Positions 1-64,000 of a stretch of DNA of 64,000 bases are shown one piece after another (positions within the stretch are counted from its first letter, which is position 1; each line of letters begins with the position of its first letter). The translations under genes and the position numbers were made by a program. This DNA is from Phycisphaeraceae bacterium (GTDB lineage Bacteria > Planctomycetota > Phycisphaerae > Phycisphaerales > Phycisphaeraceae), in contig OY771506.1 of assembly GCA_963674705.1 (NCBI GenBank), positions 5,248,001-5,312,000 on the forward strand, written 5' to 3'. The notes under the pieces are model-generated. The model did not search any database and had not been told where the DNA came from. It was given only the letters and a program-made list of their open reading frames with translations.

Positions 1-600
1 ACGACCACTTGGTTCAGCTTCACCATTCACATAGTAACCATCGTCCTGAAGATGCAATTCCTGCGGGACAAAGTTAAATGAAGTGGTATTCTCGATGGGC
101 GCTTCGGTAAGATTTATTCTGCATAGACCATTGTCATTGATCATACGCATCATAGTCAGAAAGTGTTTTTTAGTGTTTGATGTCATCTGCGGTATGCGAT
201 CAGAATCAACGGTGATAACATCTACAATCTCTTTACAAGCATCGCGTACTGTAGGTGTCACCTGATTCAGTAACTTGTTTATGGCATCAACACCACGATC
301 AAAAAGCGGATGCCCCGTGCACTTGAGAGCATATTTATGGACCATCAGCAATCCGAGTATCTCGCTTGTGCTTAAATCCGTTGTCGGAATTGTCATGTTA
401 GTGTCCATACGATATTCGCCCCGATTTGAGCATATTGGTTTGAGACCAATATCTGACAAGCATTTCATGTCCCGGAACAGAGTTCTGCGGCTGATTTGCA
501 GCTGATGGATTAGATCCTGGATGGTGAGGCCATTGCTGTTTTGTATCAGCATTGCTAACCGCAACAGGCGAGTGATCCGGGATGCGCGAGTGGAATCCAT
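1..600 (-). CDS. WYL-domain transcriptional regulator (YafY/PafBC-like), 3' end outside window
   Basis: Hand translation from ATG at 600 is open to base 1: MDSTRASRITRLLRLAMLIQNSNGLTIQDLIHQLQISRRTLFRDMKCL (winged HTH), IPTTDLSTSEILGL linker, and FVPQELHLQDDGYYVNG (WYL-like). Absent from the ORF track because it runs off the edge. Confidence 0.8.
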   Translation of the reverse strand, partial: MDSTRASRITRLLRLAMLIQNSNGLTIQDLIHQLQISRRTLFRDMKCLSDIGLKPICSNRGEYRMDTNMTIPTTDLSTSEILGLLMVHKYALKCTGHPLFDRGVDAINKLLNQVTPTVRDACKEIVDVITVDSDRIPQMTSNTKKHFLTMMRMINDNGLCRINLTEAPIENTTSFNFVPQELHLQDDGYYVNGEAEPSGR

Positions 601-708
601 AATCTAACTTTTGGTATGACGAAAGACATGAACTAAATGAAAATGGGGGGCACCTGAGGCTGGGCGAAGGGGGATAAGCCCATCTGATCCTGCAGGGCCC
701 CCCGGTGG

Positions 709-1071
709 CTATGTTGTGGATACGATTGCTTGTCCCGAGCTGCAGTCCTTTGAACTTCCATTCCAAAGGCAGTACGTCCCGGTCGGATCATCAGAAGGTT
801 CTCCGAGCCGGAAGTTAGTAATGCCTTGGCAACCGGATGGTGTAGAACCGTAATTAATGATTTGTAGTGCCCAAGATTGGTCCCCCCCTTCACTGATTGA
901 GTACAGATTAACTAATGTAAAGTCACCACTGCTTCCGCTATAAACTGAATCGCTGACTTTGCTTAATGTCTGTTGTCCCTGACACGGAGAAATAACAGAT
1001 AAGAGCAGCGTGTCCGGAAGCGCTCCCAATCCCTCTCGATTACGCAAAATGGTACTCTCTAAGACATCCAT
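709..1071 (-). CDS. Hypothetical protein, 120 aa
   Basis: ATG-started ORF upstream of and co-oriented with the WYL gene; no recognisable motif. Confidence 0.4.
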   Translation of the reverse strand: MDVLESTILRNREGLGALPDTLLLSVISPCQGQQTLSKVSDSVYSGSSGDFTLVNLYSISEGGDQSWALQIINYGSTPSGCQGITNFRLGEPSDDPTGTYCLWNGSSKDCSSGQAIVSTT

Positions 1072-1287
1072 AGGTACTAACCCTTAAAAATATTAATATG
1101 TTGATGTGAAGCCAGTTATAACCATTTATAACCATCTGCCCCTTTACACAGGGCAGATATTTCGCTAGTATCCCCCTTCGCGAAATAGCCGTGTCCATAA
1201 GTGAATACGCATGCATTTACGGCATCTTGCGCAGGTAGGGAGAAATGGGCTTGTGTTTCTTCTTTTCTCTTATCTGCGAGGTGGAAC

Positions 1288-1950
1288 ATGTCGTGTCGGA
1301 TTGCTCATATCCCACTGATCCTGCTACTTCTAGTGATTACTCTTCAATCTACGCAAGGTGCGATTATCACCGAGTTGTCCGCGATGCGCGGGCCTGTTCA
1401 GGATGGTGTTGCACTACCCCTGGCAATACCGACAACTTATGTCGGTAATGACGAGGTTGAGTTCAATGTGAACTTTTCTCAACCGTTTGTGGTTTTGGGA
1501 ATTACAGCAAGCATTCCCAAAGTGCAGTTTCTGTTCTATGTTGATGTTTCCGAAGCCGGTGGTACGACAGAGTATTTTTTCAACTTTGCATATCAGAACC
1601 ACACAGGTATTACATGGACCGATCTGTATTACACTATTTCTGCAGAATCATTAACAGGTACTCCAATAGTCGTACCGGGTTTAGACTTTGACTGGCCGGA
1701 CAAAACGGCGCTTGGGATGTCATCCCTCAATTTTGCCTATGTGGACCATCAAGAGACAATACTGCATTGGTATGGAGGTCAAGTAGTCGATCCGACAATT
1801 GATACGACGCTTGTACCTGTCGATGTACCGGATTTCTCTGAAGATTACTACATGGTCATCACGCTTGAAGTACCCGAACCATCAGCATTCACTGCCTTAA
1901 TGGTCATGGCGGGGGCTTGTGTGTACAGAAGGCAGATCCGGCTGAGCTAA
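1288..1950 (+). CDS. PEP-CTERM surface protein
   Basis: Signal peptide ([18 protein letters not shown]) after ATG 1288; C-terminal [22 protein letters not shown]. Confidence 0.85.
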
Positions 1951-2666
1951 TGGTTGGCAAACCACGAGTAGTCTTGATCAGCATCAGATATGTTGTCCGA
2001 GAGTTCACTTAGGGTAAGTCGTACAACAGAACTGTCGGCGTAGACAATATTCGCGGCTTCCCGGCCATTGTGGTGCATGCCCACACCCCACGTGACACTC
2101 CTTGCATAGGATGTGATTGGCATATACTGGAAGGTCATAGCTGTTCTACCAAAATAGAACAGCTCGGGGTCTGCAAACCATGGATAGTCTGAGGGTTTCT
2201 GTATCTCGTATCGGCTTTTACCTTCATTTAACACGGTCGCGGTTGAGTTCCATATCGAGTTGATTGAATACCCCCAGGTAATGCCCGCAAATAGAACGGT
2301 GTCGTTCTGGTCAATTATCGATGGGCAGGCATTGAACGTAGGAGGTTCTTCCTCCGAAAGTACCGGTGCATCCCCATAAACATTATTCATCAAATGAATC
2401 CATGTAGGATTGTTGATGGGGTCTGATGAGGCGTGCCGCGTAAGTGGGATACGGTCTTTATTGTTGTCCAGTGCGATTTCCCAGAAGGTCTGTATTTGGC
2501 GCAGGTTTGACATACACAGCGTGGCACGTGCTGACTTCCTGGCCGCGCCCAGAGCAGGCAGAAGCAAGCTAAATAGAATCGCAATGATCGCTATCACCAC
2601 AAGTAATTCGATTAGCGTAAAACCGCCCACGATCGAATCGGATTGCCGTCTGTTAACACCCCTCAT
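1947..2666 (-). CDS. Prepilin N-terminal cleavage/methylation (DUF1559-like) protein
   Basis: [33 protein letters not shown], and C-terminal [16 protein letters not shown] (H-X9-DG variant). Confidence 0.9.
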
Positions 2667-5596
2667 CGTGTACTCCAGCGGTAATAGCGATTCAATCCCA
2701 AGCCTATGACTTCCTCTCCGCTTTCAGTGAACTGTATTGTGGTAACAAGTCCTTCGATTTTGTCCTCAATGACATCCAGGACAAAGCCATGCTCCACTGA
2801 CCACACAGCAATTCGCTCGCCGGCTGTTATAAGGCGCTTCCCGTCAGGGGATAGTGCGAGTGATAGTATTGCACCAAGATCGCCCGCGCCCTCCATCCGC
2901 TTTTGCTCACCTGACACAACATCGATAACCGTCACTTCGTATTTACTGTCAACCGTTGCCACAATCGGAGATCGTCCGGCAACTGCCAGATAAATAATCG
3001 GATTACTGCCAAGCAGGTTGTTATACACCTGCCGTTTTAATTGAATATCTCTGACCTCAAGATAGTACTTCCCATCGGCATGCCTGATCATCACGATTTG
3101 TGGGTTGCTGGTACGAAGCCATTTTGCCGGCCCACGTCGATCAAACCAATGTACCGGATCGCCCCCGGCCTTTGGCCAGACAAGCACCTCTTGAGTGTTT
3201 GAGGCAACTATGAATGTACTGTGAGGCGAATAATCCAGCCAGAGTGCGGGCTGTAATGCCATCCGAATGGACTCAGAAGATAGTCTGTCTGCAAGAATAC
3301 TTACAAGCGAGTCGTTGTCAGCTACAGCAATTTGATGTGTGCGGTTATCCACCGCAATCGCCGATGTCATGCTGGGAAATTCGAATTGATCTAGCAACTT
3401 GCCATCTGATCTTTCACACCCAGAATCGAGCACATAAATATCGTTGCCTTCATTTGCACACGCAATATGCATGCCGTCGCTACTGACCGCAGATACCAGT
3501 GCGTGGCCGGATGGCCACATGTTCATTTCATGGATACCCCAATTTGTTTCCCACTTTTTCAGGATTCCGTTCGTGTCGAGGGAGTAGAGCCTCTCGCCGC
3601 TAAGATCAAACTTCGTCTTTACTATTGGATCAGCATGCCCGTATACAGGGCGATATGAGTTATTGCGCAGATCGACAAGGTAAATCGTACCGCTACTTGT
3701 GCCAGCAGAAAGCATCCCGGCATTATTGCTTGATGAGAGTGACCCCGCTTCCACAGGAAGTTCCACAATGATGGTTCTGTCTGTAGGTGACGACAAATCA
3801 TAATCCATCACATATCCCCCGGTATAACCAACGAAAAGGTGGCCGCCAAGAGATGTCAATGACAATGGCGATTCCCTCTCGAACTCCGAATTGAACTCTG
3901 TAACTGACAGCTTGTGAAGATCAAGCACATTAAAAGAAGTGTCATACCAGATAAGTCTGTTTGCTTCGTGGTCGAAAGTGACTGGCCCCCAAACCGACAT
4001 GGCTTGCTGTGAATAGATAACAGAATTAACCGCCATGTCGTATATAAACATTTCATCCGAATTCTTCAGCAGGATATAGCGACCGTTGTCACTCACGCGT
4101 AATAACAGAGCACCAGTTTCTGCCAAAATACTCGGGGGGGTATTAAGTGACGTTTCACGGTTCACAAATACATAGCGCCCTGAGCCATCAATTCCTATGA
4201 TGTAGTTTGCGCTGGGGCTGATGAATACGGGAGACAAAGTATGTTCTAACGGCGTGTTAAGTACTGAATCGGTCTTGTCCGAAGTAACCTTGCCAACCCG
4301 GCCTGAGGTCAGGATATAAAAGACATCTCCCGTTGGACCAATATTGAAGTCACGGATCCGACTCGGACTAAACTTCCAGGTATTAACTGATTGATCGGTC
4401 AGTTGTGACAAATACTTCCATTCCCATTGCCTGTGCTGTGGTTCAGTTTCTTCCAGCAGGTGCCTGGCTAGCTGTAACTCATCAGATGTAATTCTTTCGT
4501 GGGCGGAACGCATTGTATCCCTGTATGACTCAGCGCCGCTGCGCGATAATCGGGCTTGATTTACGACCTCTCTCTGATAAAACGCATATGAAAATACAGC
4601 CACCAGAAGAGTAATGGTCGCCACCACAGTCGCGCATTGGCGTAGCAGTATTCGATTTCGTTTAGCCCACAATAGTGTACGGCGCGTGTAGGTGTATGAG
4701 CGTGCTGAAATGGGTCGAAGGTCTAGCCAGAGACGCAACTCCCGGGCTAAGGCGCCCCCATCAGAGTACCGAGCCGATGTAATATTTGAAGTAGCCTTCT
4801 CGATGATCTTAAGCAGATCCAAATATTGATACGTGTCGCAATCTCGATCTGCTCCCGTGATCAGCATCTGGAGCAATCTGCCTAAAGCATAAACGTCTGC
4901 GCGAGAGCCAATGCTGACATTGGTCCCAAACTGCTCTGGCGCTGCGTATCCACTTGTCCCCCCGATATATGCTTGGCATGAATTTAATTCACGAGAGCCT
5001 TCTATTGCACGGGCTAAGCCAAAATCGACGATGTGAGGTAGACCATCTTCGCTAATCAATACATTAGTCGGTTTTATGTCAAGATGAACGACACTGTTGT
5101 CGTGAGCGTAGCCGATAGCATCGCTAACTCGTGCCACAAGATCTACGACCTGGGTTAACTTAAGGTGCTTTGCATGGACAAAGGTGTCAATTGGACATCC
5201 TTCGATCAACTCCATGACGTAAAAATACTCAAGACGATCAAGCCCACTATCGAACACACGAACTATAGCCGGATGCCTGAGCTTTGCTGCTAATAGCACT
5301 TCTATATGGAACAGCGATGCCGCACTTGGTTTATTTAGTAATTCATGCTTGAGAGACTTTAAGGCGACGATTTGTCCAGTCCCTAATTGCTTAGCTTTCC
5401 ATACTGTCCCCATGCCCCCTTGGCCGATCTTGCTGAGAATGCTGTAACCCTCTTTGGCGGCGGGCTGTTGAATGGAGATGTATTCCGGCCCGACATCATC
5501 CAACGCTGACTCATCTGTGACAGCAAGAGCCATTCCCAGCAACTCACGTGCTGCCATATCAGATACGAGTTCAGATGGATCGTTGTATCTACTCAT
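2663..5596 (-). CDS. Membrane Ser/Thr protein kinase with C-terminal WD40/beta-propeller repeats
   Basis: [25 protein letters not shown] and GYAAPEQ kinase motifs; TM segment [27 protein letters not shown]...WD-like repeats. Confidence 0.92.
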
Positions 5597-5644
5597 ATCG
5601 AATATCTAAGAACGCTATGGCTGGATAACAAAGCAAATAATCCA

Positions 5645-6370
5645 TTAACCGGTTGTAGGCCCTGAAAGTGCGATGAATAAGTCTTTGATTTCGTCCTCAA
5701 CTTCTCGTCCAGTAAAAACATACTCACTCAACACGTCTCGTACTACGCGGCCGAACATTCTCTTGCTGGTTACAAGCAAGTTGCTGACCTGTGAATTGGA
5801 TGATGAGCCAAACTCACGCACGATCTGACTGATCGGGACTGGTTTCTCATTGTTGAAGATTGGTTTCAGAAGCCTTGCATCAAACACTTCCCACAGATCA
5901 GGCCGATCCACTTGTATGCATTCAAGTTCCATTTGCTTGATAGCTAAAGACACTACCTGCTTCCCCCAGTCGCGATCAAAATCTCGGTCTGGGGTGTTTG
6001 TGTTTTCCGTAGCATCTTCTGCGATCGTACTCAGTGAAGCTATTGACTCTGGAGATCGATGAGAAGCATTACTACGTCTGATTCGGTCTCTTGCATAATT
6101 ACTTAAAACTGTTCTGATTAAGTTACGGAACCGACCCTGTGACTTATCGGCACGTTCAAGAAGATTGGAATCAAGTATTCGATCAGCCAAAAAATCATTC
6201 AGCAGATCATCTGCATCACTAGTTGCAGCAAGTCGATGCCGGACAATGTGACGCTTTAGTGCAGGACTATAGCGCGTGATGATCAGTTCAAGCGCGGCTC
6301 GTTTTTTGAGAGGATCGCCGGTTTCGACAGCCTCAAAGAGAGACCAGCGTGTTGTTGGAAACGGATCCAT
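5645..6370 (-). CDS. ECF sigma-70 factor of the planctomycete kinase-associated type
   Basis: N-terminal FPTTRWSL, DADDLLNDF, GRFRNLIRTVLSNY, FDRDWG; directly upstream of the kinase gene. Confidence 0.85.
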   Translation of the reverse strand: MDPFPTTRWSLFEAVETGDPLKKRAALELIITRYSPALKRHIVRHRLAATSDADDLLNDFLADRILDSNLLERADKSQGRFRNLIRTVLSNYARDRIRRSNASHRSPESIASLSTIAEDATENTNTPDRDFDRDWGKQVVSLAIKQMELECIQVDRPDLWEVFDARLLKPIFNNEKPVPISQIVREFGSSSNSQVSNLLVTSKRMFGRVVRDVLSEYVFTGREVEDEIKDLFIALSGPTTG

Positions 6371-6711
6371 TAATCTCCCAGCTGATGAAAATGTCTAAAC
6401 CTGCCAGAGCCAGAACAGCTTATTTTTGGCATTGGATAGCAATATCTATCACAAGCACTATAAAGACATTAGGGATTATTGCATAAGGGTTAACCCGGAG
6501 TCAAGAAGAAAAAACGCCCCGACCAGCACAAGGCCAGTCGGAGCGCTTCCGGGGGCAAGATATTTCGAACACAGTCTAGGCAAGTTCGAGGTTAAGTCAA
6601 TTATTCTCTGAGTGATTATGAAGAAATATAGATAGTGTCATCAGCAACTTGTGTAAAAAACTATTGGCACATCACTCAAGCAATGGGTACAAGATCATCA
6701 CCTACTTACAC

Positions 6712-7455
6712 TTATGTCGAATCATTTAGCATCATCGCGGCATCGATCATCAGGCCGGCGATCGTGTCGGCGGGAGCAAATCGGAAGGCATAGAACGCCG
6801 GCGAGAAGTCGCAGCCCGCAAGGAAACGGCCGGAGTTTGCCTCTTGTGCGCGTGTCGTGCTTTGATCCATCATGCGACGTGCTGCCGGCGGCAGGGTTAC
6901 GTGGACTTTCTCACAGTCGACACCCATGAACCAACCGGCCGGGCCGACATAGCTCATCACTTCATTAGTCTTCGCCTCGGTCATCGCACGCTGTGTCTCA
7001 TAGTCGAGGCCACACCAGAACAAGATCGCCGCCAAGCGTGCGGTGTTGTGGTCGTAGCCTTCGGCTGCTTCTTCGAATAGCTCGAGCGCCACACGGTGCA
7101 CTTCATACCATTGCTCCACCCAGTCATCAGGCCCGGGCTTCGGTGTCGGTGGCACGGCCCACGGCGATGTGTCGGGCTTTGGCGCCTGCTGATCCACCGG
7201 CAATGACTTGGGCACGTGCACCCGCACATCGTCATAGGCTCGATTCACAGCCTGCCTGAACCGGTCACGGTCAATCTCAGTGTCGATGTAGACGATGCGG
7301 TCCTGATGATCGATGGTGTAGTCGATCGGCTCGCCCATTGATTCGAGGTTCTTTGTCGGCTTGAGGGTGTACCCGTGGAGGGTGATGTCGATCGCCAGGT
7401 CTTCGGGGTCCCAATCCAGCGATGCGATGGGGATGTATTTGGGGTTGGGTTTCAT
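6712..7455 (-). CDS. Hypothetical protein, 247 aa
   Basis: Long ORF with Pro-rich linker, co-oriented downstream of 7546..8091. Confidence 0.65.
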   Translation of the reverse strand: MKPNPKYIPIASLDWDPEDLAIDITLHGYTLKPTKNLESMGEPIDYTIDHQDRIVYIDTEIDRDRFRQAVNRAYDDVRVHVPKSLPVDQQAPKPDTSPWAVPPTPKPGPDDWVEQWYEVHRVALELFEEAAEGYDHNTARLAAILFWCGLDYETQRAMTEAKTNEVMSYVGPAGWFMGVDCEKVHVTLPPAARRMMDQSTTRAQEANSGRFLAGCDFSPAFYAFRFAPADTIAGLMIDAAMMLNDST

Positions 7456-7545
7456 CCGTGTGCTCCGTTTCCAGTTCGGGTGTGGCGTGTGTTTAAAGAC
7501 CCCCGAGCCCCGGGGGAAGCTCCGGAGCCGGGGGCAATCAAAGAT

Positions 7546-8091
7546 TCAGTGGGTCAGGCGGTAGGTTTGTCCGTTCATCCTGATGGACACGATGCTGTCG
7601 ATGGCGATGGTGCGTTCGATCACTTCCCGGTCGATGCCCTGCCGACTGCCGGCCTTAGCGGGCATGAAGGGGTCGAGTTCTGCCGGGTCGATCAACTCGG
7701 CGGTGTCGATCGTCTCGAAACGCCGCCACAAGCAACGCTCAACCTTGACGCTCAAGTACGTCTTGCCCTTGTGCTCAACGATGGGCGTGCCGGGGATGCG
7801 TTCGCCCCACTGGCGGCTGCATGCCTGGAAGTCGCCGGCCTTCTCTTCACGGCCACGCTGGCGGTTCACCGCGGCTTCGTAGTCGTAGTTCAGCACGCCG
7901 TTCAGGGCCTGCACCTTGACGACGTTGCCGGCGTAGGGGTTGCCGGTCTTGCGGAGCCGGGGGTCGGTCCTGGTGGTGATGGTGACGATCCGCGTGCCGG
8001 TATTCACGGCCAGTTCTGCGAGAAGTTCATCGGCGGTCAGGGCCGGGGTTTCGGTCGCGGGCATCGTGATTGGGCTGGTCAGGGTTGTCAT
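7546..8091 (-). CDS. Conserved phage-type hypothetical protein
   Basis: TDPRLRKTGNPY...NYDYEAAVNRQRGRE...WGERIPGTPIVEHKGKTYL resembles an uncharacterised phage family (from recall); first gene after the leftward promoter. Confidence 0.7.
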   Translation of the reverse strand: MTTLTSPITMPATETPALTADELLAELAVNTGTRIVTITTRTDPRLRKTGNPYAGNVVKVQALNGVLNYDYEAAVNRQRGREEKAGDFQACSRQWGERIPGTPIVEHKGKTYLSVKVERCLWRRFETIDTAELIDPAELDPFMPAKAGSRQGIDREVIERTIAIDSIVSIRMNGQTYRLTH

Positions 8092-8135
8092 TTTCAGGCC
8101 TCTCGTATCAAGAGGTGATTCTTAACTCTACATAG

Positions 8136-8164
8136 AGTGTATCGGATACGATACACAATGTCAA
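8136..8164 (-). promoter_or_regulatory. Leftward sigma70 promoter overlapped by a palindromic operator
   Basis: Minus strand TTGACA (8164-8159), 17 nt spacer, TACACT (8141-8136); perfect palindrome GTGTATCG-GATA-CGATACAC at 8137-8156. Confidence 0.8.
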
Positions 8165-8211
8165 GGGTAAATATGTATGATTTTCGTATAATTTAACTAT
8201 TAATACGGCCG

Positions 8212-8240
8212 TTGCCGTATCGTATGCGATGCGGTACACT
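8212..8240 (+). promoter_or_regulatory. Rightward sigma70 promoter overlapped by a second operator
   Basis: TTGCCG (8212-8217), 17 nt spacer, TACACT (8235-8240); CCGTATCG-TATG-CGATGCGG at 8215-8234. Confidence 0.75.
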
Positions 8241-8271
8241 TATTGTGTGTATGGGGCCTGGAGAATCTCAG

Positions 8272-8499
8272 GTGAGTAGCGACATCCGACAGGCAATCCG
8301 CGACCGAATCGAAGCCAGGGGTTTCAACATCAGTGAGTTGGCCGATCGTGCCGGCTTTTCCCGCGTCACACTCAGCCGTTATCTGTCCGGCCAACAAGAC
8401 CTCACCACGGCCAAGCTGCAACCCTTGATTGATGTGCTGGGCCTTGAGCTACGCGCATCACGCGGCAGGCCATCTAAAAAATCAGGATCTGGAGGTTAA
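8272..8499 (+). CDS. XRE/Cro-C1 HTH regulator
   Basis: GTG start after GGAGA; NISELADRAGFSRVTLSRYLSGQQDLTTAKLQPLIDVLGLEL. Confidence 0.88.
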   Translation: MSSDIRQAIRDRIEARGFNISELADRAGFSRVTLSRYLSGQQDLTTAKLQPLIDVLGLELRASRGRPSKKSGSGG

Positions 8500-8501
8500 T
8501 T

Positions 8502-8720
8502 TTGCCAAGAGAATCAGATGAACCTGATCCTAAACCGTGGGCCTTGTTTGATGGATATCGCATTGGCCACGATGTCACAAAGCGCAGATTGGATGGCCAG
8601 GTTGATCGTCGTGCCAACAACACATACATCATTGTCGCCCAAGTCCTGCTGAAGGGTTCAGATGGCCAGCAGATGGCCAAAGAAATGGTTGATAAACTGA
8701 ATCGCGCCGATGGATTTTAG
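8502..8720 (+). CDS. Small hypothetical protein
   Basis: TTG start after GGAGG, immediately following the XRE stop. Confidence 0.55.
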   Translation: MPRESDEPDPKPWALFDGYRIGHDVTKRRLDGQVDRRANNTYIIVAQVLLKGSDGQQMAKEMVDKLNRADGF

Positions 8721-8859
8721 CTGTTAATCAACGAATGCTGCAGTTTGCATGAAGTACGCTTACTAAAGACGGTCGAGGAACGGACACCAGGACGCCCGCC
8801 AAAAGAGGAAGCATGAGCCTCGCCCCTCCAGCCAAGGCTTGCATGACCGACAGGATGAC

Positions 8860-9075
8860 ATGATGAGTGAGAGCAAGACTGTAGATCCGGCAAAGCGCAA
8901 ATACCTCAGGCCCGAAGAGGTCGCGGATTACTATCGCATCAGTGTCAAGACATTGAAACGTCGTCAGGGAAAAGACTTACCCCGTGGGCTAAAGGTGGGT
9001 GGTCAGTGGCGTTGGTGGGGACCGGCCATCCTTGAGTTTGACCGCCAGTTGCGGGAGAAAGCGGAACAGCGGTAA
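8860..9075 (+). CDS. Excisionase/AlpA-like HTH protein
   Basis: YLRPEEVADYYRISVKTLKR...LPRGLKVGGQWRW. Confidence 0.82.
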   Translation: MMSESKTVDPAKRKYLRPEEVADYYRISVKTLKRRQGKDLPRGLKVGGQWRWWGPAILEFDRQLREKAEQR

Positions 9076-9422
9076 CACCTCCACGGCCCCACATTAGCCG
9101 CCTAACGGCTCAGGCTCGCCGGCGGTTCATGGCCGGGATTGCTTGGGACGCGAGATTCTGGCAAGTAATCCATCCGATCACAGGCAATACAGGGAGGTGG
9201 GCCACCGACTTCTTGGCAGAGCCCGCCCCATTCACTTTTCCTTGCCCTTACCCCGCCCCATCGGTATCCTCAAGACTCACTTCTCCGGCTGATGTCTTCC
9301 CGGGGATCGCAGTAAACACTTGATTCGTATGGGGGCGATGTGTTGCGCCATGACGCACGAACACAATTCGGGTTCATTCATAGCTTTCTGACGAGGTCAC
9401 ATTCAACTTGATGAGGTGACGG

Positions 9423-10571
9423 ATGTTCCAATTCATCCTGGTCGTCCTGCTGGCGGTTTTCATATCTGCGACAGTTGTATTGGCGATCTTTGTGGCCGAG
9501 TTCTACGGCCGCGGCGGCAGGACCATCATCAGGCAGTGGCGTATCGCCCTATCAAAGCGTCGCCAGGTTAACGATGCTCTGAAACGCGCCAGCGCCGGCG
9601 AGGCTTATGCAGCCAGAACCATCCAAGAAAAACGTGTCATAGAACAAAAGATGGAGATGCTGGAGAAGAAAACAGAAGGTCGGCTTTCATGCATGGGCAG
9701 CTACATCATCTCAGAGCAATGTGGCGATCACATCAAGGGGATACGGGCAAACAACTATCACGCGAAAGAGAAGAAGATCCTTCGATCAATCGAGGTCGCC
9801 GCCAAGAACGGCTACCACCTGCCGAAGACTGAGCGCGAACAACTGAGCCGCATGCTCAAGCAAGCACACGATGAGGCGATACGGGCGGAGAAGGAAAAGG
9901 AACGCCAGGCGGAGATACGTGCACAGATGCGTGAGGAAGAGAAGCGGGAGCGTGAGTTCCAGCGTGCCATCAAAGAAGCTGAGAAGGAAAAGAATCTCAA
10001 GAAAGCAGCTCTTGAAGAAGCCATCCGGTTGCTCGGTGATCAGCACAGCGAAGAGGTTGACCGATTGAAAGCCGAACTCGCCGAAGCGGAGGCCAAGGCA
10101 GAACGAACCATCAGCATGGCGCAACAGACACGCGCCGGCCACATCTACATCATCAGCAACATCGGGAGCTTTGGAAAGAACGTGTTCAAGGTCGGCATGA
10201 CCAGACGGCTTGAGCCGATGGAGCGGGTCAAAGAACTTGGTGACGCATCCGTCCCCTTCTCATTCGACGTCCATGCCATGATCAGCTCGGACGACGCCCC
10301 TGCCTTGGAAACCCAATTACATCAGGACCTGGACAAGCACCGCGTGAACCGTGTGAATTATCGAAAAGAATTCTTCAGGGTCGACTTGAACACGATCATC
10401 CAGTGTGTTCGCAAAAGGCATGGCGAGGTTGAATATCAGGCCGACCCCGAAGCATTGGAGTATCTTGAGACACTGGCCCTGCTCGAAGGGGATGAGGATG
10501 TCGAGCAATTGATCGATCGTGATGCAGATTTGGTTGAAGAGGATATGCAGACTGACACAACAAAACGGTAA
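9423..10571 (+). CDS. DUF4041 plus T5orf172/MUG113 (GIY-YIG-like) protein with N-terminal membrane anchor
   Basis: N-terminal TM, coiled coil EKERQAEIRAQMREEEK, and GHIYIISNIGSFGKNVFKVGMTRRLEPMERVKELGDASVPFSFDVHAMI...RKEFF. Confidence 0.9.
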   Translation: MFQFILVVLLAVFISATVVLAIFVAEFYGRGGRTIIRQWRIALSKRRQVNDALKRASAGEAYAARTIQEKRVIEQKMEMLEKKTEGRLSCMGSYIISEQCGDHIKGIRANNYHAKEKKILRSIEVAAKNGYHLPKTEREQLSRMLKQAHDEAIRAEKEKERQAEIRAQMREEEKREREFQRAIKEAEKEKNLKKAALEEAIRLLGDQHSEEVDRLKAELAEAEAKAERTISMAQQTRAGHIYIISNIGSFGKNVFKVGMTRRLEPMERVKELGDASVPFSFDVHAMISSDDAPALETQLHQDLDKHRVNRVNYRKEFFRVDLNTIIQCVRKRHGEVEYQADPEALEYLETLALLEGDEDVEQLIDRDADLVEEDMQTDTTKR

Positions 10572-10589
10572 TATGCCTGGAGATTTGTT

Positions 10590-11000
10590 ATGCCCAAATA
10601 CACGGTTAGCGGGATCGATAGGGAGGATGGCGGGGTCCGCTTCACCACGGTCACAGCAAACAACTCAGACGATGCAGCCAAGATGGTCGGTTTCCAGGTT
10701 GAGAAAGTCGAGCAGGTTCATGACCAACCATCGCCGCCGGCAAAGCCGCCTTCATCAAGGACACCCAGCTATCCCGTGATGGCGATCTACATCGTTCTGC
10801 TGCTGGTGATCGGCTACCTGCTGGTTATCATTGGCTGCCTGACCTTTTTGATTTCACTGCTGCCTGCTGATGGCCATGAGGGGGCACAAATAGGTGGCGG
10901 GTTGTTCGCACTCTACGCCGTCCCTACCGGCCTTGGCCTCGCGTTGATGGGTGAGGTGTTACGAGCCTTCCGCGACATCGCACGCAATAGCTTCAGGTGA
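10590..11000 (+). CDS. Small membrane protein with two TM helices
   Basis: Soluble N-terminus, Pro linker, two hydrophobic segments, ending GEVLRAFRDIARNS. Confidence 0.7.
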   Translation: MPKYTVSGIDREDGGVRFTTVTANNSDDAAKMVGFQVEKVEQVHDQPSPPAKPPSSRTPSYPVMAIYIVLLLVIGYLLVIIGCLTFLISLLPADGHEGAQIGGGLFALYAVPTGLGLALMGEVLRAFRDIARNSFR

Positions 11001-11073
11001 ACCGAGCGAATCGTTGGGTCCGCTCACACGGGCTATGGGTAACATATGACTGACTCAACACGGACGGTAAGCG

Positions 11074-11313
11074 ATGCATCAACTGCCAGATCTACCGGAT
11101 AAGAAGTGGCTCAAGCCTTGTGACCTCATGGAATACTTCGGGGTATCTAGGTCAACACTAGGCCGAATGGTGAAGGATGGCTGGCTCCGAAAACCTGACA
11201 CGAGTTTAGGTGAACGCAATCCCCGTTGGTGGGCGCCAATGGTTGATGAGTATGCCCGCCGGCAGATTGAGGCAATAGAGTCAGCACGAAAGCAGCAATT
11301 CAACCAAACCTGA
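11074..11313 (+). CDS. AlpA-family HTH regulator
   Basis: WLKPCDLMEYFGVSRSTLGRMVKDGWLRKP...RNPRW. Confidence 0.82.
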   Translation: MHQLPDLPDKKWLKPCDLMEYFGVSRSTLGRMVKDGWLRKPDTSLGERNPRWWAPMVDEYARRQIEAIESARKQQFNQT

Positions 11314-11393
11314 AGGTGGGATTGCCAACCAAAGTTAAAATGCAAAGGCATGACTTGCCTAGGACTTCACCGAGGCATTGAATTTACACCAGC

Positions 11394-11813
11394 TTACGCA
11401 TTTCTTTCTAATTCGACCGTTTCACCCAGGAATGAATACTGTGCGTGAATATGAAAAATACCTTCAAGCAGTGTGACGCAATTACGAACCATGATCGGTA
11501 TCAAGCAGGGCTTTCCAACTAGTTTTTCGAAGCTGATATAGATCATGTCATCTGTTTGCATTTCCTGTTTGGTAATACAGCTAATCCCTCCGATAGACAG
11601 GTCAACAGCATAGGCTTCACATAGATCCTCATATTCGCCCTCACCAACTTGGTGCAACAAGGAGACCTTGGCGCCAAAGTAAAATCGATGGTGGCGCCGT
11701 CGCTCCCTTTGTTCTTGATCACGCTTCTCCAGTCCACGTACAAGTTTACCAATGGCTCTTCGAAGTTGCTCATTCGAAGTAAGTAAATTCAACTGTGTCA
11801 TTTGCTTCCCCAA
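11394..11813 (-). CDS. PilZ-domain (c-di-GMP-binding) protein
   Basis: RxxxR motif (ERRRHHR) and D-x-S-x-x-G motif (DLSIGG). Confidence 0.85.
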   Translation of the reverse strand: MGKQMTQLNLLTSNEQLRRAIGKLVRGLEKRDQEQRERRRHHRFYFGAKVSLLHQVGEGEYEDLCEAYAVDLSIGGISCITKQEMQTDDMIYISFEKLVGKPCLIPIMVRNCVTLLEGIFHIHAQYSFLGETVELERNA

Positions 11814-12193
11814 AATGATCGCATGGTTAATAACTGACTCAAGTCACGTGAAAATACCAATCTGATAATCATGTGAATACTTGTACGCATACAGACACAC
11901 CACGCTAGCATTGTCGGCTAACCATTGGGCCAGTCTCAAATTGCGAGTGCCAACACCGTGTCACTGATTTACTATTTAAGTTCTATGGCAATGTAAATTG
12001 TTGCAGCATAACTTTAGTTAGGCTCTACCATTGGTAGGTATCAATGGTTGATGAGCATTCCCCGTCGGTGCTATGTGAAGTCGACCGATCCCACCGTGGT
12101 TGCCGCACTCGCAGAGGTACGTATCAACGTCAACCAAGCGTACCGCATGGTGGTAGGACCGAAGCCAGCTTACAGTGAATTATGATTCGCGAC

Positions 12194-12583
12194 TCAAGCG
12201 GTAGATTCAACCACCTCGCCACTCGCCTGCTCGCCCACGGTGACGTCCAGCATCCGCCGGCCGCTACCAGCCAGCCCGTGCCCATCGGTCCAGGCGACGC
12301 ACCACACGGGCGTCAGGGCCGGCGTGGGCGCCTCGGTGTCGTGGTCCCACACGACCAGCACGGCCCCGGTACCGCGGTCGCGTACACGCCACATTACGCG
12401 GCTGTGCTTAGGATCGCCGGGGAAGCCGGGATCATCACGCCAATGGGGTTGGCCTAACGCTTCAGCGATGCGGTCGTAGGGTGTGCGCAGTGTACCCGTG
12501 TGCTGGTATTTGATCCGCTCGGTAGTGGGAATGGGTTGAAGCTCAATCATGAGTAGTCGGCGATCCTGCTGGGTGTGGGGCAT
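12194..12583 (-). CDS. Hypothetical protein
   Basis: Last ORF of the leftward operon that starts at 15987. Confidence 0.55.
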   Translation of the reverse strand: MPHTQQDRRLLMIELQPIPTTERIKYQHTGTLRTPYDRIAEALGQPHWRDDPGFPGDPKHSRVMWRVRDRGTGAVLVVWDHDTEAPTPALTPVWCVAWTDGHGLAGSGRRMLDVTVGEQASGEVVESTA

Positions 12584-12600
12584 CTCAATCGGTCACCAGT

Positions 12601-12879
12601 CTACCGCACGTCGCGGCGTAGGTTGTAGATGTACTGAACCAATTCGGCCGATCGCCCATCTTCCTCAATCAGCTTGCGGCACATCTGCGAGTCGCCCAGT
12701 GCCCCAAATCCGCATAGCCTCTCGCCGAGTTCCGCCGCTGCGTCATGTGCTACAGGATCGGTGAGGATCCACCCCATCATGGCGTGTATCTCTTCCGTGC
12801 TAACGCCGTTGGCCATGCGGCCGACTGATTCACGGACCCGCTTCTCAAGCTGTTGAATGCGGTTTCTTACAGTGCTCAT
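12601..12879 (-). CDS. Hypothetical protein, 92 aa
   Basis: 4-nt start/stop overlap with 12876..13214, suggesting translational coupling. Confidence 0.65.
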   Translation of the reverse strand: MSTVRNRIQQLEKRVRESVGRMANGVSTEEIHAMMGWILTDPVAHDAAAELGERLCGFGALGDSQMCRKLIEEDGRSAELVQYIYNLRRDVR

Positions 12880-13214
12880 AATGAATCTATCCCCATCTGC
12901 TGTTCAAGCTGGTCGAGGCGTTCGATCAGGTCGGCTTCGATTGGCTTACCGAGGCACCGGTCGAGTACTTCCTTGGCAGCCTGCACGTTGCCTTCAAGTG
13001 CCAGCTCCACCAGTTTCTTGACGATGTCGGTCAGTTCATCCTCGGTGACTGCGGTGAGCATAGTTGCTCGCAGCCTGTTCACTTGTTTGGCGTGTGGATT
13101 ACCCTTGCCACCCTTCCATCCAGGCAGAAAACGGCCCGTGTCGGGGTCTCGCCCATTTCCATTGGACCCATTAAGTGATGGATTCTCATTGTCGCTTTTA
13201 TTTGCCATGGTCAT
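12876..13214 (-). CDS. Small-terminase-like / DUF5681-like protein
   Basis: GRDPDTGRFLPGWKGGKGNP and LVELALEGNVQAAKEVLDRCLGKP motifs. Confidence 0.65.
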   Translation of the reverse strand: MTMANKSDNENPSLNGSNGNGRDPDTGRFLPGWKGGKGNPHAKQVNRLRATMLTAVTEDELTDIVKKLVELALEGNVQAAKEVLDRCLGKPIEADLIERLDQLEQQMGIDSL

Positions 13215-13222
13215 ATCCCTTT

Positions 13223-15400
13223 TTACGTTGCTAGCGATGTCGCCGCTTGTTCAATCAACGCACTTAACGCGTCAAGATTTTCACTGACCCGGTTCATCGT
13301 GCCGGCGTTTTGCTGGGCGTTCTTTTCTTGCTTTTGCATGAATTCACGCTGTTGTTTGAGGAACTCTCGTCCGATCGCGTCGAACAAACCGGGTAACTCA
13401 TTGATCGTGTTGCCCAGGCCCTCTACTGACTGTTTGAGTTCGCCACCGGATACAACATCGGCCGCGTTGTAGGCTACATCATCGCTCGGCTTCGCCATCC
13501 GCCGCACAGCCGTCTCAAATCCACCCGGTCGGTCTGCCCCGCCTGATCCACCGACCATCACGTCAAACATGCTTCTGTTCGCCATGTCGTCCGATCCACC
13601 GGGCTGGCCAACGGTGTGTTGATTCGTCTGCATGCCGGAGTCTGACAGTTTCAGCCCATAGAGTGAGCCGATGATGCTTTTGAATGTCGCGTCTTCGGGT
13701 AATCCTAACTGGCTCTTGATGATGCCGATGGGGTCAAACTTCGGGTCTGACTGGCTGGCACGTTCGTTGTACTTATCCAAGAAACGGCGTTGCGCCTCTG
13801 TCAGTGTTGACAGCAGGTATTTTTCAAGGGAATCTTGAATCAGCCCCGCATTCTTCGGATTCTGAGCGGCCGCTTCATTTGCATCCTTAATCCGCTTCAG
13901 CGTTGCAGGCGATCCGAAGCCGGCCAGTATCTTGTCGGCCTCCAGTTCCGTGTTGGCTTTGTCCTGTGCGATCTTCCTGATGCGCTTGCGTGCGCCGGGG
14001 TCGCTCTCGTACCGGTCCGCAACCTCCGGATCACTGAGCATGCCTTCAAGTATCCGGTTAAACCGATCAGCAAACGGGGCTTTCAGCCGCCTCTTAGCAT
14101 CGTTGATCTGCTCGGGTGTGACCTTCCCCAACTCGATCGCATTGACACCCACACCGTACAGGTCGCCCTGACGCCCGGGCTCGGTGGGTGCGAACCTTGT
14201 GGCGATGTCGCCTATCAGGTCGCGGATGGGCTTGAGTGCATCGATCTGGCCGGCAGACTCACGAAGCGCAGCCGCGCCACGTTGTAAGACACCACCAGAC
14301 GATTTCTCAGCCGCTGCCAGTGACTTCTCATCGATGCCGAGGAATTTGGCCAGGCGTGGGGCGATGGTCTGGATTCCCCGACCGATAGCAGCAGCTACCT
14401 GCTTACCCATGGCCGCATAATCGAGCGAGCCCAGAATATCGAGCAGCGCAGCCGCACCGAGTTTGAAAGCTTTCTCCAACAGCCCGCCCAGTGTCTTAAA
14501 CAGGGCCGGTCCAAGCTGGATAATGCTTACCAAGATGCCCTTGGCAATGTCTTTGCCCTGATCGCCTTGTAGGCCGGCCAGAATGTCGCCGGTAAGTTCA
14601 GCAACATACTGGATCGCATCACGCACGAAACCGATTTTGACCACCCACCGCCCTACCTCACCAACGATGTCTTTGATGTTGCCGAAAATCGCGTTGTAGG
14701 TCAGATACAACTCATCACCCTGAAGGCCAAGCCGATGAGCACGCTTTTCCAATTCTTCAACGGTGCGATTCAGGGTTTTCGCTTGCTTGGCGGCGAGTTT
14801 GAGCCCTTGAAGTTCCTCCGCGCCAACGAAGATGCCGAAACGTTTGGGCGGTTCACCGCGGGCGATCGAATTCAGCAACTCTTCGATGTCGGGCCCGATG
14901 CTGTCTTGACGACCACGCGCTACGGCCAGGACCGTGAACGCCGAAATCAATCTTTCGATCTTCTCAACAGGGACATCGAGAATGCCCGCCTGGTTTGCCA
15001 ACTCTGAAGCGCGTGCGAAATCGAGCATGCCGGCCGATGCTGCGTTGATGCGACTGATATATCGGCCCGCCACCTTCTCAGTGACATCCAGTTGTTTGGC
15101 CAGTGCCTTGGTGCGCAACTCTAACGCTGAGGCGTTGCGGATAAGCCGGTCAGTCCCCAGCCCACCCAGCCCGATACCAATGATCGCTTGGATACTGGTA
15201 AGCACTCTGAAGGGTGCCATTAGCGCCTTAGCAAGAATGCTGCCGGCGACACCGATGCCCTTGAAGGATGCCGATGCAATCCTCCCCACGGACCTGAATG
15301 CACCACCGAGGCGATTCTCGACCATGCCGGCATCACGCCGAAGCTGTTTTTCAAGCTCTCTGCCGTCTGTCTGGATTTCCGCACCAATCACGATTGCCAT
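13223..15400 (-). CDS. Phage tail tape-measure-like protein
   Basis: 725 aa, Ala/Gly/Leu-rich and predicted helical; hydrophobic N-terminal stretch with 11-residue Phe spacing (FRSVGRIASASF); lies directly downstream of a frameshifting chaperone gene. Confidence 0.72.
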   Translation of the reverse strand: MAIVIGAEIQTDGRELEKQLRRDAGMVENRLGGAFRSVGRIASASFKGIGVAGSILAKALMAPFRVLTSIQAIIGIGLGGLGTDRLIRNASALELRTKALAKQLDVTEKVAGRYISRINAASAGMLDFARASELANQAGILDVPVEKIERLISAFTVLAVARGRQDSIGPDIEELLNSIARGEPPKRFGIFVGAEELQGLKLAAKQAKTLNRTVEELEKRAHRLGLQGDELYLTYNAIFGNIKDIVGEVGRWVVKIGFVRDAIQYVAELTGDILAGLQGDQGKDIAKGILVSIIQLGPALFKTLGGLLEKAFKLGAAALLDILGSLDYAAMGKQVAAAIGRGIQTIAPRLAKFLGIDEKSLAAAEKSSGGVLQRGAAALRESAGQIDALKPIRDLIGDIATRFAPTEPGRQGDLYGVGVNAIELGKVTPEQINDAKRRLKAPFADRFNRILEGMLSDPEVADRYESDPGARKRIRKIAQDKANTELEADKILAGFGSPATLKRIKDANEAAAQNPKNAGLIQDSLEKYLLSTLTEAQRRFLDKYNERASQSDPKFDPIGIIKSQLGLPEDATFKSIIGSLYGLKLSDSGMQTNQHTVGQPGGSDDMANRSMFDVMVGGSGGADRPGGFETAVRRMAKPSDDVAYNAADVVSGGELKQSVEGLGNTINELPGLFDAIGREFLKQQREFMQKQEKNAQQNAGTMNRVSENLDALSALIEQAATSLAT

Positions 15401-15412
15401 GATGTACCTCGA

Positions 15413-15640
15413 TTATCTGGTTGCCCTCTCCGCTTCTTGTTCACGCTTGCGGAGGATGGCGGCGCAAAACGGATAGATTCTTGTTATGTAATCGCCGTAG
15501 TTCCGTTCGATGAAACTCGCATCGACGCCCGTTACCTCTTTAATCGCACCGAGCATTGACAGCCGGTGCATGATCACACACGCACCGACGTCGGGGCATT
15601 CGGCCCCGTTCAGGAATTGCTCGGTGCCTCGGATTTTCCC
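15413..15640 (-). CDS. -1 frameshift extension of the tail chaperone (gpGT-like, about 191 aa fused product)
   Basis: In-frame G GGA AAA heptamer at 15640-15634; the -1 frame reads GKIRGTEQFLNGAECPDVGACVIMHRLSMLGAIKEVTGVDASFIERNYGDYITRIYPFCAAILRKREQEAERATR* and stops at 15413, 12 nt before the tape-measure ATG. Confidence 0.75.
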   Translation of the reverse strand, partial: GKIRGTEQFLNGAECPDVGACVIMHRLSMLGAIKEVTGVDASFIERNYGDYITRIYPFCAAILRKREQEAERATR

Positions 15641-15987
15641 TCGATAGCGTCCGCCGATTCGTCATCACCACCGGACAGGTCGAAGCCGTTGGCCTTCAGC
15701 AGTTCGTCGTTAAACCACGGACCGAACGCCGGCTCCTGATGAACCACCGCATCAAGGGCACGAACCGAGTACGGCGCGGCGTTGCCGTCTGGGGTCTCGA
15801 CGCCTTCCCACTTGAGGACGCCAACGCCCTGCTGGGCCAGCTCTACGAACACGCCACCCATGCCGCCGTTACTGTTGGCCAGCAGCTTTGTTCGTTGCGT
15901 GTGGCCCAGCCGTTTGAAGGTGACAGTGATCCCCGTTGGCTCATGGGTCAGGGTGGTGGTCTGCTTGTGTTCAGCATTCAGTTTCAT
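15610..15987 (-). CDS. Tail assembly chaperone, short form (gpG-like)
   Basis: ATG 15987 after AAGGA; VTFKRL...KWEGVETPDGNAAPYS; ends EGK at a slippery site shortly before the stop. Confidence 0.72.
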   Translation of the reverse strand: MKLNAEHKQTTTLTHEPTGITVTFKRLGHTQRTKLLANSNGGMGGVFVELAQQGVGVLKWEGVETPDGNAAPYSVRALDAVVHQEPAFGPWFNDELLKANGFDLSGGDDESADAIEGKSEAPSNS

Positions 15988-16054
15988 GTTCAGTGTTCCT
16001 TGCCGGCTTGTGTGACACCCAGCGGCCACCGGCGGGCCGTGGGCTGGTGAGTGT

Positions 16055-16306
16055 TCATGTCTCGCGTGTCAGCGTCAGGATGGCCGCACGCCGGCCGGGG
16101 GACATCCGGGCCAGGGCGTTGATGTGATCAACCACCGCCGCCCTCTCGGCCTCGGGTATGGCGTTGAGCGCGTCGGCCAAGCCATCCAGATCAGGATTGT
16201 GAATTGTGGAAAACGCAGGCAGTGCGCCGCATTCTGCGCCGCCTACATACGAAAAGTCGATATTTCCCGGGAAATCGTAGGGGTGTTCACACCCTCTCAC
16301 GGTCAT
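16055..16306 (-). CDS. Small element-terminal hypothetical ORF
   Basis: GGAECGAL...PDLDGLADALNAIPEAERAAV resembles short ORFs recalled from the ends of planctomycete integrative elements. Confidence 0.4.
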   Translation of the reverse strand: MTVRGCEHPYDFPGNIDFSYVGGAECGALPAFSTIHNPDLDGLADALNAIPEAERAAVVDHINALARMSPGRRAAILTLTRET

Positions 16307-16358
16307 TCGGGATCACATTTGCTTAGCTATCGTTTCACTTCCAGATCGGTAACGCATA

Positions 16359-17018
16359 TCAAGATTGCTCTATAGAGCAATTGCAGAGATTGCGTTGTTT
16401 ATATTTGATTGTGACACCGCCAAATCCAACGAGCAGGCCGGTGGCTGCGCCGACTGCGTGTGCTAAGGGGACGGGCACGAAGCCGCCGGCAGTGTGGTCG
16501 GCGAAGAGGGTGGCGGCGGTGATGCTTTCGTAGGCCACTTTCGCACCGAACAGCAGTAGCAATAGCAGGTATGAGGCAACCGCTTGCCAGCGTTTCTCGG
16601 CAATGGCGGGACGAATCAACATTGATATCAGCAGTGTAAACAAGGCTGAGTCGAGGCCGGACAACCCGCGGTAGGAAGTGAGTTCGGGGGCAAACATCCA
16701 GACCGTGATAGTGATCAAGAGCGTAGAAGCTGCCAAGCACGCAAGCGTGCGAGTTCGGCTGATGCGTTCACAGATCGCGCCGAGCAGCGCGAACATGGTC
16801 AGGTCCCAGAAGAGGTGGTCGGTGGAAAAGTGCGTCCAGTGGCACGTGATCAGTCGCCACCACTGGCCTTGCTCGAATAACGATCGCTGGAACTGCAGTG
16901 TGGTGGTCAGTGATGGAATCGCGTAGATCACAAGCGCGCATAACGACAAGAGCAGCGCGGCGCCCGGAAAACGCCGCGCTGCTGATTGATCGGATTGGGT
17001 TGCGAACGTACGCATCAC
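16359..17018 (-). CDS. Rhombosortase (rhomboid-family GlyGly-CTERM protease)
   Basis: WWRLITCHWTHFSTDHLFWDL, catalytic YRGLSG and AHAVG; multiple TM helices; adjacent to a GlyGly-CTERM protein. Confidence 0.9.
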   Translation of the reverse strand: MMRTFATQSDQSAARRFPGAALLLSLCALVIYAIPSLTTTLQFQRSLFEQGQWWRLITCHWTHFSTDHLFWDLTMFALLGAICERISRTRTLACLAASTLLITITVWMFAPELTSYRGLSGLDSALFTLLISMLIRPAIAEKRWQAVASYLLLLLLFGAKVAYESITAATLFADHTAGGFVPVPLAHAVGAATGLLVGFGGVTIKYKQRNLCNCSIEQS

Positions 17019-17052
17019 GTCACCTTCCTCAAAGAATCCGATCGTTGAAGAC

Positions 17053-19155
17053 TTACTTGGAAGACTTACGCCTTGACGCCACGGCCAGGCCGCCTAATCC
17101 GAGCGCGAGTGCCACGGTGATCGGGTCGATCGCCCCACCGCCGCCGCCGCCGAAGTCAAGGTCGGTCTTGCGTCGCGGACGATCAGGGGTTTGAGCCTGT
17201 CGGGGTTGAGTCACGTTGTTATTGTCGGCCTGCTTCTGCGGTTCACCTGCACTGGCCAGCTCGGTCGGTGCTGCGGGACCTAACTCATCCGTGGCCTTGC
17301 GGCGAAGTTCAGTCAGTTGATCCTTCACCTTGTCCCGGCCCCTACGGTCACGCTCGATCCGCAGCGCGTTGCGTTGATCGATCTTCCAGCGTTTGTATTC
17401 CGCGTCGTTTTCAAGCACGATGAAGGAGGTGTACTCACTTGCGATCGAGTAGGCCTCGCCCAGTCTGATCACTTCGTCCTTGATCGAGTCACGCGAGCCC
17501 TTGCGGTCGGCATCTTTCAACAGTCGATCGATGCGTTGCCACGCCCACATGCGCTCGACTTCGCTATTACCGGATTCAGCTTTGGGGAAGTCCAGCTTGG
17601 CATTGGTGGCGATCGCCTGCCCGCGCACTTCACCGGTCACCTTCACATCGATGGGCGTACCCTTGCGGTATCGGCCGTACACGCGGATCGGTGCACCGTG
17701 ATACAGGTTAGGCAGCTTGGTCGGCTCGATGTCGTACACATCGGCGCCTTGAAAATCGATCGCGAGGTTTGTTGCAACGGGATGCATCAGCTTGCGACGG
17801 AAGGCCTGTGCCTGACGTTCGAAGTCATCACCTTGCGAGATAAAAGCCGCCAGCCCGCCTGCATCTTCGGCGATCTGCTCAAGCAGTGGGCGATTCACTT
17901 CGTTGCCGATGCCGATGCAGAACACACGGGCGTTGCTCGGGCGCTGCATGATCAATTCGCTCAGTTCGCGGCGTTCGCGTTGCTCTGTCATGCCATCGGA
18001 GAGAATCACGACGTTGAGTTCGCGGTCCGGGTCGCCGTACTTGTAAGCGGTGGTGATAGCCGGATGAAGCGAGGTGCCGCCGCGAGCCTGCTGCGAATCG
18101 AGGTAGGCTTCCGCCTTGCTTTTAGCGTTTTCATCGGCCGTCGCGAGTTGCGAGAACAGCGTGGCCGGCTTGACGTTGAACGTCACCAGCTCGAACCGGT
18201 CGTCCTTGCCGAGTTGATCGATGAAAGCCTTGATCGAACCGCTGCTGAGCCGGAGCTTGCCGTCGTGCGCCATGCTGCCGGACACGTCGAGGATAAACAC
18301 GTAGTCTGCCCCGCTGCCGTCGGCCTTGGCGAGTTCTTCGCCGGCTGTCAGCGTCAGCAGGAAGTAACCGTCTTCGCCCTTCTGCTTGGAAGCAACCAGG
18401 TCTAAGCCTGTGTTGGGCCGGGACGTGTCGTAGTTGATCACGACATCACGAGCGAGACTACCGCCGTCGGTTTCCAGGCTCGCCTGCCAGTACTCATCGG
18501 TGTGCTTGGCGGTCACGACCATGTCACCATGGCTGGGGCTACTCATCGATGTAATGGGCACGGCACTACGGATGTCCATCGTCAGTGCAAACTTACCGGT
18601 TGTGCGCTGATCGATGTTGTTGCGCGTCACCGTTGCCAGTGGGTAAACATACGTCCCCTGGTTGTGGTCGTAATCCAACTGCTGATAGTACGTCACGCGC
18701 ACATGCTGCTCTGCTTCGGCTGCGATCGGGAAGATACGCATCTCGAAGGTTTTGTAATCGGTCTGTTCGAGCAGGCCCGGATCGCGCTTGACACGTTTGT
18801 AGCTATTGTAGATTTCGCGAGCGCGTTCTTTTTCGACGACCTCGCCGATCATTTCTTTGCCGTTGATCCACATGCTGAAGTTAGCGACGGAAGCGCCCTT
18901 TGGCACGGGGAAGGTGTAGAGCGCTTCGACCTGGCGTTTTTCGGTATTCTGAAAAACCTGGTCGATCTCAGTGACGGCGATGCCGTTGTTGATCGTGACC
19001 TTGACATCTTGTTCCTTGATTTCGAGCACGCCGCCGAAGCCGCCATCGGCGATAAGCAGACCCGCGGCGTTTGTTTTCATAGGTAATGCACACAGGCATG
19101 CGGCCGCCAGTGCGATGGCTGTGAATAGTCTGCCTTTCCTGATCCTGTTCCACAT
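17053..19155 (-). CDS. Secreted VIT + vWA domain protein with GlyGly-CTERM sorting signal
   Basis: Signal peptide; VIT (EALYTFPVPKGASV...AREIY...DPGLLE); MIDAS motif DVSGSM, GGT, LSDG; C-terminal GGGGGGAIDPITVALALGLGGLAVASRRK. Confidence 0.92.
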   Translation of the reverse strand: MWNRIRKGRLFTAIALAAACLCALPMKTNAAGLLIADGGFGGVLEIKEQDVKVTINNGIAVTEIDQVFQNTEKRQVEALYTFPVPKGASVANFSMWINGKEMIGEVVEKERAREIYNSYKRVKRDPGLLEQTDYKTFEMRIFPIAAEAEQHVRVTYYQQLDYDHNQGTYVYPLATVTRNNIDQRTTGKFALTMDIRSAVPITSMSSPSHGDMVVTAKHTDEYWQASLETDGGSLARDVVINYDTSRPNTGLDLVASKQKGEDGYFLLTLTAGEELAKADGSGADYVFILDVSGSMAHDGKLRLSSGSIKAFIDQLGKDDRFELVTFNVKPATLFSQLATADENAKSKAEAYLDSQQARGGTSLHPAITTAYKYGDPDRELNVVILSDGMTEQRERRELSELIMQRPSNARVFCIGIGNEVNRPLLEQIAEDAGGLAAFISQGDDFERQAQAFRRKLMHPVATNLAIDFQGADVYDIEPTKLPNLYHGAPIRVYGRYRKGTPIDVKVTGEVRGQAIATNAKLDFPKAESGNSEVERMWAWQRIDRLLKDADRKGSRDSIKDEVIRLGEAYSIASEYTSFIVLENDAEYKRWKIDQRNALRIERDRRGRDKVKDQLTELRRKATDELGPAAPTELASAGEPQKQADNNNVTQPRQAQTPDRPRRKTDLDFGGGGGGAIDPITVALALGLGGLAVASRRKSSK

Positions 19156-19228
19156 GGTTTGTTCTCCTTGAGTTCGCGTTAGTCAGGCCACCCGGAGCGG
19201 ACCGGGTGTGATGCGTCGACATGTATGT

Positions 19229-19244
19229 TTCAAGGGGCGTACCA
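19229..19244 (-). promoter_or_regulatory. Putative sigma54 (-24/-12) promoter for the VIT-vWA/rhombosortase operon
   Basis: Minus strand TGGTACGCCCCTTGAA versus consensus TGGCACG-N4-TTGCW; correct spacing, non-canonical -12. Confidence 0.6.
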
Positions 19245-19328
19245 GAGAGGATTTGTACACGAAAGACGCGTATGCGTTTTATTTACATATATTTACGGCC
19301 AGGCAAAAACATACGGATTGCATGGCCG

Positions 19329-19368
19329 ATATACATTCTATGTATATTTATGTACATTATTTGTATAT
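19329..19368. promoter_or_regulatory. Tandem palindromic enhancer/operator sites
   Basis: ATATACAT-TCT-ATGTATAT (19329-19347, perfect) and ATGTACAT-TAT-TTGTATAT (19350-19368), about 100 bp upstream of the sigma54 promoter. Confidence 0.65.
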
Positions 19369-19379
19369 GTGAGGATCCC

Positions 19380-20930
19380 ATGGCACTAGCAACTTCTGAA
19401 GAACGCGACTTCCTCAAAGCCATCTCCGAGTTGACGTATTGCAACCCCTTTACGCCGCAGCGGCTGGCTTGCGAGCGAAAGGCGCTGGGCAACTACTTTG
19501 TCGAAAGTGATTCGGTGTGGAGCTTTCGGCCTGATGCGGCGGGCGAACGCGAAAACATCCGCCGACTGATAGAGCGAGGCGAACCGATCGCCCAGCGCAT
19601 GCGAGAGAAACTGGTTGACGGCAATAAACCTGTGCGAGATGAACTGGAGTTGTACCAGGACCTCGTGCTCTACCTGCTATACGATCGGTATCGGCTGAAG
19701 CTGGATGAGTTGATCTCGCACCTCTCACCCGCTCATGGTCAGCGATCCAGGCGCGTGTCCGGCTACGCCGCCTTTGCCAAGGAATATGCACACTACCTCG
19801 AACCGTTACAGGCATACGATGAAGTTTGCCTTGATGAACCCTCGCACGTGTTTGCGTTGTTCTACCAGATCAGGCGGGCGTTCAAGCATATCTTCGATTA
19901 CATCATCGGGGGTTCGGCACCAATCGCACGGCTGCGTGCGGAAGTCTGGCAATCCGTATTCACACACGACCTGCGCCGATTCCGAACAACGCTGTATGAC
20001 AAGATGGGGCAAGTCACGACGCTGATAACCGGACCATCAGGGACGGGTAAGGAATTAGTTGCGAGGGCGGTCGGTTTGTCGCGTTACTTCCCTTTCGATC
20101 CGAAGTCGTCGAAGTTTGTCGGGGATGACGATCAATCATTCCATGCATTGAATCTCACAGCACTTTCACCGACGTTGATCGAATCGGAGTTGTTCGGACA
20201 CAAGCGTGGTGCGTTTACGGGGGCGCTACAGGATCATAAGGGTTGGCTGGAACTATGCGGGCCTGCTGGGACGGTATTTCTCGATGAGATCGGGGAACTG
20301 GACCCGTTGATCCAGGTGAAACTGCTACGGCTATTGCAGGAGCGGACGTATCAGAGCCTTGGCGATACTGAGACAAAGCACTTTTCAGGCAAGATCATTG
20401 CGGCGACCAACCGCGACCTGGCCCGAGAAATACAAGCGGGCCGATTCCGGGAGGATTTTTACTACCGGTTGTGCAGCGACATGATCACCACGCCGTCACT
20501 GCACGAGCAGATCGCGGATTCGCCGGCGGAGTTGCGCCAGCTTGTGCAGTTCCTGGTTAAACGTATGGCAGGCGAAACAGGCGCAGAAGACCTGACGGGG
20601 ATGGTCCTATCGTGGATCGAGAAGAATCTGAATAATGAATATCACTGGCCCGGCAACTTCAGGGAACTGGAGCAGAGCGTTTGGAATATCCTGATCCGTA
20701 ACGAGTATCACCCGATGTCGCGTGCAGGCGAGCGAACTGGTGTTGCGGGGAGCATCGTTGGCGTGGTATCAAGTTTAGCTGAGATGAAAGTCAGCGCGGA
20801 TGATTTGCTTAATGCGTACTGCGCCATCGTGTATAAGCAATCGGGCAGTTACGAAGAGGCGGCGAGACTGCTGAAGCTGGATCGACGGACGGTCAAGAAA
20901 CGGGTTGAACAGCAACTGCTGGAAACGTAA
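19380..20930 (+). CDS. Sigma54-dependent transcriptional activator (bEBP) with uncharacterised N-terminal domain
   Basis: GPSGTGKE, ESELFGHKRGAFTGA, FLDEIGE, FREDFYYRL, WPGNFREL and C-terminal HTH; likely start ATG 19380. Confidence 0.93.
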   Translation: MALATSEERDFLKAISELTYCNPFTPQRLACERKALGNYFVESDSVWSFRPDAAGERENIRRLIERGEPIAQRMREKLVDGNKPVRDELELYQDLVLYLLYDRYRLKLDELISHLSPAHGQRSRRVSGYAAFAKEYAHYLEPLQAYDEVCLDEPSHVFALFYQIRRAFKHIFDYIIGGSAPIARLRAEVWQSVFTHDLRRFRTTLYDKMGQVTTLITGPSGTGKELVARAVGLSRYFPFDPKSSKFVGDDDQSFHALNLTALSPTLIESELFGHKRGAFTGALQDHKGWLELCGPAGTVFLDEIGELDPLIQVKLLRLLQERTYQSLGDTETKHFSGKIIAATNRDLAREIQAGRFREDFYYRLCSDMITTPSLHEQIADSPAELRQLVQFLVKRMAGETGAEDLTGMVLSWIEKNLNNEYHWPGNFRELEQSVWNILIRNEYHPMSRAGERTGVAGSIVGVVSSLAEMKVSADDLLNAYCAIVYKQSGSYEEAARLLKLDRRTVKKRVEQQLLET

Positions 20931-20951
20931 TCGCTGATTCAATTGCAGGTG

Positions 20952-22580
20952 TCACTGACGCTGCGGATTGTCGATTACGAAGCCGCGGCGATCGAGCAAG
21001 GACCCCTCGGCCACGTACAGGTCGATCAGCGCCAACCGATAAGCGACAATGGCTTGCACTTCGTTGATCTGGGCTTGAAGCAGATCGCGTTGCGCCTGGG
21101 CGACAAGCAGCGCGGTGCTGGCGCCGACATCGTAACGTTCGCGTTCAGCACGGACGGTGTCTTCCTGCAATTCGCGTGTGGTGCGTGATGCGTGGATCTG
21201 CTGGCGCGCGCGTTCGAGTTCGTTGGCTGCAAGTCGCACATCCAACTCGATCAGTTGCTGGAGATTATCGACGGCGGCGGCAGATTGCCTGCGCGAGGTG
21301 CGTGCGGCTTCGTCGCGAGCTTCGGCTGCGTCGTTACCGAGTAGTTGACTGAAACGGACGCCGGCGGCGAGGTCGTAGGTGTCCTCATCCAGTTGTTTGA
21401 ATGAGCCGTCGAAGGTGTTGTCGAAGCCGGTCTTGCCAAGCGCAATGAAGACTTCCAGACGGGGCAGGATGCCGTTGCGTGTGACGATGGTTTCAAGCCG
21501 GTCTTTTTCAAGACGCAGGCGTGCTTCTGCCAGGTCTGGACGTTTCAGGCTGGCTAATTGCAGGCGGTCATCAAGATCATTCAGCGGTTGCGCATCAATC
21601 TCGGGGCGCGTGCTGACAATCAATTCACGGTCGAACGTCTGGCTCGGGCTGATCAATTGCAGCAGGCGCAATCGCTGAGCTTCCAGATCACTGCGTGCAT
21701 CGATCAAGGCCTGCTCGCGTATCGCCACTTCCGTGCGAGCGACCGCAGCATCGGCCTCCGCCAATGCACCAACTTCAATGCGCTGCTCCACCTCATCACG
21801 CTGCCGACGCGCAACTTCAAGCGATTGCTCGAAGATCGCGATACGCTCGTGGGACAAGGTGTATTGCCAGTACGTGCTCTCAACCTCCGCCAGCAAAGCT
21901 TCAGCAAATCCGCGGAATTCAAACAATGATGCTTGTGTGTCTAATTCAGCCTGGCGCACACGGGCGAGATTAACTGTTGGTCGGTTGCCGCGCAGCAATT
22001 GTTGCGTGACGGTTAAGCCTAAACGCGCATCCTGCTGCTCAGGAGATCGATTGGATGTATCGCGGTTCTGCGAGACGGATAATTCGACATCGGTCCCGCT
22101 AGGCAGCGTCTGGCGGATGCCGGCCTCGGCGGAGGCGTCTTTACTATCAACGGAGAACTGCTGGCTCGTCGCGCGATCGGTCTGGCTGGCGGTTTCTTCG
22201 TTGTATTCGAACTCGCCGTAGAGTTCGGGATCGAAGTCGCTACGCTCGATCCGCTCGAAGGTGCCGACGATCACGGGCGAAAGTTGCTGGACGGCGAGGT
22301 CACGGTTATTACTCATCGCCAGAACGGTTGCTTCTTCGATGGATACTTCCAGCGGGCCGTCCGCGTTGAAAGTCACACTGATCTGGTCATCGGGTTGCGT
22401 CCGCTTGATCGAAGGCGGGTCCGGCGTCGGCTTTTCATTTTCTTTGGCCCGAGCGAGTTCCTTGTCCCAGTCGGGTTGATAGAAAGACGCATCTTCGGGG
22501 CTGGTGCATGCTGTTATACACAGACCAATCATAGTGATTGCTGTCAGGCAATAGCAGCGGAGTGAATGCTTCGTATTCAT
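20952..22580 (-). CDS. TolC-family outer membrane efflux protein
   Basis: Lipoprotein-like N-terminus, helical OEP repeats, last gene of the RND operon. Confidence 0.9.
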
Positions 22581-25500
22581 GCCGACTCCCCCACTACCGG
22601 TTGCTTCAGGTGCTCCGGGTGTATCAATGTGTATGCGACGGGCACGAGCACGAGTGTGATGAGCATCGAAGCAAACAGGCCGCCGATCACCGCACGGGCG
22701 AGCGGCGCCTGAGCATCGGCGCCTTCACCGATGCCCAGCGCAAGGGGCAGCAGGCCGAGAATCGTCGTCGCGGAGGTCATGAGGATCGGACGTAACCTGC
22801 GCTTGCCTGCGATGACGACCGCCTCACGTGTGCCGTGCCCTTCTTCGACACGGAGCTTCCCCGCCTGATCGACCAGCAGGATCGCGTTGTTGACGACGAT
22901 ACCGCCGAGCATGATGCAACCGATGTAGCTCTGGACATTGAGTGTTGTGCCCGTGAGGAACAACGTAAGCAGTACGCCGATCGCCGCCATCGGCACGGAG
23001 AGCATGACGACGAAGGGGTCTCGCAACGATTCGTACTGGCTAGCCAGCACCATGTATACCAGCAGCAAAGCAAGACCGATGCTGATCAACAGTTCGCGGA
23101 AGGATTCCTGCTGTTCTTCATAACTGCCGGCCACGGCCAGGTCGTAACCGACCGGGCGTGGGATTTCATCGAGCCGCGATTTGATTTCCGCAGCGACGGA
23201 GCCAAGGTCGCGCTCGCCGACGGTGACATCGACGCTGATGGTGCGCTGCCGCTCCTTGCGGTCGATCACAACAGGCCCTCTGCCAGGCTCGACCGTAATT
23301 AAATTGCGTAATGCGACGTCTTGACCGCCGGGCGTGCTGAGTGTGAGGTTCAGGATTTCTTCGAGTGGTAGTTGTCGTGCGTTTTTAAGTTGTACGCGGA
23401 TTGGGTAGCTGTAGCCTTCAGCGCGGTATTCACCTGCAAGCCGCCCCGATACGGAGGTCTCGAGCGCTTCGGCGATCTGCCTGATGGATAAGCCGACGTC
23501 GGCTGCTTTGTCGCGATCGATCGTGATATGCTCCTGCGGGATGCCGGTGCGCCGGCCCGGATCGACATCGGTGACGCCGGGCACATCGGCGATACGTAGC
23601 GCAGCTTGCTTGGCGAGGGCATCGAGTGTATCTAATTCGTAGCCGCGGATTTCAACGTTTAATCCGCCACCGTCCGGCAAAATACGGTCCAGAAGGTTTT
23701 GGCCTTCCGGCGCATAAGTACGGATCGTCATGCCGGGGATCGTGCCGTCGAGTTGCTTTCGCAGGTCTTCGGCGATCTGTTTGTTAGAACGTTCTCGCTC
23801 ATCAGACGGCGTGAGTGTGATTGCAATCGATCCACGAGCGCCGGAATCCGGCCGCCAACCCGAGCTGCCGATGTTTACGATCTTGGCGATCGCTTCGGGA
23901 ACGGTTTCGTTGACGATCTTCTCCATCTTTTGCGTCTGGCGGTCGACCAGGTCGAGACGCATGCCGATTTCCATTTCGCCGGTGACACTTACTTCACCTT
24001 CATCACTGGGTGGGAGAAATTCGGAACCGATGTAAGGTACAAGTAGCAGGCACAAACCCAGAACAACGAATCCCGCAAGCACACTCGTGATTCTGTGGCG
24101 GAGCCCGAGGTTCAACAGGTCTGCATAGATATCTGCCAAGGTAGTGAACAGCTTCTCCGAACTTGCCGCCATACGCCGGAAGATGGATGGCTTCGTATGT
24201 CGCCGCTCCTGCTCAGCCCGTCGTTTAAGCAAACGTGACGACAGCATCGGCACCATCGTCAGCGCAACCAGCAACGAGCACGCCAGCGAGATAACGACGA
24301 CATAGGCGAATTCCTTAAAGAGCATGCCGGTGACGCCACGGATAAAAATGATCGGCAGGAAAATAACCAGTGTCGTAATCGTGCTGGCGATGATCGCGCC
24401 GCCGACCTCTTCGGTCCCTTTGACGGATGCCGTGATCGGCTCGTCGTGTTCTTCCTGCCGTCGGCGGTAGATGTTTTCAAGCACGACGATCGAGCTGTCG
24501 ACCATCATGCCGACGCCCAGCGCCAATCCGCCGAGCGTCATCAGGTTGATCGTCAAACCGGTGATATAGATGATCGCGAGCGTAGCGAGGATCGAGATCG
24601 GGATCGAAATGGCGATCACCAGTGTGCTGCGGATGTTTCGCAGGAAGAACAACAGGATCATGACCGCAAGCGCCCCGCCGTAGAGTACGGATCGTGCGAC
24701 GTTGGCGATCGATCGTTCGATGAAGTTGCCCTGATTGCTGACCGCAACGATATGCACCTGCGGGAAGTCGCGGTTGATCGCTTCGATTTCTTCGAGGATC
24801 GCGCTGGAAACCTGCACGGTATTGGCGTTGGATTCTTTGCGGACAGCGAGTCGCAGGCCGCGCTTGCCGTTGACGCGAACGATACGTGTCAGTTCCTCGT
24901 AAGTGTCTTTCACCTCAGCGACCTGCGCGAGCGTGACCGGCGCATCGTTGCGCACAGCGACAACCAGGCCGCGCAGTGTATCGAGGTCCTGGAACTCAGC
25001 CGGGGCGCGCAGGGTAACTTCGTAGCGTCCCTGTTCGATCGTGCCGGTGGGCAGGTCGATATTTGCGCTACGTATTGTCGTCAACAAGTCATTTAACGGA
25101 AGCCCAAGCGCGCGAACCTTGTCCGGGTCCAGCTCGATCCGAACTTCTCGGTTGTATCCACCCCACGGGTCGACCTGCGCGACACCCGGGACTCGGCCGA
25201 ATCGGTAACGGATCTGGTTTTCTACCAATTCGGTCAGTTCTACAGGATCGAGATCGCTGGAGATACCGACGATGACGACGGGGAAACTGGCGATGTCGAA
25301 TTTACTGACGCGAGGCCGATCGATATCGTCGGGGAATTCATTGAGTTCATCTTCAAGCCGGGCCTGCACGTCGATCGCCGCGGTGTCGATGTCCGTCCCC
25401 GGTGCGAAGCTGACGCGAACCCGGCTGTTGCCTTCGCTGCTGGTGGAAGTCATTTCTTCCACGCCGGGCACGGTCGCGACGATCTCCTCGACGATCTGCG

Positions 25501-25690
25501 TGACCAGCCGTTCCATCACTTCCGGGCTCGCGCCTTCGTAACCCGTGCGTATACTCAGACGCGGCACTTCCACCGCAGGCAACAGATCGATCTGCAACCG
25601 CCCCAGCGCAACCGCGCCCAGCACGACGACGATCAGCGTGACCATCGACGTGAAGACCGGACGGCGAACACTCATGCGCGGCAGGTTCAT
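22577..25690 (-). CDS. RND efflux permease (AcrB/D/F family)
   Basis: [40 protein letters not shown]; 1037 aa. Confidence 0.97.
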
Positions 25691-26877
25691 CCGGCATCAG
25701 CCTCCGGTTGTGAACCATTCTGATCCGGCACATCGATTTTTGAACCGTCATCAAGTAATTGCTGACCAAGCGTAACGACGCGGCCGATCAGGCCTTCACC
25801 GCTGACCTGTGTGCGGCCCGCATGCGTGATGCCTACATCAACGGGCAATAACTTCACCGTCATCGATTGTTCATCGATCACGAATACAACCGGCCGATCC
25901 GCACGCATCACGACCGCTTCCTCGGGGACAATTGTTGCATCTTCAACCGTGTCGAGTATCGCTTCGGCACGGACGAACATGCCCGGTTTAAGTAGATGCT
26001 GCGGATTGGGAACGGTCAATTCCACGCGCGCCTGACGCGATGAAGATTCAAAGACGGGCGAGACACGGGCGACTTTTGCCTGGAAGGTCTGGCCGGCAAA
26101 CGCATCGGTGGTAAGCAACACAGACTGTCCCGCTTTCAGACGTGCATAATCACGCTCGGCGACGAACAACACGGCCTGGATCGGATCGAGTTCGACGATA
26201 CTCATCATGGGTGTGTTGGCTGCGACGGTGTCGCCTTCATCGACCATACGCTGAGCAACGACGCGCTTGCCGTCCCCATCGCTCCATGTGGCACGAACCT
26301 GTGTATACCCCAGGCGGATGCGTGCGGATTCGAGCGACGACTTGGCACGCGTGACCTGCGCGTTGGCGACCTCGACCCGTGCCGCGGCCGCGAGCTGCTC
26401 CGCCTTGGCAGCATCATATTGAGCATCCGACGCTACACCGCGTTCACGCAAGGTCGATTGCCGTTGCATGGCGCGGTCGGCGATTTCCCTTGCATTCCTG
26501 GCTTCCGTCAGGTTCGCCTCGGTGACAGCCAAGTCTGCCTCGGCCTGCGAGACCGCCTGCTCGAATTCATCACTATCCAGCGTCGCGACGACCTGTCCGT
26601 TTTCGACCTCGTCCGCCAGGTCCACCGCCAGGTGTTCGATCCGGCCGCCTACCTTAGGCGCGACCTGGAAGCGGGCCATGGACTCAAGCGTACCGCTGAA
26701 CAGTCGGTGCAGCTCGATCCGGCCGTGCTCGATCTGTACCACCTCGACAGGCACAGCCCGGCCTGATTTGTCTGGAGCTTCTGTTTCACCGGACATCAGG
26801 CTCCAGAGGCGCCAGCCAACCGCCGCAATGATCAACAGGACGAAACAGACGCTGAATGTAGCCAATATGCGTTTCAC
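25687..26877 (-). CDS. RND periplasmic adaptor (membrane fusion protein)
   Basis: N-terminal TM, lipoyl-like halves, coiled hairpin, LKPGMFV. Confidence 0.95.
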
Positions 26878-27226
26878 AGGACCTCACGAAAAGCGTTTCG
26901 CTGATACCGTGGGATATCTGCCATGAGCTAATAGCTTAGGCTTATAGAATAGGGATATTCAACTAACTTGCCGGGCCCTACCCCAATGGATCGTTAGATT
27001 GACACCTCCCACCCTGTGGAATCTCTAAATCAAGGCCGATAACTTGAGGTGTGGCAGTGCGGCTGATTGCCCCCCAAGTTAGGTCAAAACGGACTATGAC
27101 TGAAGTCCGGAACCGGACAGGCTAATCCATTGACATATCAATTCGCCAATAGCCAACCGCGATATGGACCGGGCCATTGAGCATGACGATGAAGATGAAT
27201 ACTGGGTATACCCCTGATCCATCGGA

Positions 27227-28858
27227 GTGGATATGGCTGAACCGACTCCCGAGAGAAACGGACCAAAATTCAGCAGTCGGCTGACGCGTCGTCTGTCCCA
27301 GGAGGCGGATAACATCTTCATTGGCGGGAAGATGGATGGGGTATCACTGGATGAGCAGTTTGAACAACTGCGTAAGGAAGTCCAGGAAGCGACGGAGTGC
27401 GATGAAGCGTTCAAGAAAGATCTGGCGAATCTCGCCTCTCTGATCGACGCCAGCGGTGAGCAGATCGGGGTCAACGGCACGTTCAAATTGAACCTCTCAG
27501 AAGACCGGATGACGATGACCCTCCAGGTCACGCCTGCGTTCGGCAATGGCGAACCGGTCACCGTCAAAGATGTCGTCGACGAACTGAAAAAACGCAAGAT
27601 CACACGCGGGGTGTTGCTTAAAGCCATCAACGAGATGGTCACGGAAGTCGACCAGAACAAAGAACCATCCGAGCGTGTTGTGGTGCGTGGAGCGCCACCG
27701 ATCCCGGGTCTGGCGCCATGGATCGCGTACTTCGGTCGCAGCCCCGGCGGTGAACTGGAAGAGGTGAAGCCGGAGTCGTTACTACCCGGCGCGGATGAAG
27801 CGATCCTCTGCGAGCAGGGAGACACGATCGCGTATATCCGTCAGGGCGATCCGGGTCGTGTTGGCTACACAGCCGACGGTGAGGAACTACCACCCACCGC
27901 CTCGAAAGATCTGACGAATCTGGAAGCCGGTCGTAACGTGCTTGTTATGAGTAACTGCTACGTCGCCGACGCGGAGGGCGCGGTCGTACTCAAGGACGGG
28001 TGTATCTCGGTTCAGCCGGCCTTGGTTTTCTATCACGACCTGGATTCACACGATAGCCCGGTGCAGTTTGACGGCTCGATCATCGTGCACGGCGGGGTGA
28101 AGAGTGATGTGGAAATCGTCGCGACCGAAGATATCACGATCGATCGCGTGGTCGAAGGAGCGAGTATCTTCTCGACCGGCGGCAACATCGTTCTGCATGC
28201 CGGTATCGCAGGCCGCAACCGTGGCAAGATTGTCGCCGCGAAGGATGTGATCTGTGGCTATGCGGAAAATGCCAAAGTAACCGCGGGCAACGACATCATC
28301 CTGGGGGTCGGATCGTTAAACAGTCAAATGACCGCCAACCGGGACGTGATCGCCGAGGCCGGACGGGGCAGTATCACCGGCGGTGTCATCATGGCCGGGC
28401 ATGCGATTAAAGCAAAGCGCATCGGCAGCTGCGGCACGCAGACCGTTGTCATGGCGGGGATCAGTTCCAAAGCGTTACCGGCGCTTGAAGAGATCAACAA
28501 GACATCGCTGCATCATCAAGAACGGCTAAAAGAAATCGAAGGATTGATCACGCAATTCGACCGGGCCGTGCGCGACCCACGTATGCTTTCTCACCAGGAA
28601 CAGCAGACGTACATCAACCTGCATAAGCTGCGACTGGTCACCAATAAAGAATTAGACAAGCTCAAGGACAATCGCCGTGAGATCTTGCAGGAATCGGATA
28701 ACGAGGTTCTCGGCAGTGTCATTATCTACCAGAAGCTCGAAGCAAATGTCACTTTCCATATAGGCGCGCTGTCTACGACGCACCGGATCGACAAGGGTCC
28801 GTTGACATTCACCTGCGATGCAAATCACAGCCGCATCATCCGCAAGGGGACGGCTTGA
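27227..28858 (+). CDS. FapA / DUF342 family protein
   Basis: LSEDRMTMTL, FDGSIIVHGGV, VEGASIFSTGGNIVLHAGIAG and beta-helix repeats followed by a coiled coil. Confidence 0.85.
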   Translation: MDMAEPTPERNGPKFSSRLTRRLSQEADNIFIGGKMDGVSLDEQFEQLRKEVQEATECDEAFKKDLANLASLIDASGEQIGVNGTFKLNLSEDRMTMTLQVTPAFGNGEPVTVKDVVDELKKRKITRGVLLKAINEMVTEVDQNKEPSERVVVRGAPPIPGLAPWIAYFGRSPGGELEEVKPESLLPGADEAILCEQGDTIAYIRQGDPGRVGYTADGEELPPTASKDLTNLEAGRNVLVMSNCYVADAEGAVVLKDGCISVQPALVFYHDLDSHDSPVQFDGSIIVHGGVKSDVEIVATEDITIDRVVEGASIFSTGGNIVLHAGIAGRNRGKIVAAKDVICGYAENAKVTAGNDIILGVGSLNSQMTANRDVIAEAGRGSITGGVIMAGHAIKAKRIGSCGTQTVVMAGISSKALPALEEINKTSLHHQERLKEIEGLITQFDRAVRDPRMLSHQEQQTYINLHKLRLVTNKELDKLKDNRREILQESDNEVLGSVIIYQKLEANVTFHIGALSTTHRIDKGPLTFTCDANHSRIIRKGTA

Positions 28859-28912
28859 GTCTTGCGTGATGCGTTAAATCCAATCTATTAGAAGTCCGCG
28901 GTGCTATACAGA

Positions 28913-29911
28913 TCACGCCCAAGCGGTGCGATGATCGTCGTAGCCCGGGCGGTCCCACGGCGCGGTCTGGCCGACAAGCGCCATCTGAACCTGGTTGGTC
29001 ATGGTGGCCCGTGCCTGAGCATCCATCGGCTTGAATCCGCTAGCCATCTTCGCGTTTTCCTGCAGGTGTGCCAGCGTATCCAATCCAACGATCGCTGTAC
29101 AAACACCCTTCAGGGAAAGGGCGTACCGCACCAGGTCGCTGCCCCGCAAGTCACTTTCACGAGCGTGCCGGATTGTTTTCATGGCGATCACGCCCATCCT
29201 GCGTTCGCGCGCCAACGGCAACAATTCATCTTCGTAACGCCCCTCGTCGGGTCGATCGGCCGGGAAAGTAGTGAGGATCGCGTCCGGATCAAACGCCTTG
29301 ATCGCATCCATGAGGACCTGAGCGCCGCTGTGACCGGTGATACCGAAGTGGCCGACAACGCCCTGCTCTTTCAGTTCACGCACGGCTTTCACCGCGCCGC
29401 GTTCAACAGCAGCCAGGTCCGTGTCACGCTTCGGTTCAAAACTGTGCAGATGTAGCAGGTCAAGGTGATCGGTACGCAGGTTCTTCAAGGATGTCTCACA
29501 CTCGCGCATGAAGCCGTCATACGACCGATCGCCACTTTTTGAGACAAGGAAGATATCGTCGCGGTGCTTTTCGATGAACGGGCCGATGATTTCTTCGCTC
29601 TCGCCGTAACCACGTGCGGTGTCGAAGTAGTTGATGCCCATGTCCAGCGCGTTACCAAGCAACTGTTGCGCCGCGTCCCGATCATCTTTGTAAGGACGTG
29701 TAAATACGCTGCCCAGCCCCAGGCCGAGGATACTGACCTCTTTGCCGACTTTGCCAAGCACGCGCCGATCAACGGCGCCTACAGTTGTTGATTGGACCTC
29801 GGCTGAAGCTGCCGCTGTTTCACCCCGGGTGGTTGTGCCTAATCCAAATGCCGCAGCACCCGCGCCAAGTGCTGCCGAGCGTAAGACGTCACGACGGGTA
29901 GGTTGGGTCAT
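28913..29911 (-). CDS. Tat-exported aldo/keto reductase
   Basis: TRRDVL Tat motif after RBS AAGGAGG; GINYFDTARGYGESE, SLKNLRTDHLDLLHLH, GVIAMK. Confidence 0.92.
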   Translation of the reverse strand: MTQPTRRDVLRSAALGAGAAAFGLGTTTRGETAAASAEVQSTTVGAVDRRVLGKVGKEVSILGLGLGSVFTRPYKDDRDAAQQLLGNALDMGINYFDTARGYGESEEIIGPFIEKHRDDIFLVSKSGDRSYDGFMRECETSLKNLRTDHLDLLHLHSFEPKRDTDLAAVERGAVKAVRELKEQGVVGHFGITGHSGAQVLMDAIKAFDPDAILTTFPADRPDEGRYEDELLPLARERRMGVIAMKTIRHARESDLRGSDLVRYALSLKGVCTAIVGLDTLAHLQENAKMASGFKPMDAQARATMTNQVQMALVGQTAPWDRPGYDDHRTAWA

Positions 29912-30349
29912 CGCATACCTCCTTGATTTGCTCATAGATTTGCCCTGATCGAGCTATACCATATCAGGCGGAAACACATAGGACGATATTGATTGTCTGT
30001 TTTTTGCTTCATTGGGATGTAAGCAAAAGGGTCACATCTGACACCGTTCAGCTTTCTGGCCAGGAACAATTCACAACACAATAAGACGTAATTCTCTATA
30101 GCTAAGCAACTTATCCCACCCCCTGTTAATATGGGGGATTTCTGGTGCAATCGAAGACCCATCCTGTTATAGTTATCGGACTGAATCGCACCCATCGGTG
30201 CCACCCACGGCCACTCCCAGCCAGGCATTGAAGATTCGGCAACAAGAGGGCAAAACTCCCCGTAGTACCCCCCCACGGTTGACCACACCGAACAGAGGAA
30301 GACTAAAACGCAATAACACGAGTCCGGTGGATACCGGACCTGCCACAGG

Positions 30350-32934
30350 ATGCAGTTGATGCCAACGACTATACCGACTTCGGTGTCTATCAATCGCTTT
30401 GTTCAGTTGCTGCTGATGCTGTTGTTGATCGTGTCTCAGGCACAGATCTCGTCGGCAAGAGGCCCGTGGGATCCACCGGAGTCGGGGGCATGGATTGATC
30501 CGTGGATCATTAATGTCAGCGGGATTCAACAGGATCAGATTGTAACGGGCACAGTCTACATTCAAACACATGTCACCGGGCTCGATGATGCAGACTTCGA
30601 TATGCGGTACCAGGTCGATGGGCCTTCCGGTTTCATCTACACGGCATACGATGAGCCCTTCAAACTCGGTGGCGATAAAGGCTGGGACACCAGCAACGCG
30701 ATCCCGGGCCAATACGAACTGCATGCGTTCCTGATCCGCAACACCGTTGTATCGCGTTCCGCATCTTCGACTTCACAGTCGTTCACACCACAAAAATCAC
30801 AGCGATTCAAGGCATCGAGTCCGGCCAGGTGCTGACCGAACCGACTCGTGTCGAAGCGATCATCGAAGGGGTCACACCGACGCGCGTAACTTTCAGCGTA
30901 CAGGGCCGCTTGAATCTGAACCATACCGAACGGGATGAGCCATACTGCTTACTCGGAGATAACCAGTACTGGGTTGTTGAAAACTTCCCCAACGGTGCAT
31001 ACACATTGACCGTTAGAGCATACGTCGGCGACGACGTGGCAGACGTGCGAAGGGTGTCCTTTTATATTGGCGAAGCTGTCGAGGACATGCCCGGGGAATA
31101 CAACAACGACACATACAAGATGAACGGTGGCGATGGCTACCGATATCCGGACACCACCGACACATCGTCCAACAGCGATCAAAATCCTGACAGCGGGAAT
31201 ACCACGGGCACAGACGAGGATATTGATCACAACGATCTTGGCGATACCAATGAAACGGATGCGGGTGATGATTCAACGGATATGCCCGATGATTCCGGCC
31301 TGGCAGACGACGAAACCGCCGATGACGGCAATACCTCGGCCAACACAGACGACGCAACCGCCGATGCGGAAGCAGGCTCCACAACAGGAATGGACGACGC
31401 TGCCGACGCAGGCATGGATAATGAAGTCGCGGAAGGTTCTTCCGTAGACGATGCAACCGCACAACGTCCCGATGTTGGGCCGCTACCCGATGGATACGAT
31501 CGTGGATTCCTCGGGATGAATCTTGCGGAAGTCACATACTACTCGCGCGAGTGGGTATTTATTGATGTGATGAAGCAGGCACGTCCCTGGCTGCCGACCA
31601 CCCCCGGTAGTTCATCGCCTTGGAACTCAGGCGAAGAACTGAAACTCAACGAAAACGGCTACCCGCTGCTCGCGGCTGGCCAGGCTGCGCATACGCATAT
31701 GATGATTGCTACCGACGGCGCGTACCCGGCCGGTAAGTATGTCTGCACCTATGACGGGGATGGTGAAATCGAGTTTGCGTTTGATGCGAAGGTCACAAGG
31801 CGTGTTGACAACCGCATCGAACTGAGCGTCACACCCAGCGATAACGGCATCTACCTGCGCATCGACCGCTCCAACCCTTCCAATCCGGTGCGCAATATCA
31901 AGGTCTGGATGCCGGGCTTTGAAAATGCCGAATCCAGCTTCCACCCGCTGTACCTCGAAAGGCTAAAGCCGTTCAGCGTGATCCGTTTCATGGACTGGAT
32001 GCACACGAACACGACGGACATCGTCACATGGTCGGACCGACCCCGTAAGGATTACTACACGCAAGCGACGAACCGCGGTGTCGCACTTGAGTACATGATC
32101 GAGCTGTGTAACGAACTCGGCGCCGATCCATGGTTCTGCATGCCGCACACCGCCGACGATGCGTATGTCTACAGTTTCGCCAAGCAGGTCAAGCAGCAGC
32201 TCCGCCCGGACCTGAATGTTTACGTCGAATGGTCCAACGAGGTCTGGAACTCGCAATTCAAGCAACACAAGTGGGTGCAGCAGGTGACCGATAGCGACTC
32301 ACTGTCTGATGCGTTCCGCAAACGTTGGGCTTATGAAGCAAACCGTGACTTCAACATCTGGCGTGATGTCTTTGGCGACCAGTCTCACCGTGTGATACGC
32401 CTGGCCGTCGGGCAGAAAGACAATCCGTGGGTCACCGAAATGCTGGCCGACGAACTGGAAGGCAGATTCGACGCCATCTCCTGCTCGACTTACTTCGGCT
32501 TCAGCGGTTCGCAGGAATCACAACTGAACGCCGGCACCACGCCACAACAGATCCTCAACTGGGCAATTCAGGACATCACCAACGGCAGCGTCCGTCGTAA
32601 TTATCGCGCCCACGGCAAACTCGCTGCGGCATGGTCTGAAACACTCGAGCGAACCATCCCGCTCATCGGCTATGAGGGCGGGCAACACTACACCGCTTAC
32701 GGCCTGAATCCACCGTGGGCACAAGCGATGATAAACGCGCAGCGCCACCCACTGATGTACGACGCCTATATCGCCAACATGCGCGAATGGAAAAACGCCG
32801 GCGGCTCGCTGTTCACCGCTTTCAACTTCGTCAGTACGCCCAGCAAGTGGGGCTCTTGGGGCCAGCTCGAATACATGGACCAGGACATCGCCGAAGCGCC
32901 GAAGTACCGCGCACTTTTAGAGTTTGAGCCCTGA
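30350..32934 (+). pseudogene. Secreted Ig-like repeats + acidic linker + clan GH-A-like ('cellulose-binding protein' type) domain, split by a 1-nt frameshift near 30743
   Basis: ORF 30350..30835 has the signal peptide and first repeat (PFKLGGD); the -1 frame continues RCIAFRIFDFTVV... into ORF 30829..32934 with a second repeat (PYCLLGD), RFMDW, VEWSNEVWN and GYEGGQH. Confidence 0.75.
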
Positions 32935-33051
32935 TCCATATAGAGCGTTTTCAAACCAATTGTAGTGTTCGATGGACAGCGCATCTTAACCTCGCTACGG
33001 CAAGCGATACGACAATTATTGATATGAACAAATAACGTCATTCCCGCGCAC

Positions 33052-34030
33052 GGGCTTTATGCGCCATTTGCTTTAAGTGCTGGCGCTTTCGTACGTTTGC
33101 GCCCATACTGGTGAGAGCCTTACTCGACCTTACTCGACAAGGAGTCACCAGCATGGAACGCGAACTGTGGCACATCTTAGCAACACACCTCACTCACTTG
33201 GCAACCTGCACTCGGCGTGGCCGATTCACGCACCCGGTTACACGCATCGTCCGTGTCTATCTCTGGGCGGTGCTGCATGATCGGCCGGTGTACTGGGCGT
33301 GTGATCGTCGCAACTGGGTCGGCGTCAAGCCGCCGGCGGTGTTGCCGGATCAATCGACGATGAGCCGACGACTCGCCCGGCACGAGACACGCAAGGTGTT
33401 GGACGTGTTGATGGATCGACTCGAACCACAAACCCAACAAGCGCTGACCCTGCGCATCGATGGCAAGCCGTTGCCCGTTGCCAAGCACAGCGCCGACCGT
33501 CGGGCGACGATCGGCCGCGGGGCCGGCGGGTTCCAGAAAGGCTACAAATATCACGCGATTTATGCGGATAATAACCGTCCCGTCGCCTACCGCGTCACGC
33601 CGATGAACGTCGACGAACGCGTCGCCGCCAAGCAGATGATCGGCCAGCAGCCGCACGGCGAAGGCTACCTGCTGGCCGACGCCAACTACGAAACCAACCC
33701 GCTTTATGACCAGGCCGCCGAAGCCGGCCGCGTCCTGGTGACGCCGCGCCGCTTCCGACGCGCCAAAGGCCTGGGCCAGTCACGCCAACACAGCGAGCAC
33801 CGTGTGGCGATGATCCAACGCATGCGTTCGCCTTCACCGTTCATCCGCCGACTGCTCGCCACACGCCGCCAGGTCGAGACACGCCTGGCCAACCTGTGCA
33901 ACTTCGGCGGCGGCCTGACGCACCTGCCGCCATGGGTGCGAGGCCGACGTGTTGAACCTTACGTGACCGCCAAAATCCTGATCCGCCTCGCACGTGACCA
34001 TGTGATCCGACAACGTAGTGCATAAAGCCC
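33052..34030 (+). mobile_element. Complete insertion sequence, 979 bp, DDE type (IS4/IS5/IS982-like)
   Basis: Terminal inverted repeats GGGCTTTATGC(G/A)C; 4 bp target duplication GCAC at 33048-33051 and 34031-34034. Confidence 0.9.
33152..34025 (+). CDS. DDE transposase
   Basis: RIDGKPL, GYKYH, LLADANYE, RRQVETRL; stop codon lies inside the right inverted repeat. Confidence 0.9.
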
Positions 34031-34198
34031 GCACGCGAGAATCCACGCGCCCAATGAATCCTCAGACATGGATCCCCGCCTGCGCGGGGATGACATCAAG
34101 TGGTGAGGTCAAGCGCTACAGTTGGATTGAAAACGTTATAGCCCACATATATTGATCGAATGCGATTCGTGAAAACGACACGCACGCTACATGCAAGA

Positions 34199-35071
34199 TC
34201 AATCCGCTTGTGACACTTGTATCTTGCCGTTATGCGTCCGAGCCGTGCTCTTGCTATCGCCGCCGCTGAATCGTAATTGCATCGATTTGGGTCCGCTGTC
34301 TACGACCTCTACACCATTCAAACCAGACGCCGACACGCGACCATTATTGGTATGCAAGTCGACCTCTCCTGTAAACGAATCCGCCAGCTCAATCTCGATC
34401 TGGCCGTTGTTCGTACGCAGTTCAAACGCATCCTTGACACCGGTCATGTGTACCGCACCATTAGCGGTGCGTGCCTTGATCCTGCCGTCAGTGTTAATCA
34501 CATCGACCCGGCCGTTTGAGGTATCCACATCCACCGGCCCTGTGACATCTTCCACCATGATCTTTCCATTAGAGCTATGTGCATACACCGGGCCGCGCAC
34601 ATCCTGCACAACAATCTGGCCGTTAGATGTCCGCACTACCGCTTCATCGCCTACATGTTCAACACGGACCGCCCCATTAGATGTCTTCACCTCGATCTTC
34701 GCCGCGTCGGGTAAAAGCAGCTCAAACTCACAAGCCTCATTGTTCAATGGCTTACCACCCGGCCACTCGACAAACACTTCCAACACACCCGAATCATCAC
34801 GTTTGGCGATCACCACCGCCTCCGCTAGACGCTCTTTCGTTTGTGCCCGAAGCTCCGCGGTGATCTGTACATCTGCACGATCGTCCTGATATACCGCTAC
34901 GGCTCCGTTGTGGGTCGTGACCCGAAGCCCGGCTCCTGCAGCATGCTCCACATGCAGTACGCGCGTCTCCCGTTCGTTCGCCGGCAAACCCTTGCCGGAC
35001 TGACATCCCGCCAACCCCACTAAAATCAACAGACATAACAACCTGAGCCCAAATCCAAATGAGCGTGCCAT
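34199..35071 (-). CDS. DUF4097 beta-strand repeat lipoprotein
   Basis: Lipobox LAGC; repeated T-(S/H/N/A)-N-G motifs. Confidence 0.88.
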   Translation of the reverse strand: MARSFGFGLRLLCLLILVGLAGCQSGKGLPANERETRVLHVEHAAGAGLRVTTHNGAVAVYQDDRADVQITAELRAQTKERLAEAVVIAKRDDSGVLEVFVEWPGGKPLNNEACEFELLLPDAAKIEVKTSNGAVRVEHVGDEAVVRTSNGQIVVQDVRGPVYAHSSNGKIMVEDVTGPVDVDTSNGRVDVINTDGRIKARTANGAVHMTGVKDAFELRTNNGQIEIELADSFTGEVDLHTNNGRVSASGLNGVEVVDSGPKSMQLRFSGGDSKSTARTHNGKIQVSQAD

Positions 35072-35443
35072 GAGATGCTCTCCAACCTGATGCGTCCGAA
35101 TTGTCCACCCGCCCCACCGACCCCCATGAGTCGGAACTCATAAGTTTATATTCCAGCAACCGGCCCAATCAGTCAATTGATGATCGATTATGATGGGCGT
35201 TTGAAGTGTTTGAAGCGAAATTCCGAACAACCACTCGACACGTTAAGATAAACCCGTTGCGGAGACGAACGGCCTAGGATAAGCATGTTTTCAGCCAGAA
35301 ATACCCCAGTGACACGCCGACATGCTGATTGAAGCCGGACCGCTTGCGCAAACGGATAATTTCATAGATTAATTTGCTTCGCAAGAGCCATAAATGCCTG
35401 TATAATCTCAGTCCATATACGACGCCCTGAATTGGATACACCT

Positions 35444-36496
35444 ATGCCCGGACGTCTGGTTTTTACCTGCCTGCTGACCATAACACTTGGGATGACGACT
35501 CCAATGAATGTAATCGCTGAACGTGCTGACACCTGGATTAATCCGATCGTACCCCAGCGGGCAGACCCGCATGTGTTTCTGCACACCGATGGGTACTACT
35601 ACCTGACCGCAACCGCACCAGAATACGACCGGATCGAACTTCGTCGCTCACGCACGCTCGCAGGATTGTCCACCGCGGAGGTCACAACCGTCTGGCGTAG
35701 GCGCGAAACAGGCATCATGGGCGATCACATCTGGGCGCCGGAAATACACTTCATCGACGGCAAATGGTACATCTACTTCACCGCCGGCGAAGCGGAAGAT
35801 AAGTGGCTGATCCGCTTGTACGTCATCGAAAATCCTTCCGCCGACCCGATGGAAGGTGAATGGATCGAACACGGCCGACTCAAGACCAACTGGGACTGCT
35901 TCACGCTCGACGCCACAACGTTCGCCCATCGCGGCAAGCGTTATCTTGTCTGGACACAAAAAGACGACAACAAGCCGACCGAGCCGCGAGACCCCGGCAC
36001 GCACATCTACATCGCCGAAATGGATACGCCCACGTCGATCAAGGGCGAACAAGTCAAACTGACGACCCCCGAATATGACTGGGAGCGGATCGGCCATTGG
36101 GTCAACGAAGGGCCGGCTGTACTGATCCGACACGGCAAGATCTTCATAACATTCTCCGCCAGCGCGACGGATGCGAACTACTGCCTCGGTCTGCTGACCG
36201 CCGACGAAGATGCGGACCCGCTTGATCCGAAGTCCTGGACGAAAACAAAACACCCGGTCTTCAAGAGCAACCCCGAGACAAGCCAGTTCGGCCCGGGTCA
36301 TAACTCGTTCACCACCACGCCGGACGGCAAGACCGACATCATCGTCTACCACGCCCGCAACTATGAACACATCGACGGTGATCCGCTGGATAATCCCGAC
36401 CGTGCAACACGGGCCCAAGTCATCAAGTGGCGAGAAGACGGCACACCCGACTTCGGCATCCCCGTCGCGGATGGCGAGTATGCGATCGAAGAATAA
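35444..36496 (+). CDS. GH43 alpha-L-arabinofuranosidase-like glycoside hydrolase
   Basis: QRADPH, IWAPEIH, TLDAT, VNEGP, GPGHNSF, YHAR. Confidence 0.93.
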   Translation: MPGRLVFTCLLTITLGMTTPMNVIAERADTWINPIVPQRADPHVFLHTDGYYYLTATAPEYDRIELRRSRTLAGLSTAEVTTVWRRRETGIMGDHIWAPEIHFIDGKWYIYFTAGEAEDKWLIRLYVIENPSADPMEGEWIEHGRLKTNWDCFTLDATTFAHRGKRYLVWTQKDDNKPTEPRDPGTHIYIAEMDTPTSIKGEQVKLTTPEYDWERIGHWVNEGPAVLIRHGKIFITFSASATDANYCLGLLTADEDADPLDPKSWTKTKHPVFKSNPETSQFGPGHNSFTTTPDGKTDIIVYHARNYEHIDGDPLDNPDRATRAQVIKWREDGTPDFGIPVADGEYAIEE

Positions 36497-36593
36497 ACAA
36501 CAGCGATAAATCAGTAATAATCAGGCATGAATGATGATTTGTTTTCACAGTATGTACTACTGAGCAACGACTTCATGATTTCCGCTTCCTGAT

Positions 36594-37652
36594 TCATACT
36601 TCACGTAGCATTCCTGTCGATTCGCCCTCGAACAACTCGATCGCATCATTGGATAACACCATGGGGCCGACCCAGGGACGGCTGCTGTCGAAGACCCATT
36701 CCATACATAACCGCAACAGCGGGCGCAAATCAGGTTCGCACAGGCAGGTGATTGAGGGAACGGTATAACGTGCATATGACTCGTCGTTCATGCAGCAGAT
36801 GGATAAGTCCTGACCGGCCTTGAGGCCTCGGTCCGCCATCGCACGGACCGCGCCGACCGCGGCCGGCATCGTGGTGCAGACCACCGCACTGCCTTGAACA
36901 TCTTCTGAATCCAGCAAGGCGCCGAACTCAGCCACCGCCCGTTCGATCGGCAGATCGTGTGCATTCTCAGGATTACCGATCAGTCGGCCATCAAACCGGC
37001 GCATCGACCGCCAGAGATTCCATTGATGGATCCTCCCTTCGATCACTTCATCGATCGGCTGAACGTTGAAGCAATCAACATGATGGTGCCCATGGTCAGC
37101 CAAATGATCAAACAATCGACGATACGCGGTGCTTGAAAACGGGATAATCGAACGGACACCGAATTGTGAGTAGTCGTACTCGATGGCCAGCAACGATTCG
37201 CTGTAATCCTGCAGTATCCCGACCACACGATTGGGTAGTGGCTCGGCTGCGGGACACAGAAAAACCGCCTCAAAACCCGCTAGTGTTTCGTTGATCACCG
37301 GATCGTTCCAGTGCGTGTACATCACCATGCGTACCTTCGCACCGAACTCCTCTGCCACCTGCGTAATGCGCAAACGCCAGGTCTCGATGATTGGGGAAGT
37401 GATGGACGGGACAAGCAAGCCAACCGGGCCTCGCTTGTTACCGGATCGGCTGGAAACTACGACGCGACGGTTGGGCAAACGCTCCAACATGCCGTTGTCG
37501 ATCAGTTGAAGCAAAGCGCTACGTGCCGTCATGCGGGTTACGTTGAACTCATCTGACAGCGCACGCTCACTGGGCAAGCCGCCCCCGACGTAGTCGCCAT
37601 GCCGTATCCGCTTTTCGAGCGTCTGAATCAGTTCACGTGTTTTGCCACGCAT
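36594..37652 (-). CDS. GntR-HTH / LacI-type effector domain regulator (AraR-like)
   Basis: LPSERALSDEFNVTRMTARSAL; C-terminal AVGAVRAMADRGL...DLSI...PSIT. Confidence 0.9.
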   Translation of the reverse strand: MRGKTRELIQTLEKRIRHGDYVGGGLPSERALSDEFNVTRMTARSALLQLIDNGMLERLPNRRVVVSSRSGNKRGPVGLLVPSITSPIIETWRLRITQVAEEFGAKVRMVMYTHWNDPVINETLAGFEAVFLCPAAEPLPNRVVGILQDYSESLLAIEYDYSQFGVRSIIPFSSTAYRRLFDHLADHGHHHVDCFNVQPIDEVIEGRIHQWNLWRSMRRFDGRLIGNPENAHDLPIERAVAEFGALLDSEDVQGSAVVCTTMPAAVGAVRAMADRGLKAGQDLSICCMNDESYARYTVPSITCLCEPDLRPLLRLCMEWVFDSSRPWVGPMVLSNDAIELFEGESTGMLREV

Positions 37653-37999
37653 CCGCTTACCTCTGCTGCATTAACAATGTTCATGTCAATATCTGAAGTT
37701 TTATCATGCTTAAAAGCTCATATTCTGCTAACCATTTTGGTACAGTAAAAAGATCCCAACCTAAAAGCAACCATTATGGCACAACCACCCTTTTTGGTTT
37801 AATAAGGCTTTTTTTACCTTTCTAGACGCCGTATCGGCATCTGGTACTGCACAATATACCGCATGCAAGGCAATACTTGTGTTAGAATTGTGTACAAACT
37901 ATATACATTAACAGTATTTTCACACCATTTTGGTTACCCTTCGCGCGGTTGCACTCAACCAAGCGATCAGCATTAACCCTCAGCTAAGGAGATGGGAAG

Positions 38000-38902
38000 A
38001 TGGGTAACCAAGCAACAAGTACATGTAAGTGGAACACAGGAAGGGCCTTGGTGTTCGGACTGGGTCTGGCAGGATTTGCAATCGGCGTACAAGCCGACAT
38101 CCTTATCACTGAAGTCATGTATGACCCGAACCTGGGTAACGAACACGAATACGTCGAACTCTACAACTCCGGCACCGAAACCGTAGACCTGACCGACTAC
38201 GTGATCGCAGATGATCCGAATCAGGATTTTCCCAATTCATACACACTCACCAGTGGCTCTATTGCTCCCGGTGGGACCGCAGTCCTGATCCGTATCGACA
38301 CCGCCCGCACATTGGAAAACTTCCAAAACGCATGGGGTACGGACATCAACTGGATCGAAGTGCCCGTTTGGCCCGTCTTCACCAACGGTGGAGACATTGT
38401 TGAACTCAGTGATCCGTTGGGGACTGTGATCGCTTCTGTCAACTACAACGTCACCAACGGCTTCCCCTTCCCGAACGACTCGTCCTCGATCTACATGGTC
38501 GATGTGACTGCAGAGGCGCCATACGACCCAACCAACTGGGCCTTGAGCACGGACGGCGTCGATGGTGCTCACTACGGCAACGCACCGCGGGTAAACGACC
38601 TCGGCAGCCCCGGTTATGTGCCCGGTGTAGAAACAGCGATCGATGGCGACCTGAATGGCGACGGTTTCGTCGGCCTGGATGATCTGGACATCATCCTCAG
38701 TGCATGGAACCAGAACGTACCGCCCGCCGATAGTTCCGCCGACCCTACTGGCGACGGCTTTGTCGGCCTGGATGACCTGGACATCGTGCTGAACAACTGG
38801 AACGCCGGCACCCCGCCCACACAAGGCGCAGCCGTCCCCGAACCGTCCAGCCTGGCACTGCTCAGCCTTGGCATCGCCGCAGCGCTACGTCGTCGTTATT
38901 AA
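38000..38902 (+). CDS. Lamin-tail domain + dockerin-like + PEP-CTERM protein
   Basis: ILITEVMYDP, EYVELYN, GSPG; two DGFVGLDDLDI repeats; VPEPSSLALL...RRR. Confidence 0.9.
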   Translation: MGNQATSTCKWNTGRALVFGLGLAGFAIGVQADILITEVMYDPNLGNEHEYVELYNSGTETVDLTDYVIADDPNQDFPNSYTLTSGSIAPGGTAVLIRIDTARTLENFQNAWGTDINWIEVPVWPVFTNGGDIVELSDPLGTVIASVNYNVTNGFPFPNDSSSIYMVDVTAEAPYDPTNWALSTDGVDGAHYGNAPRVNDLGSPGYVPGVETAIDGDLNGDGFVGLDDLDIILSAWNQNVPPADSSADPTGDGFVGLDDLDIVLNNWNAGTPPTQGAAVPEPSSLALLSLGIAAALRRRY

Positions 38903-38983
38903 CTTCCCCAATCCGATCAGGCCGGCCAACGTGCCATCCTGATTGGATTTTATTTATCCCCATTACCTGTTAGGAGGAGAAGG

Positions 38984-39628
38984 ATGATCAAGACAACTGC
39001 ATTGTTGACAGTTTTGGGCCTGACGGCCGCTACCCAAGCCGACATTCTCATCACCGAAGTGATGTATGACAATGCCGGCGGCAACGAACACGAGTACATC
39101 GAGTTGTACAACAACAGCTCCAGCACAATCGATCTGACCGGTTACACGATCAGTGATGATCCGGCACAGGACACACCACACACGTATACCCTGACAAGCG
39201 GTTCGGTCGAACCCGGTGGTACAGCCGTGCTGGTTCGTATCGATACCGCCCGACTGATTGGGAACTATGAAAATGCCTGGGGTGCTTCCATCAACTGGAT
39301 TCAAGTTCCTACCTGGCCGGTCTTTTCCAACGGCGGTGATGTGGTCGTGCTGACCGATCCCAGTAACAACGTTGTCACTTCGGTGGCATACGGCACGGGC
39401 GTTGGTTTCCCGGCGTCGAACGATTCGGCTTCGATCTACATGCTCGATGTGGACGCCGCCAATCCATACGACGCGTCCAACTGGGCGCTGAGCCAGGATG
39501 GCGTGGACGGCGCGCGTTACGGCAACTCGCCACGCACCGCTGACATTGGCAGCCCCGGCGTCATCCCCGAACCCGCCTCCCTGGCCCTGATGGCCTTGGG
39601 CGTGGCCGCAATGATCCGCCGTCGTTAA
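38984..39628 (+). CDS. Lamin-tail domain + PEP-CTERM protein (paralog of previous gene, lacking the dockerin)
   Basis: ILITEVMYDN, EYIELYN, GSPG-VIPEPASLAL...RRR. Confidence 0.9.
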   Translation: MIKTTALLTVLGLTAATQADILITEVMYDNAGGNEHEYIELYNNSSSTIDLTGYTISDDPAQDTPHTYTLTSGSVEPGGTAVLVRIDTARLIGNYENAWGASINWIQVPTWPVFSNGGDVVVLTDPSNNVVTSVAYGTGVGFPASNDSASIYMLDVDAANPYDASNWALSQDGVDGARYGNSPRTADIGSPGVIPEPASLALMALGVAAMIRRR

Positions 39629-39676
39629 GCACCTATACCCCGCGCGGCCTGTTGGGGAAATCCGGTCGGCCGCCTT

Positions 39677-40513
39677 ATGAAAGAAGATAGATTTTCGCCG
39701 CTGTCACGGACCCGATACCGGCGTCGCGCCTTTACGCTTATTGAGCTGCTGGTCGTCATCAGTATCATTGCGCTACTCATCGGTATCCTCTTGCCCGCGC
39801 TCGGCGCAGCACGCAACTCTGCTCGCGATGTGATCTGCATGACGCATGTCCGCACGCATACACAGGCGTTCGCCATCTATGCCGCAGACAGTGACGACCA
39901 TATCCCGCCTTTCTCCGAGGGTGTGCCCGGCGACGCAACCTCTCCCAATTACAGTTCCTCGCAAGACCCACGCGTTGGTGGTGGGAAAGTCTGGTACGAG
40001 TTCCTCGTCGAACATGGATCGGCTTACGATAAGTACGACACCACTATCACGAATCACAAAGACCCACGTGAAGGTGTCTGGCTCTGCCCCCGCACGGACG
40101 GCTACGAGATGAAGGATGTGCATGGAAGCACACCGACATGGGGTGGCGGCTATGGTGTGGCGATCAACGTGATCGGATACGCGCAGGGTCGCAATTCATA
40201 CGCCGACGGCTCTCCAACCATGAGCGAAGTTCGTAGCGCGACCAATCTGATGCTCGTTGGCGATACCGGGCGACCCGACTTTTACGAGGCAAAGGGGACG
40301 CCATTCAGATACGTCACGTGGATGCGTGCGATGAATCCGCCCTATTCCTGGCTTGCGCCCAAGGGCGACCAAGTTGCCGCACGGCATAACGAAAGCGCCA
40401 ACATCGGCTTCTTTGATGGGCACGCCTCGAAAGTGGATTACGAAGCGATCCAGGACAACGAAAATGATCTGTTCGGCCTGGAAGACGATCGCGTCACCAA
40501 CCGCAACAAATAA
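39677..40513 (+). CDS. Prepilin cleavage/methylation DUF1559-like protein with H-X9-DG motif
   Basis: [40 protein letters not shown]. Confidence 0.92.
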   Translation: MKEDRFSPLSRTRYRRRAFTLIELLVVISIIALLIGILLPALGAARNSARDVICMTHVRTHTQAFAIYAADSDDHIPPFSEGVPGDATSPNYSSSQDPRVGGGKVWYEFLVEHGSAYDKYDTTITNHKDPREGVWLCPRTDGYEMKDVHGSTPTWGGGYGVAINVIGYAQGRNSYADGSPTMSEVRSATNLMLVGDTGRPDFYEAKGTPFRYVTWMRAMNPPYSWLAPKGDQVAARHNESANIGFFDGHASKVDYEAIQDNENDLFGLEDDRVTNRNK

Positions 40514-40548
40514 GTGCCAGATACCACATGGGTACAAGGATCGGCGTT

Positions 40549-41706
40549 ATGCAGCATAACGAAAAGCGCTTCACCTTAACACGACGTCACTTCCTGTCCG
40601 CATCGGTTGGGGTGCTGGCGGCGGGATTACTGCCAACACGTATCGTCTTGGGAAACACCAGCGATCCAACACCCCGTCCACGATCGCAAGCACTCTACGG
40701 CGTGGCACTACTCGGTGACCTGCACTACGACCAGATGTCGCACCACGACTTCGACTGGGTCAAAGCTGAGAAGCCCGGCGATATACGGCAGATCGAAGGT
40801 TATGTCGAGGCTACGAACAACCACATGCCCCGGCTGTTTAACCAAGTCAAACAGGTCATTCATACAGCACCGGCGCCTGTCGTTGCGGTAGTTCACATTG
40901 GTGACTTCGTTGAAGGGCTTTGCGGTAGCTACGACCTGCAAGCCAGGCAATCACGCGACGCGATCGACTTTGTAGAGACGTGTGAATTGGGCGTGCCTTT
41001 CATCATGTCCAAGGGTAACCACGACATCACCGGCCCGGGTGCCGACAAAGCGTTCAACGATGTGCTGTTGCCGTGGATGGCAAAGAACGCGAAGTCTCAA
41101 CTTAACTCAGCAAACTACACATGGCAGCAAGGCGAGGACCTGTTCATCTTCTTCGACGCGTACAAGCCGGACATGGATTGGCTGAAGTCACGATCCGCTC
41201 AGGCACAACAGGCCAGGCACGTGTTCTTCGTGATCCATCCGCCTGTCGTGCCGTACAACGCCCGAGCGAACTGGCATGTTTTCAGTCATGACAGCCAGAA
41301 ACAACAACGCGAAGAACTGACCAAATGGCTGGGCGAGCACAACGCGTCCGTGCTCAGCGGCCACCTGCACCGTTACAGCAACCTTATGCGCACAGACACA
41401 AACGGCTCCTTCAACCAGTTGGCTGTCTGCAGCGTCGTTCGGAATGAATCCGAATCCCCAAAGATCATGCGGTCCGGCGTCAAAGACTACAACTCCAGAT
41501 TGCTCGATCTTGAACCAAACTTCTCACCCAACAGTAAGGAAGAACGTGCCGCATGGATCAGCACCGAAGCGCCGTACATCAAAGGCTTCGACTACGCACG
41601 CATCCCCGGCTACGCCATGCTCTGGATCTATGCAGATCGAGTCGAGGCCGATGTCTATCTAGGCGCCGATGAACAGGTGTGGAAGCAGTCGACGATCAGC
41701 GTGTGA
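40549..41706 (+). CDS. Tat-exported calcineurin-like metallophosphoesterase
   Basis: TRRHFL; GDLH, IGDFV, GNHD, SGHLH. Confidence 0.9.
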   Translation: MQHNEKRFTLTRRHFLSASVGVLAAGLLPTRIVLGNTSDPTPRPRSQALYGVALLGDLHYDQMSHHDFDWVKAEKPGDIRQIEGYVEATNNHMPRLFNQVKQVIHTAPAPVVAVVHIGDFVEGLCGSYDLQARQSRDAIDFVETCELGVPFIMSKGNHDITGPGADKAFNDVLLPWMAKNAKSQLNSANYTWQQGEDLFIFFDAYKPDMDWLKSRSAQAQQARHVFFVIHPPVVPYNARANWHVFSHDSQKQQREELTKWLGEHNASVLSGHLHRYSNLMRTDTNGSFNQLAVCSVVRNESESPKIMRSGVKDYNSRLLDLEPNFSPNSKEERAAWISTEAPYIKGFDYARIPGYAMLWIYADRVEADVYLGADEQVWKQSTISV

Positions 41707-41721
41707 TATCGATAACCAGAA

Positions 41722-44700
41722 TCATGCCGTACGTCGTCTGCTGATTACCGCACCGAACAGCACACCAAGCAAACAGCACATCGTCGGCTCAGGAATATTC
41801 GCGTTGGCTTGCGGCGGTGTACCGGTATTCCAGTTGGTTAACACACCATCAAGATCACCCAGGCCCACGTAGCCGTCGCCGTCGTAATCGCCGGAGGCAA
41901 GATCGCCTGGCGTAACGTTCGTATTCCAGTTATTCAAGATGATGTCCAGGTCGTCCAGGCCGACGTAGCCGTCGCCGTTCAGATCACCATCGATCGGCAT
42001 GTTAAACAGCACATATTCGATCGCGTCGATGTCGCCGCTGTTGATCAGGTACCCGGGGACCTGGCCGGTCAATGCCCCGCCGTCGGCTGTGGCATACAAG
42101 CCAACCGCAAGATAGACCTGCTCGGGCATGAAGCCGAATAACTGCACAAGATCGATCACACCTTCCAGCACACCGCCGTTGCCGCCGGTTGCGGCTTCGG
42201 CATAACCAGAAACATCAAACCAGCCTTCGTAATCGTTGTCGTTTTCATCGGCCAGGTAAGCGTCCCATGCTGCGATCTGCCCGCTCTTGGCCCAGTTGGC
42301 GTCCGTCATCGCGCCGGGATCAAGCGCGAGATAAATGAAGACATCATCTCCCTCGCCCGCATCATCGGTCGCGACATACAAAACCGAGCCATCGACTGCG
42401 GCATACAACGATTGCCCCGAGTCGCTGGCGACCAGTTCTGCGCCCGCATCGAGCTGCCCATCCATCACAAAGTCCGGGGGCTGAGCGCCGCTGAGCGAAA
42501 AGTGCCAATCTGAGCCGTTGTTATTATCCCATGTGCCGGAGCCATCGTTGAACACCATGTCGATCTGCGAAGCAGAAGCAAGCGTCGGCACGGTGAGAGA
42601 CCAGAGTGAATCCGTTGCGTTCCAATCCATCTCCAGATCAGTCATGACGGTGGACCAGCTATCGAAGCCGTAATGCAGGAAGACCTGCTGTGAGCCGTCG
42701 AGCACGCCGCCGGTTGGATCGTAAGTGATCGTGACCAGTTCCCCTGCGGTGGCGGGATCAGGGTCGATCGTGACTATGACATCGGGCGACACCAAAGATG
42801 AGCCGACAAAGACATGCTGGATATCCGTGCGGGTGATGTTACCGAGGCTGTCGACCGCTTCGACGTAGTAATCGACAAGGACATCTTCCAGGCCCGTGAT
42901 ATATCCGCCGTAACGTTCGGCCCGATACGTCGGGGCGAGGATGTTCGCCGGCGGCGCGACATCACTGGAACTCATCGGCACACTGACCCAGTTGCCGACC
43001 TCTGAACCACCTGCATAGGTTTCGTTCTGGATCGAATCCAATGGATTAAAACCATCATCATCGATGCGGTACTTCAACACGACATCGGTCAGGCCGCTGA
43101 CGTCGTAGGCATACGTCCAGATCTCGAAGTCGCTCGGTTCATCACCCGGGCCCCATTCCTGTCCGCCGGGGTTGTACGATTCACGCTGCGGGATAAACAC
43201 GCTCGGTGGCGTCGTTTCATCGCCTGTGTAGCTGTTGATCACCTGGTCCGCCTGCGCTACTGCCAGGTTGCTGCCGCGCGTCACATTGGAATCCCACACT
43301 TCAGTGCCGTCCCAGTACCAGTAGTCACTGGACTCGGCCGCCATCAGGTAACGCCAGGCTCGCTCGGTCGGCGTGCCGGTCGCGTTAAGGATGTTGTCCA
43401 GATTCGTCGCCGGCGCGATGTCATCTGCGGTAAAGACGCGGTTCTTCGCTGCGGTTAATACTGCCCATGAATTACGGTCCGGGCTCCAACCGGTTGAATC
43501 AGTATCTCCTAGCCACTTTTTAAATTCCGGGTCGCCGTTGTCCGCCCCCGCCCACGAACCGTTCTCGATATGCACCACATCATTTGAATCAACAGGATAG
43601 CGATCCAGGTAATCCTGGACCGTGGTCACATCGTAATTGCTGTTCGATTGTGCCCAACTGACCATGCTCTGGAAGTTGGAGTGGTAGTACGAATCGCTGC
43701 CCCCGCCGTAGTTATCGCCGTCGTGGTGCAGCATGACGAACATCGGGTGGTCCGGGTCGGTGTTGAACTGGCGGTACTGCTCCATCACCTGCTCGTACTG
43801 AAGCGCCCCGAAGCCGCCGCGTCCATCTTCGTTGCCTTCATATCGCGCAGCAGGCACCGCGACGATCTGACTGATCGCGCCTGAGTTCGGATCGACGTAC
43901 TGCACGTTGTGTGGCCGATATGCGAACGGCGCCGCTACTTTGCTTGGGGCCCAAAGGTCGTTGAGTTGAATCCATTGCCCACCATCAGCGGTGATATCAG
44001 GATTGATCTGGTCGGCCTTGTTCGGCGCGTAAAGGTTGGATGCGTTGGTGTGCGGATAGCCTTGCGTGGCTCGTTCGATGTGGATCGAATCCACGATACT
44101 CCATTCGATCCCTTCTTCGACTAACGCGGGAATGATCCGGTTGCTGAACGCCGTCTCCGGCGGGAAGATGCCTTTGCTGAACGGCACGTTCGGCCCCCAT
44201 GTCAATTCATGGATGCGCTTCTGCAGCTTGATCTGCATCGTGATGTCGCGCACATCGAGTAGCGGCATGAGCGGGTGGTTGAACCCGAAGTTCACTAGAT
44301 CAAGCCGAGGGTTGCCCTCAGCCGTGTCCCACTGCGCTGCTGTTTTGTATGACGCTTCCCAGTTCGTCCACTGCCCGCCGTTGACGCCCGCCGCTTCTAG
44401 CGTGTTGAGGTTCTGGATCAGGGAGCCGGAGAAGGACACCTGCGCCCCGAGATGCGACAGCGACAAACCCGACTGGATCGCATCCTTAGGCCAGGTTGTG
44501 TAAGGCCCAAGCCGTTGGTTGTGCACATCTGTCACACTGAATGAGAACACCCCCGACGCGTCCGTCTGCAGGATCGTCTGCCCCGGGATGTACTGAGGCT
44601 GATGCATGTGCCAGAGGAAGCCGACGTTCATGGTTTCCTGGCCATGCGCTGAGGTCACAAACGGAGAATTGGCAGCGGGCGCGACCAGCCCAAGGCCAAA

Positions 44701-44742
44701 GAGGCAGCTACCAACCCACTTTACAACACGGCAGCAAATCAT
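41722..44742 (-). CDS. GH57-like alpha-glucan hydrolase + starch-binding CBM + dockerin-like + PEP-CTERM
   Basis: WHMHQP, HPLMPL, FPPETAF, HDGDN, AESSDYWYW; FNDGSGTWDNNNGSDWH; IPEPT...RRR. Confidence 0.87.
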   Translation of the reverse strand: MICCRVVKWVGSCLFGLGLVAPAANSPFVTSAHGQETMNVGFLWHMHQPQYIPGQTILQTDASGVFSFSVTDVHNQRLGPYTTWPKDAIQSGLSLSHLGAQVSFSGSLIQNLNTLEAAGVNGGQWTNWEASYKTAAQWDTAEGNPRLDLVNFGFNHPLMPLLDVRDITMQIKLQKRIHELTWGPNVPFSKGIFPPETAFSNRIIPALVEEGIEWSIVDSIHIERATQGYPHTNASNLYAPNKADQINPDITADGGQWIQLNDLWAPSKVAAPFAYRPHNVQYVDPNSGAISQIVAVPAARYEGNEDGRGGFGALQYEQVMEQYRQFNTDPDHPMFVMLHHDGDNYGGGSDSYYHSNFQSMVSWAQSNSNYDVTTVQDYLDRYPVDSNDVVHIENGSWAGADNGDPEFKKWLGDTDSTGWSPDRNSWAVLTAAKNRVFTADDIAPATNLDNILNATGTPTERAWRYLMAAESSDYWYWDGTEVWDSNVTRGSNLAVAQADQVINSYTGDETTPPSVFIPQRESYNPGGQEWGPGDEPSDFEIWTYAYDVSGLTDVVLKYRIDDDGFNPLDSIQNETYAGGSEVGNWVSVPMSSSDVAPPANILAPTYRAERYGGYITGLEDVLVDYYVEAVDSLGNITRTDIQHVFVGSSLVSPDVIVTIDPDPATAGELVTITYDPTGGVLDGSQQVFLHYGFDSWSTVMTDLEMDWNATDSLWSLTVPTLASASQIDMVFNDGSGTWDNNNGSDWHFSLSGAQPPDFVMDGQLDAGAELVASDSGQSLYAAVDGSVLYVATDDAGEGDDVFIYLALDPGAMTDANWAKSGQIAAWDAYLADENDNDYEGWFDVSGYAEAATGGNGGVLEGVIDLVQLFGFMPEQVYLAVGLYATADGGALTGQVPGYLINSGDIDAIEYVLFNMPIDGDLNGDGYVGLDDLDIILNNWNTNVTPGDLASGDYDGDGYVGLGDLDGVLTNWNTGTPPQANANIPEPTMCCLLGVLFGAVISRRRTA

Positions 44743-45748
44743 CGAGACTCCTCCAAAACCCCCAATTTAACCGGTTAAACTGAGGCTTCATTGTAGCATG
44801 CTTCATCTGAAATACACCCCTGAACTTCAAGCCACTTCGCCTTTATCGCATGAATAATGCCTGTCTTGGGGTCTACCTCTAAACGGCTTGCGGGTTGTAA
44901 CAACACTTGTTGAATCCGTCGCGAATGAGCGCGCATGGCTGGCGTGGGAATGCGGCCGCAGCCAGTCGCTACGGTGACTGGTTGATCTTGGATATTGCGG
45001 CGATATTTGATGGATTCTGTGCTCGCTTTCATCGCGACGGCCATGTCCACCCCTCCCCCCTCCCCTGTGAGACGAATTTTTACCGTAACTCTTTTGGGTG
45101 GTATGTCTTAGCCGATGTCCGGCAAAATTGGGTAGGACGTCCGCCCCTTGACTGGCCACCGCCGCACGAGCGGTGTCGGCGTTGTGATGGCGGCTCGTAA
45201 TATCCGGTTTAGCCATGGGTTGCGGGGAGCAAGCGATTATGGGGATTGACAAAGCGTCGCTCTTGTGCGCACGGGAGGCGGACACGGATCGGACAGGACC
45301 CGGCCGGGTTGTTGAGGACGTTGGATTCGTAGACATGCAAGGGTGAGTGACCATGATCAGCTCGCGGGTGTGTGCTAATTGACAATACGATCCCCTTATA
45401 GGGGCAAACGACAGCTTTGTGCGCGCGGTATGGGATTGGTGGCTTAGTTCACCTTGCACGGGATCTGATGCTCGATCGATGTCCGAGCCGACGGGGGCTC
45501 AGGGCGGACCGAGTCGGGGGCGACGCGGCTCTGATGGTGGTCGTGGGTCATTATAAAAATAGGTTGCTTTTTGAAGCCCGGCCATTGCATGGCCAGGGCC
45601 TTCAGATGCAACCTGTGGGCTTCGATGCGCGAAGTATTCAAACAGCCCCAATACCAAATGCAAAATGTTGTACCAGTGACATTGCAGTCAGAGACTGTAT
45701 CATCGGCCTTACAGGTATCGTGATCTGTAGGTTTATCCGGAGTTTCCC

Positions 45749-46948
45749 ATGAGCGTGCATGTCCGTGAAGCGCATTTGAAGACCGCACAAAAGCTGGTGG
45801 ATGAAACCCGCGCCAACGGGGGGTTGGCGCCGATCGACCTTGATAAGTTCTGGGCGGATGACGCAGTAGCCCGTTCGGATACATGGAGCGAAACGTGCCC
45901 GCAGATGCCTTTGGGCATCCTGATGTCGCATGAGTGCGTGTGGGCGGAACTGGGTATTGAGGAGGACTGGTACAAGCTGCTGCACGACCAGGCGTACAAC
46001 CTGGAACTTTGCAAGCGCTACAACGACAAGGCGGAGCAGATCGTCGGCCGGCGGATCGTGCGGGAGGTCCAGCCGACGCCCCCGGAGCTCCGCTGGCCCG
46101 AGCCAAAACAGCTATTTCATATCTTCGAGGGCCAGGAGGTTTGGGAAGGCTGGTCGTATTGGCTGCCGGAAGTGGTCAACACGCCAAAGGATCTGGAAGC
46201 GTTACTCGACCGTGTAGAGAAGCGATTGGAAGACCTACGGTCTTTTCTGTTGCCGTCGGAATGGGATAAGCAGAAGGATCGTCTGCAAGGTCTTGGCATC
46301 CCCTCGCCGACGTATCGCGGGCAGCGCGGTCCGGTTACGTTTGCGATGTCGATCTACGGCGTGGAAAACCTGATCTACCTGATCATGGATGAACCCGACC
46401 TCGCCAAACGTTTCAGTGACCTGATCGCGCGAGCGATCCTCGGCCGGGCGCGCGTGCTGGATGAGGAACGCGGCTGGGAACCGGGCAAGGAAGAGCAGCG
46501 CGGCTGGTACTGGTGCGATGACAACTCGTGCATGTTAAATCCAGAGATGTACGACTTTTTCGCCAAGCCGATCCACCAGGCGGTCTTCGATACCTACAGC
46601 AGCAACCCCGGTGAATTGCGAGGCCAACACTCCGACTCCGACATGGCACAACACCTGCCGACACTGAACGACCTTGGCCTGAACAGCGCCAACTTCGGCC
46701 CGAATCTGACGATCGCGCAGATCCGCGAGAAAATCCCCGACGCCGAGATCCACGGCCAGATGGCGCCATTTACCTTCTGTCGCAACGAAGAAGTCAATAT
46801 CGTCGCTGAGTGTTTGCGTGACTTTGAGATGGCACGCGAAAAGCGAGGCGTTGTTCTCGCAACCGCCGGCTCGATCAACAACGGTTCACGCCTGAGTAGC
46901 CTGCGTCTGATCATGGCCGCGATCCAGCGTTTCGGCAGATACGACTGA
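45749..46948 (+). CDS. Uroporphyrinogen decarboxylase-family (MtaA/CmuA-like) protein
   Basis: RGPVTFAMSIYGVENL, CDDNS...PEMYDFFAKP, IHGQMAP. Confidence 0.8.
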   Translation: MSVHVREAHLKTAQKLVDETRANGGLAPIDLDKFWADDAVARSDTWSETCPQMPLGILMSHECVWAELGIEEDWYKLLHDQAYNLELCKRYNDKAEQIVGRRIVREVQPTPPELRWPEPKQLFHIFEGQEVWEGWSYWLPEVVNTPKDLEALLDRVEKRLEDLRSFLLPSEWDKQKDRLQGLGIPSPTYRGQRGPVTFAMSIYGVENLIYLIMDEPDLAKRFSDLIARAILGRARVLDEERGWEPGKEEQRGWYWCDDNSCMLNPEMYDFFAKPIHQAVFDTYSSNPGELRGQHSDSDMAQHLPTLNDLGLNSANFGPNLTIAQIREKIPDAEIHGQMAPFTFCRNEEVNIVAECLRDFEMAREKRGVVLATAGSINNGSRLSSLRLIMAAIQRFGRYD

Positions 46949-49282
46949 GATACGCTCAGGATCAACAACGACATCGATCCCCTCTGGATGAGATATTTGC
47001 AAGGACCACCTCTCGCCTTCGCGATTCAGTTGCAATGCTATCTCACCCATCGGTGTAGGAATACAGCCACGTAAATGCTCCAGATCGAAAACCGGATTAA
47101 CAAGTACGCGCCTGTAACCGGGCTCGATGGGTTTGATCCCGAGGCCGTAGGCGCCGAAGAAGTACGCCGGGATCGCCGACCAGCCATGACACAGACTCCC
47201 CGCGTGATGAAAATCCCAGCCGCCCTGCTCGGTTTCCCAAAAACTTGATGCGCCTTTTAAGAGCATAGGCGACCATCGATCCATGATCGCCGACCACACG
47301 GCAGGACCCAAAGCAGGATCTTGCAGTACTGCTTCATATTTATAAAGCGATTGACTCAGCGTGGTCGTTACGAGCAAATGGTCACCTGATATCAGTCGTT
47401 GTCGCAGCGAATTACTTAGTGCCTTGTCACCTGTGCCTGTAAGCAACATTAAAGCTTGCGTTAGTTCCGCGAAATGTGGCGAGGCGCTATCCCCCACATA
47501 TGTACGATAACAACCCTCTGCATTATCAAAAAAGAGGTTGTGTATCGCCGCTGCACTGTTTTCGACTAACGACCGACACTCCGCCGCATAAGTGTGATCA
47601 CCGATGTATTCCGATACCTTCCCAACCGCCCGAACAGCCATCAACCACAGCGCGTTCAACGGTGCGTCAAATCGTATTCCTTCCACAAGATTCAATCCGT
47701 TGGCCTCAGCCGGGTCAGAACCATCAAGTCCACTGGCCCAATCGTAGAAGTGCCAATACCCATCTCCGCGCGGACATGGCAGCGCATCGTTTACGAGTGT
47801 TGACTGAAAACAACCCATCATCCGCTTGATATCAGGCAACACCTGATGGATATATCCATCATCCCCACCAAAAAGATAGTAATCGCACACTGATAGCAAC
47901 CACGCCATGGTGAATCCCGGAATGGTATAAGCCGAGCGCATGGGTGCACAAAGCGTCGTGTAGCCGTCAATACCTATCGACTTTCGCAGTAATTCCAAGC
48001 TCGCACGGGGGAAGTTATGGTCACCGAACACATAGAAACCACTGAGCATCTGGTTGCGCATATCGTTGGCGTATAGCGCCTGCTCTCGCCATGGACAGTC
48101 TTCATAGTGTTCATACATGCAAAGTCGAAGCGTCTGGATCGATGTCCGCCAGACGTTGTTTGCCAGCGAGTCCGGTGATTCAAATCGGCCTACCTCTTCC
48201 ACAGAATACTTTGCGGCTACCAGCCCAACACGTTCCAATCGCAACTCACCCCTGAGCCCGGTTATATGTACCTGGATGTAACGGCCGGCGTATCTATGGT
48301 GCCAATGCGTGAACGACTGCTTGCCTTCACATGCAACGTAACGCGAAGCAAAACATCGTCCGCCAACGCTCGAACGAACACGCAGATCATCCAGGTGCTC
48401 GCCCACGGAAGTATCGATCACGCAACTATCCGACGCCGACAAACACAAATTCAAGAATCCACAGACTTCGCGACCAAGATCATACACCAGATAGAATCCA
48501 TCTGATCCTTCCAGCCGATCCGACACAAGTGTTACAGATCCACTTACAAGCTTACTCGTTGGAGACTGGTTTTCAAACAACTCCCAGGGATGGCGTGCTG
48601 AAAGAAAGTCACGTTGCATCTGCACACTTACATTCTTTGAGCTTCCCCGTTGAAGCAGACCTTGCGCAACAACAACACCCGCCACAGACTCACTCGTGTC
48701 AAGCATCTTCACCGGTCTTGGTCGAGGTTGCTGGTTGCAGGTGATTACTTGTGGAGCCGTCCAGGCTTCATCACAGACATGCTCAGGCATCTGCCAGGTA
48801 GGTCCCGGCAGCGCCGCATAGTGGAATGTGAATCCACGTTGTGGCGTCATTCTTGTAGTAGTTTCCGAAGTGTATTGTTTTGAGAGACGACTCATCGTTT
48901 GTGAGTCACTTCGTACAACAACTTCGCCATCTTTATCCAGTTCGTACCACAATCCCGCTCCGCCGGGGATATAGGATGAATTATCCACACCGCAGTAATA
49001 AACCTGGATTGCGAGCTCATTCTGGCCTTGCTGAATCAGTGGCGTGAGATCGATCGTAGAAAAGGTCCGGTCGTCAGGAAAGTCGCTGTACTGGCCGCTT
49101 CCGATGTATGCGCCATTGAGCCATGCCGCAAAATTGCTGTCGACACTGATACGAAGTGACCACAGACCGCCCAAATGCCCCACATGGATAACACGGTAAA
49201 AATCGGCGTAATAATTGATCGCCTGATCGGGTATGCGATCCAGCCAGATCCAGCTTGTGTGGACGGTTTTTTCATCTGTCAT
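46886..49282 (-). CDS. GH78 alpha-L-rhamnosidase-like glycoside hydrolase
   Basis: YDLGREVCG, DCPWREQ, GASSFWE, SLCHGWS. Confidence 0.9.
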   Translation of the reverse strand: MTDEKTVHTSWIWLDRIPDQAINYYADFYRVIHVGHLGGLWSLRISVDSNFAAWLNGAYIGSGQYSDFPDDRTFSTIDLTPLIQQGQNELAIQVYYCGVDNSSYIPGGAGLWYELDKDGEVVVRSDSQTMSRLSKQYTSETTTRMTPQRGFTFHYAALPGPTWQMPEHVCDEAWTAPQVITCNQQPRPRPVKMLDTSESVAGVVVAQGLLQRGSSKNVSVQMQRDFLSARHPWELFENQSPTSKLVSGSVTLVSDRLEGSDGFYLVYDLGREVCGFLNLCLSASDSCVIDTSVGEHLDDLRVRSSVGGRCFASRYVACEGKQSFTHWHHRYAGRYIQVHITGLRGELRLERVGLVAAKYSVEEVGRFESPDSLANNVWRTSIQTLRLCMYEHYEDCPWREQALYANDMRNQMLSGFYVFGDHNFPRASLELLRKSIGIDGYTTLCAPMRSAYTIPGFTMAWLLSVCDYYLFGGDDGYIHQVLPDIKRMMGCFQSTLVNDALPCPRGDGYWHFYDWASGLDGSDPAEANGLNLVEGIRFDAPLNALWLMAVRAVGKVSEYIGDHTYAAECRSLVENSAAAIHNLFFDNAEGCYRTYVGDSASPHFAELTQALMLLTGTGDKALSNSLRQRLISGDHLLVTTTLSQSLYKYEAVLQDPALGPAVWSAIMDRWSPMLLKGASSFWETEQGGWDFHHAGSLCHGWSAIPAYFFGAYGLGIKPIEPGYRRVLVNPVFDLEHLRGCIPTPMGEIALQLNREGERWSLQISHPEGIDVVVDPERISVVSAETLDRGHDQTQATQA

Positions 49283-49420
49283 CGCATGGCTCCAGCATCA
49301 GATTATAACTGAACGTTCAGCCCACTGGATCGCGCTATGGAAACCGCTTTTGCAGTTTGCATGATAGAATACACGCTTGGATATTGGCAGTCCGATTGGT
49401 ACTCCAGATACGGATCCATC

Positions 49421-50134
49421 ATGTTTCGAGTCATACTTGTTCTATCGCTGGCGTTTTTGTTTCTCCCTGTTACCGGATGCACCTCGGCGGAGTATTCAAA
49501 ACTACTCCAACCGCCTTTTGATCAGGCCGATCCGGGATCCGTATTGGCTTCAGACCTATGGCCAATGAAAGCTCAATCGCACAGCGTGGTTGTCACCGAC
49601 CAAGGACAACAACATGAGACGACAGACCAAACCACATCCATAGGCTCCAACGTCTGGCGCATGAGTGTCAATGGGTTCTGGATCGTGGAGGCGAGAGCAG
49701 AGGAGGACGGCTCGCTGGTCATCTTGAGTGAACTTGAACAGGCCGAAGCCAGGCGTGTTGAATATGACCCTCCCCTGCCGCTACTGCCTGCCGAATTGTG
49801 GACGGGTCAACCGGTCCGGTATACGAGTGAAGCCTATCTATACAACCACGACAGCGGCGCACTGGAAGCGACGGGCGAGGTCGTAGCCACCTATAGACTG
49901 CTGGGGAAAAAGGTGCTCAGCCCGGGGGGATTATTGCCCGGCGACGCACCAGAAGAAGCCGTCTATGTCGTCGAAACCGAACGCCACTACGACATGCCGT
50001 TGGTAGCGGTGCAGATGAAGATACTTTCCGCCTACAAACCCGGCTCGGGTCCGGTCGCCGGCCGAACCACCAGAACCGTCAAGCTGTTTGGTCTACTGCC
50101 AATCCAGCATGTGATAAGCGTGGAACAACGCTGA
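49421..50134 (+). CDS. Hypothetical lipoprotein
   Basis: MFRVILVLSLAFLFLPVTGC lipobox-like signal. Confidence 0.7.
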   Translation: MFRVILVLSLAFLFLPVTGCTSAEYSKLLQPPFDQADPGSVLASDLWPMKAQSHSVVVTDQGQQHETTDQTTSIGSNVWRMSVNGFWIVEARAEEDGSLVILSELEQAEARRVEYDPPLPLLPAELWTGQPVRYTSEAYLYNHDSGALEATGEVVATYRLLGKKVLSPGGLLPGDAPEEAVYVVETERHYDMPLVAVQMKILSAYKPGSGPVAGRTTRTVKLFGLLPIQHVISVEQR

Positions 50135-50321
50135 GAACAAAAACACCGGTGAGCAGCTTTTTATCTGGAATAATCTCAGCGGACGCGCTATCGCTGCACC
50201 ACAACTGTTATTTATTCACCAATTGGCCAGCTTATCGGACGTCTCGGACGTCTGCTTATCAAGTTACGGGTTAATACAAACGATAAGACTTACGAGATGA
50301 CGCTTTTCCAGGAGGCAGTAG

Positions 50322-50513
50322 ATGTCAGGCGTGGTACGCTTAATCTGTCCGAACCTTAAGTGTAGAAAGATCCTATCCGTGCCGGAGTCGGCACGCGGGA
50401 AAAAAGTACGTTGCCGAGGTTGTGGCATGCGCGTTCAGATCCCAACCAAAGACACGCTCTCATCCAAGACTTCGCCTCCCAAAGAAAATGAACAAGCGGA
50501 AGATGCTGCATAA
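50322..50513 (+). CDS. Small zinc-ribbon protein
   Basis: RBS GGAGG; CPNLKC...RGKKVRCRGC. Confidence 0.8.
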   Translation: MSGVVRLICPNLKCRKILSVPESARGKKVRCRGCGMRVQIPTKDTLSSKTSPPKENEQAEDAA

Positions 50514-50555
50514 AAATTAGCAGCTGCTTCATACTCACATACATGTTTATCAAAT

Positions 50556-50591
50556 AAACGCCCCCCGGTTATTACCGAGGGGTTTGTTTTT
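50556..50591. terminator. Probable bidirectional intrinsic terminator
   Basis: AAACGCCCCCCGGT-TATT-ACCGAGGGGTTTGTTTTT between convergent genes. Confidence 0.6.
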
Positions 50592-50624
50592 AAAAAGCAT
50601 CAGTTGATTCGGTCCGACAAGAAC

Positions 50625-51137
50625 TCAGCTCTTGCTGTCCAGATCAGGCAGTTCGATCTCTGCCAATTGATCCAGTGCGGCGATCGGGTCATCGTCTTCA
50701 TCACTGTCGTGCATGGTATCGCCGATCCCGCTATCGGAGATCGAGCCTATTTCTTCGAGCATGTCAGTTGGCAGAACAACCGATTCATCGTCGTCGGCTT
50801 CCTGGGAGTCCACAAGCGAACGGACCGGCTTAATGGTATTCGGCTTGCCATTGATCACCACGGTGAAGACAACCGGTCCAACGACCAACTCATCGCCTGC
50901 TTCGAGAACCGCATGGTTGACCCGGATATTATTGTGGAACGTGCCATTGCTGGACCCGACATCGCGCACGACAACCTTGTCGCCCTCGATCTTCAGTTCA
51001 CAATGTTTGCGGGAGACGCTCGATAATGGGATACGCAGGTCGCAAGAATTTTTACGGCCGATCACAAACCCATCGGGCTTGACGGGGAACTCCCGTCGGG
51101 TACTGTCCGCTTTAAACATGACCAACACGACATTCAT
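50625..51137 (-). CDS. FHA-domain protein with acidic tail
   Basis: IGR, SVSRKH, DVGSSNGTF. Confidence 0.92.
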   Translation of the reverse strand: MNVVLVMFKADSTRREFPVKPDGFVIGRKNSCDLRIPLSSVSRKHCELKIEGDKVVVRDVGSSNGTFHNNIRVNHAVLEAGDELVVGPVVFTVVINGKPNTIKPVRSLVDSQEADDDESVVLPTDMLEEIGSISDSGIGDTMHDSDEDDDPIAALDQLAEIELPDLDSKS

Positions 51138-51177
51138 GAGGCCGCCTCGCTTCCCCGATTGATCGTAACCCTATACA

Positions 51178-52503
51178 TTGCAAGAGTGTAACCCCACTAG
51201 TACCCAAGTTCAACCCCCTGCTGAAATAGGTTCTCAAAGCCCTGTTTCAGTCCATGGGGTGTACCTGCATGTGCCTTTCTGCTTCCACAAGTGCCACTAT
51301 TGTGACTTTTTCAGCATCGTTGAACCCAAGGGCCGTGAGGATCGGCAGGAGACGTTCACCGACGCGCTGATCCGGGAGTTGCATGCTCACATTGATTTAT
51401 ATCACCTTAAACCACAGACCCTTTTCGTCGGTGGTGGCACCCCGACACTGCTGAGGCCACAGCTTTGGGACAGGCTGCTCGGAGCCATATCTGATGCGGG
51501 TTTACTGGATTCAGTCACTGAATTCACGGTCGAAGCAAACCCCGAAACCGTAACCGCAGAATTGATGGCAATCCTGGCTAAAGGCGGCGTCAATCGGCTT
51601 TCGATGGGGGCACAATCCTTCAATCCAGAGCACCTGAAAACTCTCGAACGCTGGCACGACCCGGAAACCGTACCCCGGGCCATGCTCCTGGCTCGCGAAG
51701 CCGGCATCAAAAACCTGAACCTTGACCTGATCTTCGCCATACCCGGCCAGACTTTGAGCGACCTGGATCAGGACCTGGACACGATGCTGGAATTCAATCC
51801 TACGCACCTGTCCTGCTACAGCCTCATCTTCGAGCCCAACACCCCGCTGACGCAGAAGATGAAGCTTGGTCGGATCAGCCCCGTGGGCGAAGAAATTGAA
51901 CGTGACATGTACGACCACGTCATGAACCGCCTTGAAGATGCGGACTTTGAACACTACGAGATCAGCAACTGGGCGAAACGAGTGCCGAAGGCGCTGGACC
52001 CTAAAACCGAGCTGTCGGGCAACCGATGGGTCATGCCGGGTTGCTGCTCTATTATTGGCGATGACGACGTTTTTTCTTTGAGCGAGACCCAATCCCTGAC
52101 ACCCGAGACCCGATCCAACACCTGCCAACACAACCTCATCTACTGGCACAACAAAAACTGGCTGGGTTTAGGCCCAAGCGCTGCCAGCCACATCAACGGG
52201 CATCGCTGGAAGAACGAGCCGCACCTCGGCCGATATATCGCCGGTTCACCAAGTCCTCCAACACTCGATCACGAACAACTCCCTCCCCGCCGACGCCTCG
52301 GGGAACAGATCATGCTCGGTCTTCGCCTGCGCCAAGGTGTGCAACTCGACTGGCTTCAAGCAAATCTGCTGCCTGATGATCCACGACATGCAACGATCGA
52401 TGAACTGATTCAGATCGGTATGCTCGAAAAAACCGAATCACACTTGCGTCTGACCCGCCGTGGTTTATTCCTGGCCGACAGTGTGATTGCCAAACTGCTT
52501 TAA
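51178..52503 (+). CDS. hemW: Radical SAM heme chaperone HemW (HemN-like)
   Basis: YLHVPFCFHKCHYCDF, GGGTPT, EANPE, YEISNW, HNLIYW. Confidence 0.9.
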   Translation: MQECNPTSTQVQPPAEIGSQSPVSVHGVYLHVPFCFHKCHYCDFFSIVEPKGREDRQETFTDALIRELHAHIDLYHLKPQTLFVGGGTPTLLRPQLWDRLLGAISDAGLLDSVTEFTVEANPETVTAELMAILAKGGVNRLSMGAQSFNPEHLKTLERWHDPETVPRAMLLAREAGIKNLNLDLIFAIPGQTLSDLDQDLDTMLEFNPTHLSCYSLIFEPNTPLTQKMKLGRISPVGEEIERDMYDHVMNRLEDADFEHYEISNWAKRVPKALDPKTELSGNRWVMPGCCSIIGDDDVFSLSETQSLTPETRSNTCQHNLIYWHNKNWLGLGPSAASHINGHRWKNEPHLGRYIAGSPSPPTLDHEQLPPRRRLGEQIMLGLRLRQGVQLDWLQANLLPDDPRHATIDELIQIGMLEKTESHLRLTRRGLFLADSVIAKLL

Positions 52504-52682
52504 GATAACCTCTCATAAACGGGAACTTGTTCGGGTGGTTGCAAATCGATGTCACGTTCTGGTGATCCTACGTCTTGCCAGGCATGAACAGGTAACACTA
52601 TAATAAGACACACATGTCCCGATCGTGACACTGATAATCTAGTTCCACCCGAGATTTCTCGGCTTACCATAAGGGGGTAAAC

Positions 52683-53651
52683 ATGCAGCCAATCATCAAG
52701 CGACTCGCGGTTGCTATCTGGTTGACGGCAACATGCCTGTCCACTTGTATCACAAGCGCGCAGATCGTCAGCGATGTGACCGGCCAGATAGACCTGATGC
52801 TCGATCCATTTTTTGACATAGGTCCCCTGCCGACGGGTAACGGCGATGAGTGGGACATGCTGCCCCTTGAAACGCAGCATCAATACACCAGCGTCGGCAT
52901 GATGGATGTCAGCGCCTCATTCGACGGTGATGGATACTATACGGCTGACGGACTCAACCTCATCGATTACACATACGAATCAAAAAAGCCCAGTACCGCG
53001 AGATTCGATATACATGCTTTCGCCGACACGGAAGATGCCGGCGAGGGTGGCGGAGGATACGCCAATATCAACATGCAGATCACCTTTTCGCAGCCAGTCC
53101 AATATCGTTTCGAGGCAGACGTGATAGGTGTGCCATGTTTGTACGAGGTTTCGTTTAACGGCCGGTCGGCAAGCGCCTGGTACAGTGCCATGGGCATCTA
53201 CGGGGGCTCCTTCCCACCTGTCTATCACTACGACAACCCATTACCCGATGGTTGGGACACCTACATCGATGAAGGGGTGCTTCCTGCGGGTACTTATGAA
53301 TTAACCGTTACTGCTTATTCAAGGCTGCACCGTTACGGGATCGGACTGGACAGCGAAGGCTCGGCCAGCCTGAGTATCCAACTTCTTGGTGATGCCAATC
53401 TCAATGGACACGTGGGGCTCGAAGACCTCAATGCCGTACTGAATCACTGGCAGTGGACAAGCCATCACAATAGACAACTGCAGGGTGATCTTAACAACGA
53501 TGGATACGTCGGACTCGCCGATCTCGACGCCGTACTCACCGGCTGGGGCAGCAATGTCCGCAAACCATCACACATGGTCGTCCCGGAACCTGCAATCGCA
53601 ACACTCTTGCTGACAGCACTCGGTGTACTGCTGCGTCGACGCACTGTGTAA
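52683..53651 (+). CDS. Dockerin-like + PEP-CTERM surface protein
   Basis: Signal peptide; GDANLNGHVGLEDL and GDLNNDGYVGLADL; VPEPAIATLLL...RRR. Confidence 0.88.
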   Translation: MQPIIKRLAVAIWLTATCLSTCITSAQIVSDVTGQIDLMLDPFFDIGPLPTGNGDEWDMLPLETQHQYTSVGMMDVSASFDGDGYYTADGLNLIDYTYESKKPSTARFDIHAFADTEDAGEGGGGYANINMQITFSQPVQYRFEADVIGVPCLYEVSFNGRSASAWYSAMGIYGGSFPPVYHYDNPLPDGWDTYIDEGVLPAGTYELTVTAYSRLHRYGIGLDSEGSASLSIQLLGDANLNGHVGLEDLNAVLNHWQWTSHHNRQLQGDLNNDGYVGLADLDAVLTGWGSNVRKPSHMVVPEPAIATLLLTALGVLLRRRTV

Positions 53652-53763
53652 TAAACAGCATTCAGCACATTAACTACCCTCCCCCTTCACTTTGGAGAGG
53701 GAAAGGGTGAAGGCCGGTGTTATGCATAGCGCATGTCTAATGGTGTTTGCACGATTAACATCC

Positions 53764-53789
53764 GTCATTCCCGCGCACGCGGGGATGAC
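53764..53789. repeat. REP-like palindrome of the same family as the IS target
   Basis: GTCATTCCCGCG-CA-CGCGGGGATGAC hairpin in the gap between convergent genes. Confidence 0.75.
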
Positions 53790-53983
53790 AGCAAACAGGG
53801 CGGACACAATTGTGGTTAATCGCTCTAGTAAGGCAACCAACCCTTCGATCTTGCCCACAACGCGACAAGCCCACCGAGGATAAGCCCGATGATTGCAGCG
53901 ATCGATAGCCGTTGTTTGCGCGTAAGTCGCATACCGGTGTCACACCTGCAAAATCACATTAAACATTGCGCATAAACACAGAC

Positions 53984-56900
53984 TCACCGGCCACGACGCT
54001 TGCGCGTTTTGCCTTTCGAGTCGCCGTCACCGCCTTTGCGTTCACGAGCCTGCGCGGCACGACGCTGGCGACGGGTCATCCGATCGGCACCTTCGTCTGA
54101 ACCAGCCCGGTCAGCAGCATCACGGTCGGCACGCTGCTGCGCCGTCCCGGCTGAAGCGGCCTGGCTCGCTGCCTGCGCGGTGTTTGGTACGCCTGCGCCG
54201 ACCGCCTGCCTGGCGTCGTCGTGCTTGGCCTGCTGGTTCTGATACACGTTGCGGGCCTGGACGTTCGGCGTCAGACGAGCACGGAAGATCAGCTCCGTCA
54301 CGCGGTCGCGGACCGCCTTCTGCATCTCGCCGAACTGCCGTGATCCTTCCCGCTTGTATTCGATACGCGGGTCCTTCTCGGCAAAACCACGCAGGCCGAT
54401 CGCGTCCTTCACTTGGTCCATCGAATACAGGTGATCCTTCCACGCCATATCCAGGATCTGGATCAGTACGAAGCGTTCGAGCTGCGTCAACTCGCTGCGC
54501 AGGAACTCACGCCCCTTGCTTGCCATAAACGAGGCGGTGTCCTTCGCTTCACCGATTTCCGATTCTTCGATATCGAGATCGAAACGTTCCTTCATCCATG
54601 CGGCAAGCGCAGCCGGATCGTTCTTGTGCGTTTCAGCCTTCTGCTTGCACTGCTCGATAAGCTTGTCGCCGTGCATCCACTGCTCGGCCTCATCGGTCAA
54701 AGCCTTGCCGATATCCGTAATGGTCATCTTCGCGACTTGTTCCGGCGTCCACTGCATCTCGTAACGCTGACGCGCCCAGGCGATTAACTGCTCCACCGCC
54801 CAGCTCTGATCCTGCTGCGCCCCCTTGAACACCATTTCAAGCACGAACTCGACCGGGTATGTCACTTCGCGACGCTTGTATGCATCGCGTGCCTGGCCAA
54901 GGATCTGCTCGGCGACTTCCTCAGGCTCCATCTTGGCAAGGTCTTCAGGTACCAGCTCGATCCCGAACTTGTTCCGCGCCCAGTTCGCCAGGTCACGCTG
55001 GCCGTAGAACGGCACGGTGAACTTCTCCAGGCCGCTCAGGTCCTTCTTCTCCGCCTGCTGCAATGCCGCTTCGGTCAGCTCTTCCTTGACATCATCGACG
55101 TTCATCTCGCGCAGCCGATTGGTCTTCAGGTCGACGCCGAACTTACTCATCGCCCATGACGACAAGCCACGCAGGTCCCAGTCTTCGATCGGGATGTCGT
55201 TTGACATGTACTCGCCTAAGGTCACGTCGACCGTCTGGCGGATCTCGTAGAACAGCGCCTTCTGCACGCTTTCGGTCAGTTCGTGCAGGTCGTCCAGGCG
55301 GATCTTTGAGGTATCCGCGCCGATGTCCAGCGTCTGCCGACACCACTCGACCACCTGTATCGGCACGTATTCTTTATTCAGATACTGATTGACCGCGTCG
55401 TCGACCGAGTCGGCGATGTAGTCGAAGATGATTTCCGCCACACGCTTGCCTTCCAGAACATCCTGCCGGATGCCGTAGAAGTAATTACGCTGATACTCCA
55501 TCACCTCGTCGTATTCGAGCAGGTTCTTGCGGATTTCGTAGTTGCGTTCTTCAACCTTACGCTGGGCGCGTTCGACGCTGCGTGTCACCCAGCGGTGCTC
55601 AATCGCGTCGCCTTCCTTCATACCGAGCTTGCTAAGCGCAGTCATCGTGGTCTTGCCGGCAAACATCGCCATCAAGTCGTCTTCAAGACTGATAAAGAAT
55701 CGGCTGGAGCCCTTGTCGCCCTGACGGCCGGATCGACCACGCAACTGGTTGTCGATACGCCTCGACTCGTGCCGTTCCGTGCCGATGATGTGCAGGCCGC
55801 CCATCTCTTCGGTGTTGGGATAGACCCGCAGCCGGTGCTTCTCGTACTCCGGCAAGCCGTCGAGCGTTTCGGCGCACTGCTCCAGCGTCATCTTCTGGAC
55901 TTTTTTCTCATCCACCCATGCATCGGTCTGGCACCAGTGCCGGAACAGCTTGAGCTTGACCTCATCGATCGACATCTGCTCAACTTCCTTCTGCTTGAGC
56001 TTCAGCTCGGTATGCAACTGGTGCCGATACGACGTCTCGATCAGTTGCTCGTCGCTCATCTCCGGCTTCGCGCTGGCGGGGATAAGGTTGCGCTGCTGCC
56101 AGTGACGAATGAGATTGGCCCGTTCGACAGGACGGAGCTTGATGTCCGTACCACGGCCGGCCATGTTCGTCGCGATCATCACGGCGCCGAGTTCACCGGC
56201 ATCTCGCACGATGTTCGATTCACGCTCGACCTGGTCGACCTTCGCGTTGAGCACCTCGTGCTTGATGCCGTGCCTTTGCTTAAGCATCTGTGAGAGCATC
56301 TCGCTACGTTCGACGCTGGTCGTACCGACCAACACCGGCCGACCGATGTCGTGGATCCGCTTGATCTCATCTGTGATCGCGTTCCACTTGTCTTTGCTCG
56401 ACAGGAAGATCAGGTCATCCCGGTCCTGGCGAATCACCGGAACGTTCGTCGGGATACAGACGACGTCCAGCCGATAGATTTCCATAAACTCGGTTGCCTC
56501 GGTAATGGCCGTACCCGTCATACCGCCAAGCCGCTTGAACATCTTGAAGTAGTTCTGCAGCGTGATGGTCGCCATTGTCTGCGTTTCCTGCTTGATCTTG
56601 ACCTTTTCCTTGGCCTCGACCGCCTGGTGCAAACCATCCGACCACTGCCTGCCGATCATCAAACGCCCGGTAAATTCGTCGACGATGATCACATCCCCGT
56701 TACGCACAACATAATCCTTATCACGCTGATACACTGCGTGAGCACGGATCGCGTTCTCCAATAGATGCGGGAAGTCCATGTTGTTACCAACATAGAACGA
56801 ACCGATGCCCGCTTTCTTCTGCGCCTCAGCAATACCTTCATGCGTCAGGTGCGCTGCCTTGCGCTCCATTTCAACTTCGTAGTACTGCGTGAACTGATCG

Positions 56901-58135
56901 CGTTCTGCTTCAAGCCCGGGCATCGACACCTGCGTCTTCTTCATCTCCTCGCGCATCTGGGCGATCTTAGCCTTGTCACGAGAGTTGCGGATGTCGCCCT
57001 CGAGCCCCTTGATCTTCTTCTCGGCTGTCTCAACCTTCTTGTTCGCCGCGTCCCATTCACGCTGCTTCATCATCAGGTGCGCAGCAACCTGGTCCGCCAG
57101 CCCGTACTGCGGCGCGTTGTCATGAGCCGGGCCCGAAATAATCAGAGGCGTACGCGCCTCATCGACCAGGATCGAGTCGACTTCGTCGATGATGCAGAAG
57201 TCACGCTTTTTCTGGAGCTGCTCTTGAGCCGTCAGCTTCATGTTGTCGCGCAAGTAGTCGAAGCCAAACTCGCTGTTCGTGCCGTAGAGCACATCGCAGT
57301 GATACGCCTCGGACTTAAGATGATTGGCTGCCTCGAATATCGCCCGTGGATTCGTCAGGTCCGCCTGAGCGTACGGGTGAACCGGTGAGGCCGCCAGCTG
57401 CCGGACCTGCTCCTCCAGTTGGTGCATCGGGTGGATCGCACCGACCGTCAGCCCAAGGTGATAATAGAACGGGAACACCCAGTCGCGGTCACGCTGCACC
57501 AGGTAGTCGTTCACCGTGATCACGCAGCATTGCAAGCTCTCTACGCATGCCACGTAACACGCCAGCGGCGCTACGATCGTCTTACCTTCGCCGGTCTTCA
57601 TCTCGGCGATCTTGCCCTCGCCCAGCACCATACCGCCGATCAACTGCACATCAAACGGCCTGGCACGGAACGGCGGGCGTGACTGCGGGTAAAGCTCTCG
57701 CACCGACTCGTACAGCTCCAACGGGATTTCCACCTGCATCCAACCCGGCACGGGCATACCGCCCTGCACCGCAATCGGCTCTAAAGCATCGGCCTCAGCC
57801 TTCACCTTCTCATAGACCCCGCGCATCGCTACGGGTAACTGCGTATGATCAAAACCCGCCTCGGGATTCAAGATGTTGCGGATGCCGACCGATCGGTCCA
57901 TCACCTCGCGCGCCACGGCCATGACTTCTGCCTGCATCGAATCGATCGATGCGCCATCCTGGAACCGCTGGCGGAATCCTTCTGTCTTCGTCTTGAGCTG
58001 CGAATCGGTCAACTTCCGAATCTCAGGCTCCAGCGCATTGATCTCAATCACGCGCCGGGCATACCGCTTGAGCAACCGGTCGTTACGCGAGCCGAACACT
58101 TTCACAAATGGTTTACTGATGTATTGAACTACCAT
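53984..58135 (-). CDS. secA: Preprotein translocase ATPase SecA (long form)
   Basis: RPFDVQLIGG, EMKTGEGKT, FGFDYLRDN, DEVDSILVDEARTPLIISG, TNMAGRGTDI, HESRRIDNQLRGRSGRQGD; likely start ATG 58135. Confidence 0.98.
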   Translation of the reverse strand: MVVQYISKPFVKVFGSRNDRLLKRYARRVIEINALEPEIRKLTDSQLKTKTEGFRQRFQDGASIDSMQAEVMAVAREVMDRSVGIRNILNPEAGFDHTQLPVAMRGVYEKVKAEADALEPIAVQGGMPVPGWMQVEIPLELYESVRELYPQSRPPFRARPFDVQLIGGMVLGEGKIAEMKTGEGKTIVAPLACYVACVESLQCCVITVNDYLVQRDRDWVFPFYYHLGLTVGAIHPMHQLEEQVRQLAASPVHPYAQADLTNPRAIFEAANHLKSEAYHCDVLYGTNSEFGFDYLRDNMKLTAQEQLQKKRDFCIIDEVDSILVDEARTPLIISGPAHDNAPQYGLADQVAAHLMMKQREWDAANKKVETAEKKIKGLEGDIRNSRDKAKIAQMREEMKKTQVSMPGLEAERDQFTQYYEVEMERKAAHLTHEGIAEAQKKAGIGSFYVGNNMDFPHLLENAIRAHAVYQRDKDYVVRNGDVIIVDEFTGRLMIGRQWSDGLHQAVEAKEKVKIKQETQTMATITLQNYFKMFKRLGGMTGTAITEATEFMEIYRLDVVCIPTNVPVIRQDRDDLIFLSSKDKWNAITDEIKRIHDIGRPVLVGTTSVERSEMLSQMLKQRHGIKHEVLNAKVDQVERESNIVRDAGELGAVMIATNMAGRGTDIKLRPVERANLIRHWQQRNLIPASAKPEMSDEQLIETSYRHQLHTELKLKQKEVEQMSIDEVKLKLFRHWCQTDAWVDEKKVQKMTLEQCAETLDGLPEYEKHRLRVYPNTEEMGGLHIIGTERHESRRIDNQLRGRSGRQGDKGSSRFFISLEDDLMAMFAGKTTMTALSKLGMKEGDAIEHRWVTRSVERAQRKVEERNYEIRKNLLEYDEVMEYQRNYFYGIRQDVLEGKRVAEIIFDYIADSVDDAVNQYLNKEYVPIQVVEWCRQTLDIGADTSKIRLDDLHELTESVQKALFYEIRQTVDVTLGEYMSNDIPIEDWDLRGLSSWAMSKFGVDLKTNRLREMNVDDVKEELTEAALQQAEKKDLSGLEKFTVPFYGQRDLANWARNKFGIELVPEDLAKMEPEEVAEQILGQARDAYKRREVTYPVEFVLEMVFKGAQQDQSWAVEQLIAWARQRYEMQWTPEQVAKMTITDIGKALTDEAEQWMHGDKLIEQCKQKAETHKNDPAALAAWMKERFDLDIEESEIGEAKDTASFMASKGREFLRSELTQLERFVLIQILDMAWKDHLYSMDQVKDAIGLRGFAEKDPRIEYKREGSRQFGEMQKAVRDRVTELIFRARLTPNVQARNVYQNQQAKHDDARQAVGAGVPNTAQAASQAASAGTAQQRADRDAADRAGSDEGADRMTRRQRRAAQARERKGGDGDSKGKTRKRRGR

Positions 58136-58194
58136 GATAGATTCTCGAGGTTTGAATATTGGGAGAATATTGATGTTCAACGTTGGAGCCATCA

Positions 58195-58262
58195 GCCGTT
58201 AGCCATTAGCCGTTAGTTTTAAAACACTAACCACTAATCACAAACCACTAATTACAAACTCA
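58195..58262. repeat. Short heptamer tandem repeats upstream of secA
   Basis: AGCCGTT-AGCCATT-AGCCGTT, followed by ACACTAA-CCACTAA-TCACAAA-CCACTAA-TTACAAA. Confidence 0.6.
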
Positions 58263-58332
58263 AACATTGCACATCAAGCGCAAGCACTGCTGAAACTTAA
58301 CTGGGATGTAAAATAGATAACTCGCCGTGTCG

Positions 58333-58719
58333 TCAGAGCGTCGACACTGGGGGAGGCAGGTTCAGCAGATGCTCACCAACAGGCGCCTGGAGATGGACCC
58401 ATCCCGCATCGGTATAGGGTCGTAAGGCAGTCGGCTCGTGAAGCAGCGGCGCATCGCCGGGCTCTGTTGTGAAGTGGACGACCTGTCCATTCGGGACCTT
58501 GCAGAGCTTGCGGGCGGCCTCATTCAGATTCGACAGCAGTGTCGCGACCGATTCCCGCTCCGACGCGGTCGTCCCGTGTCGGCCCAGGCTCGAAGCCACC
58601 ACCGCCGCGGCCGTGGTCCCGTCGGACATCGCCCCGATGCACAGCAATACGGACAGCGCCAGCGTTACCGTCGGTACGCCGGTCCTAGGCCCGATAATCT
58701 GAGAATCGCGTCGCTTCAC
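58333..58719 (-). CDS. Hypothetical membrane-anchored protein
   Basis: Hydrophobic N-terminal segment; ends HLLNLPPP; upstream of secA. Confidence 0.5.
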   Translation of the reverse strand: MKRRDSQIIGPRTGVPTVTLALSVLLCIGAMSDGTTAAAVVASSLGRHGTTASERESVATLLSNLNEAARKLCKVPNGQVVHFTTEPGDAPLLHEPTALRPYTDAGWVHLQAPVGEHLLNLPPPVSTL

Positions 58720-58806
58720 ACCCTTATTATCGTCCGCCCTTGGCCCGCGGGCAAATGCCTGCCTTCAAACTACCACGAAATCCGCCTTATCGGCTCCACA
58801 AGCCAC

Positions 58807-61596
58807 TTAAACCTTTTTCATCACCAGACCATCCGGTCCCTGATAGCTCTCCAGCGTGTGATAGGTCAGCCCGAAAGCGTATCGCGAGGAATTGAGCAAA
58901 ACAGTCTCCAAACGAACCACGCCGATCTCCCAGGCCGAGACGTATGAGTTGGCAAAAACCCCGTTCAGCACGCTCAGATGCTGGATCGCCCCCCGTTCTG
59001 TGAAGTCACTTGCCGTCTGCACCATCCCCGCAGAGATCGTTTCGCTACCGACCTGAACGCTGCTGTTGATCATCGAACCGACTTGAATCGTGTCGATCGA
59101 TGCCATCGTGTTAACAGTCACATCCCGCATCTCACCGCCGACGCGAAGCAACTCCACCCCAACACTGAGTGAGTAGCCATCCAGCGTGATACTGCCGCTG
59201 TCATAGTCCTTCTTTATCACAATCTCATCAGCTAGCGGAGCCGAAAGATCGACGCCGGTCATGTTGAGTGCTTTAAATCGCGCAAGTGGCGAATCCAGTG
59301 TGACATCACCTGTCACCCGCCCGGCATTAATCCGCAAACCTTTCTTAAACGACCTGCCGGGCATCAGGATCCCATTGATCGATCCGATCGCTAACCGCTC
59401 GATCGCACCCTGCCCGGACATCTGAATGCCGCCGGCAGTCATATCGAGTTTACTTGCTGCCAATGCCCCCAGTAGCGAAGAACCATAGACACTGCCCAGC
59501 ATCTCCGCCCGACCCCGCGTCCCTTTCGCCTTGGAAGTCAGAACACTTAGCCCGGTTTCTGCCGTGGTCTGGTTCAACTCGATATCAAGCAGCACCGCAT
59601 GACCCGACAACTCAATCACACCACCCAGGTCACAAGCGATCAGGCCATCGCCGACCATGGAAACATAAGCCGAACCCGCCCCTGCCATCTTCAATGTGAC
59701 AATCGTCCCGTCCGCTTCGCGATAAGCCAACGACTTATCCGCAGACACTTCATACACATGCCGCAATTCAGTTTTCGTAACAGCCTGACACAGATGCCCG
59801 TCGTTATCCTCAGCAATCGCGATAACCTTGGATTCTGATCCGGGCTCAAAACCCCTCAAACCGTCAATGTTGATACTGAAGCCGTCTGAGCCGTTGTTAT
59901 CGATACCCAATACATCCTCCGCCCAGCCATCCATATCATCGTCGTAGAAGAACACGACGCGTTCGACCGTCCCGTCAGGGTCGTACACCCCTTGGGCGGT
60001 GATCGTTGTTGGCATCGTTTGCGAAATGTACTCACCATCAACGACAACCCGTTCGATCTGCGGAAGCGCATAGATCCCGAAGTTGATATTCCCCACATTA
60101 CAGCCACTGTAAACCGAGACCTTTCGGGTCAACGAGAGATACTCGGATGACCGCCAACCGTCCGGCACATCTACTACCAGGTAGATCGATTCAGAAAGAT
60201 TCTTCCGCGAGGTCACTTCCCAACCGCCGTTGAAGTAATAGGTTTCGGTAATCTTGACCTCTGTCGGGATGCCCGTAATCTCGAATCGGCCGTCCGATCC
60301 CGTGATCGCGATCCTGTCTGTCCCAGACACGCGAACCTGCATGCCAGACAGCCCCTGTTCGTTCGCATCACGAACACCGTTGGCATTGCGGTCGTGGAAA
60401 AACACACCGCTTACCGTCGCCGGCTCGCCTTCGATGTTGTAACTACGTATGCCGAAGTAACTGTCCGTGGTACCGCCGATGCTGATACTGGTACCACCGT
60501 CGTACGTCCACCCGGGATTGATTGTGACAGTACCGCCGCCCACGCCGCCAAGGCCGCCGTCATACCCAAACCCCGGCGTGTACCCACCGTATGGATTATC
60601 GCTGTTCCAATTATCGATCACCGTATCGACCTGATCCGCATCGATCGTCGCCCGACGTTTTGACGCTTTGAACAGCACCGACTCAGCCGACACCGCAATG
60701 TGATCCGATTGATTAAGGTCACTTTGCAGATACCTGCCGCCCGCTTGCACGATCAGATAACTATTAAAGTCTGCAAGTGAATCGGGCAGCTTGAGCCGCA
60801 GCCAGGTTTTAAACGTCTCGCCCGCGCCGACCTCACGCTGAATCTTGAACACCTTCAGCCGCCAGTCTTTAGCGTTGCGGACCCCGTCACTGGACAGGAA
60901 CAACGCCAACCGCAGCTTGCCGGCGGGCAGAGCTGTGTCACCCGTGTTCTTGATGATCACAGGTATCTTCACGCGTTTGCCGGTCTGGTAAGACTGCGCA
61001 AGCGTTACCTCGCTGAGATGCACGCTGATATCAAAACCGCTGCGCACCAGGCCTATCGATAAACCGGCAACACCTTCCGCCGGCGTGATACTTACCGATG
61101 ATGATTCGTCGCTGCCTGCTGATGGTTTATAGCCCTCCGGCAAAACCGCGCGGATGTCATAATGACCGGTTGGCAGCCCGGCCAACATGAAACCGCCATC
61201 GTTGCCTGTGTAGATCGCCCTTTCCCCATCGTCACGCACTTTGTTGCCGTTCACATCCGCGAATACCTGCACGCCAAACAGCGCGTGCTCGTTCGGGTCC
61301 CAGATGCCATCCTGATCGACATCCGCAAATACCGTCCCCGATACGCTGAATGCTGGCCCCGCATGCTCGGTCACGGGCATGTATACGGAAACATCTTGCC
61401 CTGCATACTCAACCGTGTCATTACTAACAGGTAACTTACCCAATACGGCACCACTTAACAGCAGCCGCGGCTCTAACTGCTCCAGTATCGTACTGGGCGT
61501 CGCACCACCGCCCCGCTCAACGCGCTGCCTGTGCATGCGAGGCTTCATACCCAGAAATCCGGACAGGGAAAATGCCATAGAAGTGTCCCACTTCAC
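58807..61596 (-). CDS. Planctomycete extracellular (LEPR-XLL) protein with SdrD-B-like and CARDB-like domains
   Basis: LEQLEPRLLLS; SVSGTVFADVDQDGIWD and VSGVFFHDRNANGVRD; paralog of the next gene. Confidence 0.82.
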   Translation of the reverse strand: MKWDTSMAFSLSGFLGMKPRMHRQRVERGGGATPSTILEQLEPRLLLSGAVLGKLPVSNDTVEYAGQDVSVYMPVTEHAGPAFSVSGTVFADVDQDGIWDPNEHALFGVQVFADVNGNKVRDDGERAIYTGNDGGFMLAGLPTGHYDIRAVLPEGYKPSAGSDESSSVSITPAEGVAGLSIGLVRSGFDISVHLSEVTLAQSYQTGKRVKIPVIIKNTGDTALPAGKLRLALFLSSDGVRNAKDWRLKVFKIQREVGAGETFKTWLRLKLPDSLADFNSYLIVQAGGRYLQSDLNQSDHIAVSAESVLFKASKRRATIDADQVDTVIDNWNSDNPYGGYTPGFGYDGGLGGVGGGTVTINPGWTYDGGTSISIGGTTDSYFGIRSYNIEGEPATVSGVFFHDRNANGVRDANEQGLSGMQVRVSGTDRIAITGSDGRFEITGIPTEVKITETYYFNGGWEVTSRKNLSESIYLVVDVPDGWRSSEYLSLTRKVSVYSGCNVGNINFGIYALPQIERVVVDGEYISQTMPTTITAQGVYDPDGTVERVVFFYDDDMDGWAEDVLGIDNNGSDGFSINIDGLRGFEPGSESKVIAIAEDNDGHLCQAVTKTELRHVYEVSADKSLAYREADGTIVTLKMAGAGSAYVSMVGDGLIACDLGGVIELSGHAVLLDIELNQTTAETGLSVLTSKAKGTRGRAEMLGSVYGSSLLGALAASKLDMTAGGIQMSGQGAIERLAIGSINGILMPGRSFKKGLRINAGRVTGDVTLDSPLARFKALNMTGVDLSAPLADEIVIKKDYDSGSITLDGYSLSVGVELLRVGGEMRDVTVNTMASIDTIQVGSMINSSVQVGSETISAGMVQTASDFTERGAIQHLSVLNGVFANSYVSAWEIGVVRLETVLLNSSRYAFGLTYHTLESYQGPDGLVMKKV

Positions 61597-63978
61597 TCAA
61601 ACCATCGTTAGCTGAACCATCTCCGGCCCGTTGTAGCTTCCCAACTTGCGGTAATAGAGCCCGGCCTCTTCAGCCGAATCACTTATCACCACACGTTTCA
61701 GGTTCACTTCCCCGATACGCCACGCGGCCACGCTGGAATTGACGAACCCACCCTTGCCCACAGTCAACTGCTCGATAGCACAACGTTTGGTTGATGTGCT
61801 GAGTACGGATGCCGGCGTATCAAACAGCGATCCTTCCGCCGCCAGAACAGTGCAGAAACGCATCGCATTTGCCCGGATCGTGCCGATCGATGAAGCAGCC
61901 TGCACATTCACATGCTTGAACTTTTTACCCACCTGCAACAGGGCCAGGCTTTCTTCGGCTGTGCTGTCCGTCAAGGAGAGTGTACCGCTGACGTAATCTT
62001 TCTTAATGATAATCTTCCCGGCACTGGACGCGGTCACATCAACATTCCATAAGTGGTCAACCGCCAATAACCGCAACGCTGTCGACAGATTGATATCACC
62101 ATTCACTTCATCGGCTTCGATTACCACACCGTTACTGAATCGCACACCCTCCATATGAATCGCACCGACCTTGTCGGCTCGGATCCGACGGATCACACCG
62201 TTGCCGGTCATTTCGATACCACCGACCAGGCTGCACCCACGTGCATCAAGTACACCCAGGGGAGTTGAGCCCTTGATGACACCCAGGATCGCCTGCCTGG
62301 TGTTGGTTTCATCTCCACGAACGGAGAAACGGAGCTTGCTCCTGCCGGAAGTGTCGACTAATTGGATATCATTAACATACGCAAAGCCGGTCACTTCGAT
62401 GGCATTGCCGACATCCCATACTTCAAAGCCCTCGCCACTTAGCTGTATCTCGGCACTGCCCCGCCCACTTAACGCGATGGTCGTTATCGCGTCTACTTCG
62501 TTGCGGAAGACAAGCTTCTTGCCGGCCGTTACCTCAACCACAGTGCGTGATTGGGCATTGATCGACTTCGCAGCCAACTCGCCGTTATTATCCATCGCAA
62601 CGACGACAACCCGCGAATCTTCCGCCAACGTGCGGTTTTTGCCCAGCCTAGAAAGGATGGAATACCCATCCGAACCGTCCGTGTCGACGCCCAGCAGGTC
62701 TTCGAGTACGCCATCGTAGTTTCGGTCATAGAAGAACATCACTTGTCTGACCGTCCCGTTCGAGTCGGTAACGCTATCGACGCTGATGCGTGTTTGCTCA
62801 CCCCGAACAAGTGAACCACCCTCGATCTGGATAGTCCCGATAGTCGGTGCGTTGTAGTACCTCCCCTCTTGAGTAGGAGGTGTCCCCGCGTTCCAGTTGC
62901 CCAGTTCGATATTCAAATCACTCAAGCCAACGTAGCCATCATAACCATACCCCGGGGTATAGCCGCCGTAGGGCACGTTGTTGTTCCACGCGGCTAACAC
63001 AATATCCAGGTCGGACGTATTCAGATTGCTTGCCTTGCCGGATGCCGAAAAGGACAATGCTGTATCGCTGACAAGCGTGTTGTCCGCGGCGTTCACATCA
63101 GCTCGCAAAGAATAGCCAACCGCTTTTACGATCACGTAACTGTTGAATGCGGAAAGCGAATCGGGCAGGTTTACTTCCAGATTGAGTTTGATCGACTCGC
63201 CCGGTTGCAGGTTCAAGTTGTGCTTGATTTTCGCAACCATGGTGTCATCGTCAGACCAGACTGATCCTTCGGAAAGATACACCCGTAGTTGGATGTTATT
63301 GGCGTTAAGTACCTCATTCCCCTGATTCGAGAGGATCACCGGGATCTTCACGCGTGTGCCGGTCTTGAAGCGTGCCGGCATCGATATGTCGCTGTATCGC
63401 AGAGTCAGATCGAAACCGGTTGCTGTCAGGCCGAACTGCATGTTCCGCATACCGGAGGTTGGTGAAATAGCAACCCCCTTGCCTTCACCGTCGGGCGTTG
63501 AGGCCATGTAACCATCGGGCATCAGAACGTGGATGTCGTATGTCCCGGTTGGCAGGCCACTAAACCGGAAGTAGCCGTCGCCGTCAGTCGTTGCGGTTTT
63601 TTCACCGGCATCTTGTTTGCCATTGCCATCAAGATCAGCAAAGAGGCTGACGCCTTGCAGCCTGTACTCGCTTGGGTCCAGCAAACCATCGCCATCATCA
63701 TCCAGAAAGACTTTGCCGGAAACGCTTGGCGCCATCACGGCTTCGGTTACATCTGGCAACAGCAGCGTATACGTCCCGTCTGCGCCGATGACCTTGTCGT
63801 AACTGTCCACAGGTGGCGGATCGATCAGCGAAACACCCGACAGCAGCACACGCTCTTCCAACGGCTCAAGGCCGGGATTGGGTGCGGCTGTTAGCGACTG
63901 CTTGTTTTGACCGTGGCCTGATCGTTTGGCCCGGCGAAAGAACCCGAAAGCTGGAATATGCATAGAAGCTTCCCCCAC
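61597..63978 (-). CDS. Planctomycete extracellular (LEPR-XLL) protein with SdrD-B-like, CARDB-like and dockerin-like segments
   Basis: LEPLEERVLLS; SVSGKVFLDDDGDGLLD; DGYVGLSDLNIELGNWNAGTPP. Confidence 0.82.
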   Translation of the reverse strand: MGEASMHIPAFGFFRRAKRSGHGQNKQSLTAAPNPGLEPLEERVLLSGVSLIDPPPVDSYDKVIGADGTYTLLLPDVTEAVMAPSVSGKVFLDDDGDGLLDPSEYRLQGVSLFADLDGNGKQDAGEKTATTDGDGYFRFSGLPTGTYDIHVLMPDGYMASTPDGEGKGVAISPTSGMRNMQFGLTATGFDLTLRYSDISMPARFKTGTRVKIPVILSNQGNEVLNANNIQLRVYLSEGSVWSDDDTMVAKIKHNLNLQPGESIKLNLEVNLPDSLSAFNSYVIVKAVGYSLRADVNAADNTLVSDTALSFSASGKASNLNTSDLDIVLAAWNNNVPYGGYTPGYGYDGYVGLSDLNIELGNWNAGTPPTQEGRYYNAPTIGTIQIEGGSLVRGEQTRISVDSVTDSNGTVRQVMFFYDRNYDGVLEDLLGVDTDGSDGYSILSRLGKNRTLAEDSRVVVVAMDNNGELAAKSINAQSRTVVEVTAGKKLVFRNEVDAITTIALSGRGSAEIQLSGEGFEVWDVGNAIEVTGFAYVNDIQLVDTSGRSKLRFSVRGDETNTRQAILGVIKGSTPLGVLDARGCSLVGGIEMTGNGVIRRIRADKVGAIHMEGVRFSNGVVIEADEVNGDINLSTALRLLAVDHLWNVDVTASSAGKIIIKKDYVSGTLSLTDSTAEESLALLQVGKKFKHVNVQAASSIGTIRANAMRFCTVLAAEGSLFDTPASVLSTSTKRCAIEQLTVGKGGFVNSSVAAWRIGEVNLKRVVISDSAEEAGLYYRKLGSYNGPEMVQLTMV

Positions 63979-64000
63979 GAAGCTGGATCGAGCGAAGTCA

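Follow-up and report, generated by a model that had tools for sequence, protein, structure and literature searches.

Our analysis suggests that a 20,734-bp integrative element in a Phycisphaeraceae genome is probably a phage satellite, one that would parasitise a temperate siphophage and supply part of its tail, giving chimeric tails. Several lines of evidence argue for this reading: the attachment (att) cores, the integrase and the size of the element; the tube-chaperone-tape measure order of its homologues in a prophage, with a slippery site at the same nucleotide; a sister element at another tRNA, with genes under purifying selection; a third element with the same backbone and a different tail set; the position of DUF5681 genes directly before the large terminase gene (TerL) in all four viral loci scanned; defence cargo in all three elements; and the experimental precedent of the PLE satellites of Vibrio cholerae (PMC12987554).

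The element and its boundaries

The window, a stretch of 64,000 nucleotides (G000:C1:5,248,001-5,312,000), contains part of the element at its positions 1..16307. The element is integrated in tRNA-Arg(CCG) of the single-contig genome G000 and is bounded by 15-bp repeats (genome C1 5,243,559-5,264,307). It extends 4.4 kb leftward past the window edge, where the tRNA is located. The right att core (16293..16307, plus strand) is a 15-bp direct repeat of the tRNA-Arg(CCG) 3' end; the 15-mer has two copies in the 5.54-Mb genome, one per element end and none elsewhere. Reading the sequence left of the window, as the initial annotation had proposed, revealed both the integrase and the att core. The left-end genes are all located on the minus strand and, read toward the tRNA, encode an AAA-like protein, AlpA (75 aa; PF05930, E=4e-7, above cut-off), a 294-aa Rep-like protein, a small ORF, an excisionase-like HTH_17 protein and a tyrosine integrase (PF00589, 1e-8; phrog_1, 5e-41). 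The Rep-like protein matched replication-initiation PHROGs at 2.7e-6 and no Pfam family at 1e-3, and no primase or helicase was recognised among the scanned ORFs of the element. The AAA_22-like gene is split relative to its counterpart in the sister element of genome G088. What had been described as a stand-alone operon is in fact the right end of this element, with integrase and replication genes left of the window.

The short ORF noted in the position of a tube gene belongs to the integrase. This 83-aa frame (16055..16306, minus strand) begins inside the right att core, in the integrase frame, and represents the integrase C-terminus split off at att, which becomes a C-terminal extension in the excised circle. 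The integrase is 501 aa long in the computed circle versus 461 aa when integrated, and its stop lies 67 nt ahead of the chaperone gene. Read-through across att also occurs in G088 (587 aa) and in the third element, in genome G099 (502 aa), where the integrase stop in the circle overlaps the start of a neck gene and so points to translational coupling. In all three elements the tail genes come after the integrase only in the computed excised circle, and an excision-gated expression of these genes is possible from this arrangement. Promoter and terminator scans remained at chance level, and a hairpin ahead of the chaperone gene was no more stable than shuffled sequences. Phage Mx8 similarly has its attP inside a tyrosine integrase gene, such that integration swaps the C-terminus (PMC4701971); in the element described here, by contrast, the split also parts the integrase from the tail and packaging operon, which follows only in the circle.

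The middle of the element harbors low-GC cargo, comprising a WYL regulator, a kinase, a PilZ protein and a PD-Lambda-1-like defence gene (9423..10571, plus strand; PADLOC E=3e-88, T5orf172/MUG113 domain in Pfam). PADLOC identified defence cargo in all three elements, namely PD-Lambda-1 in G000, Upx in G088 and PDC-S05 in G099. Two further genes belong to the backbone: a conserved 181-aa gene (7546..8091, minus strand; 85% to G088, 50% to G099) and a 247-aa gene (6712..7455, minus strand) shared with G088 at 54% and with a dN/dS of 0.30. The 181-aa family also occurs in large phage contigs and was found in 4 of 144 family genomes, a search that led to G099; its fourth match, in G063, is located near a contig end and without tail genes. 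None of its 34 metagenome and 8 viral loci gave a match to the element tail genes.

In line with the initial annotation, no capsid, portal, TerL or tube match was obtained among a chosen subset of element ORFs (Pfam, PHROG); PHROG scans gave no head-tail adaptor or stopper match, and no head, tube, tip or lysis gene was recognised in the 20,734 bp. The capsid negative covers the chosen frames, and an unrecognised capsid-morphogenesis gene could still lie among the ORFs without assigned function.

The tail and packaging operon

The operon had been described as an intact leftward run of chaperone, 725-aa, TerS-like and two small genes, and all of its minus-strand frames (125, 725, 112, 92 and 129 aa) are indeed open; the spacings, counted from the tape measure gene on, range from -4 to 17 nt. 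The first encodes the predicted tail assembly chaperone G (125 aa; 15610..15987, minus strand), which matches phrog_313 at E=0.0026 and is 38% identical over 79 aa to a chaperone in a prophage of the family member G013. The prophage chaperone (phrog_313, 2.5e-8) sits between the tube and tape measure genes. A -1 slippery heptamer (15634..15640, minus strand) is found at nt 348 of the chaperone gene in G000, G088 and the G013 prophage alike, leading to GT forms of 191, 189 and 190 aa, respectively. The T part (15413..15633, minus strand, -1 frame) is 54% identical to G088 over 52 aa, with a dN/dS of 0.11, and the 191-aa GT ends at 15413, 12 nt ahead of the tape measure start. Searches for chaperone homologues returned 4 and 17 proteins, without genomic context; no match was found in GenBank phages, and the chaperone profile gave no convincing match in 5 viral records.

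The 725-aa protein (13223..15400, minus strand) was assigned as tape measure protein (TMP) on the basis of synteny, its homologue in a prophage and a similar protein cluster picked out by a language model. Its residues 1-35 are 57% identical to the start of the protein that follows the chaperone in the G013 prophage, where the contig ends, and residues 100-295 align with a protein on a second G013 contig (31% over 205 aa, E=3e-27); we infer that the two contigs carry parts of one gene. In the ESM Atlas the protein is placed beside viral clusters, with one TMP_3 at 0.96, and homologue searches returned at least 3 proteins each. The G088 counterpart (655 aa) is 62% identical (pN 0.29, pS 0.78, saturated). 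Neither a Pfam match at E<=0.1 nor a PHROG match at E<=1 was obtained, and the C-terminal half gave no significant alignment to the G013 TMP; both observations count against the satellite reading. The 'non-canonical C-terminal region' of the initial annotation is nevertheless conserved to about residue 580 among three close relatives and is thus better called lineage-specific; nothing points to a delivered effector. We regard the predicted chaperone and TMP identities as established by synteny; together with the TerS candidate below, which draws on phage synteny, they support the satellite reading. A chaperone must match its TMP, as in lambda tail assembly, and the inheritance of both as a pair fits this need.

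That the chaperone or TMP might act as a decoy, spoiling the tails of incoming siphophages and absent from the element's own particles, is in our view unlikely. The elements do carry defence cargo, and tail-targeting defences exist (Rta, PMC12987554; reportedly also Tai and Tab). Rta, however, is an 80-aa protein encoded outside the tail cluster (PMC12987554), whereas the full length of the TMP, the two chaperone forms with their retained frameshift and the neck gene of G099 are features that tail building requires. PADLOC, moreover, gave no match for the chaperone, TMP, TerS-like, 92-aa and 129-aa proteins, and the tail-poison scenario raised at the outset found no direct support.

Downstream of the TMP gene follows a DUF5681-like small terminase candidate (112 aa; 12876..13214, minus strand) with a sub-threshold match to PF18932 (E=0.0013, below cut-off) and a dN/dS of 0.07. 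DUF5681 homologues were found at 6 IMG/VR loci; the next ORF was scanned in four of these and matched a PHROG TerL each time, while at one further locus a primase precedes the gene and a short ORF follows it. The 112-aa gene thus occupies a small-terminase position. No match to a TerS profile was obtained, and TerS is assigned by position only, which counts against the satellite reading. GenBank phages contained no match to the protein, and DUF5681 was found in one paper, without a function given. Homologues are present in 24 of 144 family genomes, and many of the 18 loci fetched with wider context lie beside a tRNA, integrase, AlpA or primase gene, with no match to the 725-aa TMP among the matches listed.

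DUF5681 genes next to tRNA, integrase or primase genes without a TMP speak for a packaging hijack via TerS, with the tail genes serving some other use, e.g. complementing a defective helper or a host head-gene cluster. G000 does contain a portal-scaffold-capsid cluster and a TerL-like gene, the latter being the sole phrog_2 match of the genome and assigned to a host-resident head cluster, outside any recognised prophage and at host GC. No tube gene was recognised in this head cluster, however, and a TMP with its chaperones needs one. We consider such a use very improbable.

The 92-aa ORF (12601..12879, minus strand; dN/dS 0.38) overlaps the stop of the TerS-like gene. In 9 of 27 family loci the DUF5681 gene is likewise followed by a short, overlapping ORF whose N-terminal helix is similar, and in the ESM Atlas the 92-aa ORF falls into unnamed, half-viral clusters only. 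The last frame, of 129 aa (12194..12583, minus strand; dN/dS 0.13), is a marker of the element family (73% to G088, 44% to G099). Its homologues are 113-116 aa long, and the two in GTDB genomes, titled Phycisphaerae, are those of G088 and G099.

Related elements and selection

G088, of the same genus, carries a syntenic element of 14,747 bp in tRNA-Gly(GCC), bounded by a 54-bp repeat. Its gene order is integrase tail, chaperone, T, TMP, TerS-like, 100 aa, 116 aa, Upx cargo, 181-aa, 247-aa, AAA, AlpA, Rep and integrase, so that the chaperone-TMP-TerS run recurs with an integrase and without capsid or tube genes. Identities to G000 amount to 76% for the chaperone and 67% for the TerS-like protein, and tblastn gave no match between the two integrases. 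Of nine G000-G088 orthologue pairs, the eight that could be estimated (Nei-Gojobori) are under purifying selection, with dN/dS values of 0.16 (G), 0.11 (T), 0.07 (TerS-like), 0.38, 0.13, 0.15, 0.14 and 0.30. The att sites, integrase, AlpA, Rep-like gene and the sister at another tRNA under such selection strengthen the satellite reading first offered from the window, and evolution in the estimable pairs (0.07-0.38) is not neutral.

The element of G099, from another genus, is 18,109 bp long and integrated in tRNA-Val(CAC) with an 18-bp repeat. Its backbone is homologous to that of G000 (integrase 45%, AlpA 51%, 181-aa protein 50%, 129-aa protein 44%, and also Rep). The tail slot, in contrast, holds a neck gene (phrog_222, 7e-10), a different chaperone, which likewise has a slippery site of its own (GT form of 223 aa), and a canonical 969-aa TMP (phrog_28, 3e-15) without a match to the G000 TMP. 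Its neck (42%), chaperone (32%) and a 172-aa protein (36%) match a prophage in G079, where the 172-aa counterpart is the gene ahead of a TerL-sized ORF.

A near relative, G087, whose flanks are 94% identical, retains a 4-kb relic at the same tRNA with another integrase. In this relic, parts of the TMP end and of the 92-aa gene are fused to each other (93% identical), and the element is otherwise largely deleted. With fragments at 93% and flanks at 94%, the module stayed intact in G000 while its G087 counterpart was deleted. Elements of this kind do decay, as seen in the split AAA gene of G000, the G087 relic and a split TMP in G071, and these signs count against the satellite reading. One could accordingly regard the G000 element as a siphophage prophage that lost its head, tube and tip genes, the remainder being a passenger; the nearest non-satellite homologues do sit in a full morphogenesis cluster (G013), and part of the selection signal in a two-genome dN/dS could stem from a phage ancestor. 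We nevertheless hold this to be quite improbable. The same reduced order, with intact att pairs, is found at two tRNAs with different integrases; in G099 this slot is occupied by another tail set; the TMP-TerS order is absent from the G013, G079 and G087 prophages; and the G000 module is intact in spite of the G087 deletion. The initial annotation had named three contrary outcomes, i.e. homologous loci that are always complete prophages with a local deletion here, a 725-aa protein without tape-measure similarity, or neutral evolution. None of the three fully held; the closest homologue beyond the element family does, however, belong to a full prophage cluster.

Only three backbone members (G000, G088 and G099) were found, which again counts against a satellite; member searches gave hits in 3 genomes out of 401 from the order and in 1 out of 401 from the class. 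For the chaperone, the TMP, the 129-aa protein and the G013 tube, neither viral nor metagenome loci were found.

Candidate helpers and a possible mechanism

The morphogenesis cluster of the G013 prophage comprises a capsid (phrog_29), an adaptor, a neck, a tube (PF18906), the chaperone and, where the contig stops, the first part of a long protein. Capsid and adaptor of the G079 prophage match those of G013, and the group is characterised by a phrog_29 capsid, a Mu-gpG-like neck and a Mu-gp36-like adaptor. Judging from these homologies, the likely helpers are siphophages of the kind that G013 and G079 carry as prophages. The absence of a helper in G000 itself (no match to PF03237, PF03354, phrog_29, PF05065, phrog_28 or the G013 tube) counts against the satellite reading. 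Two other candidates were rejected. A Mu-type transposable helper had been suggested by a phrog_296 match on the AAA-like gene, but all 14 control genomes also match phrog_296, and what was seen in the G079 prophage were recombination and primase-like genes and no transposase. The complete 32-kb prophage of G087 gave no tblastn match to the element proteins at E<0.01.

Under the satellite reading, infection or induction of a helper of the G013/G079 type would cause the element to excise. In the circle, the AlpA-Rep-xis-integrase run and the chaperone-TMP-TerS run would then become contiguous, on the same strand. The element TerS would recruit the helper TerL so that element DNA is packaged in helper heads, the element's G and GT would coat their own TMP, and the helper tube would polymerise on it. 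The resulting tails would carry the satellite's ruler and ejection protein.

A more tentative proposal, which we consider possible rather than probable, is that the family moves to another helper by taking complete tail-initiation cassettes (chaperone-TMP or neck-chaperone-TMP) from local siphophages and exchanging them in a single slot, gated by recombination. The gate would be the att site inside the integrase gene, with the tail and packaging operon linked to the replication-integrase run by excision alone.

Comparison with known systems

The arrangement had appeared to be an unrecognised pattern, and yet TMP-bearing satellites are on record. PLEs, which are satellites of ICP1, encode a TMP and a TAC and assemble chimeric tails, and without tmp their transduction drops by 96-99.9%; tmp genes are reported also in other putative satellites and cf-PICIs, and why satellites build chimeric tails is stated as an open question (all from PMC12987554). 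Like the PLEs, our element has its own TMP and chaperone, with no capsid or tube gene recognised. Two tail types less than 25% identical exist within PLEs, as in G000/G088 versus G099 here, and some members add a tail part (BhuB in PLEs, the neck gene in G099). In contrast, the PLE helper is lytic and contractile-tailed, according to the same text, whereas here the homologues belong to temperate prophages of siphophage type whose G/GT is frameshifted. The element also belongs to another phylum and has no baseplate hub. By analogy it may work like a PLE, which it resembles in gene content.

EPIPs of Mycolicibacterium aichiense encode TerS and TMP and produce tails longer than those of the helper (PMC12822802). 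They resemble our element in being small satellites with TerS (here by position) and TMP and in having a temperate helper, and they differ in their size of about 11 kb, serine integrase and head-tail adaptor and stopper (same source). A tail chaperone is not named for EPIPs in that text, whereas the element described here has a tyrosine integrase and G/GT. PICIs share the integrase, AlpA regulator and accessory cargo, and the Rep-like gene and the TerS candidate may correspond to their replication and small terminase genes, but tail genes are 'forbidden' in the PICI model (PMC10085698), and the presence of chaperone and TMP therefore excludes the element from PICI membership. Further differences to PICIs are that no capsid-morphogenesis gene was recognised among the scanned ORFs, that Rep is an initiator-type HTH protein instead of a primase-helicase, and that the backbone genes run toward the integrase on one strand. 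A cf-PICI would bring its own capsid, portal, TerL and head-tail connector, none of which were found. The element is neither an EPIP nor a cf-PICI. It also differs from a complete siphophage prophage, since TerL, portal, capsid, tube and tip were not found and both att sites enclose 20.7 kb.

A search of mostly non-subscription literature retrieved no paper joining Planctomycetota and phage-inducible chromosomal island, no Planctomycete satellite among the titles listed and no paper on frameshifted chaperones in satellites; judged by title and abstract start, only PLEs and EPIPs emerged as TMP-bearing satellites. The chimeric-tail mechanism as such is already known, published for Vibrio PLEs and proposed for EPIPs. 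New are the apparently unrelated Phycisphaerae lineage, the G/GT chaperones, the swappable tail modules and a possible excision-gated expression. The demonstration of chimeric-tail piracy dates only from 2025-26 and concerns Vibrio PLEs, whose helper is contractile-tailed; the present element adds what looks like an independent case from Planctomycetota, in which the G/GT chaperones are of siphophage type and natural allele swaps link every cassette with a prophage group that can be identified. Software that lists tail genes as forbidden components will overlook elements of this kind. Direct tests are limited, since the hosts seem to be known from assemblies alone.

A wider survey of tape measure genes

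TMP genes were located at 66 places in the 144 family genomes, of which 38 were fetched and judged by ORF layout and 6 read in detail. Most of the 38 loci resemble full prophage clusters, and several are cut by contig ends. Four, however, are small integrase-bearing islands of other backbones, without following tip genes: G002 (14.8 kb, tRNA-Arg), G071 (9.2 kb, tRNA-Thr, TMP split), G068 (17.6 kb, two capsid-like ORFs) and G069 (contig ends within the TMP). When compared with 7 prophage TMPs, the satellite TMPs of G000/G088, G099 and G002 differ in which of these is their nearest match, and the G068 TMP matched none. If the cassette-swapping proposal is true, the four additional islands and the different nearest prophage TMPs would make tape-measure capture a recurrent event. 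A further island in G088 encodes a protease, a capsid and a 571-aa protein that is 32% identical to a prophage protein in TMP position.

Relatives of the tRNA-Arg island

The tRNA-Arg site that holds the main element in the genome G000 is occupied in its near relative G087 by a 4-kb relic (L009:14,228-18,290). The integrase of this relic differs from that of the main element, and fragments of the tape measure end and of the 92-aa gene are fused in it. A 13.2-kb contig from the sequencing runs X1 and X2 shows 21-base matches at window 7882-7902, in the 181-aa gene, and at window 12908-12929, in the TerS-like gene. The two matches keep their window order on the contig, with 2.8 kb between them, a weak hint that the contig may be another relative.

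Members of the 181-aa gene family also sit among small genes in large phage contigs (L094:17,413-17,631; L093-L134), one of which weakly matches the 129-aa protein as well (E=5e-4). The low-GC cargo block of the main element (window 1201-6370) encodes a PEP-CTERM-like protein, a prepilin-type gene and a Ser/Thr kinase with WD40 repeats; a 241-aa ORF in the block resembles, as judged by eye only, an ECF sigma factor.

Other tRNA islands

Two further islands of G000 lie in tRNA-Gly genes. The first, of 15.3 kb (C1:1,869,026-1,884,391), occupies tRNA-Gly(GCC), has a repeat of 46 bp and carries an integrase, a primase-like gene, methylase and nuclease-like cargo and a DUF5681 homologue (37%); no tail genes were seen in it. 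The second, of 33 kb (C1:541,828-575,134), occupies tRNA-Gly(TCC), where the repeat measures 48 bp, and contains an integrase, a primase-polymerase-like gene and an AlpA homologue.

In G088, which carries a sister element, an island beside tRNA-Ser (L245, G088:C2:1,782,900-1,788,400) encodes a prohead protease, a capsid and a 571-aa tape measure-like protein. Its capsid gene is present in G088 in two copies with equal scores (further coordinate G088:C2:2,465,873). The tRNA-Ile islands of G068 (L208, G068:C39) and G069 (L209, G069:C24) are related to each other. That of G068 comprises a tandem pair of capsid-like ORFs, a 982-aa tape measure protein and a 57% homologue of the PD-Lambda-1-like gene of the main element, and is followed by an array similar to the 30-gene tRNA array of G000 (C1:622,407-634,804).

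Head genes elsewhere in G000

Genes for a portal, a scaffold and an SU10-type capsid were located, together with a TerL-like gene, at G000:C1:1,738,000-1,750,264 and 1,770,267-1,774,553 (L241, L242), the TerL-like gene 20 kb from the others. Together they possibly represent a domesticated, gene-transfer-agent-like cluster. Their surroundings are housekeeping genes, the GC content is at host level, and a TerL-like gene of G099, the genome with the third element, adjoins the same neighbour gene as that of G000.
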